This document shows positions 1 through 64,000 of a DNA stretch of 64,000 nt, in pieces. The notes beneath the pieces are model-generated. The model made no database searches, had not been told where the DNA came from, and saw only the letters and a program-made list of their open reading frames with translations. Every line of letters begins with the position of its first letter. Within the stretch, counting starts at the first letter, position 1. Source of the stretch: Bacteroidales bacterium UBA6680 (GTDB lineage: Bacteria > Bacteroidota > Bacteroidia > Bacteroidales > UBA6680); the NCBI GenBank assembly GCA_002454955.1, contig DKJY01000045.1, positions 42,282 through 106,281 of the forward strand, read 5' to 3'. The translations under genes and the position numbers were made by a program.

Positions 1-249
1 AAATACATATCCTATTCCTCTTTTTGATGGTTTTACCCAACATTTATCAGCACTACTAAACAGACATCTGTTGTTAACAGTAATTCTGCCACTATTAGGC
101 TTTATAAGACCCGAAATTATATTTAATAGTGTAGATTTACCTGCACCCGACGAACCATATATCCCGGTAATACCTTTGTCTAATTGTACATTGTAATCAA
201 AGGTTTTATTATCTATTGTATGTTTTATATCTACTGTAACTACTGTCAT
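1..249 (-). CDS. modC: molybdate ABC transporter ATP-binding protein, N-terminal 83 codons (gene runs off the left edge)
   Basis: Not in the ORF track. My translation of the reverse strand from ATG at 249-247 is MTVVTVDIKHTIDNKTFDYNVQLDKGITGIYGSSGAGKSTLLNIISGLIKPNSGRITVNN...RGIGYVF, with Walker A GSSGAGKST. The frame stays open to position 1. It lies directly downstream of modA-modB on the same strand. Confidence 0.8.
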   Translation of the reverse strand, partial: MTVVTVDIKHTIDNKTFDYNVQLDKGITGIYGSSGAGKSTLLNIISGLIKPNSGRITVNNRCLFSSADKCWVKPSKRGIGYVF

Positions 250-270
250 TTATAGAGATGTAAATGGTGT

Positions 271-960
271 TTAGTTGCTTTTATAGTATCTGTTTTTTCT
301 ATTATAGTATTCGGATATAGCAATTGCCATAACTGATATTATTATTGACACGGTTATCAGTCTTAACACTCCATTCTCACGTCCGGGTATCTGCATATCG
401 TTATATACCCTTAATGCAATGGTCTCTGTTTTTCCGTATACATTGCCGGCAAATACAATTGTTGCTCCAAACTCGCCAAGGCATCTGGCAAAAGCCAACA
501 CAGTACCACTAATTATTCCGGGCAATGCCATTGGCAAAGTAATCCTAAAGAATGTAGATATCTCCGATACACCCAGTACTAATGAAGCTTTCTCAAACTC
601 TGGATTAACAAGTTCAAATGCAGTTTTCATTGTACGTATAGACAATGGTAACGAAACAATTACAGAAGCTATTACAAGAGCCGGAAAATCGAATGCGATC
701 TTTATGCCTAATGTGCTATTAAGCCATCCTCCTATAAAACTGTTACTCCCCAATGCCAGTAATAACAGATATCCAGTAACCACAGGCGGTGCAACAAGTG
801 GTATGGTTATAATTGATTCGATAAATATTTTACCTCTAAACTTTTTGCGTGCCAGAAACCAGCTAATAATAACAGATATTGGTAGTGTTACTACAGTTGA
901 TATCAGTGCAACTTTAAGTGTCAGAATAATTGTCCTTATCTCTTCGTCTGTAAACCACAT
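271..960 (-). CDS. modB: molybdate ABC transporter permease
   Basis: 229 aa polytopic membrane protein. N-terminus ...LTLKVALISTVVTLPISVIISWFLARKKFRGK..IPLVAPPVVTGYLLL is typical of ModB/CysTW-type permeases. It sits between the modA-like and modC-like genes. Confidence 0.85.
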   Translation of the reverse strand: MWFTDEEIRTIILTLKVALISTVVTLPISVIISWFLARKKFRGKIFIESIITIPLVAPPVVTGYLLLLALGSNSFIGGWLNSTLGIKIAFDFPALVIASVIVSLPLSIRTMKTAFELVNPEFEKASLVLGVSEISTFFRITLPMALPGIISGTVLAFARCLGEFGATIVFAGNVYGKTETIALRVYNDMQIPGRENGVLRLITVSIIISVMAIAISEYYNRKNRYYKSN

Positions 961-967
961 CTGTTTA

Positions 968-1717
968 TCAATATTTATTATCTCTTACGCTGTAAAAGCC
1001 ATAAGACTCTATAATATCTCTGCATGAATCTGATAAAAGCATATTATACATTGTATTAGTGATTAATCTGTTGTTTAGTTTACATATAATAAATTCAACA
1101 CGATTGTGCATACTCTGTGGTAAAGTATCAACTATTCTTATCTTCTGGCTCTGCTTTGCCATAGAGAGGTATACTATACCATATTTACACTCTCTAATCT
1201 CAACATACTTAAGTACGTCTGATACGCTCTTTGCCAGTAATAATTTATCTTCAGCACTAGCAAGAAGATTCTTTTTTCTGAAGAACTGAAAGGCATACTT
1301 ACCGGCAGGAACAAATTCAGGATTACCTACAGCAATAAAACCACTCTTAACCTCCTTGAATTCACTATAAAAATCATCTATTGTATAACTATTATCGGCA
1401 GATGTAATAATGGCTAATCTATCGTTACATAAAACCTGAGTATCATTATTTGATATATAACCAGAATCTATAAGGTAATCAACCCACTCTCTGTTTGCGG
1501 ATATATATATATCTGCATCAGCCCCGGAATATATCTGTCTTGCCAAAACTCCTGACGATGCAGCATTAATACTCACGCTGCCTGAAACGGGGTCAGTTAA
1601 CTGCTTAACAATTGCATACGATCCGGATGCCACAAACAGATTACAATCTGAACTATTATTAATATTACTGCATGCCGAAGCAGTAATAAGAAATATATAT
1701 ATCAGTACTCTCCTCAT
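968..1717 (-). CDS. modA: molybdate ABC transporter substrate-binding protein
   Basis: 249 aa with a signal peptide plus Cys (LITASAC). Motifs AASSGVLARQI and GADADIYISAN match the ModA periplasmic binding fold. It is the first gene of the mod operon, with a 7-bp gap to modB. Confidence 0.8.
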   Translation of the reverse strand: MRRVLIYIFLITASACSNINNSSDCNLFVASGSYAIVKQLTDPVSGSVSINAASSGVLARQIYSGADADIYISANREWVDYLIDSGYISNNDTQVLCNDRLAIITSADNSYTIDDFYSEFKEVKSGFIAVGNPEFVPAGKYAFQFFRKKNLLASAEDKLLLAKSVSDVLKYVEIRECKYGIVYLSMAKQSQKIRIVDTLPQSMHNRVEFIICKLNNRLITNTMYNMLLSDSCRDIIESYGFYSVRDNKY

Positions 1718-1857
1718 CTACTATTTAATGTATAAGCTAAAGTACATCAAATTAATTGAAATGAATAATATCATATAATCTTATTAATGTATTAACCGAA
1801 ACTAATAGTAAATGATAACGTATAAAAGATTGTTAAAGAGGTTTGTATCCAACATTT

Positions 1858-4158
1858 ATGAATATGCGCAGACGATTCGTTTTACTATATATATTTATTC
1901 TGCTCTCTGGCAATATGTCTTGTCAGATTCCTGAAAAATTTCAGTTTCAGCTAATTGCGAGAGATGCCAATGGTAATATCTATACTGAAGAAAAGATAGA
2001 GATTAAGATAAATATTGTAGAGACAGAGCATAACGGGTATGCTCCTTACATAGAGAGGCATATAGTTACCACAACCAATACAGGTCTTGCAAATATAATT
2101 ATTGGAGGAGGCATTGTAGAGAAAGGAAGTTTAAAAGATGTAGACTGGTTTAATAAAGCCAACTTTTTAGAGATCTGGATAAACAATAATTTTACATCGT
2201 CTATACAGATGGTAGCTGTACCATACGCAATGGCTGTAAAAAAGGCAACATTTGTAAACTCTACCAGCTATCTGGACATTAAAAACCGACCACGTATACC
2301 TACTGATATAGTTGATTTAACCGACAAGAATAGTATACTGTTTGATGGTGATTACAATAGTTTGGTTAACCGTCCGTCAATTTTTGATGGTGATTACAAT
2401 AATCTGAGTAACAAACCTGTAATACCTACAGATCTTAGTGATTTAACCGATAACACAGCCCTTTTAAGTAAGATAGATTATACCAAAATAAAGAACAAAC
2501 CAACCATATTTGATGGTGATTACAATAGCCTTTTAAATAAACCAACAATACCAACAGATATTAATCAGTTAACTGATATAAACAGCAAGTTGTTCTCTGG
2601 CGATTACAATGATCTTACTAATAAGCCCAATATAAACCAGAGTTTTACTGGTGATTATAGCGAACTTGTAAATAAGCCTGTAATACATACCGATCTGTCA
2701 ACACTAGCAGATGCTACCAATATATGGAAAAATATAAATTTTAATCTGCTAATAAACAAACCTGAATTATTTGACGGATCGTATAATTCATTAAAGAATG
2801 TACCAGATATTCCATCTGATTTAAGCGAACTTACTGATAATACAAACATGTTATTTGATAAGAAGTTCAGTAGTCTGCAAGGAGCACCAAACATATTCAG
2901 TGGCAAATACAATGATCTCACTAACAAACCAGATATTCCTACCGATTTTAGCGATTTCAGTGACGTTACAAATGGTATAAAAGCAGATTATACTACATTA
3001 AAAAATAAACCTATAATACCCACTAAACTTAGTGAACTGGAAAAGGATATCAACTTTCTGGAGACAGAAGAGGATGGAGATACTCAGAATGAATTACAAA
3101 ACCTTAGTAACGTTATGTCCAAAGGCACATCTGCCGGATACGTATCTATTACAAATGTTGGAAGCCCTTTAGCAAATTCAGATGCTGCAACTAAAAGTTA
3201 TGCCAGTGCTCTATTAGATGCAATAAACCAGATGGAGAGCACCCTAAATACTGTTTTTCCAAGACCATCGGTAACTAGTATGAAAAATAACGGATTAACA
3301 GTACAGGAGATGTTGGATGAAGGCTATACTATTGGAGAGTTAATTAATAATAGCATAACTATTGCCGAATGTAAAGCCGGAGGAGTTACTCTACATCAAT
3401 TACTTGTTGGCGGAGCTTCTGTTTCAGATCTTTATAATGCAGGATTTGCTGCCACTGATATCGTCTCTGAAGGTATTAACCCTGAACTATTAAAGAATGC
3501 AGGGTTATCTGTAAACGAGTTATTCAATGCAGGAGTAACTGTTGAAGTTCTGTACAAGATAGGTTTTAATCTGGAGCAGATTTTGTCACTTGATACAAAC
3601 CTGGATAACCTTAAAGGTACTGTAACAGATACTGATAATAACACATACAATTGGAAAGGTATTGGTAAAGATATTTGGTTTATAGAAAACCTGAAAGTTA
3701 AAAAATTTAATAACGGAGATAATATAACAAAAACACACATATATAATAATAACAATTTTTTACTTGAACAGTGTGGCAGAATGTATCTGGGAACAGATAT
3801 ACGATCAGGAAAAAATGTATGTCCAACAGGCTGGAAGGTACCAACAGAACAAGATTTCATCAAAATGAGAGACTATATAGGAAAAGGTTCTGAATCAGGA
3901 CAGTCTCTGAAATCTAAGAGTAAGTTATGGAAAGGTGGTGGTGGCAGTGATGATGTTAATTTTACAGCAGAACCATATGGTTACTATACCGGAAATAAAT
4001 ACGAAGGCTTTTCTGAACAAGCCGTATTCTGGACATTAACGCCACATGACGGTAACTATTTAAAAATTATCAGATTATGGTATCCAAGCGTTGCAATACT
4101 AATTGAGAATAAAGCTAATAATGCCGCACTATATGTTAGGTGTATAAAGGAACATTAA
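1858..4158 (+). CDS. surface protein: signal peptide, N-terminal beta domain, tail-fibre-like DYNxLxNKP repeats, 10-aa helical repeats, C-terminal FISUMP (Fibrobacter succinogenes major paralogous, TIGR02145-like) domain
   Basis: The ORF track starts at TTG 1843; the ATG at 1858 (MNMRRRFVLLYIF...) is the more likely start. The C-terminus WFIENLKV..CPTGWKVPT...YVRCIKEH matches the FISUMP pattern. The repeats are described as separate features. Confidence 0.75.
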   Translation: MNMRRRFVLLYIFILLSGNMSCQIPEKFQFQLIARDANGNIYTEEKIEIKINIVETEHNGYAPYIERHIVTTTNTGLANIIIGGGIVEKGSLKDVDWFNKANFLEIWINNNFTSSIQMVAVPYAMAVKKATFVNSTSYLDIKNRPRIPTDIVDLTDKNSILFDGDYNSLVNRPSIFDGDYNNLSNKPVIPTDLSDLTDNTALLSKIDYTKIKNKPTIFDGDYNSLLNKPTIPTDINQLTDINSKLFSGDYNDLTNKPNINQSFTGDYSELVNKPVIHTDLSTLADATNIWKNINFNLLINKPELFDGSYNSLKNVPDIPSDLSELTDNTNMLFDKKFSSLQGAPNIFSGKYNDLTNKPDIPTDFSDFSDVTNGIKADYTTLKNKPIIPTKLSELEKDINFLETEEDGDTQNELQNLSNVMSKGTSAGYVSITNVGSPLANSDAATKSYASALLDAINQMESTLNTVFPRPSVTSMKNNGLTVQEMLDEGYTIGELINNSITIAECKAGGVTLHQLLVGGASVSDLYNAGFAATDIVSEGINPELLKNAGLSVNELFNAGVTVEVLYKIGFNLEQILSLDTNLDNLKGTVTDTDNNTYNWKGIGKDIWFIENLKVKKFNNGDNITKTHIYNNNNFLLEQCGRMYLGTDIRSGKNVCPTGWKVPTEQDFIKMRDYIGKGSESGQSLKSKSKLWKGGGGSDDVNFTAEPYGYYTGNKYEGFSEQAVFWTLTPHDGNYLKIIRLWYPSVAILIENKANNAALYVRCIKEH
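2269..3042 (+). repeat. in-frame coding tandem repeats: about 12 copies of (D/S/K)YNxLxNKP alternating with IPTDLSxLTDN modules
   Basis: Read from the translation (aa 143-400): DYNSLVNRP, DYNNLSNKP, DYTKIKNKP, DYNSLLNKP, DYNDLTNKP, DYSELVNKP and others. At DNA level tttgatggtgattacaata recurs at about 2341, 2384 and 2509. Confidence 0.8.
3289..3591 (+). repeat. in-frame array of about ten 10-aa repeats, G-h-(S/T)-h-x-(E/Q)-L-h-x-A
   Basis: aa 483-583: NGLTVQEMLDE GYTIGELINN SITIAECKAG GVTLHQLLVG GASVSDLYNA GFAATDIVSE GINPELLKNA GLSVNELFNA GVTVEVLYKI GFNLEQILSL. Confidence 0.75.
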
Positions 4159-4177
4159 TTAAATCTACTCACAGAGC

Positions 4178-6244
4178 ATGAAGAAAATAGTATATATGAT
4201 ATTCATTATAGCAATAACGCTTAACATATCTGGTCAGATACCAAATAAAATTAAATTTCAGGCCATTGCGAGAGATATTAATGGTCAGCCTATGATTAAC
4301 CAACAGGTATCTGTAAAGATAAAGATAAGAACAGGTTATATGGATGGTAGTATTGTATATTCAGAAAGTCATGATGCAATATCGAACTCAACAGGCATTA
4401 TAAATCTTAACATTGGCGAAGGTGTTGGTATTAGTGGAAATCTTATTAGTATTGATTGGCTTGGGAGTAATCACTTTATTGATGTTACAATAAATGGTAC
4501 ATCAGTTGGGGTTTCTCAAATAATGGCCGTTCCGTTTGCAATGCATGCAGAAGTAACTGAAGAGGTTGATAAGATTGATTATGAAAACGTAACCAACAAA
4601 CCGGATATACCTTCTGATATAAGCCAACTAACCGATTTTTCAACAAAGATATTTGATGCTGATTATAATAAACTGAGAAATACCCCTGCTTTCTCTGGCA
4701 GCTACAAAGATCTGGTTAATACTCCAGAGATAAATACAAGTTTTAATAACCTTACAGATAACACAAGCATTTTAGCTAAAATAGATTTTTACTCGCTATT
4801 AAACAGACCAACATTCTCATCAAACAGTTATAATGACCTAACAAACAAACCAGATATTAAAACAAAAGTTAACCAACTTACAGATACCGACAACAAAGTA
4901 TTTAGTGGTAGTTACAATGATCTAAAGAATAAACCATTTATATTCTCTGGTAAATATATTGATCTTAAAAACAAACCAGTAATTCCTGTTCAGATATCAG
5001 AGTTTACAGACAATAGTAAGAAGCTAAAGAGTGTAAAGTTTGCTGATATTAATCCAACTGTAAATCTGTTTGACGGTAACTACAATAGCCTAACAGACAA
5101 ACCTGCTATACCAATTGACATCAAAAATTTAACAGATAATTCTAATCTGATTTTTGATGGTAGTTATAACAATCTTACCGAGAAGCCAACATTTATATCT
5201 AACAATTACAACGACTTATCTGAAAAACCAATTATTCCGAAAGATGTAAACCTCTTGACTGACAAAAACAATATGTTAACAAATCTCAAATATTCAAACA
5301 TTAGCAACACACCAACATTACCTACTAAATTAAGTGAACTTACTAAAGATATATCGTTTATTGATACAGAGACCGACGGAAGCATAACTAATGAGCTTCA
5401 GAATATTAATCAGGTATTAAATAAAGGCTCCAATGCATCCGGAAATAGAATAAGCAACCTGAAAGATCCGACCGGAACCAACGATATTGCAACGAAGCTC
5501 TATATTGATGCTCTGGAAGCCAGATATGAAGCTTTGAAGAAGAGGGTTGACAAATATTATTCCGGAACAGGCATTGAAGTCCTGATAAATAAGGGAAAAA
5601 CCATTGCTGAAATAAAAGCAATTGGTCTTGTCATAAACAAGAGTGAGGGATCTTCGAATAATCAGGAAGGCGATAGTTTTGATTGGATAGGAATAGGTGA
5701 TCAGATTTGGATGTCTAAGAACATTGGTGTTCAGAAATTTGCCAATAACTCCAATATTCCTTATGGTCCAACAACCACAGGTACAGATATCTCTAATAAT
5801 TCGCCAGAGACATTTCAATTTGAGTATAATAACTCTAACAACGAAGAGTCATTAGGAAGGTTATATACATGGAATGTTGTATCTGATAGCAAAAACGTTT
5901 GCCCTACAGGATGGAGAGTACCAACACTTACTGACTGGAATCAGCTTGTAGCATTTATGAATACAGAGCACGGTGGTACACCAATAGGGAATGCCTTAAA
6001 ATCAAAAGATATGTGGGCTACAACAAATGGATTAGATGTTGTTAAACTTAGAATAATACCTGCAGGAATAAGAGAAGCTACCGGAGGGTTTAATGGTGCT
6101 GACGGTGAGTTTACCAGAATATGGTTAAATACTGAAGATTCAGGTAAAGGTAAATATATTGAGCTACGAAAAAACATTTCAAATGTAGTAAACGGAACAG
6201 CAAACAAAAATGATTCATACTCTGTAAGATGTATAAAAGAGTAA
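4178..6244 (+). CDS. paralogous surface protein: signal peptide, same N-terminal domain, tail-fibre-like repeats, C-terminal FISUMP domain
   Basis: 688 aa, starting 20 bp after the previous gene. It shares IPNKIKFQAIARDINGQ...IMAVPFAM, about 12 (D/S/N)YNxLxxKP repeats, TETDGSITNELQN...LKDPTGTNDIATKLYID, and WMSKNIGV..CPTGWRVPT..YSVRCIKE. Confidence 0.75.
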   Translation: MKKIVYMIFIIAITLNISGQIPNKIKFQAIARDINGQPMINQQVSVKIKIRTGYMDGSIVYSESHDAISNSTGIINLNIGEGVGISGNLISIDWLGSNHFIDVTINGTSVGVSQIMAVPFAMHAEVTEEVDKIDYENVTNKPDIPSDISQLTDFSTKIFDADYNKLRNTPAFSGSYKDLVNTPEINTSFNNLTDNTSILAKIDFYSLLNRPTFSSNSYNDLTNKPDIKTKVNQLTDTDNKVFSGSYNDLKNKPFIFSGKYIDLKNKPVIPVQISEFTDNSKKLKSVKFADINPTVNLFDGNYNSLTDKPAIPIDIKNLTDNSNLIFDGSYNNLTEKPTFISNNYNDLSEKPIIPKDVNLLTDKNNMLTNLKYSNISNTPTLPTKLSELTKDISFIDTETDGSITNELQNINQVLNKGSNASGNRISNLKDPTGTNDIATKLYIDALEARYEALKKRVDKYYSGTGIEVLINKGKTIAEIKAIGLVINKSEGSSNNQEGDSFDWIGIGDQIWMSKNIGVQKFANNSNIPYGPTTTGTDISNNSPETFQFEYNNSNNEESLGRLYTWNVVSDSKNVCPTGWRVPTLTDWNQLVAFMNTEHGGTPIGNALKSKDMWATTNGLDVVKLRIIPAGIREATGGFNGADGEFTRIWLNTEDSGKGKYIELRKNISNVVNGTANKNDSYSVRCIKE
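4574..5341 (+). repeat. in-frame coding tandem repeats (YNxLxNKP / LTDN modules), about 12 copies
   Basis: aa 133-388 of the 688-aa protein: DYENVTNKP, DYNKLRNTP, SYKDLVNTP, SYNDLTNKP, SYNDLKNKP, KYIDLKNKP, NYNSLTDKP, SYNNLTEKP, NYNDLSEKP and others. Confidence 0.8.
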
Positions 6245-6341
6245 CATCTCACTTTGTTAGTTATATAACAAATATATTAGTATAAATTAAACAAAGATTA
6301 CAGTAAACTGTTAGGAAAATAGAAATTAAAAAAATATAATT

Positions 6342-7328
6342 ATGCATAACCTAAAAACTTCATTTTTCGGATTAAAACTTAAGAACCCAATTATTGCAGG
6401 AAGCTCAGGTCTTACAAATAGTATTTCGGATATTCAGGATATTGAAAAAGCAGGAGCTTCTGCTGTTGTACTTAAATCACTTTTTGAGGAAGAGATTAGA
6501 GTAGAGACAGAGAAGAATATGACTAAGATGGTTGCTTCAGGATTTGTTTATCCTGAAACAATGAGTTATTTTGAGTACGACGATATGGATGATCCGCTTG
6601 GTAACTATCTTCAATTTATTCGTGATGTAAAAAAATCTGTTAAGATTCCTGTTATTGCCAGCATTAACTGTGTTACTGCCGATCAGTGGACCTACTTTGC
6701 AAAACAGATAGAGGAGGCAGGAGCAGATGCTATAGAACTAAATATATTTGCACTTCCTACCGATATTAACCGTACTAGTCAGGAAACAGAAGATCTGTAC
6801 TTTAATATTATTGAAGCTGTATTAAAGCAGGTAACAATTCCGGTAAATATTAAGATGGGATATTTCTCAGCAAACCTTGCTAAGCTTATAGAGAGAATAT
6901 CAAAAACTAAGATTGCGGGTATAACGCTGTTTAACAGATTTTATAGCCCTGACATTGATATTGATAATATGGAAATTACATCGTCAAATGTATTAAGCAA
7001 TCCAGATGAAATTACAATGCCTCTGCGTTGGGTAGGTATAATGAGTGGTAGAGTTAAATGCCAACTGGCTGCATCTACAGGTATTCATAACGGCGAAGCT
7101 GTTATTAAACAGTTATTAGCTGGAGCTGGAGCTGTACAGGTAGCATCTACATTATACCGAAACGGTGTACAACATATTAATAAAATGCTAAAAGAGGTTA
7201 CTAACTGGATGGATCAGAATGATTACAAATCTGTAAACGATTTTATGGGTAAAATGAGTCAGGACAATAGCTCAAATCCAGCTGCATTTGAGAGAGTTCA
7301 GTTTATGAAATATTTTAGAGAGTTTTGA
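6342..7328 (+). CDS. dihydroorotate dehydrogenase-like protein (class 1 DHOD-like TIM barrel; PRK07565-type)
   Basis: 328 aa. The N-terminus FGLKLKNPIIAGSSGLTNS...AGASAVVLKSLFEEEI matches my memory of the DHOD-like family rather than canonical PyrD. Confidence 0.7.
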   Translation: MHNLKTSFFGLKLKNPIIAGSSGLTNSISDIQDIEKAGASAVVLKSLFEEEIRVETEKNMTKMVASGFVYPETMSYFEYDDMDDPLGNYLQFIRDVKKSVKIPVIASINCVTADQWTYFAKQIEEAGADAIELNIFALPTDINRTSQETEDLYFNIIEAVLKQVTIPVNIKMGYFSANLAKLIERISKTKIAGITLFNRFYSPDIDIDNMEITSSNVLSNPDEITMPLRWVGIMSGRVKCQLAASTGIHNGEAVIKQLLAGAGAVQVASTLYRNGVQHINKMLKEVTNWMDQNDYKSVNDFMGKMSQDNSSNPAAFERVQFMKYFREF

Positions 7329-7358
7329 TTTTGACACGCAAAATTTATTCTTTAAAGT

Positions 7359-7384
7359 GAGGGACATTTTGTCCCTCTTTTTAT
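7359..7384 (+). terminator. rho-independent terminator
   Basis: gagggac-atttt-gtccctc is a perfect 7-bp stem followed by tttttat, 31 bp after the stop codon. Confidence 0.6.
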
Positions 7385-7396
7385 ATATTCACAGCC

Positions 7397-8497
7397 ATGA
7401 GAATAGTATTAGTTATACAAATAGTTCTGTTCGTTTTTATACAAAATATTAATGCGCAGGATAACACAAACAAATACAGCGGTATTGATGAGTATGTAAG
7501 TACAATTAAATATTCAAACAGAACCTCTGTAAAAAAGCTGGCTCAGATAATTACAAAAAAATCTGAAACTAATGAGGAGAAAGTAAGGGCTATATTTTAC
7601 TGGATTACACACAATATAAAATATAATATCAGAATAAGAACTATTGAAAGAGAGTACAGTGATAAAAATCAGATTATTAACGAGGTTTTAAAAAGTAGAA
7701 CTGGTGTATGCCAGCACTATGCAGAACTTTTCAATATACTCTGTAAGGAGTCCGGAATAAAATCTGTTGTAATAGAGGGGTATACTAAACAAAATAATCA
7801 AATATCTAAGTTAGGGCATGCCTGGAATGCAGTATACATAAATAGCAAATGGCTGTGTATAGATGCTACATGGGCTGCCGGATATTACAGAGGAAACAGA
7901 TATTACCAAATCTACAGAGATAAGTATTTTCTTGACAATCCAGATGAATTTATAACTAGCCATATGCCATTTGATCCAATCTGGCAATTTTCGGAATCAC
8001 CAATATCTGCCAGAACATTTGATAAAAACCTAAAACACCAAGATCACAAAACATCATTTAATTATAGAGTCACAATTGACGAATATCTTAATAGTAGTAA
8101 TCTTGAAAAATTAAAGTCAAAATACAACAGAATATACAACAATGATGTTACAAATAGCATTATTAAAAGACATCTTGAGTATACTGCATATAATATTGCA
8201 ACGGAGGAATACAATATTGCTGTTGGCAATTTTAACAAAGGAGTGAATATAAATAATAGTGTTGTTGAGATACTAAGATCTAAAAATGGAAGACCTGATG
8301 ATAATGATGTTAAACTAATTATTAATAAACTTACACAGGCTAAGAAACACTTTGTTATTGCGTCAGAGAATCTATATGATATATCTGTATATTCGCAAGA
8401 GATATACAGAACAAGTAAAAAGATGCAACGTGAGATTAACAGGATATTAAAAGATACAGATAAACAGATAAAACAGTATAAAGATTATTTAAGATAG
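7397..8497 (+). CDS. transglutaminase-like (cysteine protease fold) domain protein, secreted
   Basis: 366 aa with a signal peptide. A transglutaminase-core Cys-His-Asp pattern is present: RTGVCQHYAELF ... GHAWNAVYINSKWLCIDATW. Confidence 0.7.
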   Translation: MRIVLVIQIVLFVFIQNINAQDNTNKYSGIDEYVSTIKYSNRTSVKKLAQIITKKSETNEEKVRAIFYWITHNIKYNIRIRTIEREYSDKNQIINEVLKSRTGVCQHYAELFNILCKESGIKSVVIEGYTKQNNQISKLGHAWNAVYINSKWLCIDATWAAGYYRGNRYYQIYRDKYFLDNPDEFITSHMPFDPIWQFSESPISARTFDKNLKHQDHKTSFNYRVTIDEYLNSSNLEKLKSKYNRIYNNDVTNSIIKRHLEYTAYNIATEEYNIAVGNFNKGVNINNSVVEILRSKNGRPDDNDVKLIINKLTQAKKHFVIASENLYDISVYSQEIYRTSKKMQREINRILKDTDKQIKQYKDYLR

Positions 8498-8502
8498 GAT
8501 TA

Positions 8503-9171
8503 GTGAAAAATATTATAATTGACAAAACAGTTAAGTTTGTAAAATCTGAACTCAACAATGCAGAATCGGGTCATAGCTGGTGGCATATAGAAAGAGTATG
8601 GAACAATAGTTTAAGAATAGCAAACACTACACATGCCAATACCACTGTTGTTGAACTGGCAGCTCTGCTACACGATATTGCAGATCATAAACTATTTGGT
8701 GATAATACGGAGCATAGATTAAAAAAAACAGAAACTTTTTTGAAAGAGATTGGTATAGCTGACGATACTATTGATAAGGTAATATATATAATCAGTAATA
8801 TAGGATTCAGCAATAACGATAAACAGAAAAAAACAAAAATATTGGAGTTTGATATTGTAAGCGATGCTGATATGCTGGACGCAATTGGAGCAATTGGTAT
8901 TGCCAGAACATTCAATTATGGTGGTTACAAAAACAGAGAGATATACAATCCTGATATAGAACCGAGATACAATATGACAAAAGAGCAGTATAAAAAACAT
9001 GAATCTCCTACTATAAATCATTTCTATGAAAAATTATTGAGCCTAAAGGAACTTATAAAAACACCTAAAGGTAAAGAGATGGCTGAAGAGAGACATAAGT
9101 TCATGCTGGAATATCTTAATCAGTTCTATAAAGAGTGTTATTCAGAAGGTTTTACATACAAACATGAATAA
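8503..9171 (+). CDS. HD domain phosphohydrolase
   Basis: 222 aa with a GTG start. Motifs HSWWHIERV ... LLHDIADHK ... DADMLDAIGAIG match the HD superfamily (YedJ-like). Confidence 0.75.
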   Translation: MKNIIIDKTVKFVKSELNNAESGHSWWHIERVWNNSLRIANTTHANTTVVELAALLHDIADHKLFGDNTEHRLKKTETFLKEIGIADDTIDKVIYIISNIGFSNNDKQKKTKILEFDIVSDADMLDAIGAIGIARTFNYGGYKNREIYNPDIEPRYNMTKEQYKKHESPTINHFYEKLLSLKELIKTPKGKEMAEERHKFMLEYLNQFYKECYSEGFTYKHE

Positions 9172-9877
9172 ACTATTAAGTTCTAATAAACAATTGCAAA
9201 GCAGAGGTTTTGTTGAATACGGCAAGGAGGTTATATATAAAGATCTAAACAAACATAAACTTATACAATTATTATCCAGCAATATAAGTACAGATAGAAC
9301 TACCGCTGCCAGATTAATAAAAGGGTATATAGATAACGAAACTGTTCTTGTTCTTTGCTCCGCGCTACAGAAAGAGACGAAATTATATACTAAAATTGAG
9401 ATCTGCAATTCATTAACTCATCTTGGGTTAATATCTATTGCTCCACTTACCCAACTTCTCGGCAAAATAGGAGATAATCAGCATAAAAAAGTTGATTTAA
9501 AACCATTTAAAAAGAATAGTTATCCTTTACCAAGAGATATAGCAGCAAGAACTATTATACGATTCAAATCAGAGGCGATCCCTTTTGTAGACAAATATAT
9601 AGCAGACTACAATAGTATTGCCACACCAGAAGCTATTGATGTAATTGGCTATGTATGTTTCTATAACAATAATAGTTATAACCATACAAAACTCATCAAT
9701 ATTATAAATAGCAATAAAGATAACGATCTTATTGTCTGGAAAACTATAAGAGCATTATCCTCTTTTAATGATAGCTTACCATTTCTTAAACAACAACTAC
9801 ACTGCATTAAAAACAGATATATAATTGAAGAGATAAAAAGAAGTATAAGATTAATAACTAATAGGGTTGTAAAATAA
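9164..9877 (+). CDS. hypothetical protein, HEAT/armadillo-like helical repeats
   Basis: 237 aa. It overlaps the HD gene by 8 nt, which suggests translational coupling. The helical repeat character is only a weak by-eye call. Confidence 0.45.
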   Translation: MNKLLSSNKQLQSRGFVEYGKEVIYKDLNKHKLIQLLSSNISTDRTTAARLIKGYIDNETVLVLCSALQKETKLYTKIEICNSLTHLGLISIAPLTQLLGKIGDNQHKKVDLKPFKKNSYPLPRDIAARTIIRFKSEAIPFVDKYIADYNSIATPEAIDVIGYVCFYNNNSYNHTKLINIINSNKDNDLIVWKTIRALSSFNDSLPFLKQQLHCIKNRYIIEEIKRSIRLITNRVVK

Positions 9878-9902
9878 ACAACCCTCTCTATTAGATCAAT
9901 AA

Positions 9903-10553
9903 CTACGTCAAGCCTATAATCTTAAGCAGTTCCTTTCTCTCTTTAAGTGCTTCCTTTGATACGCTTACAAAATTTTGCATCCACTCCTTAACATCGTCAA
10001 AAGCCTTGTTTTTTTTATCCTCTGTTGAAACAACACCTTGCTTTACAGTATCATATATACTCTTTAATTCCTCAATCTCGCTCAATTTCTGTTTAGCTAC
10101 ATTTAATGAATCAGATGATATTCCACTACGAATAAAATCCCTTAAAACATCTCCTCTCTCAATAATATTATTATAGAATCTATTCATAACACTCATCGAT
10201 CTTCTATATGATAGAGGAATAGCTCCACTAATGCCAAGTATCTCGCATGTTACACTCTCTTTTCCGTAAATCATAACAGCTTTTCTAACATGCGACTTAA
10301 ATATTGTAAACTGTACATCGTAGGTAGACATAAACATGCTCTTTGCCCTTTTGTACTGATACTCCTCTTTTGCATTAAATGCATACAAACTTTTGGTTTT
10401 TACCAATAGATCAACTCCTTCATCAATCTTAGATATAGTGTAACCATAACCAGACATAATCCTACATATCTCAGCATCTTTTCTTACAATCTCTAAAGCT
10501 TTTCTATAAATTTCTAACTGAACTGACTGGGGCTTATAAAACTTGGGGGTCAT
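9903..10553 (-). CDS. hypothetical protein
   Basis: The ORF track gives 9903..10583. An internal Met (MTPKFYKPQS, 10553) is an equally plausible start. I recognise no family. Confidence 0.5.
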   Translation of the reverse strand: MTPKFYKPQSVQLEIYRKALEIVRKDAEICRIMSGYGYTISKIDEGVDLLVKTKSLYAFNAKEEYQYKRAKSMFMSTYDVQFTIFKSHVRKAVMIYGKESVTCEILGISGAIPLSYRRSMSVMNRFYNNIIERGDVLRDFIRSGISSDSLNVAKQKLSEIEELKSIYDTVKQGVVSTEDKKNKAFDDVKEWMQNFVSVSKEALKERKELLKIIGLT

Positions 10554-10853
10554 AAATAAATATACAATTAGGTTAAACATCATAAAAATTCCAATTCATA
10601 AGTTATGACCATTTTTCTTCAAACTCAATAGATAATTAAAAGTTTTTTTCAAAATTGAGTTATATCACCTTTATAAAACTTATCTGATTTTTTTTACAAT
10701 TAAACCTATTTTTTTATTGACTTGTATATATACTTTTGCATACCTTAGAGTGAAGGCATAAAAAAGTGAATCAAGCATATTAAAGATCATTGTAATGTGA
10801 GATATGATTAAATATGCAGATTATATAATATTTAAGAGACAAACTTATTACAT

Positions 10854-12041
10854 ATGAACAGACAACTATATTATCTGATATTTATAATAGCAATTATTAT
10901 AAGTGCATGCAAAAGTGAAGAAAATAGCATTCTTAAAATAAACAACGAACCCGCACTAAGATTCATTGGAGTAATAAATTACCTTAAAAGTAAGGATACT
11001 ATTAGTATAAATAATGGCAACACTAACGATACTATAAAAATAACCGAAAACAGAAACGACACAGTTCTTAAACATAAAATAGAAACACTATTACAACTTC
11101 CGGAATATACAATTCTGGGACAGTCATCGTCAGCATTTAATAATGCTTCAACATTCAAAGGTAAAAATGCATATAGAGAGGCTTTCTATAACCTTCCGTA
11201 TAAAAAAGTATCAATGTCCGGAGTATTAACAGATCAATGGATTGAATACTGGAATAATGGTTACAATATAGATGCAGAACAGATGCTGAATAAACTTAAC
11301 AATAATATTGTTAATATTGAGAATAATATCATCCACACTGTAAACAAGATACTTCCGGAGAATAAAAATCAGGATCATAATATAGAGGTGGTTTTATGTA
11401 TAGATGGTAACAGTTCTGTATATCCATGTGAAAACAAGATATTCATTGATCTTATTGATTATAATAATTTTAATGATTTCGAAAATGTCATAGCACTCAG
11501 GGTTCATCAACATCTGTATAACAGATGGTTTAAAATAAACTTTACAGAAGACAATACAATATACAGATGGCAAAAAAAGATTATTGTAAATGGATCATCA
11601 CATCTTATTGGTATTGACTATAAAAATAAGTATATAAAGGATATGTACAACAATAAGGAGCTCCTAAATGAATTATATAATGAGTGGATTACAAATTACC
11701 GAGCTTTATCAAATAGTCAAAGTCCTGATACCACATATATTGAGATAAGAGAGAACACATACACAGACCTGTCATTTAACCGATTAAAGAAATATTACAA
11801 AGGCGATATTATTGATGTTGAAGCTATAAGAAACAGACCCATTGCCGACAGTTATATTGGTTATTATATATATAACGCCATTAGCAATGAGATTGGCGAA
11901 AGTGGATTAAAGCAGGTAATTGAGAATCCTGCAGAACTACTATCTGTATATAATGCTATACATAAGGATAATATGGCTATACCAAAGATGCCTAACGATA
12001 TTATTGATATATGGAAGTTAAATCTTCGTAAAACAAATTGA
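10854..12041 (+). CDS. hypothetical lipoprotein
   Basis: 395 aa with a signal peptide and lipobox-like IISAC. I recognise no family. A TACTTTTG -7-type box lies at 10731-10738, which would give a leader of about 115 nt. Confidence 0.55.
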   Translation: MNRQLYYLIFIIAIIISACKSEENSILKINNEPALRFIGVINYLKSKDTISINNGNTNDTIKITENRNDTVLKHKIETLLQLPEYTILGQSSSAFNNASTFKGKNAYREAFYNLPYKKVSMSGVLTDQWIEYWNNGYNIDAEQMLNKLNNNIVNIENNIIHTVNKILPENKNQDHNIEVVLCIDGNSSVYPCENKIFIDLIDYNNFNDFENVIALRVHQHLYNRWFKINFTEDNTIYRWQKKIIVNGSSHLIGIDYKNKYIKDMYNNKELLNELYNEWITNYRALSNSQSPDTTYIEIRENTYTDLSFNRLKKYYKGDIIDVEAIRNRPIADSYIGYYIYNAISNEIGESGLKQVIENPAELLSVYNAIHKDNMAIPKMPNDIIDIWKLNLRKTN

Positions 12042-12052
12042 TATAAAAAATT

Positions 12053-12074
12053 GAGGAGCGATTTTTCGCTCCTC
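12053..12074. terminator. bidirectional terminator hairpin between convergent genes
   Basis: gaggagcg-attttt-cgctcctc is a perfect 8-bp stem, with an A-run upstream and a T-rich tract downstream. Confidence 0.6.
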
Positions 12075-12083
12075 AAATAACTT

Positions 12084-14663
12084 TTACCTCTCTTTCTTAC
12101 TTGATGTAATCTTTCTCTCTCTGCGCATCTCAAAGATATCTGTACTTATAGATCCGTCACCTATAAGATGTTTACAGAAATAATCTGCCTTTAACCAGAA
12201 AAAGTACTCTCTCTGTCTGCCAAAACCATGGCGCTGACCAGGCATAATAAAGAAATCAAAACGTTTATTAGCCTTTATAAGAGCATTTGCCATACGTATA
12301 GTATTTCCCGGATGAACATTATTATCAATATCACCTGTTACCAGTAACAGTTTACCCTTAAGATTCTTTGCTAACTGCGAATTCTTCTCAATATCATATA
12401 TAAACTTTGATGTCCCATCGTCCATCTTCTTCTCTTTAACTCCATGATGTTTCTCACTCCACCATCTGTTGTATATATTATTCTCATGATTTCCTGCAGA
12501 TGATACAGCAACCTTAAAGAAATCTGGATATTGGCACAATGCAGCTGTTGACATAAATCCACCACCTGAATGACCTGTAATACCAACTCTGTTAATATCT
12601 ATAAAGTTAAATCTGTCAGCAAGTTGTTCTGCTACATACTTTTTATCTGCCAAACCATAATCTCTAAGATTCCCATATCCGTAATTATGATACCACTTTG
12701 ATCTTGATGGATGACCTCCACGATTTCCGAGAGTGATAACAACAAAGCCTAACTGAGCCAAACGATCTGTATTATCCATTCTTGAAGAGAACCTTGTATT
12801 AACAGCCTCTGTTTGTGGTCCCGGATATACATACTCAATCAGAGGATATGTTTTGGTAGAATCAAAATCAAATGGCTTATATATAACGCCATATATATCT
12901 GTAATACCATCAGCCGCTTTAGCCTTAAATGGCTCCGGAAATTTATATCCTGCTGCAAACAAATTTGATAAATCTGCTGTCTCTAATTTCATTACTACAT
13001 TACCTCTTGAGTCTCTGATTTCACTTGCAGGAACACTATTAACTCGTGAATAGTTGTTTATAAAGTAACGTTTAGAATCGCTCATATCAATACGTGTGTC
13101 GTAGTTTCCTTTGTTAAGCAACGTTAAACCACTTCCATCTAAATTAACTCGATAAAGATGTACGTAATATGGGTTTTCATTCTTCTCTCTGCCATTAGCT
13201 ATAAAATATACAACTCTGTTTCTTTCATCTACATCAACAATATTCTGAACATGCCATGCACCAGATGTAAGTTGCTTTTTAATATTTCCATTTGTATCAG
13301 ACAAGTAAAGATGAGCCCATCCGTCTCGCTCAGACCAATGAATTATCTCTCTTTCATTATTTATAAAAAACGAACTTCTTGTTTCAACATATGTATTTAA
13401 TCTCTCCTCAATAAGAACCTTTACATCACCTGTATTTAGATCTGCAACACAAAGATCAATCTTGTGTAAATCTCTACTTATTCTTGTAAAATATATCTTA
13501 TCAGACGATTTAGATAACCACTTTGAAGGAACATAATCTTTTATTGACTCTTTATTTGTAACATTAGCTCTGTGAATCCAAACACTCTGATCTGCAAATT
13601 TACTAACATCTATTTTGTCACTTTCTCTCTTCTCCATATCAAAAACCCACATCTCATACTGAGGTGCTTCTTTCTCTCCCGGCATCTGATATCTATATGG
13701 TTCAAGTACTGGTCTAGGATTCTTAAGCACATCAATTACCCATAACTCTTTAACTTTACGTCTGTCACTTCTAACCATTGCAAATTTCTTTGAGTCTGGT
13801 GACCATTGAATCCATACCCCTCTCCTCTTTTCAGACTCCTCTTTAATTTTCTTTTCACTATCATTTACCATCTTGGTATATCCTCCACCATACGCATAAT
13901 GCTGTACACCATCCTTAGTTAACTGATGTTCTACAATTGTGGAATCCTTTTCATCCTTAAGTGCTTTTTGATAATTATCCTTATCCATCCAGTAAAGATT
14001 ATAGTCTCTTGCAAAAATTACAGTCTGACCATCGGGTGAGATATTTGCCCATTTAGCATCATCCTTCTTCTCTTTCCAATCAACAATCTCTGATAAAATT
14101 CCTGTTTTCAAGTTATATTCCAGATGAAACACCTTTTTCTTTGGTCTATCTTTACTCTTTTTCTTAGATCCCTTCTTCTTTTTATCTTTGGTTATCTCTT
14201 TATCATCCTTCTTATCCTTTGTATCCTTCTTATCAGATTCGTCAGTTTTCTTATTCTTTATCTCATCCTGAGTACTTGTAACATCAAACTGAAAAGCTGT
14301 ATCGTCTTTTACAAACTTAAGCTTCATCTTTGGTAAATGCTGATAATCATAAGGATCTTTTGTTATCTTGGTTAACATAGATGCCATCTTATGATTATCA
14401 AAAAGCTTTCTTTTACTTTTCGAATTAAGATCTACTATATAGTAGAAAGTACCCTCTGAAGTTCTGTAATTATACCAAAATTTATCGCCTGTTGAAAGCC
14501 AGTTCGGACGTACAGTAGTTGAAAAAACCATTCTGCTAATCTTAGTTGGCGAAAATCGTTCAGCCATTCTGTAGTTAGCAACATCACTACTTGATTGTGC
14601 ATTAAGCATAAAATTTGCAAAAAAACACACAAGTAGAACAGAAATAATGTAGTTTCTTTTCAT
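12084..14663 (-). CDS. S9B family peptidase (dipeptidyl peptidase IV-like: beta-propeller plus alpha/beta hydrolase)
   Basis: 859 aa with a signal peptide. The C-terminal catalytic domain carries GITGHSGGGFMS (GxSxGG nucleophile), DIDNNVHP (Asp) and a QRHGF region (His). A DPP-IV N-terminal propeller precedes it. Confidence 0.8.
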   Translation of the reverse strand: MKRNYIISVLLVCFFANFMLNAQSSSDVANYRMAERFSPTKISRMVFSTTVRPNWLSTGDKFWYNYRTSEGTFYYIVDLNSKSKRKLFDNHKMASMLTKITKDPYDYQHLPKMKLKFVKDDTAFQFDVTSTQDEIKNKKTDESDKKDTKDKKDDKEITKDKKKKGSKKKSKDRPKKKVFHLEYNLKTGILSEIVDWKEKKDDAKWANISPDGQTVIFARDYNLYWMDKDNYQKALKDEKDSTIVEHQLTKDGVQHYAYGGGYTKMVNDSEKKIKEESEKRRGVWIQWSPDSKKFAMVRSDRRKVKELWVIDVLKNPRPVLEPYRYQMPGEKEAPQYEMWVFDMEKRESDKIDVSKFADQSVWIHRANVTNKESIKDYVPSKWLSKSSDKIYFTRISRDLHKIDLCVADLNTGDVKVLIEERLNTYVETRSSFFINNEREIIHWSERDGWAHLYLSDTNGNIKKQLTSGAWHVQNIVDVDERNRVVYFIANGREKNENPYYVHLYRVNLDGSGLTLLNKGNYDTRIDMSDSKRYFINNYSRVNSVPASEIRDSRGNVVMKLETADLSNLFAAGYKFPEPFKAKAADGITDIYGVIYKPFDFDSTKTYPLIEYVYPGPQTEAVNTRFSSRMDNTDRLAQLGFVVITLGNRGGHPSRSKWYHNYGYGNLRDYGLADKKYVAEQLADRFNFIDINRVGITGHSGGGFMSTAALCQYPDFFKVAVSSAGNHENNIYNRWWSEKHHGVKEKKMDDGTSKFIYDIEKNSQLAKNLKGKLLLVTGDIDNNVHPGNTIRMANALIKANKRFDFFIMPGQRHGFGRQREYFFWLKADYFCKHLIGDGSISTDIFEMRRERKITSSKKER

Positions 14664-14850
14664 TTAAGTTTATTGTTTAATTGATTAGTATAAATTATCT
14701 CCTCATTATCAAGTCATTCAGCAAAAGCAATCTCTTCTGAATCTGAATTACAGTTTTTAGACTTATCAAAAAGCCAAACGTTGCATCCGATACTTAAAAT
14801 ATTAGAAAAAATAACTACTTTAATCAGGTCTTTTAAAGATTAATAATGAT

Positions 14851-14858
14851 TATATTTG
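14851..14858 (+). promoter_or_regulatory. Bacteroidota -7 box (TAnnTTTG) for guaB
   Basis: TATATTTG is an exact match to the consensus, 39 bp upstream of the ATG at 14897. It lies inside the longer ORF-track start (14846), arguing against that start. Confidence 0.45.
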
Positions 14859-14896
14859 CGAAATTTTTATCTCAAAAGAATCAAAGGAGGAAAAAC

Positions 14897-16393
14897 ATGG
14901 CTCATTATTTCACCGATGTATCTAGGACTTTTAGCGAGTACTTATTAGTACCGGGTTTAACAACTAAAGAATGTTTACCACAATCTGTATCTCTTAAAAC
15001 ACCAGTGGTAAAATTTAAAAAAGGCGATAAACCTGAAATAGAATTAAACATCCCATTTGTTTCGGCAATTATGCAATCTGTTTCTGACGACGGATTAGGT
15101 ATAGCATTGGCAAGAAATGGTGGTCTATCATTCATCTACGGATCTCAATCAATAGAAAATCAGGTTGAGATGGTTAAAAAAGTAAAGAAATTTAAAGCGG
15201 GATTTGTTGTTAGCGATGCAAATATAAAACCTGACAGCACTCTTAAAGATGTTATTGAACTAAAAAAGAAGACAGGACACTCTACAATTGCAGTTACACA
15301 TGACGGAAGTGCAAACGGTAAGCTTCTTGGTTTTGTAACAAGCAGAGATTACAGAGAGAACAAAGATTCTATGGACAAAAAAGTTGAAGAGTTTATGACT
15401 CCATTCTCAAAACTTGTTCACGGAAAACTTGGTATTACTCTATCTGAAGCTAACGACATTATCTGGGAGAATAAACTAAATACACTTCCTATTATCGACG
15501 AAAATCAGAATCTATGTTATTTTGTTTTCAGAAAAGACTATGAAGATCACAAAGAGAATCCACACGAGTTACTTGACGAGAATAAGAAACTTATGGTTGG
15601 TGCTGGTATAAATACCAGAGATCATGAAGAGCGAGTACCTGCTCTTGTCGAAGCTGGTGTAGATGTACTATGTCTTGACTCTTCTGACGGATATTCAGAA
15701 TGGCAGTACAACGCTATAAAGTTTATCAAAGATAAATATGGCGATAAGGTTAAAATAGGTGCCGGAAATATTGTTGATAAAGAGGGTTTCCTTTACCTTG
15801 CAGAAGCTGGCGCTGATTTTATAAAAGTTGGTATTGGTGGCGGCTCTATCTGTATTACCCGAGAACAAAAAGGTATAGGAAGAGGTCAGGCATCATCTGT
15901 AATAGAGGTTGCTGAAGCCAGAGATGAATATTACGAAAAAACTGGTATATATATTCCTATATGTACTGATGGCGGTCTTGTTCAGGATTATCATATGGTT
16001 CTTGCTCTTGCAATGGGGGCAGATTTTATGATGATGGGAAGATACTTTGCCCGTTTTGACGAGAGCCCAACAAAGAAATTAAAGATGGGCAACAGTTATG
16101 TTAAGGAGTATTGGGGAGAAGGTTCTAACCGTGCAAGAAACTGGCAGCGTTATGACATGGGTGGTAGTGAGAATCTTAAATTTGAAGAGGGAGTAGACAG
16201 TTACGTCCCATATGCTGGTAAACTAAAAGACAATCTTGATGTTACTATTGGTAAAATCAAATCTACAATGTGTAGTTGCGGTGCTATTACAATTCCTGAA
16301 TTAAAAGATAAAGCTAAAATAACACTTGTATCATCTACAAGTATAATTGAAGGTGGCGCACACGATGTAATTCTTAAAGATACAAACGCGTAA
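14897..16393 (+). CDS. guaB: IMP dehydrogenase (with CBS pair)
   Basis: 498 aa from [20 protein letters not shown]. The catalytic loop is [35 protein letters not shown] and VKKFKAGFV resemble the Tritrichomonas/Borrelia-type IMPDH clade as I remember it. The CBS region falls around aa 120-230. Confidence 0.88.
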
Positions 16394-16413
16394 AAACAAT
16401 AAATATACAACTG

Positions 16414-16446
16414 AAAACGTCTGGTCAATCCAGACGTTTTTTTGTT
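16414..16446 (+). terminator. rho-independent terminator of guaB
   Basis: acgtctgg-tcaat-ccagacgt is a perfect 8-bp stem flanked by aaa...ttttttt. Confidence 0.7.
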
Positions 16447-16666
16447 TTATTACCATACATACCTAGGTTTACATATAGAACAGTATTACACTTCTTAACA
16501 ATATGCAAAATAGGACAAATCAACGTTAGCAAAAGGTTAACACATAAGTATACAAAAACCTGTATATCAATCACAATAGGCATTTTACAAAATACACAAG
16601 ATGAACACTATCAATAATTACTATTTATTTTAATATCTGCATAATATCATTTATAAATAAAAACAT

Positions 16667-16674
16667 TACATTTG
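16667..16674 (+). promoter_or_regulatory. Bacteroidota -7 box (TAnnTTTG)
   Basis: TACATTTG lies 30 bp upstream of the ATG at 16704. Confidence 0.45.
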
Positions 16675-16703
16675 TAATTAAACCTATAACACGCAAATTA
16701 GCC

Positions 16704-19700
16704 ATGTTAAAAAAGCTATTCATTGCACTATGTGCGCTGTTTTTTATTAACGCTATTTACGCTCAAACAGATAAAGAGTTTTGGTTTGTTGCTCCAGAGG
16801 TTTCCCAGAACCATGGTGACAGACCTATATATTTGCACCTTACAACGCAAGCAAATGCCGCCACAATTACAGTATCAATGCCAGCTAACCCTGCATTTAC
16901 AACACAGGTTTACAACCTTGCAGCAAATACAACCAGAAGAATCAATCTTGAACCATGGATTGATGAAATAGAGAATCATTATGTTGAAGATTACGATCTT
17001 GCAACTCCTGGTAAGAACAATAAAGGTATACATATTACTGCAACAGAAGATATAACTGCATACTATGAAACAGCCAAGAGTAATAATACAGATCTTTTTG
17101 CGCTGAAAGGTAAGAACGCATTAGGTTCTGAGTTCTTTGTCCCGTTCCAGAACAGGTATTATAATAGAACAAACGGATGGTACACATTCAACCCTCACTC
17201 ATCTGCAAATATTGTTTTCTCAGAAGATGATTCATATATAACCCTTGATATACCTGCAGGAAAAGCTATAAGATATGGTGCAACAAACCTTACCGGAACT
17301 GTACGTCTTGGTCCATTTAACCGTGGAGAGACATTCTATGCTGCTCCAGCCTGGGTAAACAGTCATGTAAGACCTTTTCCGGGAGTAACTACCAGTAATT
17401 CAAACAAACAGTCTGATGATGAGTTCGGTAGATCGAATCAGGATCACCTTTCAGGATTGCATGTAAGAGCACACGATATATCTGGTACAATTCTTAAGAA
17501 CGTTGCAATTACACAGAGTGACGATTCTATGCAATCGTTCTGGGGAGGCTATGATGTTGGAGGAGATCAGATTGTACCCTTAGACATTATAGGAAAAGAG
17601 TATATTGCCATTAAGGGTGAATTAGAGAGCAGAAACAACACTCAACACTTTGACAGCTGGAATGATAATTTTACTAACCAACGTATTTATGCAAGACCAT
17701 CGACAGTATACTCATGGGCTTCAGGAAGATATCTTCCTGAAGGTTGGCATACACTTAACGGAAGGTTCTATATTCAATCAGGAAATTATAATACCGGAAC
17801 AATAAATCAGGAGACTGTATTTATACTTGCCACAGAGGATAACACTACAATTGAGGTTAACGGTACTAATGTTGCTACAATTAACAGAGGAGAAACACAT
17901 GTGCAAGAACTTGAAAATAATTATACACGTATTGTAGCTAGCAAAAACGTTTATGTATGGCAGGTTACTGGTTTTGGTAACGAAATGGGATCTGCAATTC
18001 TACCTGCTATTGATAAATGTACAGGTTCTGAAACTGTAAGTTTTACACGTTCAACAAATAATACATTTATTTTAAATATCATGGTATTAGCCGGAGCCGA
18101 AGGCGATTTTAGATTAAATGGTTCCCCACACTGGAAAATTCCAGCTAGTGCATTCCAGAATACAGGATCACCATTCTGGAAAGCAGCAAGAATATCATTT
18201 ACAACTTCACAGATTCCTGTAGGAACTACGACAGTTCTTTCAAATACATCAGGTCTGTTTCATGTAGGTATTATAAATGGTAACTCTTCAGGAGGTACAC
18301 GTTACGGATATTTTTCCGGATTTGGTGATGTTCCGACTATTAATGCTGCTCCGTCTATCTCCGGATATGCACTTTGTGCAGGCGACATGGAACTTTCTGT
18401 TATAGGTAATCCTTATACTGTGTACCAGTGGTACAGGGATAATACTGCTATATCTGGTGCTACTGGCGATAAATATACAGTTACACAACCAGGTAGATAT
18501 AAGGTTACAGCTATTACAACATGTGCAGGACACTCTACAGAGACATTCCCTTCTAATCATATTGATGCAGTTCCTTGTATTGAGATAAAAGATATTACCG
18601 TAATAGAAGGACAACCGAATGCAATGGTTACAGTTGAGATGACTCATACAATGGCTGTTCCAATATCATTTGATTATGCTACAACAGATGGTACTGCTAT
18701 AAATGGAAAAGACTACACTGAGGCGCGAGGAAGAGCAACAATTCCTCCCGGATCATTAACAGTAACTATTCCAGTTCCAATTACCGACGATAATATAAAC
18801 GAACCTAATGAGACATTTGATATAGATATATCTAATCCAACAATAGCAAATATTAATGACTCTAATGCTACTGTTACTATCCAGGATAATGGTGATGCTC
18901 AATCAAAAGTATCAATTTTGGCTAATGACAATGTTGCAGAAAATGTCCCTGGCAGTAAATATAACTTTGAAATATCTCTTGATAAAGAATCTGGATACGA
19001 TATTAACGTACAATACATTATATCTAACGGAACAGCAACAAAACCAGCAGACTATAATGTAACAACAGCATCAGCTACAATTACTTTTGCCGCAGGAGAA
19101 ACAACAAAAACAATTGAATTAGATATTGTTGATGATAATGTTTTTGAACCTTCACCTGCCGGATACGAAACAATAATTACGAAGATCCAGAATCAAACTA
19201 ACTCTACATTAGCAAATAGCAATGGAGAGATACGTATAACTGAGAACGAAACAATTCCTGAAATAACAAGTGCTAATCTTATTGGTAATGAAGGAACAAA
19301 TCTCAACTTTGTTGTTAACCTATCTGTTGCATGTAGTGAGAATGTAACTGTTAACTACGAAACTTTAGAAGTTACAGCTACCAGAGGTACTGACTTTACT
19401 CATACAGCAGGTAGCAAGACCTTAACATATACTCCAGGACAGACATCTAAAACAATATCAATACCAGCTATAAACGATGGTACACCAGAAATACCTGAGA
19501 CATTTACTCTGCAATTCAGTTCGCCAGTAAATGCAACAATAGCATCTACTCCACTTAACTATACAGGTACAATAACTGATAATACTGGTACTGCAATGGT
19601 ATTTATTACAGATGCTAATGTTACAGAGGGTGGTATTTTAACTTTTAATGTTAACACAACAGTTATAAACCCAACCAACGATATTACATTCGACTTCAAC

Positions 19701-21923
19701 ATAACCAATATATCAACAAATGGAACAGACTACACTATGCCAGCTCCGTTGAATGGTATGATTGCAAGAAACACTACAACTACAACAATATCTATACAGA
19801 CAACGCAAGATACTGACGAAGAAGGTGATGAAAAACTACGTGTCACCCTTACAAACCTTGTAAATGCTAATTTTGTAGATGATAATGCAGAAGGTACAAT
19901 TATTGATGATGATGAAACACCTGTTGCTGTTGACGATGCATATACTGTTATAGAGGACGAGACAACTGCACTAACTGGTAATGTATTGAATAACGATACT
20001 GGTCTTGGAGATACTCCTATCACAGTTATACTCCTTCCTGGATCTTCAATAAATGGTACGTTTACATTCACCAATGGGGCATTCTCATACATACCTTCAC
20101 CAAACTATCATGGAGAGGATACATTCTCTTATCGAATTACTGATGCTGATGGTGATACATCAACAGGTACGGTAAAAATTACTGTAACATCAGTAAATGA
20201 TACTCCTGTGGCTCATGATGACACATACAATGTATTAGAGAGAACAAATCCGACATATACAATCCTTACAGGCGATGTAAAAGGAAATGATACAGGATTG
20301 GGTGATAATGCACAGGCAGAAATTGTGGCAAACGGAACAAAAGGAGTTGCAACAATTCTTGGTGATAATACATTTACCTATGCTCCAACAGGACAAAACT
20401 TTGGTGCTGATCACTTTACATACAGATTAAGAGATGATGACGGAGAGATATCTACAGTTGCTACAGTAACTATAAATATAGCATACTACAATAACTATAA
20501 TCCACAAGGAGTAGCAGATAACTATACAACACCAGAAGCAACGGCTATAAGCTTTAAACTAACCGATAACGATACTGACCAGGATGGTGATGCAACAATT
20601 GACGTTGGTTCTGTAATCCTTGATAGGGCAATGTCAAAAGGTGTTATTAATTATAATACAACAACTGGTGTATTTACATACACGCCTAATGTGGGTGAAA
20701 CAGGATTTGAACGATTCAGATATAAGGTTAAAGACAGAAGTATAGAATCGCAACCAGTAAGAGAGTCAGCTTGGACAGATGTTGAGATAGAAATACTTAG
20801 GAATAAACTGAACCCTATAGCAAACTGCCGTAGCTTTACTGCCAATCTTGATGCTTCAGGAAATGTAACTGTTACTCCGGCAAATATAAACAACGGATCA
20901 TCTGATCCTGACGGAACAATTGCAAATATGCTTATTGATGGTAAAGCGTCAATTGATTATGATTGTTCTGATATTGGAGATCATACTGTACAACTTACAG
21001 TTATTGATAATGATGGGCTTCAGGCTCAGTGTAATGCAACTGTAACTATTGCTGATAATACATCGCCAACAGTTGAAACTCCAACACTAAGTATTACTCG
21101 TTACTGTAAAGCCAGTGAAACAGGACTTACAGTAACCTATGTAGCTCCTACATTCTCAGATAACTGCAGTGGAACAGGGTTAAATGGTGTTCTTATTGCA
21201 GGAAAATCATCAGGATCGTTTTTTAACGTTGGAACAACAACTGTAACCTACCGTTTTGATGACGGTAACGGAACAACACCTGTTGAAAGTTCATTTACTG
21301 TTGAGATCATTCAAGATAATATTGATCCTGTAATTAACTGTGTTACAAATAAAATCTATACAGAAAATCAACCCGCACACACTTATCTTGTACCTGATAA
21401 CTCTCTAAATGCAACAGCAACTGATGCTCGTGGTATCAAGAGTTTAACTCACGATTTTAACGGTGGCGGAACAACACTTAACGGACAAGAATTTCCAATT
21501 GGTGTAACCAAAGTAACTTGGACTGCTGTAGATAATTTTGATAATACAGCTACATGTTCGTTTAATGTTACTATTCTACCTGCATTATCAGTAAATATCG
21601 TTTCTAATAAAACAGGCAACAGAGCATGTGAGCAAGATCCTGTAACATTTACAGCTACTACTGCTGGTGGCACTGCTCCATTTGAATACACACTACTTAT
21701 AAATGGTGCTTCTGCTGATGGTCCACAAGTTGGTAATTCATTTGTTGTAACTACATTTGTATTTGACGATGCTGTTCCTGCAAATAATACAAAACAGGTA
21801 GTAATTAGAGTTAAGGACAACAGTGGTTATACAGTAAGCAGTAACACCATTAACTTTACAATTCTAAGAAAACCAAAAACTGGAGAGATGTACAAACTGA
21901 AAAATACAATATCGCTTGATTAA
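16704..21923 (+). CDS. giant cell-surface adhesin-like protein (N-terminal beta-rich domain, Ig-like, 4-5 Calx-beta, cadherin-like/VCBS-type Ig repeats, HYR domains)
   Basis: 1739 aa with a signal peptide. Calx-beta-type modules include ATTDGTAINGKDYTEARGRATIPPGSLTVTIPVPITDDNINEPNETFDIDIS. Repeats of the form PVAVDDAYTV..NVLNNDTGLGD..FSYRITDADGDTSTGTVKITVTSVNDTPVA are present, and HYR-like TVTYRFDDGNGTTPVESSFTVEI. I see no T9SS C-terminal domain. Confidence 0.8.
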   Translation: MLKKLFIALCALFFINAIYAQTDKEFWFVAPEVSQNHGDRPIYLHLTTQANAATITVSMPANPAFTTQVYNLAANTTRRINLEPWIDEIENHYVEDYDLATPGKNNKGIHITATEDITAYYETAKSNNTDLFALKGKNALGSEFFVPFQNRYYNRTNGWYTFNPHSSANIVFSEDDSYITLDIPAGKAIRYGATNLTGTVRLGPFNRGETFYAAPAWVNSHVRPFPGVTTSNSNKQSDDEFGRSNQDHLSGLHVRAHDISGTILKNVAITQSDDSMQSFWGGYDVGGDQIVPLDIIGKEYIAIKGELESRNNTQHFDSWNDNFTNQRIYARPSTVYSWASGRYLPEGWHTLNGRFYIQSGNYNTGTINQETVFILATEDNTTIEVNGTNVATINRGETHVQELENNYTRIVASKNVYVWQVTGFGNEMGSAILPAIDKCTGSETVSFTRSTNNTFILNIMVLAGAEGDFRLNGSPHWKIPASAFQNTGSPFWKAARISFTTSQIPVGTTTVLSNTSGLFHVGIINGNSSGGTRYGYFSGFGDVPTINAAPSISGYALCAGDMELSVIGNPYTVYQWYRDNTAISGATGDKYTVTQPGRYKVTAITTCAGHSTETFPSNHIDAVPCIEIKDITVIEGQPNAMVTVEMTHTMAVPISFDYATTDGTAINGKDYTEARGRATIPPGSLTVTIPVPITDDNINEPNETFDIDISNPTIANINDSNATVTIQDNGDAQSKVSILANDNVAENVPGSKYNFEISLDKESGYDINVQYIISNGTATKPADYNVTTASATITFAAGETTKTIELDIVDDNVFEPSPAGYETIITKIQNQTNSTLANSNGEIRITENETIPEITSANLIGNEGTNLNFVVNLSVACSENVTVNYETLEVTATRGTDFTHTAGSKTLTYTPGQTSKTISIPAINDGTPEIPETFTLQFSSPVNATIASTPLNYTGTITDNTGTAMVFITDANVTEGGILTFNVNTTVINPTNDITFDFNITNISTNGTDYTMPAPLNGMIARNTTTTTISIQTTQDTDEEGDEKLRVTLTNLVNANFVDDNAEGTIIDDDETPVAVDDAYTVIEDETTALTGNVLNNDTGLGDTPITVILLPGSSINGTFTFTNGAFSYIPSPNYHGEDTFSYRITDADGDTSTGTVKITVTSVNDTPVAHDDTYNVLERTNPTYTILTGDVKGNDTGLGDNAQAEIVANGTKGVATILGDNTFTYAPTGQNFGADHFTYRLRDDDGEISTVATVTINIAYYNNYNPQGVADNYTTPEATAISFKLTDNDTDQDGDATIDVGSVILDRAMSKGVINYNTTTGVFTYTPNVGETGFERFRYKVKDRSIESQPVRESAWTDVEIEILRNKLNPIANCRSFTANLDASGNVTVTPANINNGSSDPDGTIANMLIDGKASIDYDCSDIGDHTVQLTVIDNDGLQAQCNATVTIADNTSPTVETPTLSITRYCKASETGLTVTYVAPTFSDNCSGTGLNGVLIAGKSSGSFFNVGTTTVTYRFDDGNGTTPVESSFTVEIIQDNIDPVINCVTNKIYTENQPAHTYLVPDNSLNATATDARGIKSLTHDFNGGGTTLNGQEFPIGVTKVTWTAVDNFDNTATCSFNVTILPALSVNIVSNKTGNRACEQDPVTFTATTAGGTAPFEYTLLINGASADGPQVGNSFVVTTFVFDDAVPANNTKQVVIRVKDNSGYTVSSNTINFTILRKPKTGEMYKLKNTISLD

Positions 21924-22589
21924 TAATTCTTATATATCATAATATTAATGGGGTCTTTTTAAGGCTCCATTTTTTTATATTAATATTTGTCTAACCTTAA
22001 TCACTATCGATAAGTATATCTCTTTTAGCCAATCATTCAGAATCAATAATCGAATCGTGAGATGTTCACTACAAATAAATAATACGCTTCAACAATCAAT
22101 TAACAAGTGAAGTCTACAGTTTCATCTAAAAATGATATATTCTAAAGGATAACATCAACAGATAAATATATATTATAAATCTAATTTAAAGATCATTACA
22201 ATGTTTTTGTTTTGTACAAAACCTAGTACAAAGTAGAAATATCAGGCAACATATCAGATTATAGTCAAAATCTACACTTAAATACACCTTGCAAATCTAC
22301 TAATACTATATAAAAACTTAAAATATCAAAATCAGTCCAAATTTTAGATATAGTCACCAGACATAGCATTATATCATGCACTATAACACAGGTTACAAAC
22401 TCTATAAAAATATCTCCTACAGTATATACGACAGAATTATTTAAAACTGATAATCAAATACATATATATCAAATGTAGTCTATTTTTATAAATTCTGATT
22501 CATATATCAGTTGTAACAATCGTTAAACAACACCACATTATCAATATTTACAACCTTTATTTGCATCAACAAATTAAACACATTACATT

Positions 22590-25500
22590 ATGATTAAGAA
22601 GTTAAAATTACTCGCACTAATGGTACTGTTTCCATTTGCAATAAGTGCACAACCATTCACTGAAAGTTTTGAGAGTGGAGATATTCCGTCAACCTGGAAG
22701 GTTATTAATAACAACAACGATTCAGGGATATGGCAAGTAAGTGGATATGCTAAAAAAATTGGAAACTATGGTATAAGGTTAAAATGTAAATGGAATGAGA
22801 CGTACGACGATTATATTATTTCGCCAAAGTTTACAGTATCAGAAAATGATCTCTTCAGTTTCTATGCCAAATCAAGAAGTACAGAAAATCCTGGAGCATT
22901 TAAAGTTCTAGTATCAAAGAATCAACGCATAATCGATGATCTAACAATTGAGATAGATAATATAAATAAAATAACTGAACTTCAGGGTTATAAAAAATTT
23001 GAGTATAAACTCGTAGATAATCCACAAATATCTGCAGGTGATGAAATCTGTTTCGCAATATATGTAGATTCACGTAACAAAGCTTGGTTAGATTTTGACC
23101 ATTTTTCTGTTGGTGTTCCTGCTACAACACCAGTTCCTTCAGTAAACAATACTGAGTGTATAATGGAAGCACAGATAGGCTTATCAATGGTATCTGATCA
23201 GTTTAGAATTACCAATAAGGGTGTTGGGAATCTTGTTATAAGCGAGGTTACAGATCTTTCTGGAACAGCATTCTCTACAACACTTACCTCGGCAGCTACA
23301 GCTTCTCTTAATCTTGGAGAGTATCAATCGTACAATTTTACATTTGGTTTTAACCCTACCGAAGCAAAAACATATACTAAAGATTTTGTTATTGAAACAA
23401 ATGCAGGAGATATTACAATAAAACTCACAGGAAATGGTATTCCTAAAATAGAGGCTGTTACATCAATTAATGAGGGTTTTGAAGGTGATGATATACCACA
23501 AAACTGGACTATTATAGATGGTAACAATAGTGGTAAAACATGGCAGATAAAAACCGGAGAATCAAACAGTGGCGATAATAGTATAGAGATAAAAAGATCA
23601 GAAAGTGGTAAAAACAACGACTGGCTTATAACACCTCTTGTAAAGGTAAAGCATGGATCCAAAATGAGTTTCTATGCAAAATCATCGTTCTATACTAACG
23701 AAGAGAGTATGGAGGTATTAATCTCAAAAACAGGACTTAACACTGCTACTGATTTCACAAAAAATGTAATATCTGTAGATAGAGTTCCTGCAAAAAAATA
23801 TGCAAAATATGAGTTTATGCTTACTGATATTCCTGACATTAACTACAATGACGAAGTGTTTATAGCTATAAGATCAGTATCAAATAAAGGTAACTACTCT
23901 CTGTTTGTTGATGATTTTACTATAAATCAGCCGGAAGATGTAGCACTAAACAAAAGCGAATGGGGTGTTACAACTGAGGTAAATAAGAGTATTGAATCGG
24001 GAGATATATTTACAATTGGTAATAATACAGATAATACCATTACAATAAACAAAATATCTGATATAACACCATTTACAACAACACTAACTAAAGGTATTAC
24101 ACTTGATGCAGGAGAGTTTAAAACTTTTGCTGTAACATACAATCCTACAGATGTTAATATTCACAACAGAGAGATGACTATTACCACATCAGCAGGAAGT
24201 TCTACACTATATTTAAAAGGTATTTCAAAAGCGCCTCAGGTTGCTTCTGTAAAAATATCATACGATTTTGAAGATAGTGAACTTCCTGAAAACTGGTTTA
24301 TTTACAACGAAAACAATGATGAACTTACATGGAGACAAAAGAAGCTTCCTATGGCACACAGCGGTCAGAATGTTCTTGTAATTCAACAGCACAAAACCAA
24401 TATCCATAACGATTGGATTGTATTTCCTCTTTTTAAGGTAACCGAAGGGGCACATTTCCGTGCATATGTGTCAGGGTTCACAGATAATAGTCAGGTAATT
24501 AATATAAAATTGTCTAAAACAGGTAATAAGCCAGAAGATTTTACAGTGAACCTTGTTTCTGATTACGTTGTGCAAGAGGGCTGGGCTGAGCTGGATATTG
24601 ATCTTACAGCAGCATACAAAGGAATAAGTGTAGACGATGAGATATACATTGCTATACAAGCTGTATGTACTCCGCAAACCAGCATTATGCCAACATTCCT
24701 TCTGATAGACGATATACTAATTGGAAAACCGGATTTGATGAGTAATGGTAACCTGATAACTAAATTCAATCTTGAGGGTCAGGTTGGTGAATCGGTAATT
24801 AACAGCGAGGATAATACGGTAAATGTAATAATGCCATATAGTGCAGATCTTAGCAGAATTACACCGGAAATTGAGATATCTGACTACGCTACAATAACGC
24901 CTGACCCGATGGTTCCAAGAGATTTTTCAAAGGATGTAGTTTTTACTGTAGCTGCTGAGAATGGTACAGAAAGAGTTTGGACAATACATACTGAGAAAGA
25001 GAAGCCTGAAGGAGATAATAAGATTGTAACATTCACCATACCAAATCAAATTGGAGAGACTGTAATATCGCATAGTAGTAAAACTGTAAAGATAACAATA
25101 CCTGAGAGTACAGATTTAACCTCTATAACACCACAAGTTGAGGTATCAACAGGTGCTACAATAAATCCGGGAAGCGGAAAAACAACAGATTTTTCAGGTG
25201 ATAATGTACAGTATACTGTTACATCAAGCAGCGGAAAAGAGGCAATATATACAGTTAAGCTTACAACTATAAAAGAGAGTGAGAATAAAATGATTAAGTT
25301 CACTATAAACGGACAAATAGGTGATACTGAGATATCTCACCAATCTAAAACTGTAACACTTACAGTATCAAAACAGATGGATATATCAAATATAACTCCT
25401 CAAATAGAGATATCTGAAAATGCAACAGTATCGCCAGGAATAAATGAAAGTATAGATTTTTCTAAAGGTTCCGTTAACTACACAGTAACTTCAAATACCG

Positions 25501-25799
25501 GAAAAAAGACAGTATATACAGTTACCGTAAACAGACAGAAGGATATGCCATCAGATATTGATGATACACTAAAAAACAATATTATCCTATATCCGAATCC
25601 ATGTTCAGATATAGTAAATATAAAAGGCGCAGCCAAATGTTATGTCTCAATATATAGTAACAGTGGCAAACTGGTATACAGATCGTATATAACTGAAGAT
25701 AATACAAATATCAATTGCAATCAGCTAAACAAAGGCATCTACTTTGTTAAAATAATCAATAGTTACAGTTCCATAACCAAAAAACTTATTATTAAATAA
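22590..25799 (+). CDS. T9SS-secreted modular surface protein (3x MAM-like/choice-of-anchor-J domains each followed by a beta-sandwich, 3x ~88-aa Ig-like repeats, Por C-terminal sorting domain)
   Basis: 1069 aa with a signal peptide. ESFESGDIPSTWKVINNNNDSGIWQV, EGFEGDDIPQNWTIIDGNNSGKTWQI and YDFEDSELPENWFIYNENNDELTWRQ mark three paralogous modules. The C-terminus LYPNPCSDIVNIKG...NKGIYFVKIINSYSSITKKLIIK fits the type A T9SS CTD. Confidence 0.8.
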   Translation: MIKKLKLLALMVLFPFAISAQPFTESFESGDIPSTWKVINNNNDSGIWQVSGYAKKIGNYGIRLKCKWNETYDDYIISPKFTVSENDLFSFYAKSRSTENPGAFKVLVSKNQRIIDDLTIEIDNINKITELQGYKKFEYKLVDNPQISAGDEICFAIYVDSRNKAWLDFDHFSVGVPATTPVPSVNNTECIMEAQIGLSMVSDQFRITNKGVGNLVISEVTDLSGTAFSTTLTSAATASLNLGEYQSYNFTFGFNPTEAKTYTKDFVIETNAGDITIKLTGNGIPKIEAVTSINEGFEGDDIPQNWTIIDGNNSGKTWQIKTGESNSGDNSIEIKRSESGKNNDWLITPLVKVKHGSKMSFYAKSSFYTNEESMEVLISKTGLNTATDFTKNVISVDRVPAKKYAKYEFMLTDIPDINYNDEVFIAIRSVSNKGNYSLFVDDFTINQPEDVALNKSEWGVTTEVNKSIESGDIFTIGNNTDNTITINKISDITPFTTTLTKGITLDAGEFKTFAVTYNPTDVNIHNREMTITTSAGSSTLYLKGISKAPQVASVKISYDFEDSELPENWFIYNENNDELTWRQKKLPMAHSGQNVLVIQQHKTNIHNDWIVFPLFKVTEGAHFRAYVSGFTDNSQVINIKLSKTGNKPEDFTVNLVSDYVVQEGWAELDIDLTAAYKGISVDDEIYIAIQAVCTPQTSIMPTFLLIDDILIGKPDLMSNGNLITKFNLEGQVGESVINSEDNTVNVIMPYSADLSRITPEIEISDYATITPDPMVPRDFSKDVVFTVAAENGTERVWTIHTEKEKPEGDNKIVTFTIPNQIGETVISHSSKTVKITIPESTDLTSITPQVEVSTGATINPGSGKTTDFSGDNVQYTVTSSSGKEAIYTVKLTTIKESENKMIKFTINGQIGDTEISHQSKTVTLTVSKQMDISNITPQIEISENATVSPGINESIDFSKGSVNYTVTSNTGKKTVYTVTVNRQKDMPSDIDDTLKNNIILYPNPCSDIVNIKGAAKCYVSIYSNSGKLVYRSYITEDNTNINCNQLNKGIYFVKIINSYSSITKKLIIK

Positions 25800-25823
25800 G
25801 TTATCCAAATTTGGTTATAGTCT

Positions 25824-25855
25824 ACCTGCTATGCATCCGCGTAGCAGGTTTTTTA
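25824..25855. terminator. terminator hairpin between convergent genes
   Basis: acctgcta-tgcatccgcg-tagcaggt is a perfect 8-bp stem followed by tttttt. Confidence 0.65.
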
Positions 25856-26404
25856 ATTACTATCCAAAACTCTCTTAGCCTCAATAGTAATACGTTTTAT
25901 AAAATCTGATTTAGATTCAGTATATGCCTCTCTGTCGTTTCTGTATTTTCTGGCAAATTTAATCTTAATATCCTGATACTCTATCTTGAGTTCATTGTTT
26001 AAATTAAGGTAATCGCGGAAATAGGTTCTATCCCAAAGCCAACTCTGATTAAGTGGACTTATATGAATATGGTATGATATATCCTCAATTCCTTCAGGTG
26101 TATAACCTTTAACAAACATCAGATGATTTGTCTGTTCCTTCATATGAATATATCCGTAACTCTCAAATATATCAATTATACCTTTGTCTGATACTCCATC
26201 CGGTTTCTCAAGTAGTATATCAATGGTTGGTTTTGCTGATAATCCAACTACAGCAGTGCTACCAATATGTTCTACCAATAAATTTCCAGAAAACTGAGAT
26301 AGCAGAAAACTTTTCTCATCCTCGTAATAGCTCACCCACTTCGGGTTATAGGGTTTTACCACAATAGGATATAACTGTCCCAATTCCTCTTTTGTCATAA
26401 TCAA
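25853..26404 (-). CDS. GrpB family protein (UPF0157)
   Basis: 183 aa. VEHIGSTAVVGLSAKPTIDILL and HIHI motifs are typical of GrpB nucleotidyltransferase-fold proteins. It has a 4-bp overlap with the upstream gene. Confidence 0.75.
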   Translation of the reverse strand: MIMTKEELGQLYPIVVKPYNPKWVSYYEDEKSFLLSQFSGNLLVEHIGSTAVVGLSAKPTIDILLEKPDGVSDKGIIDIFESYGYIHMKEQTNHLMFVKGYTPEGIEDISYHIHISPLNQSWLWDRTYFRDYLNLNNELKIEYQDIKIKFARKYRNDREAYTESKSDFIKRITIEAKRVLDSN

Positions 26405-27297
26405 TAGGTGCCATTATTAATAAATTGCTTATAGTATTTCCCCCTTTTATACTCTTTTGGTAACGATTTTAGACTTTCGCCTTTTACGTCTTTATAATTA
26501 CTAAAAGCCTTATCTGACCTGATATATAGTCCCTTATTCTCAAAATCAGTATAAATATATTCAACAGGATTTGGTTCAAAACCGTTCCATATGTACTTAT
26601 AAAGCATTCCTCCCTCAATTGAATAATGTTGATAACACTTAACAACTCCCTCTTTAAACGAAAAAGTTGGGTTTATAAATTCATGTTTTTCAGAAAACGT
26701 ACTAATATCATCCATTTTCAAATATACAGTACACATATCTCTGTCAATACATGTAGAATATAACCAGTAAATAAGAAGATCCTTTTTACCATCCCTATTT
26801 ACATCCTTTATCTGATAACGGTAATCAAAATAATCCTGATAATATTCAAGTTTATGACTAACAATACACTCAAGCTTATTCCCATCAACTCTAAACAGTT
26901 CAAAAGAAATATTAGCCTCATCAAGAGATCTATTTAGTAAAAGATACTTACCACCATCGTTAAAAATATCACCAGCTAAAAGGTCAATCTCAATATAAGA
27001 ACTACTATCCGGAGATATTTCATAGCTCTTTCTAAATCGTTTTTTATGAAGTTTTGGTTTAGCAACTAAATAAGCGTCTCTTAAAGCATAATCAAACATT
27101 ATGCTATCATAATTACTATTAAACAGAACACTATATGTTCTATTTAACAATGATGTTCTATCAGTATCGTAAATTACAATTTGGGTACTTACCTTATTTT
27201 CAATTTCTTTATTGTTATCATAGTTTGTTGTTTTACCATATACATAACCCCAAAAACTTATAAGTAAAAAAACTGATAACAAACCTAAAGTTCTCAT
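26401..27297 (-). CDS. hypothetical secreted protein
   Basis: 298 aa with a signal peptide. It contains a single FG-GAP/VCBS-like DVNRDGKKDLLIY motif. No confident family. Confidence 0.55.
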   Translation of the reverse strand: MRTLGLLSVFLLISFWGYVYGKTTNYDNNKEIENKVSTQIVIYDTDRTSLLNRTYSVLFNSNYDSIMFDYALRDAYLVAKPKLHKKRFRKSYEISPDSSSYIEIDLLAGDIFNDGGKYLLLNRSLDEANISFELFRVDGNKLECIVSHKLEYYQDYFDYRYQIKDVNRDGKKDLLIYWLYSTCIDRDMCTVYLKMDDISTFSEKHEFINPTFSFKEGVVKCYQHYSIEGGMLYKYIWNGFEPNPVEYIYTDFENKGLYIRSDKAFSNYKDVKGESLKSLPKEYKRGKYYKQFINNGTY

Positions 27298-27431
27298 CTA
27301 TCTTAATTTTATTAATATAATCAGCTCATACAAGTATCTATTTTAGCTTGCTGATTTCACATTGTGAATAAAACTCAAGCTATACAATCTCAATATAACT
27401 CGGAATAAAAGATCTCAAATATAATAAAATA

Positions 27432-28652
27432 CTATCCTAAAAACCCAGCTACTCTATCAAACACCATATCAAAAGCTCTTTGTACAGCAACTGTATCACT
27501 ATTCTTACCTACAGGAAATGGGTTCTCGTGGCTATAGTTATAATCAAAATCCAACTCATCAATGGTAATTGCGATATCTCTGTATGCTCCCTTAAGTGTA
27601 TTCATTATCTCAAACGATGGTATCACTCTGTCTTGTCTCAACGAAATAGCATAGATATCTCCTTCATTTTTTATGAATAACTCCTCTCTGAAATCACGCA
27701 TACGATTATAATCCAACATTGAGTGAAATACCTTTCCTTCAACATGATCACCATCAATATAGTGGTTTAGCAGATCATCTCGCTTAAGCATATTATCAAA
27801 ATGCTCTACAAGATATGAATATAGAGCAACACTCGCCTCGCTATCAAGTATATATTTAGACACCGGTGACAATCTGTTAAACACTGCCCCACCACAGAAC
27901 AGACAGACCTTGGTATTGGTAAAATAACCTTTATAATCAGACAATTTCAGAATCTCTGCAAGCAGTCCGCCAATAGAATATGCAAATATATTAAATGTAA
28001 AATCAGGACTTATATAATCATTTAAACCTGCTTTACAATCTTCTATAAACTGTATAACATCGTAATATGTCTGTAATCCGGACCATATAAAACGCTGAGG
28101 CATTGATTGCAAACGCATACTTATTGCAACATTACTCAATGTGCTGTTGGCAATATCTTTATACTGTTTTTTACGTTGCTCACTCAACATAAACATACTA
28201 CGTTTCTCGCTCCATTTCACCGGAGCACGTTGCATATGAAAAGCAATAGGAAACAGTACAACCGCACTACCTGTATCCCTGCATATTCGTTCTGCCCACA
28301 ACAGATATTTATCCCAACTCTTCTCATTAAATCCGTGAAACATAAATATAACATTATTGGCCTTATGTTGATGTGGAGTAATTATATAGTAGCAGAACTC
28401 TCTATTCTCCTCTACAAAAATATCCTTTATCTGTACATCCTTCTCAATTGTTCCAATATCATTATAGAACGATTCAGAGATCGGAAGTTCAGTCTTATGA
28501 TAATCACAATGATACTGTAAACCTCCGGGTAATATATGCGATGATGAAGATTTCATATACCGTTTGTGAACCATAATTCCTTTATATTCACCACTATTTT
28601 TAACCCTATTAAAAAACTCTCTAAAATCAAAGTATCTGTCTGTAAAATTCAT
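27432..28652 (-). CDS. alpha/beta-hydrolase-fold protein of unknown function
   Basis: The ORF track starts at 28724; the Met at 28652 (MNFTDRYFDF) is the more likely start. It has an HGFNEK oxyanion-like region and an AYSIGG nucleophile-elbow-like motif. The family call is tentative. Confidence 0.5.
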   Translation of the reverse strand: MNFTDRYFDFREFFNRVKNSGEYKGIMVHKRYMKSSSSHILPGGLQYHCDYHKTELPISESFYNDIGTIEKDVQIKDIFVEENREFCYYIITPHQHKANNVIFMFHGFNEKSWDKYLLWAERICRDTGSAVVLFPIAFHMQRAPVKWSEKRSMFMLSEQRKKQYKDIANSTLSNVAISMRLQSMPQRFIWSGLQTYYDVIQFIEDCKAGLNDYISPDFTFNIFAYSIGGLLAEILKLSDYKGYFTNTKVCLFCGGAVFNRLSPVSKYILDSEASVALYSYLVEHFDNMLKRDDLLNHYIDGDHVEGKVFHSMLDYNRMRDFREELFIKNEGDIYAISLRQDRVIPSFEIMNTLKGAYRDIAITIDELDFDYNYSHENPFPVGKNSDTVAVQRAFDMVFDRVAGFLG

Positions 28653-28902
28653 AGAATATCCGGTTTTGGCATCATTTACAACTAAAAAGAGCAGAAGAAA
28701 TTCCCCTGTAAACAAATATAGCAAACTGCAATGTAAAGTTCCACTATAAGTTTAGGTTGTTCAACAACAAATTTTACAGAGTGTGATATATCAACTTATA
28801 TAATTACCAACATATCTGTATAATCCTACCAAGGTATAACTCTTTTTTGTGAGGAGTATAAATTTTAAGGCACAACAACAACTGTCAGTAAGGTTTTTTG
28901 AC

Positions 28903-28910
28903 TATTTTTG
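28903..28910 (+). promoter_or_regulatory. Bacteroidota -7 box (TAnnTTTG) for pheT
   Basis: TATTTTTG lies 77 bp upstream of the pheT ATG. Confidence 0.4.
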
Positions 28911-28986
28911 TGGATTAAATCGGCAGGCTGAATTACGGCTACTGATACTGAATAAGATATAAATTGTAGAAAAACAGAGACCTATT

Positions 28987-31428
28987 ATGAAGATATCATA
29001 CAATTGGCTAAAGGATTACATAAAAACTGATCTTTCTGTTGACAAAATGTGTTCTATACTTACAGATACCGGACTTGAGGTAGATGGTGTTGAATCATTT
29101 GAGTCTATAAAAGGCGGGCTTGAAGGGCTTGTTATCGGAAAGGTTCTTACATGCACAAAACACCCTGATGCAGACAAACTTAGTGTAACAACAGTAGATG
29201 TAGGAAGCGATACAGTTCTACCTATAGTATGTGGTGCACCAAATGTTGCTGCCGGACAAACTGTAGTTGTCGCTACTGTAGGAACAGTTCTTTATTCGGG
29301 CGATGATAAATTCACTATCAAAAAATCTAAAATGCGTGGTGAACCTTCACATGGTATGATCTGTGCTGAAGATGAGATAGGTCTTGGAACATCACACGCA
29401 GGAATTATGGTTATTGAAGAGGAGGTAACTCCCGGAACACCTGCAAAAGAGCATTTTGAGATAGAGACAGATTATACTATTGAGATTGGTCTTACTCCTA
29501 ACAGAGTTGATGCATCATCACATATTGGAGTTGCAAGAGATCTTGCCGCATATCTATCACAAAAAGAGGAGATAAATATTACAAAACCAGATGTAAATAG
29601 CTTTGCTACAGATAATAATAACCTGACAATTGATGTCGAGGTTAAGAATAGCGAAGCTTGTCCGCGATATGCTGGTGTAACTATATCTGGTGTTAAGGTA
29701 GAAGAGTCTCCAAAATGGCTTCAGGTACGTCTTAAAGCAATTGGTCTTGCTCCGATAAACAATATTGTTGACATCACCAACTACGTACTTCATGAAACAG
29801 GGCAACCATTACACGCTTTTGATTCAGCACATATCATTGGTAACAAGGTTATTGTTGACACTATGGCTGATAAAACAAAGTTCATTACTCTTGATGAGCA
29901 GGAGCGTGAATTATCAGAAAGAGATCTTATGATTTGTAACACTGAAAACGGAATGTGTATTGCTGGTGTTTTTGGTGGGATAAAATCCGGTGTATCTGAT
30001 AGTACAACTGATATATTCCTTGAAAGTGCATACTTTAACCCTGTATGGGTAAGAAAAACTGCAAAACGCCACGGTCTAAATACCGATGCATCGTTCCGTT
30101 TTGAGCGCGGTGTTGATCCAGAAAATACAGTTTATGCTCTTAAGCGTGCTGCACTATTAATAAAAGAGATTGCTGGTGGTACAATATCTTCAGAAATAAC
30201 AGATATCTATCCTACTCCATTCAACTGGTTTAAGGTTGACGTGTCATATGCAAATATTAAAAGATTAATAGGTAAAGATCTGGGTAAAGAGACAATTAAA
30301 AGCATCCTTAGCGGTCTTGAAATAAACATTATTGAGGAAAACGAAAAGACACTTAAACTTGAGATTCCTCCATACAGAGTTGATGTACAAAGAGAAGCTG
30401 ATGTTATTGAGGAGATTCTTAGAATCTACGGATATAACAATGTTGAGATACCAGAAATGGTACAATCTACACTACAAACATCAAGAAAACCAGATCCTGA
30501 AGCTATAGTAAATACACTATCAGATTACCTTGCGGCAAACGGATTTAATGAGATTATGAATAACTCATTAACTAAGATGTCATATTACGAGAATCTGGAC
30601 TGTTTTAATGCGGAAAGAACAGTTTCTGTACTAAACCCATTAAGTAGTGATCTTAATGGCATGCGCCAGTCTTTACTATTTGGTGGTCTTGAATCGGTAA
30701 TATACAATATAAACCGTAGAAATGCTGATCTGAAAATGTTTGAGATCGGCAAACACTACTTTGCTGATAACGAAAAAGAGGGGCTTAACAAATATTCTGA
30801 GTTTATGCACCTTTCACTAATTATTACAGGTCAGAAAGAGGAGACAAACTGGGTTAGCCCTGCTGATAAATCTACGTTCTTTACACTTAAGAGTTATACA
30901 GATAATGTTGTTGAGCGTCTTGGGTTTAATCTGAACAATATAGTTATTGAGAGCTTCAGTAACGATATATTCAGTGAGGCAATAAGATATACGTTAAACA
31001 ACAAAACCATTGCCGAATTAGGTATTGTAAGTAAAAAAGCCAGAAAGATGTTTGATATTAAAGCAGATGTATTCTATGCTGACATTCATCTTGAAACAGC
31101 TATTAAAACTGCTAAAAAGAATAAGGTTAGATTCACAGAGATACCTAAGTTCCCTGAGGTACGTAGAGATCTTGCTCTTTTACTAAATAAGAGTGTAAGC
31201 TTTAACGATCTTAAAAAGAGTGCTTTTAAAACAGAGAAGAAGTTACTTAAGCGTGTTAACCTGTTTGATGTTTATCTAGGAGATAAGATTGCAGAAGACA
31301 AGAAATCTTATGCTATCAGTTTCTCGCTTCTTGATGAGTCAAAAACACTTACAGATAAACAGATTGATAAGATAATGAACAAGATGATTGCTACATTCAA
31401 ACGCGATTTTAATGCAGAGTTGAGATAG
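28987..31428 (+). CDS. pheT: phenylalanine--tRNA ligase beta subunit
   Basis: 813 aa. The N-terminal tRNA-binding domain reads MKISYNWLKDYI...VLTCTKHPDADKLSVTTVDVG. B3/4 and B5 regions and a C-terminal FDX-ACB-like domain follow. The length is classic for PheT. Confidence 0.93.
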   Translation: MKISYNWLKDYIKTDLSVDKMCSILTDTGLEVDGVESFESIKGGLEGLVIGKVLTCTKHPDADKLSVTTVDVGSDTVLPIVCGAPNVAAGQTVVVATVGTVLYSGDDKFTIKKSKMRGEPSHGMICAEDEIGLGTSHAGIMVIEEEVTPGTPAKEHFEIETDYTIEIGLTPNRVDASSHIGVARDLAAYLSQKEEINITKPDVNSFATDNNNLTIDVEVKNSEACPRYAGVTISGVKVEESPKWLQVRLKAIGLAPINNIVDITNYVLHETGQPLHAFDSAHIIGNKVIVDTMADKTKFITLDEQERELSERDLMICNTENGMCIAGVFGGIKSGVSDSTTDIFLESAYFNPVWVRKTAKRHGLNTDASFRFERGVDPENTVYALKRAALLIKEIAGGTISSEITDIYPTPFNWFKVDVSYANIKRLIGKDLGKETIKSILSGLEINIIEENEKTLKLEIPPYRVDVQREADVIEEILRIYGYNNVEIPEMVQSTLQTSRKPDPEAIVNTLSDYLAANGFNEIMNNSLTKMSYYENLDCFNAERTVSVLNPLSSDLNGMRQSLLFGGLESVIYNINRRNADLKMFEIGKHYFADNEKEGLNKYSEFMHLSLIITGQKEETNWVSPADKSTFFTLKSYTDNVVERLGFNLNNIVIESFSNDIFSEAIRYTLNNKTIAELGIVSKKARKMFDIKADVFYADIHLETAIKTAKKNKVRFTEIPKFPEVRRDLALLLNKSVSFNDLKKSAFKTEKKLLKRVNLFDVYLGDKIAEDKKSYAISFSLLDESKTLTDKQIDKIMNKMIATFKRDFNAELR

Positions 31429-31445
31429 TAATAATTCCAATAATA

Positions 31446-31479
31446 TAAAAAAGAGCAGTCAGATTGATTGCTCTTTTTT
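31446..31479. terminator. bidirectional terminator between pheT and the convergent RDD gene
   Basis: aaaaa-aagagca-(11 nt loop)-tgctctt-tttt is a perfect 7-bp stem. Confidence 0.6.
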
Positions 31480-31489
31480 ATATTCCATT

Positions 31490-32077
31490 TTAATCCTTTT
31501 TTATCTCTCTAATAACAATAGTACCAGACCATCTGTCGTGCATAGCACAACCAGTAAACAGATATATAAGCGGAGCAAAAGGAACCAAACGCACTGCAGT
31601 ACGAGTAAGTACCATTCTAAGATCAGGTCTATCTCCTGTCTCTAATACTACAACCTTTGATGAGGTTAGTAGCTTACCTAAGGTTGTTTGCCAATTCAAC
31701 TCCATTACAGTATAATACAAAAAGAATATCATTAAGAATAAAATCCACGATTCAGTTCTGCTTCCTCCAAAAAATGGGAAAAGTACAGATATAAATCCAA
31801 GCAAGAACATAAATGCCATTCCATCAATAATAATATGAACAAATCGCATACCAACATTAGGAACCAGAATCACTACTTCTTCATTATCTCTCTCAAGAAC
31901 ATTGCTCTCCTTAACACTTGAGTAAACAACATCAATATCTATATTACGCCTCTTCACCTCCACTTCTGCTGCAACAATCGCTTCGGGTTGATAATCTTCT
32001 TTATACTTTCTTAAAATCTCAGCTAATTGCTCATCGGTTTTGTTCTGCATTACCTCTGCAAAGTCATTACTAATCAT
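31490..32077 (-). CDS. RDD family membrane protein
   Basis: 195 aa. The C-terminal half has three TM segments, with the MRFVHIIIDG start and HDRWSGTIVI end typical of RDD domains. Confidence 0.65.
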   Translation of the reverse strand: MISNDFAEVMQNKTDEQLAEILRKYKEDYQPEAIVAAEVEVKRRNIDIDVVYSSVKESNVLERDNEEVVILVPNVGMRFVHIIIDGMAFMFLLGFISVLFPFFGGSRTESWILFLMIFFLYYTVMELNWQTTLGKLLTSSKVVVLETGDRPDLRMVLTRTAVRLVPFAPLIYLFTGCAMHDRWSGTIVIREIKKD

Positions 32078-32170
32078 AGTGGGGTATTACTTATTTTATA
32101 GGCTGCAAATATAACCATTATAGGCTCTATAAACCTAACAATTAGACATTATATAAAGTAAATTTATAGC

Positions 32171-32178
32171 TATATTTG
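32171..32178 (+). promoter_or_regulatory. Bacteroidota -7 box (TAnnTTTG)
   Basis: TATATTTG lies 27 bp upstream of the ATG at 32205. It overlaps an 8-bp-stem inverted repeat at 32174-32193. Confidence 0.45.
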
Positions 32179-32204
32179 GTTTTATAACCAAATTAATTAA
32201 ACAC

Positions 32205-32894
32205 ATGCACAACTATACCAAGACGATTACAGAACTCTACCATAAACATGCAGATAAAACAAACGCAGAACCTATGGCAAAATATATGAAGAATAACTTT
32301 GATTTTCTTGGTATAAAAACCCCTGAACGCAAGGTTCTGAACGGAGAGTTCTTTAAGCAATACAGCTTACCAGAAAACGATAATTTTAAAACCATAATAA
32401 AAGAGTTATGGGAACTGCCTGAGAGGGAATTTCATTATCTGGCACTTGTTATTCTCGAAAAATTTGTAAAGAAAGCACCAATAGATCAGATTGATTTTTA
32501 TGAGTACCTGGCAGTACGTAACTCATGGTGGGATTCTATAGATTATATTGCTCCACACCATATGGGCATGCACTTTAAAATATATCCTGATATAATTGAG
32601 ACCTATGTAATACGCTGGGCAAAATCAGACAATATATGGTTAAAACGTTGTGCTATACTATTTCAATTAAAATATAAATCCGATACAGATCTTAAACTTC
32701 TATATAGAGTAATAGATATAACTAAAGATACCGGAGAATTCTTTGTAAATAAAGCTATAGGATGGATATTAAGAGAGTACTCAAAAACAGATCCTGATGA
32801 GATAATAAGATATATAGATAAACATCCGGAACTATCGCCACTTACAAAACGTGAAGCTATGAAAGTGATTGAGAGAAAAAGCAAAGCTAAATAA
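32205..32894 (+). CDS. DNA alkylation repair protein (AlkD-like HEAT-repeat glycosylase family)
   Basis: 229 aa. Motifs AEPMAKYMKNNFDFLGIKTPERK, EFHYLAL, NSWWDSID, WLKRCAILFQLKY and NKAIGWILREYSK fit the DNA_alkylation family. Confidence 0.8.
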   Translation: MHNYTKTITELYHKHADKTNAEPMAKYMKNNFDFLGIKTPERKVLNGEFFKQYSLPENDNFKTIIKELWELPEREFHYLALVILEKFVKKAPIDQIDFYEYLAVRNSWWDSIDYIAPHHMGMHFKIYPDIIETYVIRWAKSDNIWLKRCAILFQLKYKSDTDLKLLYRVIDITKDTGEFFVNKAIGWILREYSKTDPDEIIRYIDKHPELSPLTKREAMKVIERKSKAK

Positions 32895-32985
32895 TTTCAA
32901 AGATTCAACGCTGATAAACTATTCCTCTTTTACTATATCTAAAGATTAGTTTATTAGTTATGACAAAACACTAAACATATTAATT

Positions 32986-33282
32986 ATGAACGAGAAAAAG
33001 CGCTACAAAAAAGGTCATTTCACAACAATTGGTATGATATTAGGTATCCTGTTTGGAATCCCATTAGGTATGTTAATAGGAAAAATTGGTGTAGGTCCGG
33101 CAATTGGTGTAGCAATTGGATTGGCACTAGGAAGTGCTGTTGAGAAATATAAAAACCCAAATCCTATTGAACCTACAAAAGAGGAGAAAGAAAAGCAGAA
33201 AAAAACTCTGATCATAGCATTAATATCAGGTGCTGTTCTGTTTGCTATAGCTACTATTTTATTCTTTATCCTATATAAGTAA
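32986..33282 (+). CDS. small glycine-zipper membrane protein
   Basis: 98 aa with two hydrophobic segments (GMILGILFGIPLGMLIGKIGVGPAIGVAIGLALGSAV; LIIALISGAVLFAIATILFFILY). I preferred it over the overlapping antisense ORF. Confidence 0.5.
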   Translation: MNEKKRYKKGHFTTIGMILGILFGIPLGMLIGKIGVGPAIGVAIGLALGSAVEKYKNPNPIEPTKEEKEKQKKTLIIALISGAVLFAIATILFFILYK

Positions 33283-33360
33283 ACCACTTTACAACATAAA
33301 AAACCAACATATAGAACAAGATACAGAACTGCTTTTGCAATAGCAATACTTCTTACAAAA

Positions 33361-33382
33361 AATAAATGTTGCAACATTTATT
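33361..33382. promoter_or_regulatory. 22-bp perfect palindrome (candidate operator or terminator)
   Basis: aataaatgttgcaacatttatt equals its own reverse complement. It lies 43 bp upstream of the nitroreductase ATG. Confidence 0.4.
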
Positions 33383-33424
33383 GTATTCACTTGTTTATGA
33401 TAAGTAAAACATAAACAAAAAGAT

Positions 33425-34030
33425 ATGGATACAAGAGAACTATTCAACAAACGAAGATCTGTAAACTTCTTTGACAAAGAGAAAACATTAGACAACAAGT
33501 TAATAAAAGATATTATTGACTTTGCTGTTCTTGCCCCATCGGCATTTAACCTTCAACCATGGAGACTTATTATTGTTAAAAGCAAAGAGGCTAAACAGAA
33601 ACTGTTTGAATTATCAAGCAAACAACCAAAGGTTTTAGAGGCATCGGCAAACATAATTATTATTGGAAACAGAGAGGGCTACTCAGAAGATAATCCGGTA
33701 TGGGATGAGATGCTTAAAAGTGTTGGAAGTAATAAAGATATGGTTGATGGTGCTAAAAATGCCGCAGCATTTCTATATGGATCTACTGATGAGCGTAAGA
33801 TGAAATTTGCAGAGATGCTGGCTATGTCTATTATGATTGCTGCAAAAGAATTTGGTGTAGAGACTCACCCTATGAGTGGGCTTGATTTTGATGGCATACA
33901 TAAAGAGTTTGGCCTAAACAGCGGAGAAGCTGTTGTTATGAATATAGCTATTGGTTATAAGGATGAATCTAAACAACTATATCCAAGAAGACCACGAAGA
34001 GGATTTGATGATATTGCTGAAATAATATAA
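33425..34030 (+). CDS. nitroreductase family protein
   Basis: 201 aa with RRSVNFFD...APSAFNLQPWRLIIV, the hallmark NAD(P)H-flavin nitroreductase N-terminus. Confidence 0.85.
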   Translation: MDTRELFNKRRSVNFFDKEKTLDNKLIKDIIDFAVLAPSAFNLQPWRLIIVKSKEAKQKLFELSSKQPKVLEASANIIIIGNREGYSEDNPVWDEMLKSVGSNKDMVDGAKNAAAFLYGSTDERKMKFAEMLAMSIMIAAKEFGVETHPMSGLDFDGIHKEFGLNSGEAVVMNIAIGYKDESKQLYPRRPRRGFDDIAEII

Positions 34031-34042
34031 CAAATAGCTGCT

Positions 34043-34130
34043 ATGAAACGGAGCATGAGAAAAAATTATCACACAATAATGATTTATTATGCAACGCTTC
34101 ATCTGACAAATAAAAAAGAATTATAAACAG
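34043..34130 (+). promoter_or_regulatory. conserved ~90-nt leader element, copy 1 (paralog of 46693-46784)
   Basis: Blocks ATGAAACG, AGCATGAGAA, CACACA, AATGATT, CAAAT and AATTATAAACAG|ATGAAAA are shared with the element upstream of the tolC-like gene. The flanks are unrelated. Confidence 0.55.
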
Positions 34131-34580
34131 ATGAAAATTGAAGAGGAGATAAAAGGTCGTTTTAAAGATGAGTATCACAGGGCGCGAATAAATATAATAT
34201 ATACTGCCAAACAGCTAAGTTATAACCTACTGCAGATTCTAAAAAAGCATGATCTGACTGAACCACAATACAATGTATTAAGAGTGCTCAGAGGATATAT
34301 ATCTGATGGTCCTCTAAGGATTTCATTCCTCAAAGAGAGAATGTTAGATAAAAGTTCAGATGTAAGTAGAATTATTGACAAACTGTATAGCAAAGGGTAT
34401 GTTGACAGAACTGAGTGTTCTTCAGACAGACGAAAGAAGGATATTGTTATCACTAAACGTGGACTTAAAATTCTATCTGCTCTGGACAGATACAATCTGG
34501 AATCAGACTCCTCTGTTCTTAAATTAACCAAAGAAGAGACTTTTGAACTTAACAGGTTACTTGATAAGATAAGAGACTAA
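34131..34580 (+). CDS. MarR family transcriptional regulator
   Basis: 149 aa with the winged-helix pattern LTEPQYNVLRVLRG...SFLKERMLDKSSDVSRIIDKLYSKGYVDRTECSSDRRKKDIVITKRG. Confidence 0.85.
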   Translation: MKIEEEIKGRFKDEYHRARINIIYTAKQLSYNLLQILKKHDLTEPQYNVLRVLRGYISDGPLRISFLKERMLDKSSDVSRIIDKLYSKGYVDRTECSSDRRKKDIVITKRGLKILSALDRYNLESDSSVLKLTKEETFELNRLLDKIRD

Positions 34581-34598
34581 GCTTAGCTGCTTAGTCTC
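34573..34598. terminator. hairpin between convergent marR-like gene and sbcC
   Basis: gagactaagc-ttagct-gcttagtctc is a perfect 10-bp stem overlapping the marR stop codon. The T-run is weak. Confidence 0.5.
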
Positions 34599-34615
34599 TA
34601 TAATTAAATCTTTCT

Positions 34616-37600
34616 TTAGTTATATCGTATTATACTACCTGTATCTTCATTATTCTCTACAGTAAGACATGCACCAATCTCCTGCTGCATCTCCTCTATA
34701 TGAGATATAACTCCTACTACTCTGTTCTCTTTACGCAAAGATTTCAGACTCTCAAATACCATTGCCAACGATTTTTTATCAAGCGAACCAAAACCTTCGT
34801 CAAGAAAAAAGAAGTTATGCCCCGTTCCATTATAACGCTGTATATTATCAGACAGAGCCAAAGCAAGCGATAGTGCAGCCTGAAATGTCTGCCCTCCAGA
34901 AAGTGTCTTTATATTACGTACATTACCACCATTCATAAAATCGCGTACACTAAATTTATTATCATCGGTAAGTTCCAACTGGAGTTTCTGATTTGTAAGC
35001 TTAAAAAATCGCTCATTTGCAGCAACACACAGCTGTTGCAGATGCACCGATGATACATAATTTACAAACCCACTACCCTTAAACAACCCTTTAAGCAGTT
35101 TTATATTCTCATGACGCTTCTCAAGTATTGTTATATCCTTAACAAGCTCCCTATTTGTCTCAAGATCCTTTTTTAACGATGTTAGCTCTTTAAACAGCTC
35201 ACCTAATGCACGCTGTTTCTGCTGTGCTATTTTATCTATCTCTACAAGTTTAGCTGACAGCTCCTGATGCTCCTTCTCATTATAGTTATTATTATCGATA
35301 TCTTCGCTAAGAGCCTTCTTCTCAGCATCAAGAGAGAATAGCATCTTTGTATAATTATCAATCTCTTGCTGTACAGCCTTAACATCTGTATTTCGGTTAA
35401 GAACAGCTTCAACCTCCTGATTACTCTTATAGTTACTCTCGCTAAGTAATCTCTTCAACTCCGCATCTATCTCATCCAGGTTCCGTTTCAGTTTCACTAT
35501 ATTATCGTTCAGTAGCTGTAACTGCCCCTCTGTTTTTGATATAGATCCCACACATGTATCACGCTCCTTAGTGGCACTTTCAAACAACTCTCCAATAGCT
35601 TTATACCTCTCTGCAAATGTTCTATTGTCAGCTTCAATCTGTTGATTATCCTTATAGCTATCCGCTACAATGATCTTAATATCCTTAAACAGAGTATCAC
35701 GCTCGGTAATCAGTTGCTGTACCTCCTTCTCAATCTTCTCAAGTCCCGATCTGTATTTCTCAAGATTGGCTTCAGCATCTCTATACCTCTTCTCCTCTCC
35801 CTCAATTATTTTATCCAGTTGTGTTATCTGCTCCTCTTTACGTTTACTCTTATCTATATCATCTTTTACCTTTACTGCATCATCTCTGCTATAATCAGTC
35901 CAGATAAACTTTGCACTATGATCAGCTATAGCAATTTTTATCTCTTCAATCTGCTTGCTTTTTGCAGATATCCCTTTTGTTATCTCTGTTAAACTATACT
36001 CTATATTGTTAACCTCACTCCTCAGATTTGATACAAGTTCAATTCTGTTTGTAAGCTGATTCTTTTTATCAATCAACCCTTTAAGTGCAATATCAAACCC
36101 ATCGGCACTCCACTTAACCGGATGATGCTCTGAACCACATAACGGACAAGGTTTTCCATCATCCAAATCATTAACCAGTACACCAAGTTTCTTCTCTACA
36201 AGCTTATGTTCATACTGATTCTGAATAACCTTCTGGTCATCACTCATCTGATTCTGAGTGGCTGTAACATAATCATTAAACTGATTTCGTTCTGGTATTG
36301 CCTCTTCTGGAAAAACCCTACCAAACTTATCTCTGTATAACTGCTCCTTATCCTCTTTATCTGTATTAAGACTTTTAAGCTCCTTCTCTACCCCATCTAA
36401 TTGTTTATTAAACTGAGTATTATCTTTAAACCAACTATTTATCTCTGATAGTATGGTAATATCCTTTCGCTGTTTTTTGAGTTCGGTCAACTCTGCTCTT
36501 CTTATCTCAAGCTGCTTTGATATCTGTAACTTATCAGCCTCCGTTTTTTTAACTATATCTCTTCCTTTCTTAAGTCGCGACTGATTATCATCAACACTTT
36601 TCTGTTTCCCTCTAGCCTCTAGCAGTTTGTTCAACTCTCTCTGCTTCTCCGCAAGGATCTCTCGATTATCAAAATCTGTTTTTGCTTTATCATATTGAAG
36701 ATTTATACTACTCAATCTTTCTTTGCTTACAGCAAGTAACTCGGTAAGTTTTTGTTTCTCTGCAACACTGTTCCTGTGTTCCAGCTCTTTACCTTTATAG
36801 CGATTCAGAATCTCCTTAAATATTGTAATACACTGTATATACTCATCAAGTCTCTTCTGTTTGATATCCATCTCACTCCTCTTGCTATTAAGCATAGATA
36901 GCTGATCTGTAACCGCATTCAGACGCAAACTCTTCTCCTTAAGTTTATCGGCTGCATTACATCTTGTACGCAGAAGCTCAAGCTCAGACATTAACACCTT
37001 TAGCTCCTTATCTGCCTCATCATAGCTCTTCTGTACATTTTCAACCTGTTCTGGCGATATCTCACCAAGCTGCTCTAACTTACCACGCAGATTAGTCAGC
37101 CTTTCAAACGTCTTTTTCTCAACAGAAACCACCTTATTAGATAACTCAAACTTATCCAGATTAAAGAGCTCCTTCATCATAGCTGTTCGCTCAGAATCTT
37201 TAAGTTGCAAAAACTCCTGAAACTTACCTTGCGGAATAATTACCGTACGCTTAAAGTTGTCATAGTTTAATCCTATAACCTTCTCTAACGCATTCTCACA
37301 ATCTAACGGAATCCACTCTCCATCACGCTTAATATACGATGATCTCTCAAACTTTGGAATATCCTCAAACCTCTTACTATTTCTGCGTCCTGTAACAACA
37401 GCCTTATACTCATTATTCTCACGACCATCGCAGAATATAAACTCAATAAACAGCTTATTACTACGCAGATTCATCATATTGTAGGTTCTATTATCTCCAC
37501 TCAGATTTAGCCTGTCTGTTCTGCCATAAATAGAGAATGTAATAGCCTCTAGGATTGATGATTTACCAGAACCTACACTACCAAATATTCCAAAAATACG

Positions 37601-37684
37601 GGCATCGGATAGCTGCTGAAAATCTATTTCCTGACGAGTCTGATATGAGTACAGACCCTCTATTGTAAGTTTAACTGGTATCAT
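34616..37684 (-). CDS. sbcC: exonuclease SbcC (Rad50-like SMC ATPase)
   Basis: 1022 aa. Walker A GSVGSGKSS, a long coiled coil with the CPLCGSEHHP zinc hook, signature LSGGQTFQ, and Walker B FFFLDEGFGSLD. Confidence 0.87.
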   Translation of the reverse strand: MIPVKLTIEGLYSYQTRQEIDFQQLSDARIFGIFGSVGSGKSSILEAITFSIYGRTDRLNLSGDNRTYNMMNLRSNKLFIEFIFCDGRENNEYKAVVTGRRNSKRFEDIPKFERSSYIKRDGEWIPLDCENALEKVIGLNYDNFKRTVIIPQGKFQEFLQLKDSERTAMMKELFNLDKFELSNKVVSVEKKTFERLTNLRGKLEQLGEISPEQVENVQKSYDEADKELKVLMSELELLRTRCNAADKLKEKSLRLNAVTDQLSMLNSKRSEMDIKQKRLDEYIQCITIFKEILNRYKGKELEHRNSVAEKQKLTELLAVSKERLSSINLQYDKAKTDFDNREILAEKQRELNKLLEARGKQKSVDDNQSRLKKGRDIVKKTEADKLQISKQLEIRRAELTELKKQRKDITILSEINSWFKDNTQFNKQLDGVEKELKSLNTDKEDKEQLYRDKFGRVFPEEAIPERNQFNDYVTATQNQMSDDQKVIQNQYEHKLVEKKLGVLVNDLDDGKPCPLCGSEHHPVKWSADGFDIALKGLIDKKNQLTNRIELVSNLRSEVNNIEYSLTEITKGISAKSKQIEEIKIAIADHSAKFIWTDYSRDDAVKVKDDIDKSKRKEEQITQLDKIIEGEEKRYRDAEANLEKYRSGLEKIEKEVQQLITERDTLFKDIKIIVADSYKDNQQIEADNRTFAERYKAIGELFESATKERDTCVGSISKTEGQLQLLNDNIVKLKRNLDEIDAELKRLLSESNYKSNQEVEAVLNRNTDVKAVQQEIDNYTKMLFSLDAEKKALSEDIDNNNYNEKEHQELSAKLVEIDKIAQQKQRALGELFKELTSLKKDLETNRELVKDITILEKRHENIKLLKGLFKGSGFVNYVSSVHLQQLCVAANERFFKLTNQKLQLELTDDNKFSVRDFMNGGNVRNIKTLSGGQTFQAALSLALALSDNIQRYNGTGHNFFFLDEGFGSLDKKSLAMVFESLKSLRKENRVVGVISHIEEMQQEIGACLTVENNEDTGSIIRYN

Positions 37685-38901
37685 TCTTTCTCCTCCTCTG
37701 CTGTAATCTCTCTGAACAGATCTAATATCTCATCATTTACGTTCTGTCCTTTACGCGCTAAAAAGAACTCTTTAAACAGCTCCTCACGACTCTTTTTCAG
37801 GTCAATTTCGTTTACACTACTGCTAATAAGTTCTCTGTTTTTTATATCAGGAATAATAGATATTATACCATTATGTATAGCATTTAATCGTTTTCTGTCT
37901 GCTGCTGTAAGATACTCATCAGCCTTTATTGTCAACTCCACAAGAGCTATCTCATTTTCTGACAGCCATTCAACAGCAGCATCAATATTATCAAATGTCT
38001 TACGCACCAATGGTCTACCTTTAGTTAGTTCACATCTCTTTACCTCTGCTTTCTCACCGGCTTTTACATCAACTATATTTACATATTTCTGTTGCGATGC
38101 CTCTGAAAAGCTATAACTTAAGGGGCTTCCACTATAACATATTGGATATCTGTTATCCTTTATTAACTGTGGTCTGTGAAGGTGTCCCAGAGCCACATAT
38201 TGTAGATTATCCGGAAAATTATCTGTATATATTGCCTGTGCTCCTCCTACATGAAGTATAGGTTTCTCATCATCCGGCTCCTCTTGTGGCTCTTCGCCTC
38301 TGCCAACTACAAACAGGTGTGTTGCAAGTATATTTACCCCTTTATCATCACAATACTGTTCCGATAACTCTTTCCAATACCTCTGCAATGTTTCTCTGAG
38401 TTCACTATCATTTTCAGGATTAATATACTGACGCATTCTTACCCCATTCGCATATGGTGTATGAATAATTCTCAGCTTTTCGTCGTTTCCGGATATAACA
38501 ATCTCTGCAAAACCTTTATCTGTATTAATAATCTCTACACCACTATCTAGTTTAACCTTATCTACAACAGTATTTGGATAACCAATAAGAATAATCCCAC
38601 ACTCCCTTGCCAAAGGGTCAGGTGCAGCTATCCTGTCTGGTGAATCATGATTACCGGCAATAGCAATTATTGGTCTTGCCCCATTGTTTGTCATTCGTTT
38701 TAGCGAACGATAAAAGAGATTGAGTGCATCCACCGGAGGTGTAAATGTATCAAACAGATCTCCTGAGATAATAATTGCATCAACATTCTCTCTGTTTGCT
38801 ATCTCTTCAATCTCGCACAATATATCTTTCTGCTCAGGCAATCTTGAGAAATCGTCTAATCTCTTCCCAAGATGCCAGTCAGACGTATGTAATATCTTCA
38901 T
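37681..38901 (-). CDS. sbcD: exonuclease SbcD (Mre11-like phosphoesterase)
   Basis: 406 aa with MKILHTSDWHLGK, ISGDLFD, AGNHDS and GHLH motifs. It has a 4-bp overlap with sbcC. Confidence 0.88.
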   Translation of the reverse strand: MKILHTSDWHLGKRLDDFSRLPEQKDILCEIEEIANRENVDAIIISGDLFDTFTPPVDALNLFYRSLKRMTNNGARPIIAIAGNHDSPDRIAAPDPLARECGIILIGYPNTVVDKVKLDSGVEIINTDKGFAEIVISGNDEKLRIIHTPYANGVRMRQYINPENDSELRETLQRYWKELSEQYCDDKGVNILATHLFVVGRGEEPQEEPDDEKPILHVGGAQAIYTDNFPDNLQYVALGHLHRPQLIKDNRYPICYSGSPLSYSFSEASQQKYVNIVDVKAGEKAEVKRCELTKGRPLVRKTFDNIDAAVEWLSENEIALVELTIKADEYLTAADRKRLNAIHNGIISIIPDIKNRELISSSVNEIDLKKSREELFKEFFLARKGQNVNDEILDLFREITAEEEKE

Positions 38902-38945
38902 ATGTATCTTATTCTCTCATAAAGAGTAAATATTCAAGCTTCTGT

Positions 38946-40286
38946 TTAGCCATGATTATCAACTGATGCATCACTCTTATCAGTTATCAGTTCCTCATTA
39001 AAAGAGTTATTAAGTTCTGTACTATTATCAGTAGCAGTAGCCTCATCTAATCCATCACCTTCCGGAGTATCAGTATCCTTCTCCTCTGATACCTTACCGT
39101 TACGCTTAGAACGCATAAGACCATATGCCATAACCACACTTGAAACAATTATAACCATAAGCAGTACTCCTGAGTTAAACTCACTCACCTGAAACGATTC
39201 AGGTATTGCAAAGAATAACAGTACTGTGATAAGTCCGCGTGGTGCAATCATAAACATAGGATTTATATCCTTCTTAAAGAACAGTCTGAAAACAAGGTAT
39301 CTTACCCCAAAAAGTATCCCCAGAATAATTATACTAACAACCACAACCTGCCCGTTAAAGAGTGTTGCTAACGATATTGTTGTTCCGAATATTATAAAAA
39401 AGAACGTACGAACAACAAATGAACTCTCAAGCGTAACAAGTCTGAAATCCTTAAGGATACTATCAACGGCCTCCTCTTTTATATGCCACGCCAATTTTCC
39501 TCTAAAGAATATATGACGATTAGATAAGAGTAACCCAAATACAAGTATTATTATAAGTGATGATAGATGAAGTGTCTTTCCTATTGAATAAAGAAGCAAC
39601 AACACTGCAATAAGAAGAAACAGTTTTACCTCTGTTTTTATATTCTGAAACAGAAATACAAGCCCATAACTTATTGCAACAGCCAGTGCTACAGTAATTA
39701 TTATTGTAAATACAACATTAAAACTAACCGATGCAACACCCGATGATTCTGCATGTTGTATCAAAAAGTAAAAGAACATAATCCCAAATATATCAGAGAA
39801 AGTACTCTCATATATCATAAACTCCTTTTTATACTCAGACAGTTCATTTACACTTGGTATTACAATAGCACTACTTATAATCGACAGCGGAATAGCGTAA
39901 ATAAGAGATGTATAGTAATCAGCATCAATATACATCTGTATTACATATGCAATAACAAACGCATTAATCATTAACGATATAAGTGCAATAGAGAACGATT
40001 TAATGATCAGTCCCCGTTTATCACGCGTAAGTTTAAGATCCAGAGCAGCTTCCAGTACAATCATTATTAGTCCTATTATACCCAATATCTCAAGCACAGA
40101 AAAAAAGTCAATCTCCTCTGACATTCCTGTAGCACTTATAAGATAACGTATACCAATACCCGTTGTAATAAGCATTAATACACTTGGCACTCCAGTTCTT
40201 TTAGAGATAATATTAAACAGGTACGAAACTATAAGTATAACTGAAACAGCTATAATAAAGCCATAAGATTGAAAAATATTCATCAA
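38946..40286 (-). CDS. cation:proton antiporter (Na+/H+ exchanger family) with acidic C-terminal tail
   Basis: 446 aa with about 11-12 TM segments, typical CPA-family length and hydropathy. The family call is by eye only. Confidence 0.7.
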   Translation of the reverse strand: MMNIFQSYGFIIAVSVILIVSYLFNIISKRTGVPSVLMLITTGIGIRYLISATGMSEEIDFFSVLEILGIIGLIMIVLEAALDLKLTRDKRGLIIKSFSIALISLMINAFVIAYVIQMYIDADYYTSLIYAIPLSIISSAIVIPSVNELSEYKKEFMIYESTFSDIFGIMFFYFLIQHAESSGVASVSFNVVFTIIITVALAVAISYGLVFLFQNIKTEVKLFLLIAVLLLLYSIGKTLHLSSLIIILVFGLLLSNRHIFFRGKLAWHIKEEAVDSILKDFRLVTLESSFVVRTFFFIIFGTTISLATLFNGQVVVVSIIILGILFGVRYLVFRLFFKKDINPMFMIAPRGLITVLLFFAIPESFQVSEFNSGVLLMVIIVSSVVMAYGLMRSKRNGKVSEEKDTDTPEGDGLDEATATDNSTELNNSFNEELITDKSDASVDNHG

Positions 40287-40640
40287 TAATTATATTTGTT
40301 GTTTTGCTAAAGATAAAATAATAATTGCTACTTAGAGGTATCTCATAAAACAAAAAAATAGTATATCCGTTATAATAATCTGTAACACAATATCAATTAA
40401 CAAACCTTGTATTAAAAGATTATCTCGCAATTAGCTGTGGTAAAATAAATATACAATCTGTTCATCATATGATATAGCTATACCTTATAACAACACAAAC
40501 ACAATTTAAGAATAAATACTAAATTTAGCAGACAGATAATTTCTGTTGGTGCGTATAATTGCTATAATCTTAGTTCCGTAATACATATAGCGCTTATATT
40601 AAACTACTAAGAATCTAATCTGTAATTTACAAAGCTTTTG

Positions 40641-41378
40641 GCAACGACTTTTATATTATTCTTTCCTGAATAACCATGTCATCAACTACCTTTGATTTAA
40701 TCGCTCAGAAGTAATAGTACTATCAACTACCTTTTATTTAATCTCGTGGAAGTAATCATTTTGTCGATTACTCTTGATTTAACAACCCATAAATAATTGT
40801 TTTGTCAGCTACTTTTATATTATTCCTTCATTAATAACTATATCATCAACTACCTTTGATTTAATCACTCAGGAGTAATTGTACTATCAACTACTTTTTG
40901 TTTAATATTTTGTAAAAAATCATTTTATCGGTTACTCTTGATTTAATAACTCAGAAATAATTGTTTTGTCAGTTACTTTTATATTATTCCTTCATGAATA
41001 ACTATATCATCAACTACTTTTGATTTAATTGCTCAGGAGTAATTATAATATCAACTACTTTTTGTTTAACATTATGGGAAAAATCATTTTGTCAGTTACT
41101 CTTGATTTAATAACCCAGAAATAATTGTTTTGTCAGTTACTTTTATATTATTCCTTCATTAATAACTATATCATCAACTACTTTTGATTTAATCGCTCAG
41201 AAGTAATAATACTATCAACTACCTTTTGTTTAATCTCGTGGAAGTAATCATTTTGTCGATTACTCTTGATTTAATAACCCAGAAATAATTGTTTTGTCAG
41301 TTACTTTCATATTATTTCTTTATGAATAACAATATCATCAACTACTTTTTGTTTAACCCTTGAATATTAACGATTCTC
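40641..41378. repeat. noncoding tandem array: 18 units of exactly 41 bp, organised as a 164-bp higher-order repeat (4 unit types) x ~4.4
   Basis: Unit starts are at 40682, 40723, 40764, 40805 ... 41338, every 41 bp with no exceptions. The core is TCARYTACYTTTKRTTTAAY. The first (40641) and last (41338) units are degenerate. Stops occur in all six frames. Confidence 0.92.
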
Positions 41379-41549
41379 ACAACAAGAGATTCTATTTCTA
41401 GTATTCTGTGTATATATACATGTCTCTTTTTGTCAAGTATTATCCTTTTTTAATAACTTTATCATATAAACAATTGGTCTCAACTCAATACACTATCAAC
41501 TTTACTAATAGTATATGAGTTACGACTTATAAATATAAAAACATACACC

Positions 41550-42242
41550 ATGAATATTATTATAACCGGAGCTTCAAGAGGTATAGGTTTAGAGATGGTA
41601 AAGCACTTTGCCGCTAATAAAGAGAACAGAGTGGTAGCTGTATCAAGAAACATAAAACCATTAGAGGATATAAGTAAAAACAACAATGTATATCCAATAT
41701 CACTTGATCTTACAGCACTGATTAAAGATGAAACTATCTTATCCTCTTTTGTATCTGAAATATTCTCAAAGACCGATATAATCATTAATAATGCAGGATA
41801 TCTGAAAGCAGAAAATTTTGTTAGTTCTGATGTAAACAGTGCTATTGAGATGTTTAATGTTAATTACTTTGGTCTTTCGCAAGTGATAAAAACCATGTAT
41901 GAGTCGCTTAAGCAGGCTGATAATCCGCACATTGTAAACATAAGTAGCATGGGTGGCTTTCAGGGTAGTGCAAAATTTGCCGGATTATCTCACTACTCTG
42001 CATCAAAAGCAGCTGTAGTCTCTTTAACAGAGGTGCTTGCAGAGGAGTTTAAGAAGGATAATATTAAGGTTAATGCTCTTGCTTTGGGTGCTGTTGAAAC
42101 AGAGATGCTTAATGAAGCTTTTCCCGGATATAAAGCTCCGATTTGTGCTAAAGATATGGCCGCATTCATATGTAACTTTGCACAAGAGACGCACAGATAT
42201 ATAAATGGTAAGGTTGTACCTGTATCATTAAGTACGCCATAG
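41550..42242 (+). CDS. SDR family oxidoreductase
   Basis: 230 aa with TGASRGIG cofactor motif, NNAG, and the S...YSASK catalytic motif. Confidence 0.87.
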   Translation: MNIIITGASRGIGLEMVKHFAANKENRVVAVSRNIKPLEDISKNNNVYPISLDLTALIKDETILSSFVSEIFSKTDIIINNAGYLKAENFVSSDVNSAIEMFNVNYFGLSQVIKTMYESLKQADNPHIVNISSMGGFQGSAKFAGLSHYSASKAAVVSLTEVLAEEFKKDNIKVNALALGAVETEMLNEAFPGYKAPICAKDMAAFICNFAQETHRYINGKVVPVSLSTP

Positions 42243-42472
42243 TATTGCAGTAAACTATTAATATAGCAAATTGTTTTAGACAATAGCTAAAAACTATACC
42301 TATATAAGTATAACAGCAGTAGTACTCTTATACAAGTCCTTATTGAATAAAAATTCATCTCTGATTTAATCATTTCAGAACCCCTTTTTATCAGTTGGGA
42401 AATATTACAATACCCTTTTGCATTATGTTAGTTTTCTTTGTATAAGACAAGATAACAACAAAAAGTAGTGTA

Positions 42473-43543
42473 ATGTATAATAGAGTATTAGTTGGTGTAT
42501 TGCTTACTGCTACACTTATTGTGGCTGGCTGTGGTAATAACAACAAAGGAAGTAAAGAACTTATCAGAAAAGTAAAAGTAGCTGAGGTTACTAAAACATC
42601 ACCCGAACTAACAAAAGAGTTTTCAGGTATTATTAAGGAGGCTAAAGAGGTTAATCTGGCATTCAGAGTTGCCGGGAAAATTGAGAAGATTCTTGTAAAA
42701 GAGGGTGATTATGTAAAAAAGGGCGATCTTATTGCAATGATTGATCCACGTGATTATGAGGTTCAGGCTGCTGTGGCAAAGGCTCAGTATGAACAGGTAA
42801 AAGCTGAAGCTTCGCGTGTTAACGAGCTATATAACAGAAAAAGTATTGCCGAAAATGACTACGACAAAGCTGTTGCGGGCGAGAAGATGTTAAGCTCAAA
42901 GCTTAAACATGCAAACGATCAGTTAAATGACACCAAACTGTATGCCCCATTCTCGGGTTATATACAGAACATTAATTACGATAATGGCGAGATGATAAAT
43001 ACCGGGTTTACGCTTGCTACAATAATAAATGTTGAGCACTATAGTGTTGAGGTAGATATACCGGCATCGTTATTTATCAAGAAAGATAAATTTGTATCGT
43101 TTGCATGTCAGCAATCAATGATTGGTAATAAGGAGTTTCCTCTCAGTTTTGTTTCATTCAATAAAAAGGCAAATAGCAATCAGCTATATCGATTATACTT
43201 CAGATTAGATCCTAAAAAGGATAAGAGACTTGCCCCAGGTATGGATGTTAAGGTTACAATAAACTATCAAAATGGTTCAAACAACCATGTTATGGTACCT
43301 ATAAATGCCATTTTTAACAGAGAGGGAAAATCGTTTGTATGGTTATATAGTAAGGATACCAGAACAGTTACATCAAAACAGGTTATAGTTGACGGACTTG
43401 CGGGTAAAGGATTTGCAAACATAAAATCTGGTTTAAACGGTACAGAAGTAATTGTTGTTGCCGGTGTAAACATACTTAAAGAGAATCAGAGAGTCGATAT
43501 CCTTTCAAACACGTCTGACACTAATGTTGGAGGGCTCTTGTAA
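42473..43543 (+). CDS. efflux RND transporter periplasmic adaptor subunit
   Basis: 356 aa with lipoprotein signal (VAGC). It has lipoyl/hairpin/beta-barrel architecture (VKKGDLIAMIDPRDYEVQ..., LYAPFSGYI). Confidence 0.85.
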   Translation: MYNRVLVGVLLTATLIVAGCGNNNKGSKELIRKVKVAEVTKTSPELTKEFSGIIKEAKEVNLAFRVAGKIEKILVKEGDYVKKGDLIAMIDPRDYEVQAAVAKAQYEQVKAEASRVNELYNRKSIAENDYDKAVAGEKMLSSKLKHANDQLNDTKLYAPFSGYIQNINYDNGEMINTGFTLATIINVEHYSVEVDIPASLFIKKDKFVSFACQQSMIGNKEFPLSFVSFNKKANSNQLYRLYFRLDPKKDKRLAPGMDVKVTINYQNGSNNHVMVPINAIFNREGKSFVWLYSKDTRTVTSKQVIVDGLAGKGFANIKSGLNGTEVIVVAGVNILKENQRVDILSNTSDTNVGGLL

Positions 43544-46500
43544 TGCATATTTCTGAATTATCGTTTAAACGAAGAGCTCTGTTTAACTTCCTGCTCTTCT
43601 GCATTATTGTTGGCGGCATTCTATCGTTTAACACAATCAGTAAACTTGAGGATCCTGAGATAGTTATAATGCAAAGTAAGGTGGTTACTATATATCCGGG
43701 TGCCTCTGCGCACGAGGTAGAGATGCAGGTAACCGATATTCTTGAGAACGAGATTAGTGCTCTTGCTGATTTAAATCTTATAAAATCACAATCGGCTGCA
43801 AACGTATCTATAATTGATGTAGAGTTAGAGATGACCGTTCCGCAAGAGGAGATAGAGCAACGGTGGGAGTTTCTGAGACGCAAAATAAGTTATGCTATCT
43901 CTAAACTACCTGAAGGGTGTCAAGAGCCATCAGTAATAGATGATTTTGGCGATGTGTATGGTATGTTCTATGCCATGACGGGTGATGGATACTCATATAA
44001 AGAGATGAATGATTACGCCGACTATGTTAAGAGAGAGATGCTTGAGATAGATGGTGTAAGCAAAGTTCAGATATACGGAGAGCAGTCTCCTACTGTAGAT
44101 ATTACGCTTAGTACAGAAAAAATGTCGGAGATGGGACTGTTCCCTATGCAGGTTATATCTGCTATTCAAGGGCAGAATAAAACAGTGTACTCTGGTGCTC
44201 TGCAAACAGGTAATAACAAGATTAAGGTAAACGTAAGCGATAAGTTAACCAGTATTGACGACCTCCGAAACCTTATTATTCACGGAGCAAATGGCGATCA
44301 GTTTCATCTATCGGATATTGCTACCGTTGAACATGCCTATAAAACACCTTTGAAGAATACAATGTTTCTGAATAATAAAAAGGCTCTGGGTATCTCAATA
44401 TCAATGGAGTCAGGAGAGAATATTGTTGCATTAGGTAGTAAAGTAGAGAAAAAACTAGAAGAGTTAAAGAGAGATATACCTGTAGGACTTGAGTTTGATA
44501 AGGTATTCTTTCAGCCAGAAAAGGTGTCTAAATCAATTGGTGGATTTATGATTAACCTTATTGCTTCTGTTATTATTGTAGCTCTTGTACTTATGATTAC
44601 AATGGGATTACGAAGCGGATTAATAATTGGTGCAGGACTAGTTCTTACCATACTGGCAACATTCCCTATCCTGTTATCTACCGGAGGTACATTACAGAGA
44701 ATATCATTAGGTGCTTTTATTGTAGCTATGGGTATGCTTGTAGATAATGCTATTGTTATTATAGATGGTATTATTGTTGACTTACAGAAGGGACGACGTA
44801 CCAAATCTACATTCACCAGAACAGCCAAACGTACATCTATGCCATTGCTAGGTGCAACAATTATTGCTGTTGCTGCATTCTTACCGGTGTTCCTCTCAAA
44901 AGATACTGCCGGAACATACACCAGAGATCTGTTTATTGTATTATGTATATCGCTATTGTTAAGCTGGTTACTTGCATTAACACAGGTTCCTCTATTTGCT
45001 GCACGTTACCTGAAAAAGAAGAAAAAGAGCGAAGATCCGCATACACGCAAAGAGTATCAGATAATAAAACGCGTTTTACACTTCTTTATGCAACATAAAA
45101 CAGCTACAGTGGTTGTTTCTGTAATACTTCTGGCAATATCGGGTTACAGCTTTAAATATGTAAAACAGACTTTCTTCCCTGATTTTGATTATAATCAGGT
45201 TTATATAGAGTATAAACTGCCTGAAGGGACATGTCCTGACAAAGTAAACCGCGATTTAAAAAGCATTACAGAACACTTTCTTAGCTACAAAGAGGTTGAG
45301 ATGGTTGTAGCAAGTCAGGGAATGACTCCAACAAGGTACTCTCTTGTAAGAGCTATTGGTGAGATGTCTGATAGTTACGGTGAGCTTATTGTAAATTTTG
45401 CCGACTATGAGACAATGATAAAGATGCGACCAGTATTAGCTGAATATCTGCACTCTAATTACCCAGATGCATATACACGTATCAGGAAGTACAATCTTTC
45501 TATAAAATCGTCGCATACTGTTGAGGTAGAGTTCTCTGGTCCAGATCCTGCTATCCTGCGAGACCTTAGCAAACAGGCAAGAGAGGTTATGGCAGCAAAT
45601 CCATATACAGATAAATACACAATTCAGGATAACTGGCAACCAATTGGTAAAGCCTTATATGCAAAGTACGATCAATCTGCAGCACGCAGGGTTGGTGCAA
45701 CACGTTTTGATGTAAGCAATGCAATACTTGCTGCAACCGATGGACTTCCTATCGGATATCTGCATCAGGGAGAGACCAAGTATGCTATAAATCTAAAAAC
45801 TGTAAACAGCAATGGATCAAAGATTGAGGATCTGAATGAGATGCCTGTCTGGAATATGATACCAAATGTATTTGCCGTTGATAAATCTACAGTTGAGGGC
45901 ATTGTAAATGGTTCTAAAACAGTTGAAGACGCTGCAAAAGAGATTATTAATCCGGTACCATTAAGTGCTGTTACAAAAGGCGTTGATATTGAGTGGGAAG
46001 AGAGCATTGTTCGCAGATCTAATGGCAAAAGAACGATACAGGCAGAGTGTGATCCTATTGACGGATATAGCCCTGCATTGGTAAGAGGATCTATAATGGA
46101 TGATATTGAGAATATTGAGTTGCCAGATGGATATAGCATGAAATGGATGGGCGAATATGACTTGCAAAGTACCGCTCTGTACAACATATTCAGATATCTG
46201 CCTATTGCAATAATACTTATTATTATAACACTTATACTTCTGTTCAACGACTATAAAAAGCCAATAATAATAATACTATGTATACCAATGGCTATAATTG
46301 GTATTGTACCGGGTTTAATTGTAACAGGAATGCCTTTTACGTTTATTGCAATCATAGGATCGCTTGGATTAATGGGAATGCTTATTAAGAACTCAATAGT
46401 ATTAATTGATGAAATAGGAAAGCAGATAAAGGAAGGAGCCAAACGATACGATGCTGTTATTAATGCAACAATATCAAGGGTACGTCCGGTAATAATGGCA

Positions 46501-46680
46501 TCCTTTACAACCATCTTAGGTATGCTACCACTATTCACTGATCCTATGTATAATAGCATGGCTGTAGCTGTTATAAGTGGTCTAATTGTAGGAACTCTTA
46601 TAACCCTGGTTTTTGTACCAATACTTTATGCTCTGTTCTTTGGGATATCAAAACAGGAATCTGTTGAGCATGCAAGGTAA
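43543..46680 (+). CDS. efflux RND transporter permease subunit (AcrB/HAE1-like)
   Basis: 1045 aa with a 12-TM, two-large-loop architecture. It has a TAATG stop/start overlap with the adaptor gene. Confidence 0.9.
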   Translation: MHISELSFKRRALFNFLLFCIIVGGILSFNTISKLEDPEIVIMQSKVVTIYPGASAHEVEMQVTDILENEISALADLNLIKSQSAANVSIIDVELEMTVPQEEIEQRWEFLRRKISYAISKLPEGCQEPSVIDDFGDVYGMFYAMTGDGYSYKEMNDYADYVKREMLEIDGVSKVQIYGEQSPTVDITLSTEKMSEMGLFPMQVISAIQGQNKTVYSGALQTGNNKIKVNVSDKLTSIDDLRNLIIHGANGDQFHLSDIATVEHAYKTPLKNTMFLNNKKALGISISMESGENIVALGSKVEKKLEELKRDIPVGLEFDKVFFQPEKVSKSIGGFMINLIASVIIVALVLMITMGLRSGLIIGAGLVLTILATFPILLSTGGTLQRISLGAFIVAMGMLVDNAIVIIDGIIVDLQKGRRTKSTFTRTAKRTSMPLLGATIIAVAAFLPVFLSKDTAGTYTRDLFIVLCISLLLSWLLALTQVPLFAARYLKKKKKSEDPHTRKEYQIIKRVLHFFMQHKTATVVVSVILLAISGYSFKYVKQTFFPDFDYNQVYIEYKLPEGTCPDKVNRDLKSITEHFLSYKEVEMVVASQGMTPTRYSLVRAIGEMSDSYGELIVNFADYETMIKMRPVLAEYLHSNYPDAYTRIRKYNLSIKSSHTVEVEFSGPDPAILRDLSKQAREVMAANPYTDKYTIQDNWQPIGKALYAKYDQSAARRVGATRFDVSNAILAATDGLPIGYLHQGETKYAINLKTVNSNGSKIEDLNEMPVWNMIPNVFAVDKSTVEGIVNGSKTVEDAAKEIINPVPLSAVTKGVDIEWEESIVRRSNGKRTIQAECDPIDGYSPALVRGSIMDDIENIELPDGYSMKWMGEYDLQSTALYNIFRYLPIAIILIIITLILLFNDYKKPIIIILCIPMAIIGIVPGLIVTGMPFTFIAIIGSLGLMGMLIKNSIVLIDEIGKQIKEGAKRYDAVINATISRVRPVIMASFTTILGMLPLFTDPMYNSMAVAVISGLIVGTLITLVFVPILYALFFGISKQESVEHAR

Positions 46681-46692
46681 TATCAGTTTAAT

Positions 46693-46784
46693 ATGAAACG
46701 AAGCATGAGAATGGTTATTCACACACACCGAGAATGATTATAATGCGAGTTCCATATGGCAAATGAAAAAACAATTATAAACAG
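46693..46784 (+). promoter_or_regulatory. conserved ~90-nt leader element, copy 2 (paralog of 34043-34130)
   Basis: This element fills almost the whole 104-bp gap between the RND pump and OMF genes. The shared blocks are those listed for copy 1, including 19 identical nt running into the start codon. Confidence 0.55.
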
Positions 46785-48194
46785 ATGAAAAAATTATATA
46801 TAATACTTGCTCTGCTACTGGTAATATTTAATACCAAAGCGCAGGAAGTTATCACACTTAAGCGATGTCGTGAGATGGCTGTTGCTACAAGTGAAGATAT
46901 AAAGATATCTAAGAAACAGATTGACAAAACTATTGCAGATAAAGCAGCAATGCGAACAATGTACCTGCCAAAATTGAGTGGTTCAGCTACAGGAATATAT
47001 GTAAAAGATGATATAAAAACAGATATGTATCTGCCTACATATGTGGTTAATCCTACTACAGGTAAGCTTGTACCAAACGTAACAATAAACCCGGCAACAG
47101 GTAAGCCGGTAATTGGACCTGACGGAAATCCTCTGTTTAATATGTATGCTATGCTTCCGCTTGAGATAAGTCTTAAAGGAGCATATATGGCAGGGGTAAA
47201 GATTGAGCAAGCCATATTTGCCGGAGGTAAAATAATTGCCGGAAATAAGATGGCTGCAATTGGTGTGCAGATGGCTAAATATAACGATGAGTTACAGCAG
47301 ATGAACACAATATACGAGGCCGATAATGCATACTGGTTATATGTCTCAGTAAATGAGAAGGTGAAACTTGCCAAAAAAGCATCGTTATTACTAAAAGCTT
47401 TGGTAAAGAGAGTAGAGAACAGCTATAATGCAGGTATGATAAATCGTAATGAGCTGCTAAAAGTAAAGGTTAAGTATAATAATTCGCTTCTGGATCTGCA
47501 GAAAGCAGAGAGCGGACAAGAGTTAACACGCATGTCGTTATGCAGAGTAACAGGGCTTGATTACAGTACAGATATTGTTGTAACGGATACAATAATTGAT
47601 ACAGACAAGAGTGTTATAAGCACGGCAGGCAATGAGAATATCACAGAACGTCCTGAATATAAAATGTTATCGGGCAATGTAGATTTAAAGAGACAGAATA
47701 TAAACCTTACACGCGGCGATTTTCTACCTACTGCTGGTATTGCGGCATCTTACAACCATATTGGAGGTATTAAGGTTACTGGTAAAGATTACACATCAAA
47801 CAATATGAATGTTATGGTTAGTGTAAAGGTTCCTCTTTTTCACTGGCGCGAAGGTAAACGCAAGGTTACATCAGCAAGAATTAATCATGATATCTCTACA
47901 TTTGAACTAGAGAAGAGTGTAAAGCTAATGAAACTAGAGGTTGAGCAGGCTAAATTAAACCTTAAAGATTCATATACACGTATTGAGATTGCCAAAAGTG
48001 CACTTATGCAAGCTGAAGAGAACCTAAGAGTGAGTACCGACAATTACGAGACAGGAATGGAGGTAATTACTGATCACCTTATGGCACAAACAGAGTGGCA
48101 GAAAGCTCATAGCGAACTAATTGATGCAAAAGTTGATTTCAAACTAAAAGAGTCAGCGTATCTAAAAGCTACAGCAAAACTGACAATAAAATAA
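46785..48194 (+). CDS. TolC family outer membrane efflux protein
   Basis: 469 aa with a signal peptide and two OEP repeats. It follows the adaptor and pump genes. Confidence 0.85.
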   Translation: MKKLYIILALLLVIFNTKAQEVITLKRCREMAVATSEDIKISKKQIDKTIADKAAMRTMYLPKLSGSATGIYVKDDIKTDMYLPTYVVNPTTGKLVPNVTINPATGKPVIGPDGNPLFNMYAMLPLEISLKGAYMAGVKIEQAIFAGGKIIAGNKMAAIGVQMAKYNDELQQMNTIYEADNAYWLYVSVNEKVKLAKKASLLLKALVKRVENSYNAGMINRNELLKVKVKYNNSLLDLQKAESGQELTRMSLCRVTGLDYSTDIVVTDTIIDTDKSVISTAGNENITERPEYKMLSGNVDLKRQNINLTRGDFLPTAGIAASYNHIGGIKVTGKDYTSNNMNVMVSVKVPLFHWREGKRKVTSARINHDISTFELEKSVKLMKLEVEQAKLNLKDSYTRIEIAKSALMQAEENLRVSTDNYETGMEVITDHLMAQTEWQKAHSELIDAKVDFKLKESAYLKATAKLTIK

Positions 48195-48213
48195 ACATAT
48201 AAAGCAGGACAAG

Positions 48214-49260
48214 ATGAACAGTAAAGAGCTTAACTATGCAACAACATTAACATCATACAGTTTCAGATCAATTACTATACGTATAATATTTGTTGGTTTA
48301 CTAGGACTTCTTTTCCTGCTATTCTCTTTAAGTTTTGCACAAGATTCTGAGCTGAATATTTACAGCATAGAATTAATTGAGTATATAAGAATAATTGCAG
48401 CGTATATAGTCTGCTCAGAATGCAACGTTCTGTTAGACAATATATCAGAGAAGTACTTACCTATACCTGGTAAGTTAAAAACCAGAATAATGGTTCATAT
48501 TCTGATGAATGCTATTCTTATATCGATACTATTTATCTACTTCAGAAATGTATACAACGGAACTATCGATTTTATAAATAATCCTGTTTCTAAATTGATG
48601 CTTGCTTTTAGTCTGTTATTTATTATAATGATTATTGTATTTGGTATCACAGTTAGGATTACCAGGAAGTGGTTAGATTCTGAAAGAGAGAATAATTCAC
48701 TTAAACGGGCAAAGCTTAAAAGCGATTATAATTCTTTACAGGATCAGCTTAATCCACACTTTTTGTTTAATAACCTGAGTGTTCTTAAATCAATGATTAT
48801 GTATAATCAGAAGGCTGCTGAGAGCTTTACGCAGAACTTTACCGATGTATACAGGTATGTTTTGCAAAGCAGAGACAGAACAACTGTACAGCTTATTGAC
48901 GAACTTGAGTTTATTGAGTCATATATAGGATTGCACAAGGAACGTTTAGGAGAACGTTTAAGTGTAAAGATGAGCATTGAGAATGGCCACTTAAATCAAC
49001 AGCTTCCACCTCTTTCGTTACAACTACTTGTTGAGAATGCAATAAAACACAACATTGCCTCAAAGAGTCTGCCACTACAAATTGACATATATACAAAATC
49101 AAATAATATTGTAGTAGCAAACAACTACAATCCAAAGGAATCGACATACTCAACAAAGAAGGGGATGAAAAATCTGAAAATGCGTTATAAACTTTTAACA
49201 CAAAAAGAGGTTATTATAACTCAAAACAGTAACTTTATTGTTGAATTACCATTGCTATGA
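48214..49260 (+). CDS. sensor histidine kinase, LytS/YehU type (His_kinase PF06580-like)
   Basis: 348 aa with an N-terminal TM bundle, followed by QLNPHFLFNNLSVLKSMI and LLVENAIKHN. Confidence 0.8.
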   Translation: MNSKELNYATTLTSYSFRSITIRIIFVGLLGLLFLLFSLSFAQDSELNIYSIELIEYIRIIAAYIVCSECNVLLDNISEKYLPIPGKLKTRIMVHILMNAILISILFIYFRNVYNGTIDFINNPVSKLMLAFSLLFIIMIIVFGITVRITRKWLDSERENNSLKRAKLKSDYNSLQDQLNPHFLFNNLSVLKSMIMYNQKAAESFTQNFTDVYRYVLQSRDRTTVQLIDELEFIESYIGLHKERLGERLSVKMSIENGHLNQQLPPLSLQLLVENAIKHNIASKSLPLQIDIYTKSNNIVVANNYNPKESTYSTKKGMKNLKMRYKLLTQKEVIITQNSNFIVELPLL

Positions 49261-50018
49261 GAATACTGATAATTGAAGACGAACAGCACAATATTGTGAT
49301 GCTGGAAGGATTAATAAAGATGTTAAGACCCGAATGGAACATTATAGATACACTTGATAGTGTTGAGGATAGTGTTATCTGGTTTAATAAAAACGACCAT
49401 CCGGATCTTATCTTCATGGATATTCAGCTAATAGATGGCGACTGTTTCTCTATATTTGAACAGGTTAAGATAGAGAGTTTGGTGATATTCACTACTGCTT
49501 ATGACAACTATGCAATAAAAGCTTTTAAGGTAAACAGTGTAGATTATCTCCTAAAACCAATAAAAGATAAAGATCTTGAAGAGGCGATACACAAATTTGA
49601 GAGGATTAAAAATGCAATAAGTAAAAATCGTGTAGACTACAATAAGGTTATAGGAATGATAAGATCTGATCATAAACAGTATAAAAACAGGTTTATGGTA
49701 TGCGGAAAGGACTCCTTTTTTAAGCTCAATACTACAGATATAGCAATGTTTACAAGCAGAAATAAAATAACTTTTGCTGTTACATACGACAATAAAGAGC
49801 ATGTTATTGACCATAGTCTTGATAAACTGGAACATGAACTTGATCCTGTAAACTTTTACCGTGCCAACAGACATACTATTCTTAACATAGACTCAATTGA
49901 CAAGTTTGAAAACTATTTTGGAGGCAAATTAATTGTAAAACTTATTCCCCCATTTAAAGAGACTATTACTATAAGCAGACTAAAAACCTCGGCATTTAAA
50001 ATATGGGTTGGCAAATAA
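49257..50018 (+). CDS. LytTR family response regulator
   Basis: 253 aa. The receiver domain reads MRILIIEDE...LIFMDIQL, with a C-terminal LytTR DNA-binding domain. It has a 4-bp overlap with the kinase gene. Confidence 0.88.
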   Translation: MRILIIEDEQHNIVMLEGLIKMLRPEWNIIDTLDSVEDSVIWFNKNDHPDLIFMDIQLIDGDCFSIFEQVKIESLVIFTTAYDNYAIKAFKVNSVDYLLKPIKDKDLEEAIHKFERIKNAISKNRVDYNKVIGMIRSDHKQYKNRFMVCGKDSFFKLNTTDIAMFTSRNKITFAVTYDNKEHVIDHSLDKLEHELDPVNFYRANRHTILNIDSIDKFENYFGGKLIVKLIPPFKETITISRLKTSAFKIWVGK

Positions 50019-50095
50019 TAACCAGACAATAATCTTTTATCATATTAATGCGCATATAATATAATTTGTTATTACAAATGCACTGCAAAGTTTAA

Positions 50096-50103
50096 TATAT
50101 TTG
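50096..50103 (+). promoter_or_regulatory. Bacteroidota -7 box (TAnnTTTG)
   Basis: TATATTTG lies 22 bp upstream of the ATG at 50125. The TTG used as the ORF-track start (50101) is part of this box. Confidence 0.45.
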
Positions 50104-50124
50104 ATCTCAAATAGAGATATAATT

Positions 50125-51294
50125 ATGCAGTACAATTTTGATTTACTCCCAAACAGAAAAGATACAAACTGTTTTAAACACGATGCATTAAAAACGGTTT
50201 TTAATGCTGATGATATCACACCTCTATGGGTAGCTGATATGGATTTTGAGGCTCCTGATTTTATAAGAAATGCTGTTACAGAGAGAGCAAGGCATGCAGT
50301 ATATGGCTATACATTTTTTAGCGATGAATTTTATAAATCGGTAATAGATTGGATGTATAAAAGGCATAACTACACGCTTAAAACATCGTGGTTAAATGTT
50401 ACACCTGGTGTAGTTACCGGTATATCTGTTGCAATAATGGCTCTAACAAATCCGGGAGATGAGATAATAATACAATCGCCCGTATATTATCCTTTTTATG
50501 ATCTGGTTACATCTAACAATAGAGAACTTATCATAAACAACCTTTGCAACGAATCAGGTAGTTATAAGATGGATATTAGCCATCTAAAATCGATAATTAC
50601 AGATAAAACCAAGATGATTATTATCTCCAACCCTCACAACCCAGTAGGAAGGGTTTGGTCAGAGAATGAACTAAAAGAACTGGTAGAGGTTTGCGAACAG
50701 AATAACATTATGATAATTGCAGATGAGATACATTGTGATATTACATTTGGTAGCTACAACTATACGCCTATTGCTCAAATTAGCGACTATGCAAGAGAAA
50801 ACTCAATTACTTTTATAGCGCCAAGTAAAACATTTAATATAGCCGGATTATCTACCTCTATCTGTTCAATTCCATCAGAACAGCTTAGAGATAAATTTAC
50901 AACACTAAAAAACCGACTGCATTTTGATACAGGTAATGTATTTGGAACTGTAGCTTTTGAAGCTGCTTACAAATATGGTGATGAGTGGTTAAATCAGCTA
51001 CTTGACTATCTGCAAAAGAGTGCACAGATGGTAACCAATATGTTTGCTGAACATCTGCCTGCTGTAAAGGTTTCCAGTCTGGAAGGTACATATCTGATGT
51101 GGTTAGATTTTTCGGCACTGAATATGTCTGATGATGATCTTAACAAATTAATGATTGATAAAGCAAAAGTAGGTTTAAGTCAGGGTATAAGTTTTGGAAA
51201 AAACGGAACCGGATTTATGCGAATGAATATTGGCTCACCACGCGCCGTAATTGAGGATTCAGTAAAAAGGATAATAGAAGCTATTAAGCAGTAA
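50125..51294 (+). CDS. PLP-dependent C-S lyase / aminotransferase class I-II (MalY/PatB type cystathionine beta-lyase)
   Basis: 389 aa from MQYNFDLLPNRKDTNCFKHD...WVADMDF. SNPHNPVGRVW and a PSKTFN lysine motif are present. Confidence 0.8.
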   Translation: MQYNFDLLPNRKDTNCFKHDALKTVFNADDITPLWVADMDFEAPDFIRNAVTERARHAVYGYTFFSDEFYKSVIDWMYKRHNYTLKTSWLNVTPGVVTGISVAIMALTNPGDEIIIQSPVYYPFYDLVTSNNRELIINNLCNESGSYKMDISHLKSIITDKTKMIIISNPHNPVGRVWSENELKELVEVCEQNNIMIIADEIHCDITFGSYNYTPIAQISDYARENSITFIAPSKTFNIAGLSTSICSIPSEQLRDKFTTLKNRLHFDTGNVFGTVAFEAAYKYGDEWLNQLLDYLQKSAQMVTNMFAEHLPAVKVSSLEGTYLMWLDFSALNMSDDDLNKLMIDKAKVGLSQGISFGKNGTGFMRMNIGSPRAVIEDSVKRIIEAIKQ

Positions 51295-51418
51295 AAAATA
51301 TTTATCCATACGATTCTGTATCTCAATTGTATAAACTCAGGAGTTAAAAAACTATAAAAAAAAGCGAGTGCAATTGTTGTTTATTACAATAAAAACCCAC
51401 ACTTTTGCACACGCAATT

Positions 51419-51500
51419 GCGGATGTGGCGTAATTGGTAGCCGCGCTAGACTTAGGATCTAGTGCCGTGAGGCGTGGGGGTTCGAGTCCCTTCATCCGCA
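51419..51500 (+). tRNA. tRNA-Leu (anticodon UAG), copy 1
   Basis: I folded it by hand. Acceptor GCGGATG/CATCCGC, anticodon stem CTAGA/TCTAG with loop CTTAGGA (anticodon TAG), a long variable arm GCC-GTGA-GGC (type II), and T loop TTCGAGT. No encoded CCA. Confidence 0.93.
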
Positions 51501-51503
51501 CAA

Positions 51504-51538
51504 AGAGCTGTTCAGATATACTGAGCAGCTTTTTTTTT
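51504..51538. terminator. terminator after tRNA-Leu copy 1 (also abuts the 3' end of the convergent gene)
   Basis: agctgttcag-atata-ctgagcagct is a 10-bp stem with one G-U pair, followed by tttttttt. Confidence 0.7.
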
Positions 51539-51543
51539 ACACT

Positions 51544-52206
51544 CTATTCTGTCAATAACACTCCTGCTTGTTTCAAATATTCTATGCGTTTTCTTACAGC
51601 TTCTATATTGTTTGTTACACCAAGCTTCTCATATAAAACATCAATATCATTAATAATTATTGACTCCTCTGTTATACTTCCTGCAACTAAAGGAGAATTA
51701 ACAGTAAGCAGACTACCTATAGCTTTGTACTCTTTTAGTGCTAAAGAATCATTATTTGATACTACATCAAATACTCTGGTTGCGAATATTGGTCTTATTC
51801 CGGCATATCCCCCACCATCACTATAAAAGGTTCTACAACCATCCTCAATAATAACCAACAGTTCTCTGTCTTTATCCAAATCAGTATTTTCAGAAAAGAT
51901 GCCGATCACACCTTTTCCGTATGTAAGATCATATCCATTAATTGCCGTTCTTAAATAATCATTAGTATTATAATCTGCAATAGAGCTATAATAAACAGTA
52001 ATCATAAACTCAAGTTCATCATCACTGTTTACATAGTGCGAAAATACAACAGAAGATTTTTTAAAATTCCCTATATCTACATCATCAGATGAATAGAGTA
52101 CATTCTCATCAGGAAACAGCAAAGAGTGTTTTGTATCTATATTCTTACCTATTAGAGGTAATGTAGATAGTAGCATTAAAAATGGTAACAGTAAACGCAT
52201 TATCAA
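51544..52206 (-). CDS. hypothetical secreted protein
   Basis: 220 aa with a signal peptide (MRLLLPFLMLLSTLPLIG). It lies 3 bp downstream of the sensor kinase gene. I recognise no family. Confidence 0.6.
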   Translation of the reverse strand: MIMRLLLPFLMLLSTLPLIGKNIDTKHSLLFPDENVLYSSDDVDIGNFKKSSVVFSHYVNSDDELEFMITVYYSSIADYNTNDYLRTAINGYDLTYGKGVIGIFSENTDLDKDRELLVIIEDGCRTFYSDGGGYAGIRPIFATRVFDVVSNNDSLALKEYKAIGSLLTVNSPLVAGSITEESIIINDIDVLYEKLGVTNNIEAVRKRIEYLKQAGVLLTE

Positions 52207-52209
52207 TAC

Positions 52210-54213
52210 TTATTTATCAGACAAAGGGGCTGTCATAGTCAGTACAGTTCCATTATCGTTATTATCTATATCTAATGATCCACCTATAATCTCAGCTCTT
52301 GATTTCATATTTTTTATACCATTACCTTCATATGATTTTCTATTTGCAGATCCATTATCAGATACTATCAACTCAACAGTATTACCTTTTGCTCTGAAAA
52401 CAAAATAGATTTTGGTTGCTTCAGAATGTTTATTGATATTTGTTATAGCCTCCTGAAGTATTCTGTATGAGTTAAACTTAAAATCTTCTGTAAGCCAACT
52501 GTCGTCAACTTCATAAACAAAATCTAACTGCTTTTCAGATATACTCTTCTCTAGCATACTCTTTATCAATTGCTCAAACGAGGTATCATTAAATTCCGGT
52601 GGAACAAGATCATGAGATAGCCTTCGTGTATTATCATAAATTTTATTCAGTTCAGCAACAGCTTTGTCATTATCAATTAATCCCGCTTCTAATTGCATTC
52701 GCACTCCTGTTATTTCACTACACACTCCATCATGAAGCTCCTGTGATATTCTCTGCCTCTCTTCTTCCTGACCCGATACAGCAGCTTTAATTGATTTTAT
52801 CTTATGCGATTGATAAAGGTTATTATACTCCTCTTTTGCAAGTATTTCGTTCTTATTTGCTAATTCAATTTTCATTAATTGTTTACGCCTGTAAAGAATA
52901 AAAACAATAAATAATACAAATACACCTGATATTCCTAAATACAACGCTATATTCTTATTCCTGATATTTAGCAAATTCAATGCCCTATCTCTTTCGAGAA
53001 TAGCAATCTGTTTATCTTGTTTCTCAAATTCATATCGTTGAGCAATATCCATAACTCTATTTGTAGTACTCACATTTAGTAGAGAGTCCTTTAACATTGA
53101 ATAATGTGAATAGTATTGTAATGCCTCATCATAAACTTTTTTTGCTTTAAGCAACTCACTCTTCAACAGATATGCACTTACTAAGTCATTTACCGATTTA
53201 CATTCTATAAATATGCTAACAGCTTTGTCTGTATACAAGTTTGCCTTAGCATAATCTTTATAACTAAACAACACATTAGCTAACCTTAAATAATAATCGC
53301 CCTGTAGCTTACCGGGCATATTAAGCCCTTCAAGATCTTTAAGTAACAACAGTGCTTCAGTATCACTTAAATATTCTGACAAAACAATATTAGCCTTTAT
53401 GTAGTTGGACAACTGCTTCTTTCTCTCAAAATACTCAATCGTCTCTTTAATTGTACTTACACAATCTTTACCCTTAAGAAATGAATCTGCATAACTCAAT
53501 TTTGCTAAGTTGTAATCTACAGAGTCAACCCCATATGATAGATTTTGTATTGCTGTCTCTTTATACAATTTTGCTTTCTTTTTATCTCCTAACTTCAGAT
53601 AGAGATCGGAAATATTACTCATACACATTCCCTGAAAAGGTTTATTTTCAAGAGAATCTAATATGTTAACAGCCAACATATATTGGTCAATTGCAGAGTT
53701 ATACATACCCATATTCTTAAATAGGTTTCCTTTAGTATTATAACTCTTAGCAACAAAGAAATCTTTTCCGGTACAGTTCTTAAATAAAACTATACTACTA
53801 TCAATCAAGGTTATTGCCTTTGTCGGACTCCCCATATCTTTTTCTATTAAGGCAAGATTAAAATATACGGAAGCTCTGTTTGATATTGACGAAATATCTA
53901 AACTCTCTTCGTAAAACTCTTTTGCCTTAACAAGATTAGATGTAACATAATAAACATTTCCAGCTGCAATAAGTGCAGTACTATAGTTTTTTATTAAATT
54001 GTTTTGCTTTGAATATTCTGCAGATTCTAAGAAATAGTATAAACTAGAATCTATATTAATACGATAATATCCAATCCCAATCTTGTATAAAGATTTTGCC
54101 TTCTCTACTCCATCAATACTGGTTAAAACAGTTTTTAAACTATCAACATTTATCTTTGAATAGCCATTTAAACTTATAAGCACAATAACTAAACACGCAA
54201 AAAACCTTTTCAT
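52210..54213 (-). CDS. TPR-repeat sensor histidine kinase (HisKA_3/NarX-type)
   Basis: 667 aa. Signal peptide, about 400 aa of TPR-like repeats, one TM (IALYLGISGVFVLFIVFILY), a coiled coil, the H-box SQELHDGVCSEI, and a C-terminal HATPase_c domain (NINKHS...DNGSA...GNGIKNM). Confidence 0.8.
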   Translation of the reverse strand: MKRFFACLVIVLISLNGYSKINVDSLKTVLTSIDGVEKAKSLYKIGIGYYRINIDSSLYYFLESAEYSKQNNLIKNYSTALIAAGNVYYVTSNLVKAKEFYEESLDISSISNRASVYFNLALIEKDMGSPTKAITLIDSSIVLFKNCTGKDFFVAKSYNTKGNLFKNMGMYNSAIDQYMLAVNILDSLENKPFQGMCMSNISDLYLKLGDKKKAKLYKETAIQNLSYGVDSVDYNLAKLSYADSFLKGKDCVSTIKETIEYFERKKQLSNYIKANIVLSEYLSDTEALLLLKDLEGLNMPGKLQGDYYLRLANVLFSYKDYAKANLYTDKAVSIFIECKSVNDLVSAYLLKSELLKAKKVYDEALQYYSHYSMLKDSLLNVSTTNRVMDIAQRYEFEKQDKQIAILERDRALNLLNIRNKNIALYLGISGVFVLFIVFILYRRKQLMKIELANKNEILAKEEYNNLYQSHKIKSIKAAVSGQEEERQRISQELHDGVCSEITGVRMQLEAGLIDNDKAVAELNKIYDNTRRLSHDLVPPEFNDTSFEQLIKSMLEKSISEKQLDFVYEVDDSWLTEDFKFNSYRILQEAITNINKHSEATKIYFVFRAKGNTVELIVSDNGSANRKSYEGNGIKNMKSRAEIIGGSLDIDNNDNGTVLTMTAPLSDK

Positions 54214-54446
54214 CTGTTTATTTTTTCTTTTTAATGGTCAGATGGGACTCGTATTTACAATCATATTCGTGTATAAAAAATAGTTGCTAATACCAGTTTC
54301 ATCATATTAATTTAGTGTAGATCATAAAAGTATGATATATTCTTATATGTCAAAACAAAAAAAGAAACGAGTTCGAAAATCAAACCCGTTTACTCCATTA
54401 TGATAGACTATATAGATTCAGAAGATTATCCTGAAGCTATATAATA

Positions 54447-55232
54447 CTACCTATAATTATTATACATATTGTGGTTTATGTTCTCTTTTGCTAACTTATT
54501 ACTTGCAGACTGTACCTGCGCAAAAAGTATTGGACCTAGAACTAGATAATTTATAGCACTACCAATATAAGGTATCAATGTTAATATACAAGCTGTTGTA
54601 GCTAATCCTACAGAGACCTGAGGCGGTTGATTTCTCAATTTGAATTGAAAATTTAGCCTGAAAGCCAGTTTGCGCCAAAATACAAATAGCCAATATAGGT
54701 TAAACAGTGGTATAAATAATAATCCTATTGCTTTTCCTCCACCAAAATCATCATCTTTAATAATTGGTAACTTTGAGTGTTTTGAACCACAATAAATAGT
54801 TGTAAAAATCCCCAAAGTCAGATAGTGTAACAGTATTCCCACACCAGTACTAAATGTATCAAAAAAATAGTGTTTCTTGTAAATGTTAAGTTCATCACCG
54901 TTCAAACTACCAATATCAAAATACTGATCGTAAACAGGTTTAGATGAAAAACTATGACCATAATCAGATATCTCATAATTATTGCTTGTATTTTGCTGGG
55001 GCGTATATGATACATTAACAGGCGATGGCGGAGGTGTATTTACTGTAGATGGCGGAGGAGGCGGTACACTAACAAATAAAACCTGCAACTCGGGTACTCC
55101 TTTGGCATTAGACCAGTCATTCATTCCTTGACACCATACCTTTGTGTTCTCATCGATACTCTTAGTCTTTAACTCTTCAATTGTATATGGGCCATTCTGT
55201 TGGTTCTCTATGTTTAAAAAATAATACTCCAT
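54447..55232 (-). CDS. GYF_2 (DUF4339)-domain membrane protein with proline-rich linker and DUF4234-like TM domain
   Basis: 261 aa with MEYYFLNIENQQNGPYTIEELKT...KVWCQGMNDWSNAKGVPEL, then PPPPPSTVNTPPPSP, then TM helices (LTLGIFTTIY..., LLFIPLFNLYWLFVFW). Confidence 0.65.
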   Translation of the reverse strand: MEYYFLNIENQQNGPYTIEELKTKSIDENTKVWCQGMNDWSNAKGVPELQVLFVSVPPPPPSTVNTPPPSPVNVSYTPQQNTSNNYEISDYGHSFSSKPVYDQYFDIGSLNGDELNIYKKHYFFDTFSTGVGILLHYLTLGIFTTIYCGSKHSKLPIIKDDDFGGGKAIGLLFIPLFNLYWLFVFWRKLAFRLNFQFKLRNQPPQVSVGLATTACILTLIPYIGSAINYLVLGPILFAQVQSASNKLAKENINHNMYNNYR

Positions 55233-55276
55233 AATAAAGGTTTATAAAAGTTTAATATTCATTAGTCATTGTATCA

Positions 55277-55819
55277 TTAACCACCATAAAAGAAGTAACC
55301 ACTGTTATTCTTAAGGTCATCACCTGAGCTATCTTCATAATATTCAGCAGCCTCCTTCTTCGAAAAATCTTCAGGTATATCAGATGGTATTATTTCAACC
55401 TTTATATCACAGTTTGGATCATATGGCCACCATTTACCAATATTTATCTTTATCATCTTACTTTGCTCAGGAGATAATTCACATACTTCGTTTGATAGAT
55501 ATTCATGGGTTATTTCTGGTTTTACAAACGTTTTTCCAAAAAAATTCTTTGCATACCTACTGGCATTAATATATATCATATTCTTTTTTGCCAATTTCTT
55601 AGCTTCATAAAAGGTTATATCTGCATCTGATACCCTTATCTTAAAACAACCATTATAAAAATGGTCACCACTATTTTTTACAACAACAGAAATTGTGTTT
55701 GAATCATCTCCAACTTCAGGGGTTAAAATATGCGCTATAACAAGATCGCTTTTTTGTGTATATGCGCTTAAGTATGCAGTAAACAACATAAGGATCACAC
55801 AAATAACTCTCTGTTTCAT
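55277..55819 (-). CDS. hypothetical secreted protein (weak CARDB-like beta-sandwich signature)
   Basis: 180 aa with a signal peptide. LVIAHILTPEVGDDSNTISVVVKNSGD resembles CARDB domain starts; this is tentative. Confidence 0.55.
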   Translation of the reverse strand: MKQRVICVILMLFTAYLSAYTQKSDLVIAHILTPEVGDDSNTISVVVKNSGDHFYNGCFKIRVSDADITFYEAKKLAKKNMIYINASRYAKNFFGKTFVKPEITHEYLSNEVCELSPEQSKMIKINIGKWWPYDPNCDIKVEIIPSDIPEDFSKKEAAEYYEDSSGDDLKNNSGYFFYGG

Positions 55820-55883
55820 AATATTCTATAATTTATTTATGATTAATAATAGATTCTGTGATATATCAGAATAAGAATTTAAT

Positions 55884-55917
55884 GTCAATGAATAATGTTT
55901 GTACACTATTCACTGAC
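55884..55917 (-). terminator. intergenic hairpin just 3' of the 1425-aa gene (possible terminator/attenuator)
   Basis: gtcaatgaata-(12 nt)-tattcactgac is an 11-bp stem with one mismatch. The T-rich tract on the minus strand is only moderate. Confidence 0.35.
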
Positions 55918-55926
55918 ATAATTATA

Positions 55927-58900
55927 TTACTTTGCTACAACCTCATATGATGGTCCACTAAGTTCACTTGAATATCTACCGTCCGAATATGGAGACATCT
56001 CTACAAAGTAGTAATAACTCTTACCACTAACTACATTTGTATCAAACACAGATCCATTATCGCCATAAGTATCGCCATACTTCTTTTCTCCCCTTATCCA
56101 ATCTGTAACAATTCTGGCAGTTGCATCATTGGGGTCATTTGTCTCGCTACGCCACACTCTGAAATATGGATAATATGTTGCATCTGCTTTATACCAATAC
56201 CCTTGATACTTAAGCTGCACTTTTCCTGTTAAAGCCTCACAGTAACCTATATCAGGTTTCTTAACATAGTATACTGTTCTATGATAGCTCTCCTGTGAAC
56301 TACAACCCTGATAATTACACGATGAGGTTATATAGATCTCATTTGCTCCTCCTGATAACTCTGCAAGTACACTCCAACTACCACTATTAGGATCTGAAAC
56401 AGACTTTTTACTTCCATTGATATGTAGTTTAATCCAACTTACTTTACCTGTCTCAGACCAACCATCTACCAAATATTTATCATCCTCGTTAATATAACCT
56501 GAGTGATACTTTCTTGATAGTACTAATCCATCATCGGGGTTTGTTATACCAGCCCATGGTATTCCCGAATTCTGATTTGCAGAACTTCCTCCAACTCTAA
56601 AGCTCCAGATATCACTCTCAGATGTATTTCCTTCTGCATCTGTTGCAACAACCTTCCAGTAATACTCCTCACCAGCAATCATTGATGTAGTAGAAACACT
56701 AGTTGATGATATTCCTGTATGAATAGGGTTTCCGAAATTTGAAATCTCCTTTGTAAGATATACATCATATGTCACTTTATCATTATCGGCATCGTAACAA
56801 GGATTCCATACCAGTGTAGTTACTGTACTGAGGTTAGCTTCACCATTTAAAGGTTTCTTTAAAACAGGTCTTACAGGTGGTGTATTCTCTTTAATAAAAG
56901 TAATATTAAATGTTTTAGGGTTAGCACCATCTTTAGACTGTACTCTTAAATGTTTCAAACCAGGAGTTCCTGAAGGTACTCCTTTATACTTAATTGTGGT
57001 TTTATCTGTCGATAAGCTTACAAAACTTGTATTCGACAAACCAATCATATTAAATACTATGTCGTTTCTCAAATTCTTACCTGTTACTGTAAAGGTAGCC
57101 TCTTCTCCTATTTTTACAGATTTAGGTGTTACATTGTAGAACTCAGGATCTGGTATAACCTGTTCAAACAACACCCCAAATGTATGGAGCACCTCTTTAT
57201 CGGCTGTTTTAATCACTCCATTCTTAGGCCCTGCAGTATAGCTAGGCATCCCTTTAAACTTAAACTCTGTTTTATCAGCATTTACACCCAGGCCTACAGG
57301 ATCAACCAAGTCTTCTAAATGAAACAGAAGATCATCTGTAAGGTTTGTACCTGTTACAGTAAATGTTGTCTCCTCTCCAAGGTTAGCCTTATCTGGTGAT
57401 ACAGAACTAACAACTGGTTTTGCTATGGCTGTTTTAGTAACAAAACTCTTTTCTGTACCATATGATGTACCTTTACTGTTTGTTGCATATGCACGTATAT
57501 AATATTTAGTATTCCCATTTAATCCGGAAACAACACTTGAAAAAGCTCCATTACCTGTTCCGTTTAACGTTTTATTATCTGCTATTGTAGGTGCCTGGTT
57601 TTTACTCCAACAAACTCCTCGCGCAGTTACATCTGCTCCACCATTGTTAGTAATATTTCCACCACATTTTGCTGCTGTTTCTGTAATATTTGATATTGCA
57701 GATGTAGATACAACAGGTAGGTTTATTGTTGTTTCAGACTTTGTGGTAAAGCTCCATTTATCACCCTCTGTTACTCCTCCTTTATTGTCTTTTGCTACAA
57801 TCTTCCAATAATAAGTGGTATTTGGTTGTAAATCTGTAAACTGAGAATATGTTACAACATTATCATTAGAGAACACTGATGTAAACTCACCACTGGTATC
57901 AAAGTATAAGTCATACAGAACCTGATCACCATCAAGATCAGAACAGGCATTCCACTTTAAATTAACATCTGTTTCTACATTAGTGGCATTATCTGCCGGA
58001 GTAATAAGAACAGGTTTGGTTGGTGGTGTGTTTTGAGCGTTTATAGTATTAAATCTCCATGTTTCACTCTCTGTTTGATTTCCCAAATTATCTTTCGCAA
58101 CTACTTTCCAATAATAAATACTATTTGGCTGCAAATCAGATACGTTAAATTGTGTCTCAATTATATCACTATTAATAATATCAAATTCGTCTAAATCACT
58201 ATGGGTTGATAAATAAACAGAATATCTCACAATATCATCAACTTCACAGGATGTCCATCTGAGTACCTGGTCGCTCCCTATATTACTACTATTATTTAGC
58301 GGTATTAAAAGCTTAGGTTTTAATAGTGATAGTTTCATTGTTTCAAAACTCCATGGTTTATCCTTAGAAATTCCATTAAAAGATAAATAATCATATTTAC
58401 CTTTCAGAAACTTATCATTTATCAAGATATTATACTTTGTTTTATAGTTTAATTTATTTAAGGTAAAAGTCAACTTAGTATCACTTTCCCATTTATAATC
58501 ATCAGATATTTCAGATAATAAATTAAAATTCTCATCATATACAGTAATAGTTTTATTGCCAGTATAGAACTCATTTTCCTCCATTGCCGAAAAAAATTCA
58601 ATAGCAAAAACAGAATCCACAGGTACGTCAACTCTATTTATTCTAGGATAAAGATTCCTTATTTTAGGTTTCTGAATATATAAATATGATGATCTCTTTT
58701 TTGTAATATGACTAAACATCATAAAGAAATCTGAACCTTTTTTAGTAATATCTATTGCGAATTTAAACTGAGGTACTACAGTCTTTAAAATATGATCTAC
58801 AGGTTTAGATATATTATCCTTAATCTCAAATAACTCTTCTAATACAGGTATATTATTCTCTAATTCTCCACCAACCCTATCAATAATACAAACAGACAAA

Positions 58901-60204
58901 CTCTTAAATGAATCATAGCTAAGTGATGTAATAAATACACCAAATTTAGTTGCTATATCCTGATCTGTTAATAGCTTTTTTAGGATCTTATCTCGTAATT
59001 TTTTCTTTACTTTCTTCGCTTTATCAGTTTTCTGATCCTTATTAAACAACAAATCAGCAAAAGATGCCACCTGTGCAATAACGTTAATAATTAACACTTT
59101 TTTACTACTATTTGGAGCTAAGAGTACAACGCTATTATGTTTTCTAGAAAAGTTCAACTCTATATCCTTTGTTTTCTTCATAGAATGAGAAGGATTCTCA
59201 ACATATGACCAATTATTAGCGAGAAACCTCTGGCGTATCATTTCATTATAAAAACTTTTAACTCCAGAAATTGTTGTAAATGATTTATAAAATGACGATG
59301 TATTATAAGGTTCAATTATATTCTCCATATCGTCATAATCGGCGTCTATTATCAATTCACCTTTATCATTCTTAATAACATTAGCCTCTGTAACAGCTAA
59401 GTACAATGGTAAAGAATTATAAAAAGTACAATTAACATCCCAACTCTTTGTTGATTCATTATATTCTCCTTCAGTAGACTTTGCCTGTGAAAATTGATTT
59501 GCTGTTGCAAAATCCGGAAAAAGCATTCCTTCAATTAAAAGATCTTCATCCAAAGATTCAGGCTCTTCATATTTTTTCAAAAAGTCATAATAGTCTTTCA
59601 CAAAAAAGTTTGAGATTGACTCTGCCATTCTTTGCTTATACTCATCTACAGTTAATTTTTGAGAAGCTTTTATATCATCGGCTATTAACTGAGATAACTC
59701 TAATAATTTATCTGGAGCAGCTGTTTTAATAGTGTTTTTCAATTCTCTAATTTCTTGTTTTGAGAATTCAGAATTAAACGGCATATTCTTAATAATTAGA
59801 GAAAGAGCTGTTTCCTCAGATCCAAGATTACAAATAGCTACATCATTATTATTCTCACGTTTTGATGAAGATTTTGAATTAGCTGAAAGAATATAATACA
59901 ATAGTTCACCTGTACTCTTATGAGTAACAAGAATTGGTTGACCAGAAAATACAGACGACTCATTAGCTAAATAGTAATTTCCTTCTGTATCAATTCTGGC
60001 ACTCTCTCCTCCAGAATTAACCTCAACCATATCAGGTGTTAGTCCAACATTATCTAATTCTATCTTACCCTTTATTTTAGCATAATCAAACGCTATTATT
60101 GAACCATTTACATCATATATCTCTTTATCCTTCTCTACTTCTTTTTTACATGACAACAAAAACACGAATAGTGTACTTATTAATATAGTTAAATATCTTT
60201 TCAT
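55927..60204 (-). CDS. giant surface lipoprotein (~600-aa N-terminal region of unknown fold, 4 Fn3-like domains, GVCW-type Ig-like domain, 2 IPT/TIG-like domains)
   Basis: 1425 aa with lipoprotein signal (LLSCKKE). Fn3-like modules carry the recurrent pattern W..C.D.DGD...Y.VY......Y.W.V.A.D..GN. IPT-like modules read PVVSSVSPDKANLGEETTFTVTGTNL and YNVTPKSVKIGEEATFTVTGKNL. Confidence 0.75.
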   Translation of the reverse strand: MKRYLTILISTLFVFLLSCKKEVEKDKEIYDVNGSIIAFDYAKIKGKIELDNVGLTPDMVEVNSGGESARIDTEGNYYLANESSVFSGQPILVTHKSTGELLYYILSANSKSSSKRENNNDVAICNLGSEETALSLIIKNMPFNSEFSKQEIRELKNTIKTAAPDKLLELSQLIADDIKASQKLTVDEYKQRMAESISNFFVKDYYDFLKKYEEPESLDEDLLIEGMLFPDFATANQFSQAKSTEGEYNESTKSWDVNCTFYNSLPLYLAVTEANVIKNDKGELIIDADYDDMENIIEPYNTSSFYKSFTTISGVKSFYNEMIRQRFLANNWSYVENPSHSMKKTKDIELNFSRKHNSVVLLAPNSSKKVLIINVIAQVASFADLLFNKDQKTDKAKKVKKKLRDKILKKLLTDQDIATKFGVFITSLSYDSFKSLSVCIIDRVGGELENNIPVLEELFEIKDNISKPVDHILKTVVPQFKFAIDITKKGSDFFMMFSHITKKRSSYLYIQKPKIRNLYPRINRVDVPVDSVFAIEFFSAMEENEFYTGNKTITVYDENFNLLSEISDDYKWESDTKLTFTLNKLNYKTKYNILINDKFLKGKYDYLSFNGISKDKPWSFETMKLSLLKPKLLIPLNNSSNIGSDQVLRWTSCEVDDIVRYSVYLSTHSDLDEFDIINSDIIETQFNVSDLQPNSIYYWKVVAKDNLGNQTESETWRFNTINAQNTPPTKPVLITPADNATNVETDVNLKWNACSDLDGDQVLYDLYFDTSGEFTSVFSNDNVVTYSQFTDLQPNTTYYWKIVAKDNKGGVTEGDKWSFTTKSETTINLPVVSTSAISNITETAAKCGGNITNNGGADVTARGVCWSKNQAPTIADNKTLNGTGNGAFSSVVSGLNGNTKYYIRAYATNSKGTSYGTEKSFVTKTAIAKPVVSSVSPDKANLGEETTFTVTGTNLTDDLLFHLEDLVDPVGLGVNADKTEFKFKGMPSYTAGPKNGVIKTADKEVLHTFGVLFEQVIPDPEFYNVTPKSVKIGEEATFTVTGKNLRNDIVFNMIGLSNTSFVSLSTDKTTIKYKGVPSGTPGLKHLRVQSKDGANPKTFNITFIKENTPPVRPVLKKPLNGEANLSTVTTLVWNPCYDADNDKVTYDVYLTKEISNFGNPIHTGISSTSVSTTSMIAGEEYYWKVVATDAEGNTSESDIWSFRVGGSSANQNSGIPWAGITNPDDGLVLSRKYHSGYINEDDKYLVDGWSETGKVSWIKLHINGSKKSVSDPNSGSWSVLAELSGGANEIYITSSCNYQGCSSQESYHRTVYYVKKPDIGYCEALTGKVQLKYQGYWYKADATYYPYFRVWRSETNDPNDATARIVTDWIRGEKKYGDTYGDNGSVFDTNVVSGKSYYYFVEMSPYSDGRYSSELSGPSYEVVAK

Positions 60205-60211
60205 TAGGGTT

Positions 60212-60580
60212 CTATTTAAGTATTACTGTTACTTTAGTTTTAATATTCTTTGACAATGCATATTCAATATGCGTCTCTGTTTGTAAATTGTCTTTATCTT
60301 GTTTCTTTACTCTTATGTAGTATATCACTTCAGTTAAAAGCTCTTGAAATAAAGCAGTTCCATTTTCTGTTGATATAATCTCACGCACTAAATTATCCTC
60401 GGTTTTAAAGTCATTTAAACTTTCGTATAAACAGATTCTTGCTCCTACAACAGAGTTACCATCACTATCAATCACCACAACCTCTAATTGAGGTGGCACA
60501 TCAACTTCAACAACTTTCTCACATGATAGTGTCAGTATCATTGCAATAAAGAGTTGTGAAATCATAAATAATTTTTTCAT
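60212..60580 (-). CDS. small lipoprotein, carboxypeptidase-regulatory-like beta-sandwich
   Basis: 122 aa with lipobox LTLSC. VVIDSDGNSVVGARICLYES is typical of CarboxypepD_reg-like domains. It has an 8-bp gap to the giant lipoprotein gene. Confidence 0.6.
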   Translation of the reverse strand: MKKLFMISQLFIAMILTLSCEKVVEVDVPPQLEVVVIDSDGNSVVGARICLYESLNDFKTEDNLVREIISTENGTALFQELLTEVIYYIRVKKQDKDNLQTETHIEYALSKNIKTKVTVILK

Positions 60581-60631
60581 TGTGTTTTTTGTTTAAATCA
60601 ATTTTACAACCATATTTTATTAAATGAGCGG

Positions 60632-60639
60632 CAAAAATA
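60632..60639 (-). promoter_or_regulatory. Bacteroidota -7 box (TAnnTTTG) for the minus-strand lipoprotein operon
   Basis: Plus-strand caaaaata reads TATTTTTG on the minus strand, 52 bp upstream of the start at 60580. Confidence 0.4.
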
Positions 60640-60770
60640 TATTCCAATTCAAGGCTACAATTATAAGTTATAGCAAAACAAACAGACTGTTTACCTAAAT
60701 TCTAATCTCTGCTAATGCTCTTATGTTAATAATAATAGGTTCAAATATAGCCTCGGAAAAAACTCTATAC

Positions 60771-60788
60771 GTCACCCTTTTAGGTGAC
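60771..60788. promoter_or_regulatory. inverted repeat GTCACC-N6-GGTGAC, candidate operator in the divergent promoter region
   Basis: Perfect 6-bp arms. It lies 16 bp upstream of the -7 box of the LuxR-type regulator gene. Confidence 0.35.
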
Positions 60789-60803
60789 CCAACCAAAAAA
60801 AGT

Positions 60804-60811
60804 TATATTTG
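60804..60811 (+). promoter_or_regulatory. Bacteroidota -7 box (TAnnTTTG) for the response regulator gene
   Basis: TATATTTG lies 25 bp upstream of the ATG at 60836. The TTG used as the ORF-track start (60809) is inside this box. Confidence 0.45.
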
Positions 60812-60835
60812 CAACTGATACATTTATATACTAAT

Positions 60836-61450
60836 ATGTTAAACACTATAATCATTGACGATCATCCTCCTATTGTTGAGGTAATAAAACATATAACAGA
60901 TAGTTTTAACGACATTAATGTTATTGGATGTGCATCAACCAAATATGAAATTAAAAATCTCATCCAAAACAGTATAGACTTTGTTATATTAGACCTAAAG
61001 ATACCTGAAATAGAGTGGGAAGATCTTATTGATGAAATAATTAACAGTAACCCTTCTGCAAGAATAATGGTATTCTCAATGCTGACTAATGATTGGATTC
61101 TTCAGAAGTTATATAACAAGGGAGTAAGGCATTTTGTATCTAAATCTGTATCAATAATTGAGATTAAAAAAAGCATTACTGCTGCTATAAATAATGAATC
61201 TTATTTTAGTTCAGATATTAACACCAGAAGGATTGGCAGCAAACAGAATAACTCTTATAACTTTACTCCTACTGAGAAAAAAATTCTAAAACTCATATAC
61301 AATGAAAAAAGCTCTACTCAAATTGCAGCTATTCTTAAAATAAGCATTAACACTGTTAAGACACATAGAAAAAGAGTATACGATAAACTTTCTATCAACA
61401 AGGTATCGGAATTGATTAAGATTGTAGACAGACAAAATCTTCTTGATTAA
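60836..61450 (+). CDS. LuxR/NarL-family response regulator
   Basis: 204 aa from MLNTIIIDDHPPIVE. The receiver domain has FVILDLKIPE (phospho-acceptor Asp). The C-terminal HTH_LuxR region reads TPTEKKILKLIYNEKSSTQIAAILKISINTVKTHRKRVYDKL. Confidence 0.85.
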   Translation: MLNTIIIDDHPPIVEVIKHITDSFNDINVIGCASTKYEIKNLIQNSIDFVILDLKIPEIEWEDLIDEIINSNPSARIMVFSMLTNDWILQKLYNKGVRHFVSKSVSIIEIKKSITAAINNESYFSSDINTRRIGSKQNNSYNFTPTEKKILKLIYNEKSSTQIAAILKISINTVKTHRKRVYDKLSINKVSELIKIVDRQNLLD

Positions 61451-61599
61451 TAGCAAAAACAAGTTGATAATATTATAGTATTCATTAAATATTTCAGAAG
61501 TAAAAAACTGATTATCTGACTCTACAAAAAACACCTAAAAATAGTTTGTTATTTTGTTTGGATATTAGAATAAGAACCTACATATTTGCACACGCAATT

Positions 61600-61681
61600 G
61601 CGGATGTGGCGTAATTGGTAGCCGCGCTAGACTTAGGATCTAGTGCCGTGAGGCGTGGGGGTTCGAGTCCCTTCATCCGCA
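61600..61681 (+). tRNA. tRNA-Leu (anticodon UAG), copy 2
   Basis: 82 nt, identical by eye to copy 1. Confidence 0.93.
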
Positions 61682-61684
61682 CAA

Positions 61685-61718
61685 AAGAGCTGTTCAGATT
61701 TACTGAGCAGCTTTTTTT
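61685..61718 (+). terminator. terminator after tRNA-Leu copy 2
   Basis: agctgttcag-attta-ctgagcagct followed by ttttttt. Confidence 0.7.
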
Positions 61719-61954
61719 GTTTTATCAACTTAACTCTCTCTATCCATTAAAATATCCTGAAAAAATACAAGTACCACTCTATTATCAATCACATACAATA
61801 AACATTATACTAATTACAAATACCATTAATTACAAACATACTGTAACAGAACAACATCAGTAAACACGGGACATACAGCACTTTTTTTATTCAAAATAAA
61901 TCACAAAATTGTTTGGTAAATCAAATCATAAGCTACATATTTGCACACGCAATT

Positions 61955-62036
61955 GCGGATGTGGCGTAATTGGTAGCCGCGCTAGACTTAGGATCTAGTG
62001 CCGTGAGGCGTGGGGGTTCGAGTCCCTTCATCCGCA
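61955..62036 (+). tRNA. tRNA-Leu (anticodon UAG), copy 3
   Basis: 82 nt, identical by eye to copies 1 and 2. Confidence 0.93.
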
Positions 62037-62038
62037 CA

Positions 62039-62072
62039 AAGAGCTGTTCAGATTTACTGAACAGCTTTTTTT
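62039..62072 (+). terminator. terminator after tRNA-Leu copy 3
   Basis: agctgttcag-attta-ctgaacagct is a perfect 10-bp stem followed by ttttttt. Confidence 0.72.
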
Positions 62073-62337
62073 GTTTTTATCCTATTTTTGAAACAAAATT
62101 AAAACATGCCTACATTTTTAACATTTCATAACTACTCTTTGATATTTTGATACGCATCAAAATATATTCCTATGCGCGTGAAAAACATTTTTTATGCGCA
62201 TCATAATTTATCTTCACGGGCATCAAGCAATATATTTATAACTACAAAAAGAAAATCTACTAAGGTATAAATATTATTATTTGCCTTTTACCACAATATA
62301 AAATCAGATAATAACAGAACAATATTTTGATTATACA

Positions 62338-62370
62338 CAAAAAAAGAGCTCCGCAAAACGAAGCTCTTTG
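62338..62370 (-). terminator. rho-independent terminator of hutU
   Basis: aaagagct-(11 nt)-agctcttt is a perfect 8-bp stem. On the minus strand it is followed by a 7-nt T-run. Confidence 0.65.
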
Positions 62371-62394
62371 ATATATAATTTTTCAAATTCTCTC

Positions 62395-64000
62395 TTAGAA
62401 TAAAGAATCTATAAGATTGTCGTCTGCAAAATTCGGAAGAGTAACCTTTAGGTTTGGTTCCTTTTCCATTGCACGTTTTATAGCAAAAACAGCCTCATCA
62501 TTACGAGCCCAGCTACGACGTGAGATTCCATTATTTACATCCCAGAAAAGCATAGATTTCAATCTTCTGTCAGCATCGTCAGATCCGTCAAGAAGCATAC
62601 CGAAACCACCGTTTATTACTTCTCCCCAGCCTACACCACCACCATTGTGGATAGATACCCAGGTAGCACCGCGAAACGAATCACCAATAACATTATGGAT
62701 AGCCATATCTGAAGTGAATTTTGAACCATCATATATATTTGATGTCTCACGATATGGTGAGTCAGTTCCGGATACATCGTGGTGGTCACGACCAAGAACA
62801 ACCGGTCCTATCTTACCCTCTGCTATTGCCTTATTAAATGCCTCTGCAATTCTTATACGTCCTTCAGCATCAGCATAAAGAATACGTGCCTGAGAACCAA
62901 CAACAAGTTTATTCTCCTGTGCACCCTTAATCCACTGAATATTATCGTTCATCTGTTGCTGTATTTCAGCTGGCGACTCTTTAATAAGGTTCTCAAGAAC
63001 CTCACAAGCTATTCTGTCTGTAGCTTCAAGATCTTCTGGTTTGCCCGATGTACAAACCCAACGGAATGGCCCGAATCCGTAATCGAAACACATTGGCCCC
63101 ATAATATCCTGTACATATGATGGATATCTGAAGTTAATTCCATCCTCAGCCATTACATCAGCACCTGCTCTTGAAGCCTCTAGAAGGAAAGCATTACCGT
63201 AATCAAAGAAGTAAGTACCATTTGCAGTATTCTTATTAACTGCAGCAGCATGACGACGTAACGACTCCTGAACATGCTCCTTGAACTTCTCAGGATCTTC
63301 AGCCATCATTTTGTTACTCTCTTCAAATGTAAGTCCAACAGGATAGTATCCTCCTGCCCATGGATTATGAAGTGATGTCTGGTCTGAACCAAGATCAATA
63401 TAGATACCGCGATCAGTAAATTGCTCCCATACATCAACAACGTTACCCTGATATGCTATAGAAACAACCTCTTTATTCTCTTTAGCCTTAGCAACGCGCG
63501 CACAAAGCTCATCCATATCTTCATAAACCTCGTCTACCCATCCTTGCGAATGACGTGTATGTGTAGCTTTTGGATTAACCTCTGCTGTTACAGATACACA
63601 ACCAGCAATATTACCTGCTTTTGGCTGAGCACCACTCATACCACCAAGACCTGCTGTAACAAATAGTTTACCAGCAATTCCGTCTTTAGATATCTTACGT
63701 CCTGCATTCAGAACAGTAATAGTTGTACCGTGTACAATACCCTGTGGGCCAATGTACATATACGATCCTGCTGTCATCTGTCCGTACTGTGTAACACCCA
63801 TTGCGTTAAAACGCTCCCAGTCATCAGGCTTTGAGTAATTAGGTATCATCATTCCGTTTGTAACAACCACACGCGGAGCATCTTTATGCGAAGGGTAAAG
63901 TCCCATTGGATGACCAGAGTACATAACAAGTGTCTGCTCATCTGTCATCTCTGCAAGATATTTCATTGCCAAACGATACTGTGCCCAGTTAGAGAAAACT
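62395..64000 (-). CDS. hutU: urocanate hydratase, C-terminal ~535 codons (gene continues past the right edge)
   Basis: The frame is open to 64000 (...NWAQYRLAMKYLAEMTDEQTLVMYSGHPMGL...). The start in the ORF track is an internal TTG. Motifs GLGGMSGAQ, GRDHHDVSGTDSPYRETS and NGGGVGWGE are present. Confidence 0.92.
   Translation of the reverse strand, partial: VFSNWAQYRLAMKYLAEMTDEQTLVMYSGHPMGLYPSHKDAPRVVVTNGMMIPNYSKPDDWERFNAMGVTQYGQMTAGSYMYIGPQGIVHGTTITVLNAGRKISKDGIAGKLFVTAGLGGMSGAQPKAGNIAGCVSVTAEVNPKATHTRHSQGWVDEVYEDMDELCARVAKAKENKEVVSIAYQGNVVDVWEQFTDRGIYIDLGSDQTSLHNPWAGGYYPVGLTFEESNKMMAEDPEKFKEHVQESLRRHAAAVNKNTANGTYFFDYGNAFLLEASRAGADVMAEDGINFRYPSYVQDIMGPMCFDYGFGPFRWVCTSGKPEDLEATDRIACEVLENLIKESPAEIQQQMNDNIQWIKGAQENKLVVGSQARILYADAEGRIRIAEAFNKAIAEGKIGPVVLGRDHHDVSGTDSPYRETSNIYDGSKFTSDMAIHNVIGDSFRGATWVSIHNGGGVGWGEVINGGFGMLLDGSDDADRRLKSMLFWDVNNGISRRSWARNDEAVFAIKRAMEKEPNLKVTLPNFADDNLIDSLF

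Follow-up and report, generated by a model that had tools for sequence, protein, structure and literature searches.

BrickBuilt of Porphyromonas gingivalis, a leader-plus-minisatellite element, is the closest described analogue of the repeat array analyzed here. BrickBuilt is an intergenic MITE of up to 991 nt, built from a leader (≤285 nt), a spacer-less tandem repeat (minisatellite) and a tail, the last being lacking from some copies (Klein et al., 2015; PMC4596501). Its unit is 23 nt without higher order, 19 copies are present per genome, the terminal inverted repeats are IS5-like, repeat number varies between strains, and promoter activity has been measured (PMC4596501). The array likewise belongs to a member of the Bacteroidales, is strictly intergenic and non-coding, and with a unique leader followed by the tandem repeat reaches ~1 kb at most; it differs in its 41-nt unit, 164-nt higher order and single known copy, and in having neither inverted repeats nor a tail. 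The original prediction knew of no described Bacteroidota element with such an architecture. That claim has to be qualified in view of BrickBuilt, which joins a leader to a minisatellite but is non-homologous and has no higher order.

Other systems share single traits with the array. Bacterial intergenic minisatellites or VNTRs, such as mycobacterial MIRUs, are tandem units of 40-100 bp that are shaped by slippage or unequal recombination and vary between close lineages, in some of which they are lacking, as is the array. MIRUs are dispersed over ~40 loci, lie inside operons and carry small ORFs overlapping their neighbours, whereas the array is a solitary orphan flanked by two divergent genes, shows no ORF logic and cycles through four subtypes. 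Pneumococcal BOX elements (boxA-boxB(n)-boxC) are similarly modular and intergenic, with an internal 45-nt module of variable tandem copy number; they comprise >100 dispersed copies with defined terminal modules and stable RNA structures, and the array shows no dispersal, no terminal modules and no stable RNA structure. With plasmid and phage iterons, and with partition centromeres made of direct repeats, it shares many same-orientation direct repeats and a conserved core in AT-rich, non-coding DNA. Iterons, however, are 17-22 bp long, spaced at about two helical turns and placed beside a rep or par gene, with DnaA boxes and an unwinding element also present at origins; the period of the array is 41 bp, and rep/par gene, DnaA boxes and unwinding element are absent. 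Alpha satellite is matched in its monomers (51-73% alike) and higher-order copies (84-96% alike), in its homogenised centre, decayed edge monomers and strict register, but the analogy is architectural only, as the array spans 0.7 kb rather than megabases, is prokaryotic and has no centromere role. In the literature searched, nothing was found that links 41-bp tandem repeats with Bacteroid*, nor any prokaryotic intergenic higher-order repeat, nor a Bacteroidetes minisatellite other than BrickBuilt.

On balance, we consider it probable, short of firmly so, that the array forms the bulk of a lineage-specific, inserted non-coding minisatellite, amplified by in-register unequal recombination and without a dedicated conserved function. 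It has the appearance of an orphan minisatellite of recent origin, and not that of a conserved element serving regulation or replication.

Extent, unit variation and assembly of the array

The array lies between divergently transcribed antiporter and SDR genes, as had been stated; Pfam assigned these to Na_H_Exchanger (- strand) and adh_short (+ strand). Features of the locus are listed below, numbered along the window, i.e. the whole 64-kb stretch of DNA that was analyzed.

38946..40283, - strand: gene for a Na+/H+ (cation:proton) exchanger on the left flank, reading away from the array (Pfam PF00999, E = 3e-22)
40284..40401: native exchanger-proximal spacer, ~91% identical to six relatives (MAFFT, blastn)
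40390..40401, + strand: left copy of the junction direct repeat, AATATCAATTAA (alignments with relatives)
40402..40599: unique non-repeat 'leader' of 198 nt (homologue, ORF and RNA-structure searches all null)
40600..40681, + strand: edge units -1 (D-like, core TAAACTAC) and 0 (A-type, 8-11 mismatches), both degenerate (unit PSSM)
40682..41337, + strand: 16 full 41-bp units making up four higher-order copies of 164 bp, each running B-C-D-A, core TCRRYTACYYTT
41338..41362, + strand: truncated last unit (unit 17), with C-type core TCAACTACTTTTTGTTTAAC and no tail, directly abutting native sequence
41363..41374, + strand: right copy of the junction direct repeat, AATATTAACGAT (alignments with relatives)
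41363..41549: native SDR-proximal spacer, 77-83% identical to relatives, with conserved block CTTTTTTAATAACTTTATCATA.AAACAATTGG (MAFFT)
41550..42242, + strand: short-chain dehydrogenase/reductase (SDR; adh_short) gene, right flank (Pfam)
42473-48194: RND efflux operon, downstream of the SDR gene (Pfam, gene tables)
48214-50018: histidine kinase and LytTR regulator pair, after the RND operon (Pfam, gene tables)

SbcCD-like genes are also among the neighbours (Pfam). An exact 445-aa exchanger product beginning at the ATG at 40283 is already on record, and the exchanger promoter is presumably inside 40284..40401. The spacer length of 1263 nt given originally was reproduced, becoming 1266 nt if the exchanger starts at that ATG; this spacer is the longest in the window.

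Of the periods for which a TRF run had been advised, that program reported 164 x 4.3 copies (40647-41356, 89% matches, 0% indels) and 41 x 15.3 copies. With the region printed in 41-nt rows, all predicted unit starts (40682 to 41338, every 41 bp without slippage) were matched. Autocorrelation was ~0.61 at all multiples of 41 (background 0.32), rising to 0.876 at lag 164, 0.849 at 328 and 0.858 at 492; a 164-bp higher-order period of four cycling subtypes was confirmed. A two-core pattern gave 14 matches vs. 0 in 100 shuffles. The corrected limits of the array are 40600-41362. Unit -1 (40600-40640) is in phase and its PSSM score of -10.0 corresponds to the 99.9th percentile of the null, while unit 0 scored 21.9 and full units 31-50. 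At the other edge, unit 17 ends after ~25 nt, where native sequence resumes, and its core is C-type, not B-type. In total there are 19 units, degenerate at both array edges, a count taken from short-read assemblies. The array is non-coding, intergenic and gap-free, its units run head to tail and fall within the 10-100 bp of an intergenic minisatellite.

A conserved 5' half and a variable 3' half had been described for the unit. This was recovered as a trend, with 11/20 invariant positions in the 5' half vs. 5/21 in the 3' half (Fisher p = 0.058), and not as a strict division, the invariant 3'-half positions being 29, 31-33 and 37. Identity between the four 41-bp subtypes was 51-73%, and divergence was nested (4% for copy 1/copy 4, 8.5-16% for higher-order copies, 27-49% for subtypes). 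The mismatch counts given earlier (B1/B4 2, C1/C4 1, D1/D4 2, B2/B3 5, C2/C3 5) were exact, and copies 1 and 4 differed at 5 positions in 123 nt, against 12-19 for other copy pairs. The closeness of these two copies was thereby upheld, but the third, 492-bp period built on it was not, as one pair only is involved. Partial copy 5 is not nearest to copy 2 (A16 vs. A4, A8 and A12 gave 6, 4 and 5 mismatches), and the 492-bp signal is therefore attributed to a single conversion or duplication event with no periodicity. Recent substitutions were mostly transitions at G/C sites (20 ts : 8 tv), polymorphic type-sites amounting to 18/45 for G/C and 11/119 for A/T, a bias of the kind expected from mutation pressure.

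An assembly artefact and a decayed gene had both been raised as possible undoings of the array, and either is extremely unlikely. Every source is a metagenome assembly from short reads, and in an independent k=31 Logan assembly (SRR5324917) the sequence stops within the array when approached from either side, which would fit an artefact; these ends, however, are 100% identical to the window, so that the array ends are exactly reproduced in a second run, with copy number a short-read estimate. The longest exact internal repeat is 48 nt and every 49-mer of the array is unique, and reads of at least 100 nt and a k=127 assembly can therefore resolve it. Against a gene remnant, relatives carry no gene at the orthologous position, stops were confirmed in all frames, and neither 41 nor 164 is a multiple of 3. 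As a practical warning, k=31 assemblies break at this locus.

Relatives, junctions and copies elsewhere

The same divergent gene pair was found in six congeneric assemblies (~84% nucleotide identity to the window), where it is separated by a spacer of 280-281 bp without array or unit-like sequence. One of these, GCA_025210735.1 ('MAG: Bacteroidales bacterium'), has an exchanger of ~95% amino acid identity and matches the window at ~84% nucleotide identity over 13 kb. Gene order around the array is otherwise identical in congeners, and no gene was co-acquired with the segment. More distant relatives (61% amino acid identity) retain the divergent pair with a spacer of 221 bp, and again the array is absent. 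The array is lineage-specific: present in the window lineage and missing from six congeners, it varies between close lineages as a VNTR does. For its boundaries, MAFFT alignment with the six relatives placed native sequence up to 40401 and again from 41363, leaving an extra segment of 961 bp (40402-41362) that consists of the 198-nt leader and the 19 units.

The native AATATTAAC(TAA), present once in relatives, brackets the segment as imperfect copies (AATATYAAY...), and a single AATATTAACTAA in the six relatives compares with two junction copies in the window. The junction copies differ at 2/9 to 4/24 positions, for which the rough chance p is 0.05-0.1, so coincidence is possible. From these alignments, the direct repeat may be an imperfect counterpart of a target-site duplication. 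There is a residual chance that the relatives descend from an ancestor in which the segment was deleted, because the outgroup spacer is unalignable.

The array is also an orphan. Neither the 64-kb window nor any of the retrieved loci holds a further unit, 164-bp block or leader, the core occurring just twice elsewhere in the window, both times inside genes, and no related array was found in 185,579 species genomes, JGI metagenomes or IMG/VR. The plasmid collection gave no blastn match, phage blastn gave one marginal 59-nt match (E = 7e-3) that is not relevant, and the leader had no paralogue or orthologue in any collection searched. Scans did return 41-bp tandem arrays from Bacteroides sp. SIG134, Parabacteroides, Alistipes, Anaerolineales, Cytobacillus and others, though the scan motif amounts to 19 bits and any 41-bp array containing it matches by construction; beyond the motif their units differ among themselves, one containing a palindrome and another a GC hairpin. 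Within IMG/VR the core pair was found at spacings of 39, 40, 42 and 43 bp in 4, 1, 8 and 0 loci, and at 41 bp in 2. The pair being no commoner at 41 bp than at nearby spacings, a cross-phylum family of 41-bp arrays sharing TCRRYTACYYTT was rejected; nhmmer with unit and 164-bp-block profiles was likewise null (best E = 0.17). Derivation of the unit from the native SDR-proximal block TATTATCCTTTTTTAATAACTTTATCAT, which is like the 3' part of unit A at 25/29 positions, was retained only as a weak lead: its score was reached by 11/500 shuffles with the window flank, and the same resemblance using a relative's sequence was not significant (z about 1.1).

These results bear on whether the segment is a non-autonomous element of BrickBuilt/BOX type, in which a leader with an internal minisatellite would have transposed into AATATTAAC and produced a 9-12-bp target-site duplication. 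We regard this as unlikely, for all that the six relatives lack the 961-bp segment as a discrete block and have its bracketing sequence only once, and that no gene was inserted with it. Its leader-plus-minisatellite layout, size, intergenic position and Bacteroidales host are all as in BrickBuilt, of which some copies are leader only (PMC4596501). The segment does comprise a short (<~1 kb) non-coding leader and an internal tandem repeat, but it has no tail, the array adjoining native DNA directly; the target-site copies do not match perfectly, the 64-kb window and all collections searched lack a second copy, and the sequence resembles neither the BrickBuilt 23-nt unit nor its inverted repeats. 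Terminal inverted repeats at the insert ends were rejected, the best end-to-end inverted match (8.0) being at shuffle level (mean 8.4). Under transposition, the tail and outer inverted repeat would since have been lost or have decayed. The significance of the locus would be greater if further leader-plus-array copies revealed a new mobile-element family, BrickBuilt-like in design.

For the favoured reading, an inserted and locally amplified minisatellite, we infer the following order of events. The leader and a short proto-array of 41-bp units would have entered, or arisen, at the native AATATTAAC(TAA), after which the units would have diverged into four subtypes. A four-unit block (164 bp) would then have multiplied to ~4.3 copies, through unequal recombination in register or slippage during replication, and one late conversion or duplication would have brought copy 4 to within 4% of copy 1, while the edge units, lying outside homogenisation, would have decayed. 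In-register unequal exchange of 164-bp blocks would by itself account for both the strict 41-bp phase and the lack of indels. Degenerate edges, nested divergence and absence in relatives thus favour the hypervariable satellite that had been listed as an alternative. Upstream of the exchanger and SDR genes, the insertion point spares 118 bp and 187 bp of native DNA, respectively; room is thus left for both promoters, and this would account for tolerance of the segment. If this history is correct, the locus is a clean and datable example of bacterial satellite-style evolution, in which monomers diverged, a block of four of them was amplified, the edges decayed and a conversion came late, and for which sister species still keep the empty ancestral site. 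It would inform the birth of repeat arrays in prokaryotic promoter regions, and the array could mark a strain or species of this coral-associated Bacteroidales lineage.

In our view, no dedicated and conserved molecular function attaches to the array. Any effect is most likely incidental: the divergent promoters are set ~1 kb apart, and the added AT-rich DNA could bind nucleoid proteins.

Coding, RNA and promoter signals

The array and leader carry no coding or RNA feature. In agreement with the original prediction there was no ORF of 60 aa or more, the largest in the spacer being 36 aa and those in the leader at most 32 aa. Rfam 15 returned nothing on 40200-41650 even at E ≤ 5, and three tRNAs were the only Rfam matches in the window. 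Fold z-scores were -2.1 and -1.5 for the array and +0.22 and -0.60 for the leader; a structured RNA in either was rejected on these weak or null scores and the empty Rfam search. No terminators were found in the array region, and sigma-70-like sites were no commoner than in shuffles. Four exact Bacteroidota -7 boxes (TAnnTTTG) are present in B units and represent one occurrence that was amplified, none has a -33 partner at 17-23 nt, and the motif has a window background of 0.75 per kb per strand. On these grounds, a series of Bacteroidota promoters was rejected.

It is accordingly very unlikely that the array is a transcribed repeat RNA, that is, a precursor of tandem small RNAs, or a crRNA-like one, cut at 41-nt intervals. 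The + strand is pyrimidine-rich, giving strand asymmetry, the exact box in B units is oriented toward the SDR gene, and hairpin potential could be read at C-to-D junctions (GTAATC-N8-GATTAC). This hairpin is not retained at A-to-B or B-to-C junctions, however, and neither Rfam and fold scores nor the missing terminator and -33 partners agree with such a precursor. CRISPR arrays have identical repeats of at least 23 nt and unique spacers of similar length, and no CRISPR repeat-plus-spacer as short as 41 nt is known. Here the 'spacer' halves recur as four types, the period is only 41 bp, and there was no Rfam CRISPR direct-repeat match; a CRISPR array was rejected.

Protein binding, replication origin and DNA curvature

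The original prediction placed all 18 cores on one face of the helix. This was not borne out, as 41 bp corresponds to ~3.9 (3.89) turns and the cores spiral, successive cores rotating by ~35-40 degrees and completing a circle every 9-10 units. Nor is the array predicted to be intrinsically curved, as also suggested. Its wedge-model path is straighter than typical window DNA, with an end-to-end/contour ratio of 0.863 vs. a window mean of 0.718 and a bend per 31 bp of 17.5 degrees vs. 20.2. AA/TT power was low at 10.25 bp (1.05) and 10.5 bp (0.04), and 3.56 at 20.5 bp.

Origin features are equally lacking. DnaA boxes (TTATCCACA-like, ≤1 mismatch) were absent from 40284-41549 and their window count equalled the shuffle expectation; no GC-skew switch was found at the locus, where skew tracks gene strand only; and no rep, par or dnaA gene is adjacent (neighbours: Na_H_Exchanger, SbcCD-like genes, SDR, RND operon). 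Identity at lags 20-22 was 0.25-0.33, equal to background, so there is no iteron-like two-turn spacing. An oriC or iteron array was rejected for want of DnaA boxes, skew switch and rep gene, and the iteron-like or cooperative protein-binding scaffold proposed earlier is not supported, given the same absences and the lack of the array in relatives.

LytTR sites have the consensus [TA][AC][CA]GTTN[AG][TG] and consist of two 9-bp direct repeats with a 12-13-bp spacer. The core fits 8/9 positions of this consensus, a lead rather than a test, and an array of LytTR sites was rejected, there being one core per 41 bp and no 20-22-bp sub-period.

Core positions were then compared with the rest of the unit. 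The core cytosines at positions 2 and 8 (TCnnnTAC) are invariant across all full units, and core C sites were polymorphic in 0/8 cases vs. 18/37 (49%) for other G/C type-sites (p = 0.014), which hints at constraint or biased homogenisation. Recent polymorphisms avoided positions invariant between subtypes (4/64 vs. 25/100, p = 0.003); after stratification by base, A/T sites showed no constraint (7% vs. 11%, p = 0.54).

A sequence-specific protein-binding platform (iteron, centromere-like site, decoy or insulator) recognising TCnnnTAC(YYTT) every 41 bp would draw on these patterns, and we judge it quite improbable. It would be served by 17 in-register cores, by invariance of C2 and C8 although G/C sites are otherwise the variable class, by the sparing of subtype-invariant positions, and by a core that is loosely LytTR-like with a histidine kinase and LytTR pair 7 kb downstream. 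The array is missing, however, from relatives having the same regulators and neighbours, no partner gene arrived with it, and the sub-period that LytTR and iteron arrangements need is lacking, as are a rep gene, DnaA boxes and a common helical face; the unconstrained A/T sites and the two intragenic cores elsewhere in the window also count against it, and conversion-driven homogenisation can mimic constraint. On this account the array would organise or titrate bound protein between both promoters.

Given that neither core cytosine ever varies, protein binding keeps a small probability, and the locus would gain in significance if the invariant core binds protein. There is a slim chance of a recent nucleoprotein platform, in which a host protein on TCnnnTAC would occupy the 19 sites, each 3.9 turns from the next, and, by wrapping or polymerising, form a left-handed filament. 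Were this true, the platform would insulate, silence or titrate between the exchanger and SDR/RND-efflux promoters, and would be a newly evolved regulatory satellite in a bacterium.

Structure and assembly of the array

The 41-bp units (subtypes A to D in rotation, four units forming a 164-bp copy) lie between divergent genes for a Na+/H+ exchanger and a short-chain dehydrogenase (SDR), in agreement with the antiporter and SDR flanks of the original prediction. The spacer between them is the longest in the window, as had been claimed, and its largest open reading frame is 36 aa, in line with the reported absence of frames of 60 aa or more; no coding potential was found by ORF analysis. Features were assigned as follows.

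Array flank, minus strand: Na+/H+ exchanger gene
Array flank, plus strand: SDR gene
40600-40640: extra in-phase unit, unit-matrix score at the 99.9th percentile
Unit 0: degenerate
Last unit: C-type core, cut after ~25 nt, where native DNA resumes

For 40647-41356, Tandem Repeats Finder (TRF) gave a period of 164 (4.3 copies, 89% matches, 0% indels) and also one of 41 (15.3 copies). When printed in rows of 41 nt, all unit starts from 40682 to 41338 fell at their predicted positions, and the mismatch counts between subtypes were reproduced throughout. By autocorrelation, identity was ~0.61 at all multiples of 41, rising to 0.876 at 164, 0.849 at 328 and 0.858 at 492 (compositional background 0.32). 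Two cores at a distance of 41 bp were matched 14 times, vs. 0 in 100 shuffles. The repeat was located correctly, but its true span is 40600-41362 and not 40641-41378, and the core of the last unit is C-type, not B-type. The division of the unit into a conserved 5' and a variable 3' half held as a trend (invariant positions 11/20 vs. 5/21), but P = 0.058, and positions 29, 31-33 and 37 are also fixed. The proposed third tier of ~492 bp corresponds to a single observation, the 5/123 differences between copies 1 and 4 (other pairs 12-19); for the partial copy 5, copy 2 is not the nearest match, and this indicates one late conversion or duplication and no third period. The clear 4 x 41 bp higher-order structure is unusual, and resembles eukaryotic satellite repeats in miniature.

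The longest exact repeat inside the array is 48 nt, the window matches a k=127 coral-metagenome contig at 100% identity over 21 kb, and an independent k=31 assembly from another run reaches into the array from both sides before it breaks, and its ends match the window exactly; an assembly artefact is therefore unlikely. Artefact or gene remnant is the least probable of the explanations considered.

The spacer in relatives and proposed growth of the array

The host is an uncultured member of Bacteroidales. The 90% cluster of its exchanger holds 'MAG: Bacteroidales bacterium' proteins, and matches outside that cluster were at best 75%, 61%, then ≤58% identical. Six congeneric assemblies were compared (L018, L059/L060 from NCBI GCA_025210735.1, and L061-L064), with ~84% nucleotide identity to the window across 13 collinear kb and a common gene order of SbcCD, exchanger, SDR, RND efflux operon, histidine kinase and LytTR regulator. 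Between exchanger and SDR they have just 280-281 bp, with no unit-like sequence, and relatives at 61% protein identity retain the divergent pair with a spacer of 221 bp. In the multiple alignment, native sequence ends at 40401 and resumes at 41363. The 961 bp between are found in the window lineage only, and as assembled comprise a unique 198-nt leader, two decayed, sixteen full and one truncated unit. A junction repeat (left AATATCAATTAA, right AATATTAACGAT) corresponds to a single AATATTAACTAA in the relatives and, judged from the alignment, looks like a 9-12-bp target-site duplication with imperfect copies. No terminal inverted repeats were found at the segment ends, and no gene was co-inserted.

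On balance we favor a lineage-specific non-coding minisatellite that was inserted with its leader into a divergent promoter region and expanded by blocks, most likely without dedicated function. Minisatellite and leader would have entered jointly at a permissive point, with the exchanger keeping 118 bp and the SDR 187 bp of native sequence upstream, and the array would then have grown via unequal recombination of the four-unit block. The main rival on origin is a BrickBuilt- or BOX-like non-autonomous mobile element, which we consider unlikely. The locus agrees with BrickBuilt (PMC4596501) in its layout, its size, its junction repeats and the order of its host, but has neither inverted repeats nor a tail, and no other copy or sequence similarity was found. 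The array satisfies the definition of a MITE in part only.

Divergence is nested: copies 1 and 4 differ by 4%, other 164-bp copies by 8.5-16% and subtypes by 27-49%, and the edge units are decayed. The pattern is the signature of homogenisation by in-register unequal exchange, and this accounts for the strict phase without selection as well. Recent substitutions (transitions:transversions 20:8) were concentrated at G/C sites (18/45, vs. 11/119 at A/T sites), as mutation pressure would predict at a genomic GC content of 34%, and after base stratification no extra constraint on A/T sites was detected at 'conserved' positions (P = 0.54). The two core cytosines (unit positions 2 and 8) are invariant (0/8 vs. 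18/37 polymorphic, P = 0.014), the sole observation that keeps alive a sequence-specific role or biased conversion. A protein-binding platform is improbable and poorly supported.

A conserved native block (TATTATCCTTTTTTAATAACTTTATCAT, 41438-41467) matches the 3' part of unit A (e.g. 41146-41174) at 25/29 positions with one gap, a score equalled in 11/500 shuffles; it is possibly the repeat seed, or a chance likeness in AT-rich DNA. Adjoining the array end, at 41372-41395, the native SDR-proximal spacer carries an extra 9-10 nt relative to the six relatives, a small slippage-type indel with GATTCT as a direct repeat on either side (GATTCTCACAACAAGAGATTCT).

Tests of function

A transcribed repeat RNA is very unlikely. 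Even at E ≤ 5 the array region matched nothing in Rfam, the array folded with z-scores of -2.1 and -1.5 and the leader with +0.2 and -0.6, and no terminator was found. Sigma-70-like sites were at shuffle level with no excess. Bacteroidota -7 boxes (TAnnTTTG) have four exact matches, all from one B-unit occurrence amplified four times and none with a -33 partner (background 0.75 per kb per strand). An iteron-like element had been suggested; DnaA boxes, skew switch, rep gene and a ~21-bp sub-period were all absent. Intrinsic curvature had also been suggested; a wedge model predicted a path less bent than is typical of the window, and the 10.25-10.5-bp periodicity of AA/TT was weak. Nor do the cores share one helical face, as the model twist of 3.89 turns per unit rotates successive cores by ~40 degrees. 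The array lacks the features that define iterons, CRISPR arrays, LytTR sites, curved DNA and Rfam RNAs.

Related arrays and neighboring genes

No second copy of the 20-nt core, the 164-bp block or the leader was found in the window or any fetched locus; the 12-nt core occurs twice more in the window, both times within genes. Public scans for a pair of degenerate cores spaced at 41 bp covered 185,579 species-representative genomes, the JGI metagenome collection and IMG/VR, and neither this array nor a similar one was found. The plasmid collection gave no match, and the phage collection one marginal 59-nt match (E = 7e-3), nothing relevant. Other 41-bp tandem arrays were returned, several from Bacteroidales. 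These were rejected as relatives because motif-holding 41-bp arrays match by construction, their units differ in kind, profile searches of 0.49 Mb with unit and block reached no better than E = 0.17, and core pairs in IMG/VR showed no excess at 41 bp (2 loci, vs. 4, 1, 8 and 0 at 39, 40, 42 and 43 bp).

Among the arrays returned, Bacteroides sp. SIG134 (a gut MAG) carries a different 41-bp array (TCAATTACTTTTCATCCGAAAAACAAAACGAAGACGTAAAA) at at least two loci (L006 7017-7290 and L012 ~7620-8000), one of them between divergent pectate-lyase-like and AlaX-like genes. The variant unit in which both terminate (...CACTCGAAAA) is shared, suggesting that the genome carries a dispersed family of such arrays; the array's unit has no similarity to the window unit outside the 12-nt core demanded by the search. 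An uncultured Parabacteroides sp. (L007 1334-1703) has another higher-order array in Bacteroidales, of 41-bp units that each contain the palindrome GATATACTGTATATC and that are nested in periods of 82 and 124 bp; it is unrelated in sequence to the window's. An IMG/VR contig (L028 ~5260-5430) holds about four 41-bp units, with a matching unit at the cut end of an ENA contig (L058 7860-8016). Each holds an inverted repeat, TTGTCCAC-AAAAAAC-GTGGACAA, with DnaA-box-like arms, and may be part of an operator array or of the origin of a phage or plasmid.

Elements of this kind are already known among bacterial intergenic minisatellites (MIRU-type VNTRs, BrickBuilt, BOX boxB modules), of which the locus is an orphan new member. 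Nothing points to a new mechanism; the locus is a neat natural case of repeat-array birth and growth, with the empty site kept in sister species.

Directly downstream of the RND efflux operon, a PF06580 histidine kinase and LytTR response regulator (48214-50018) are kept in relatives without the array, and so probably regulate the pump and are unconnected with the repeat. In one relative's Logan assembly (L018 3253-7826), the genes for the outer-membrane factor and the RND pump are each split into two ORFs, either by frameshift errors or as real pseudogenes; both are intact in the window and other relatives. Three genes for tRNA-Leu(TAG), all scoring identically in Rfam, were located at 51419-51501, 61600-61682 and 61955-62037, two of them 270 bp apart within the second-longest spacer of the window (61451-62394).
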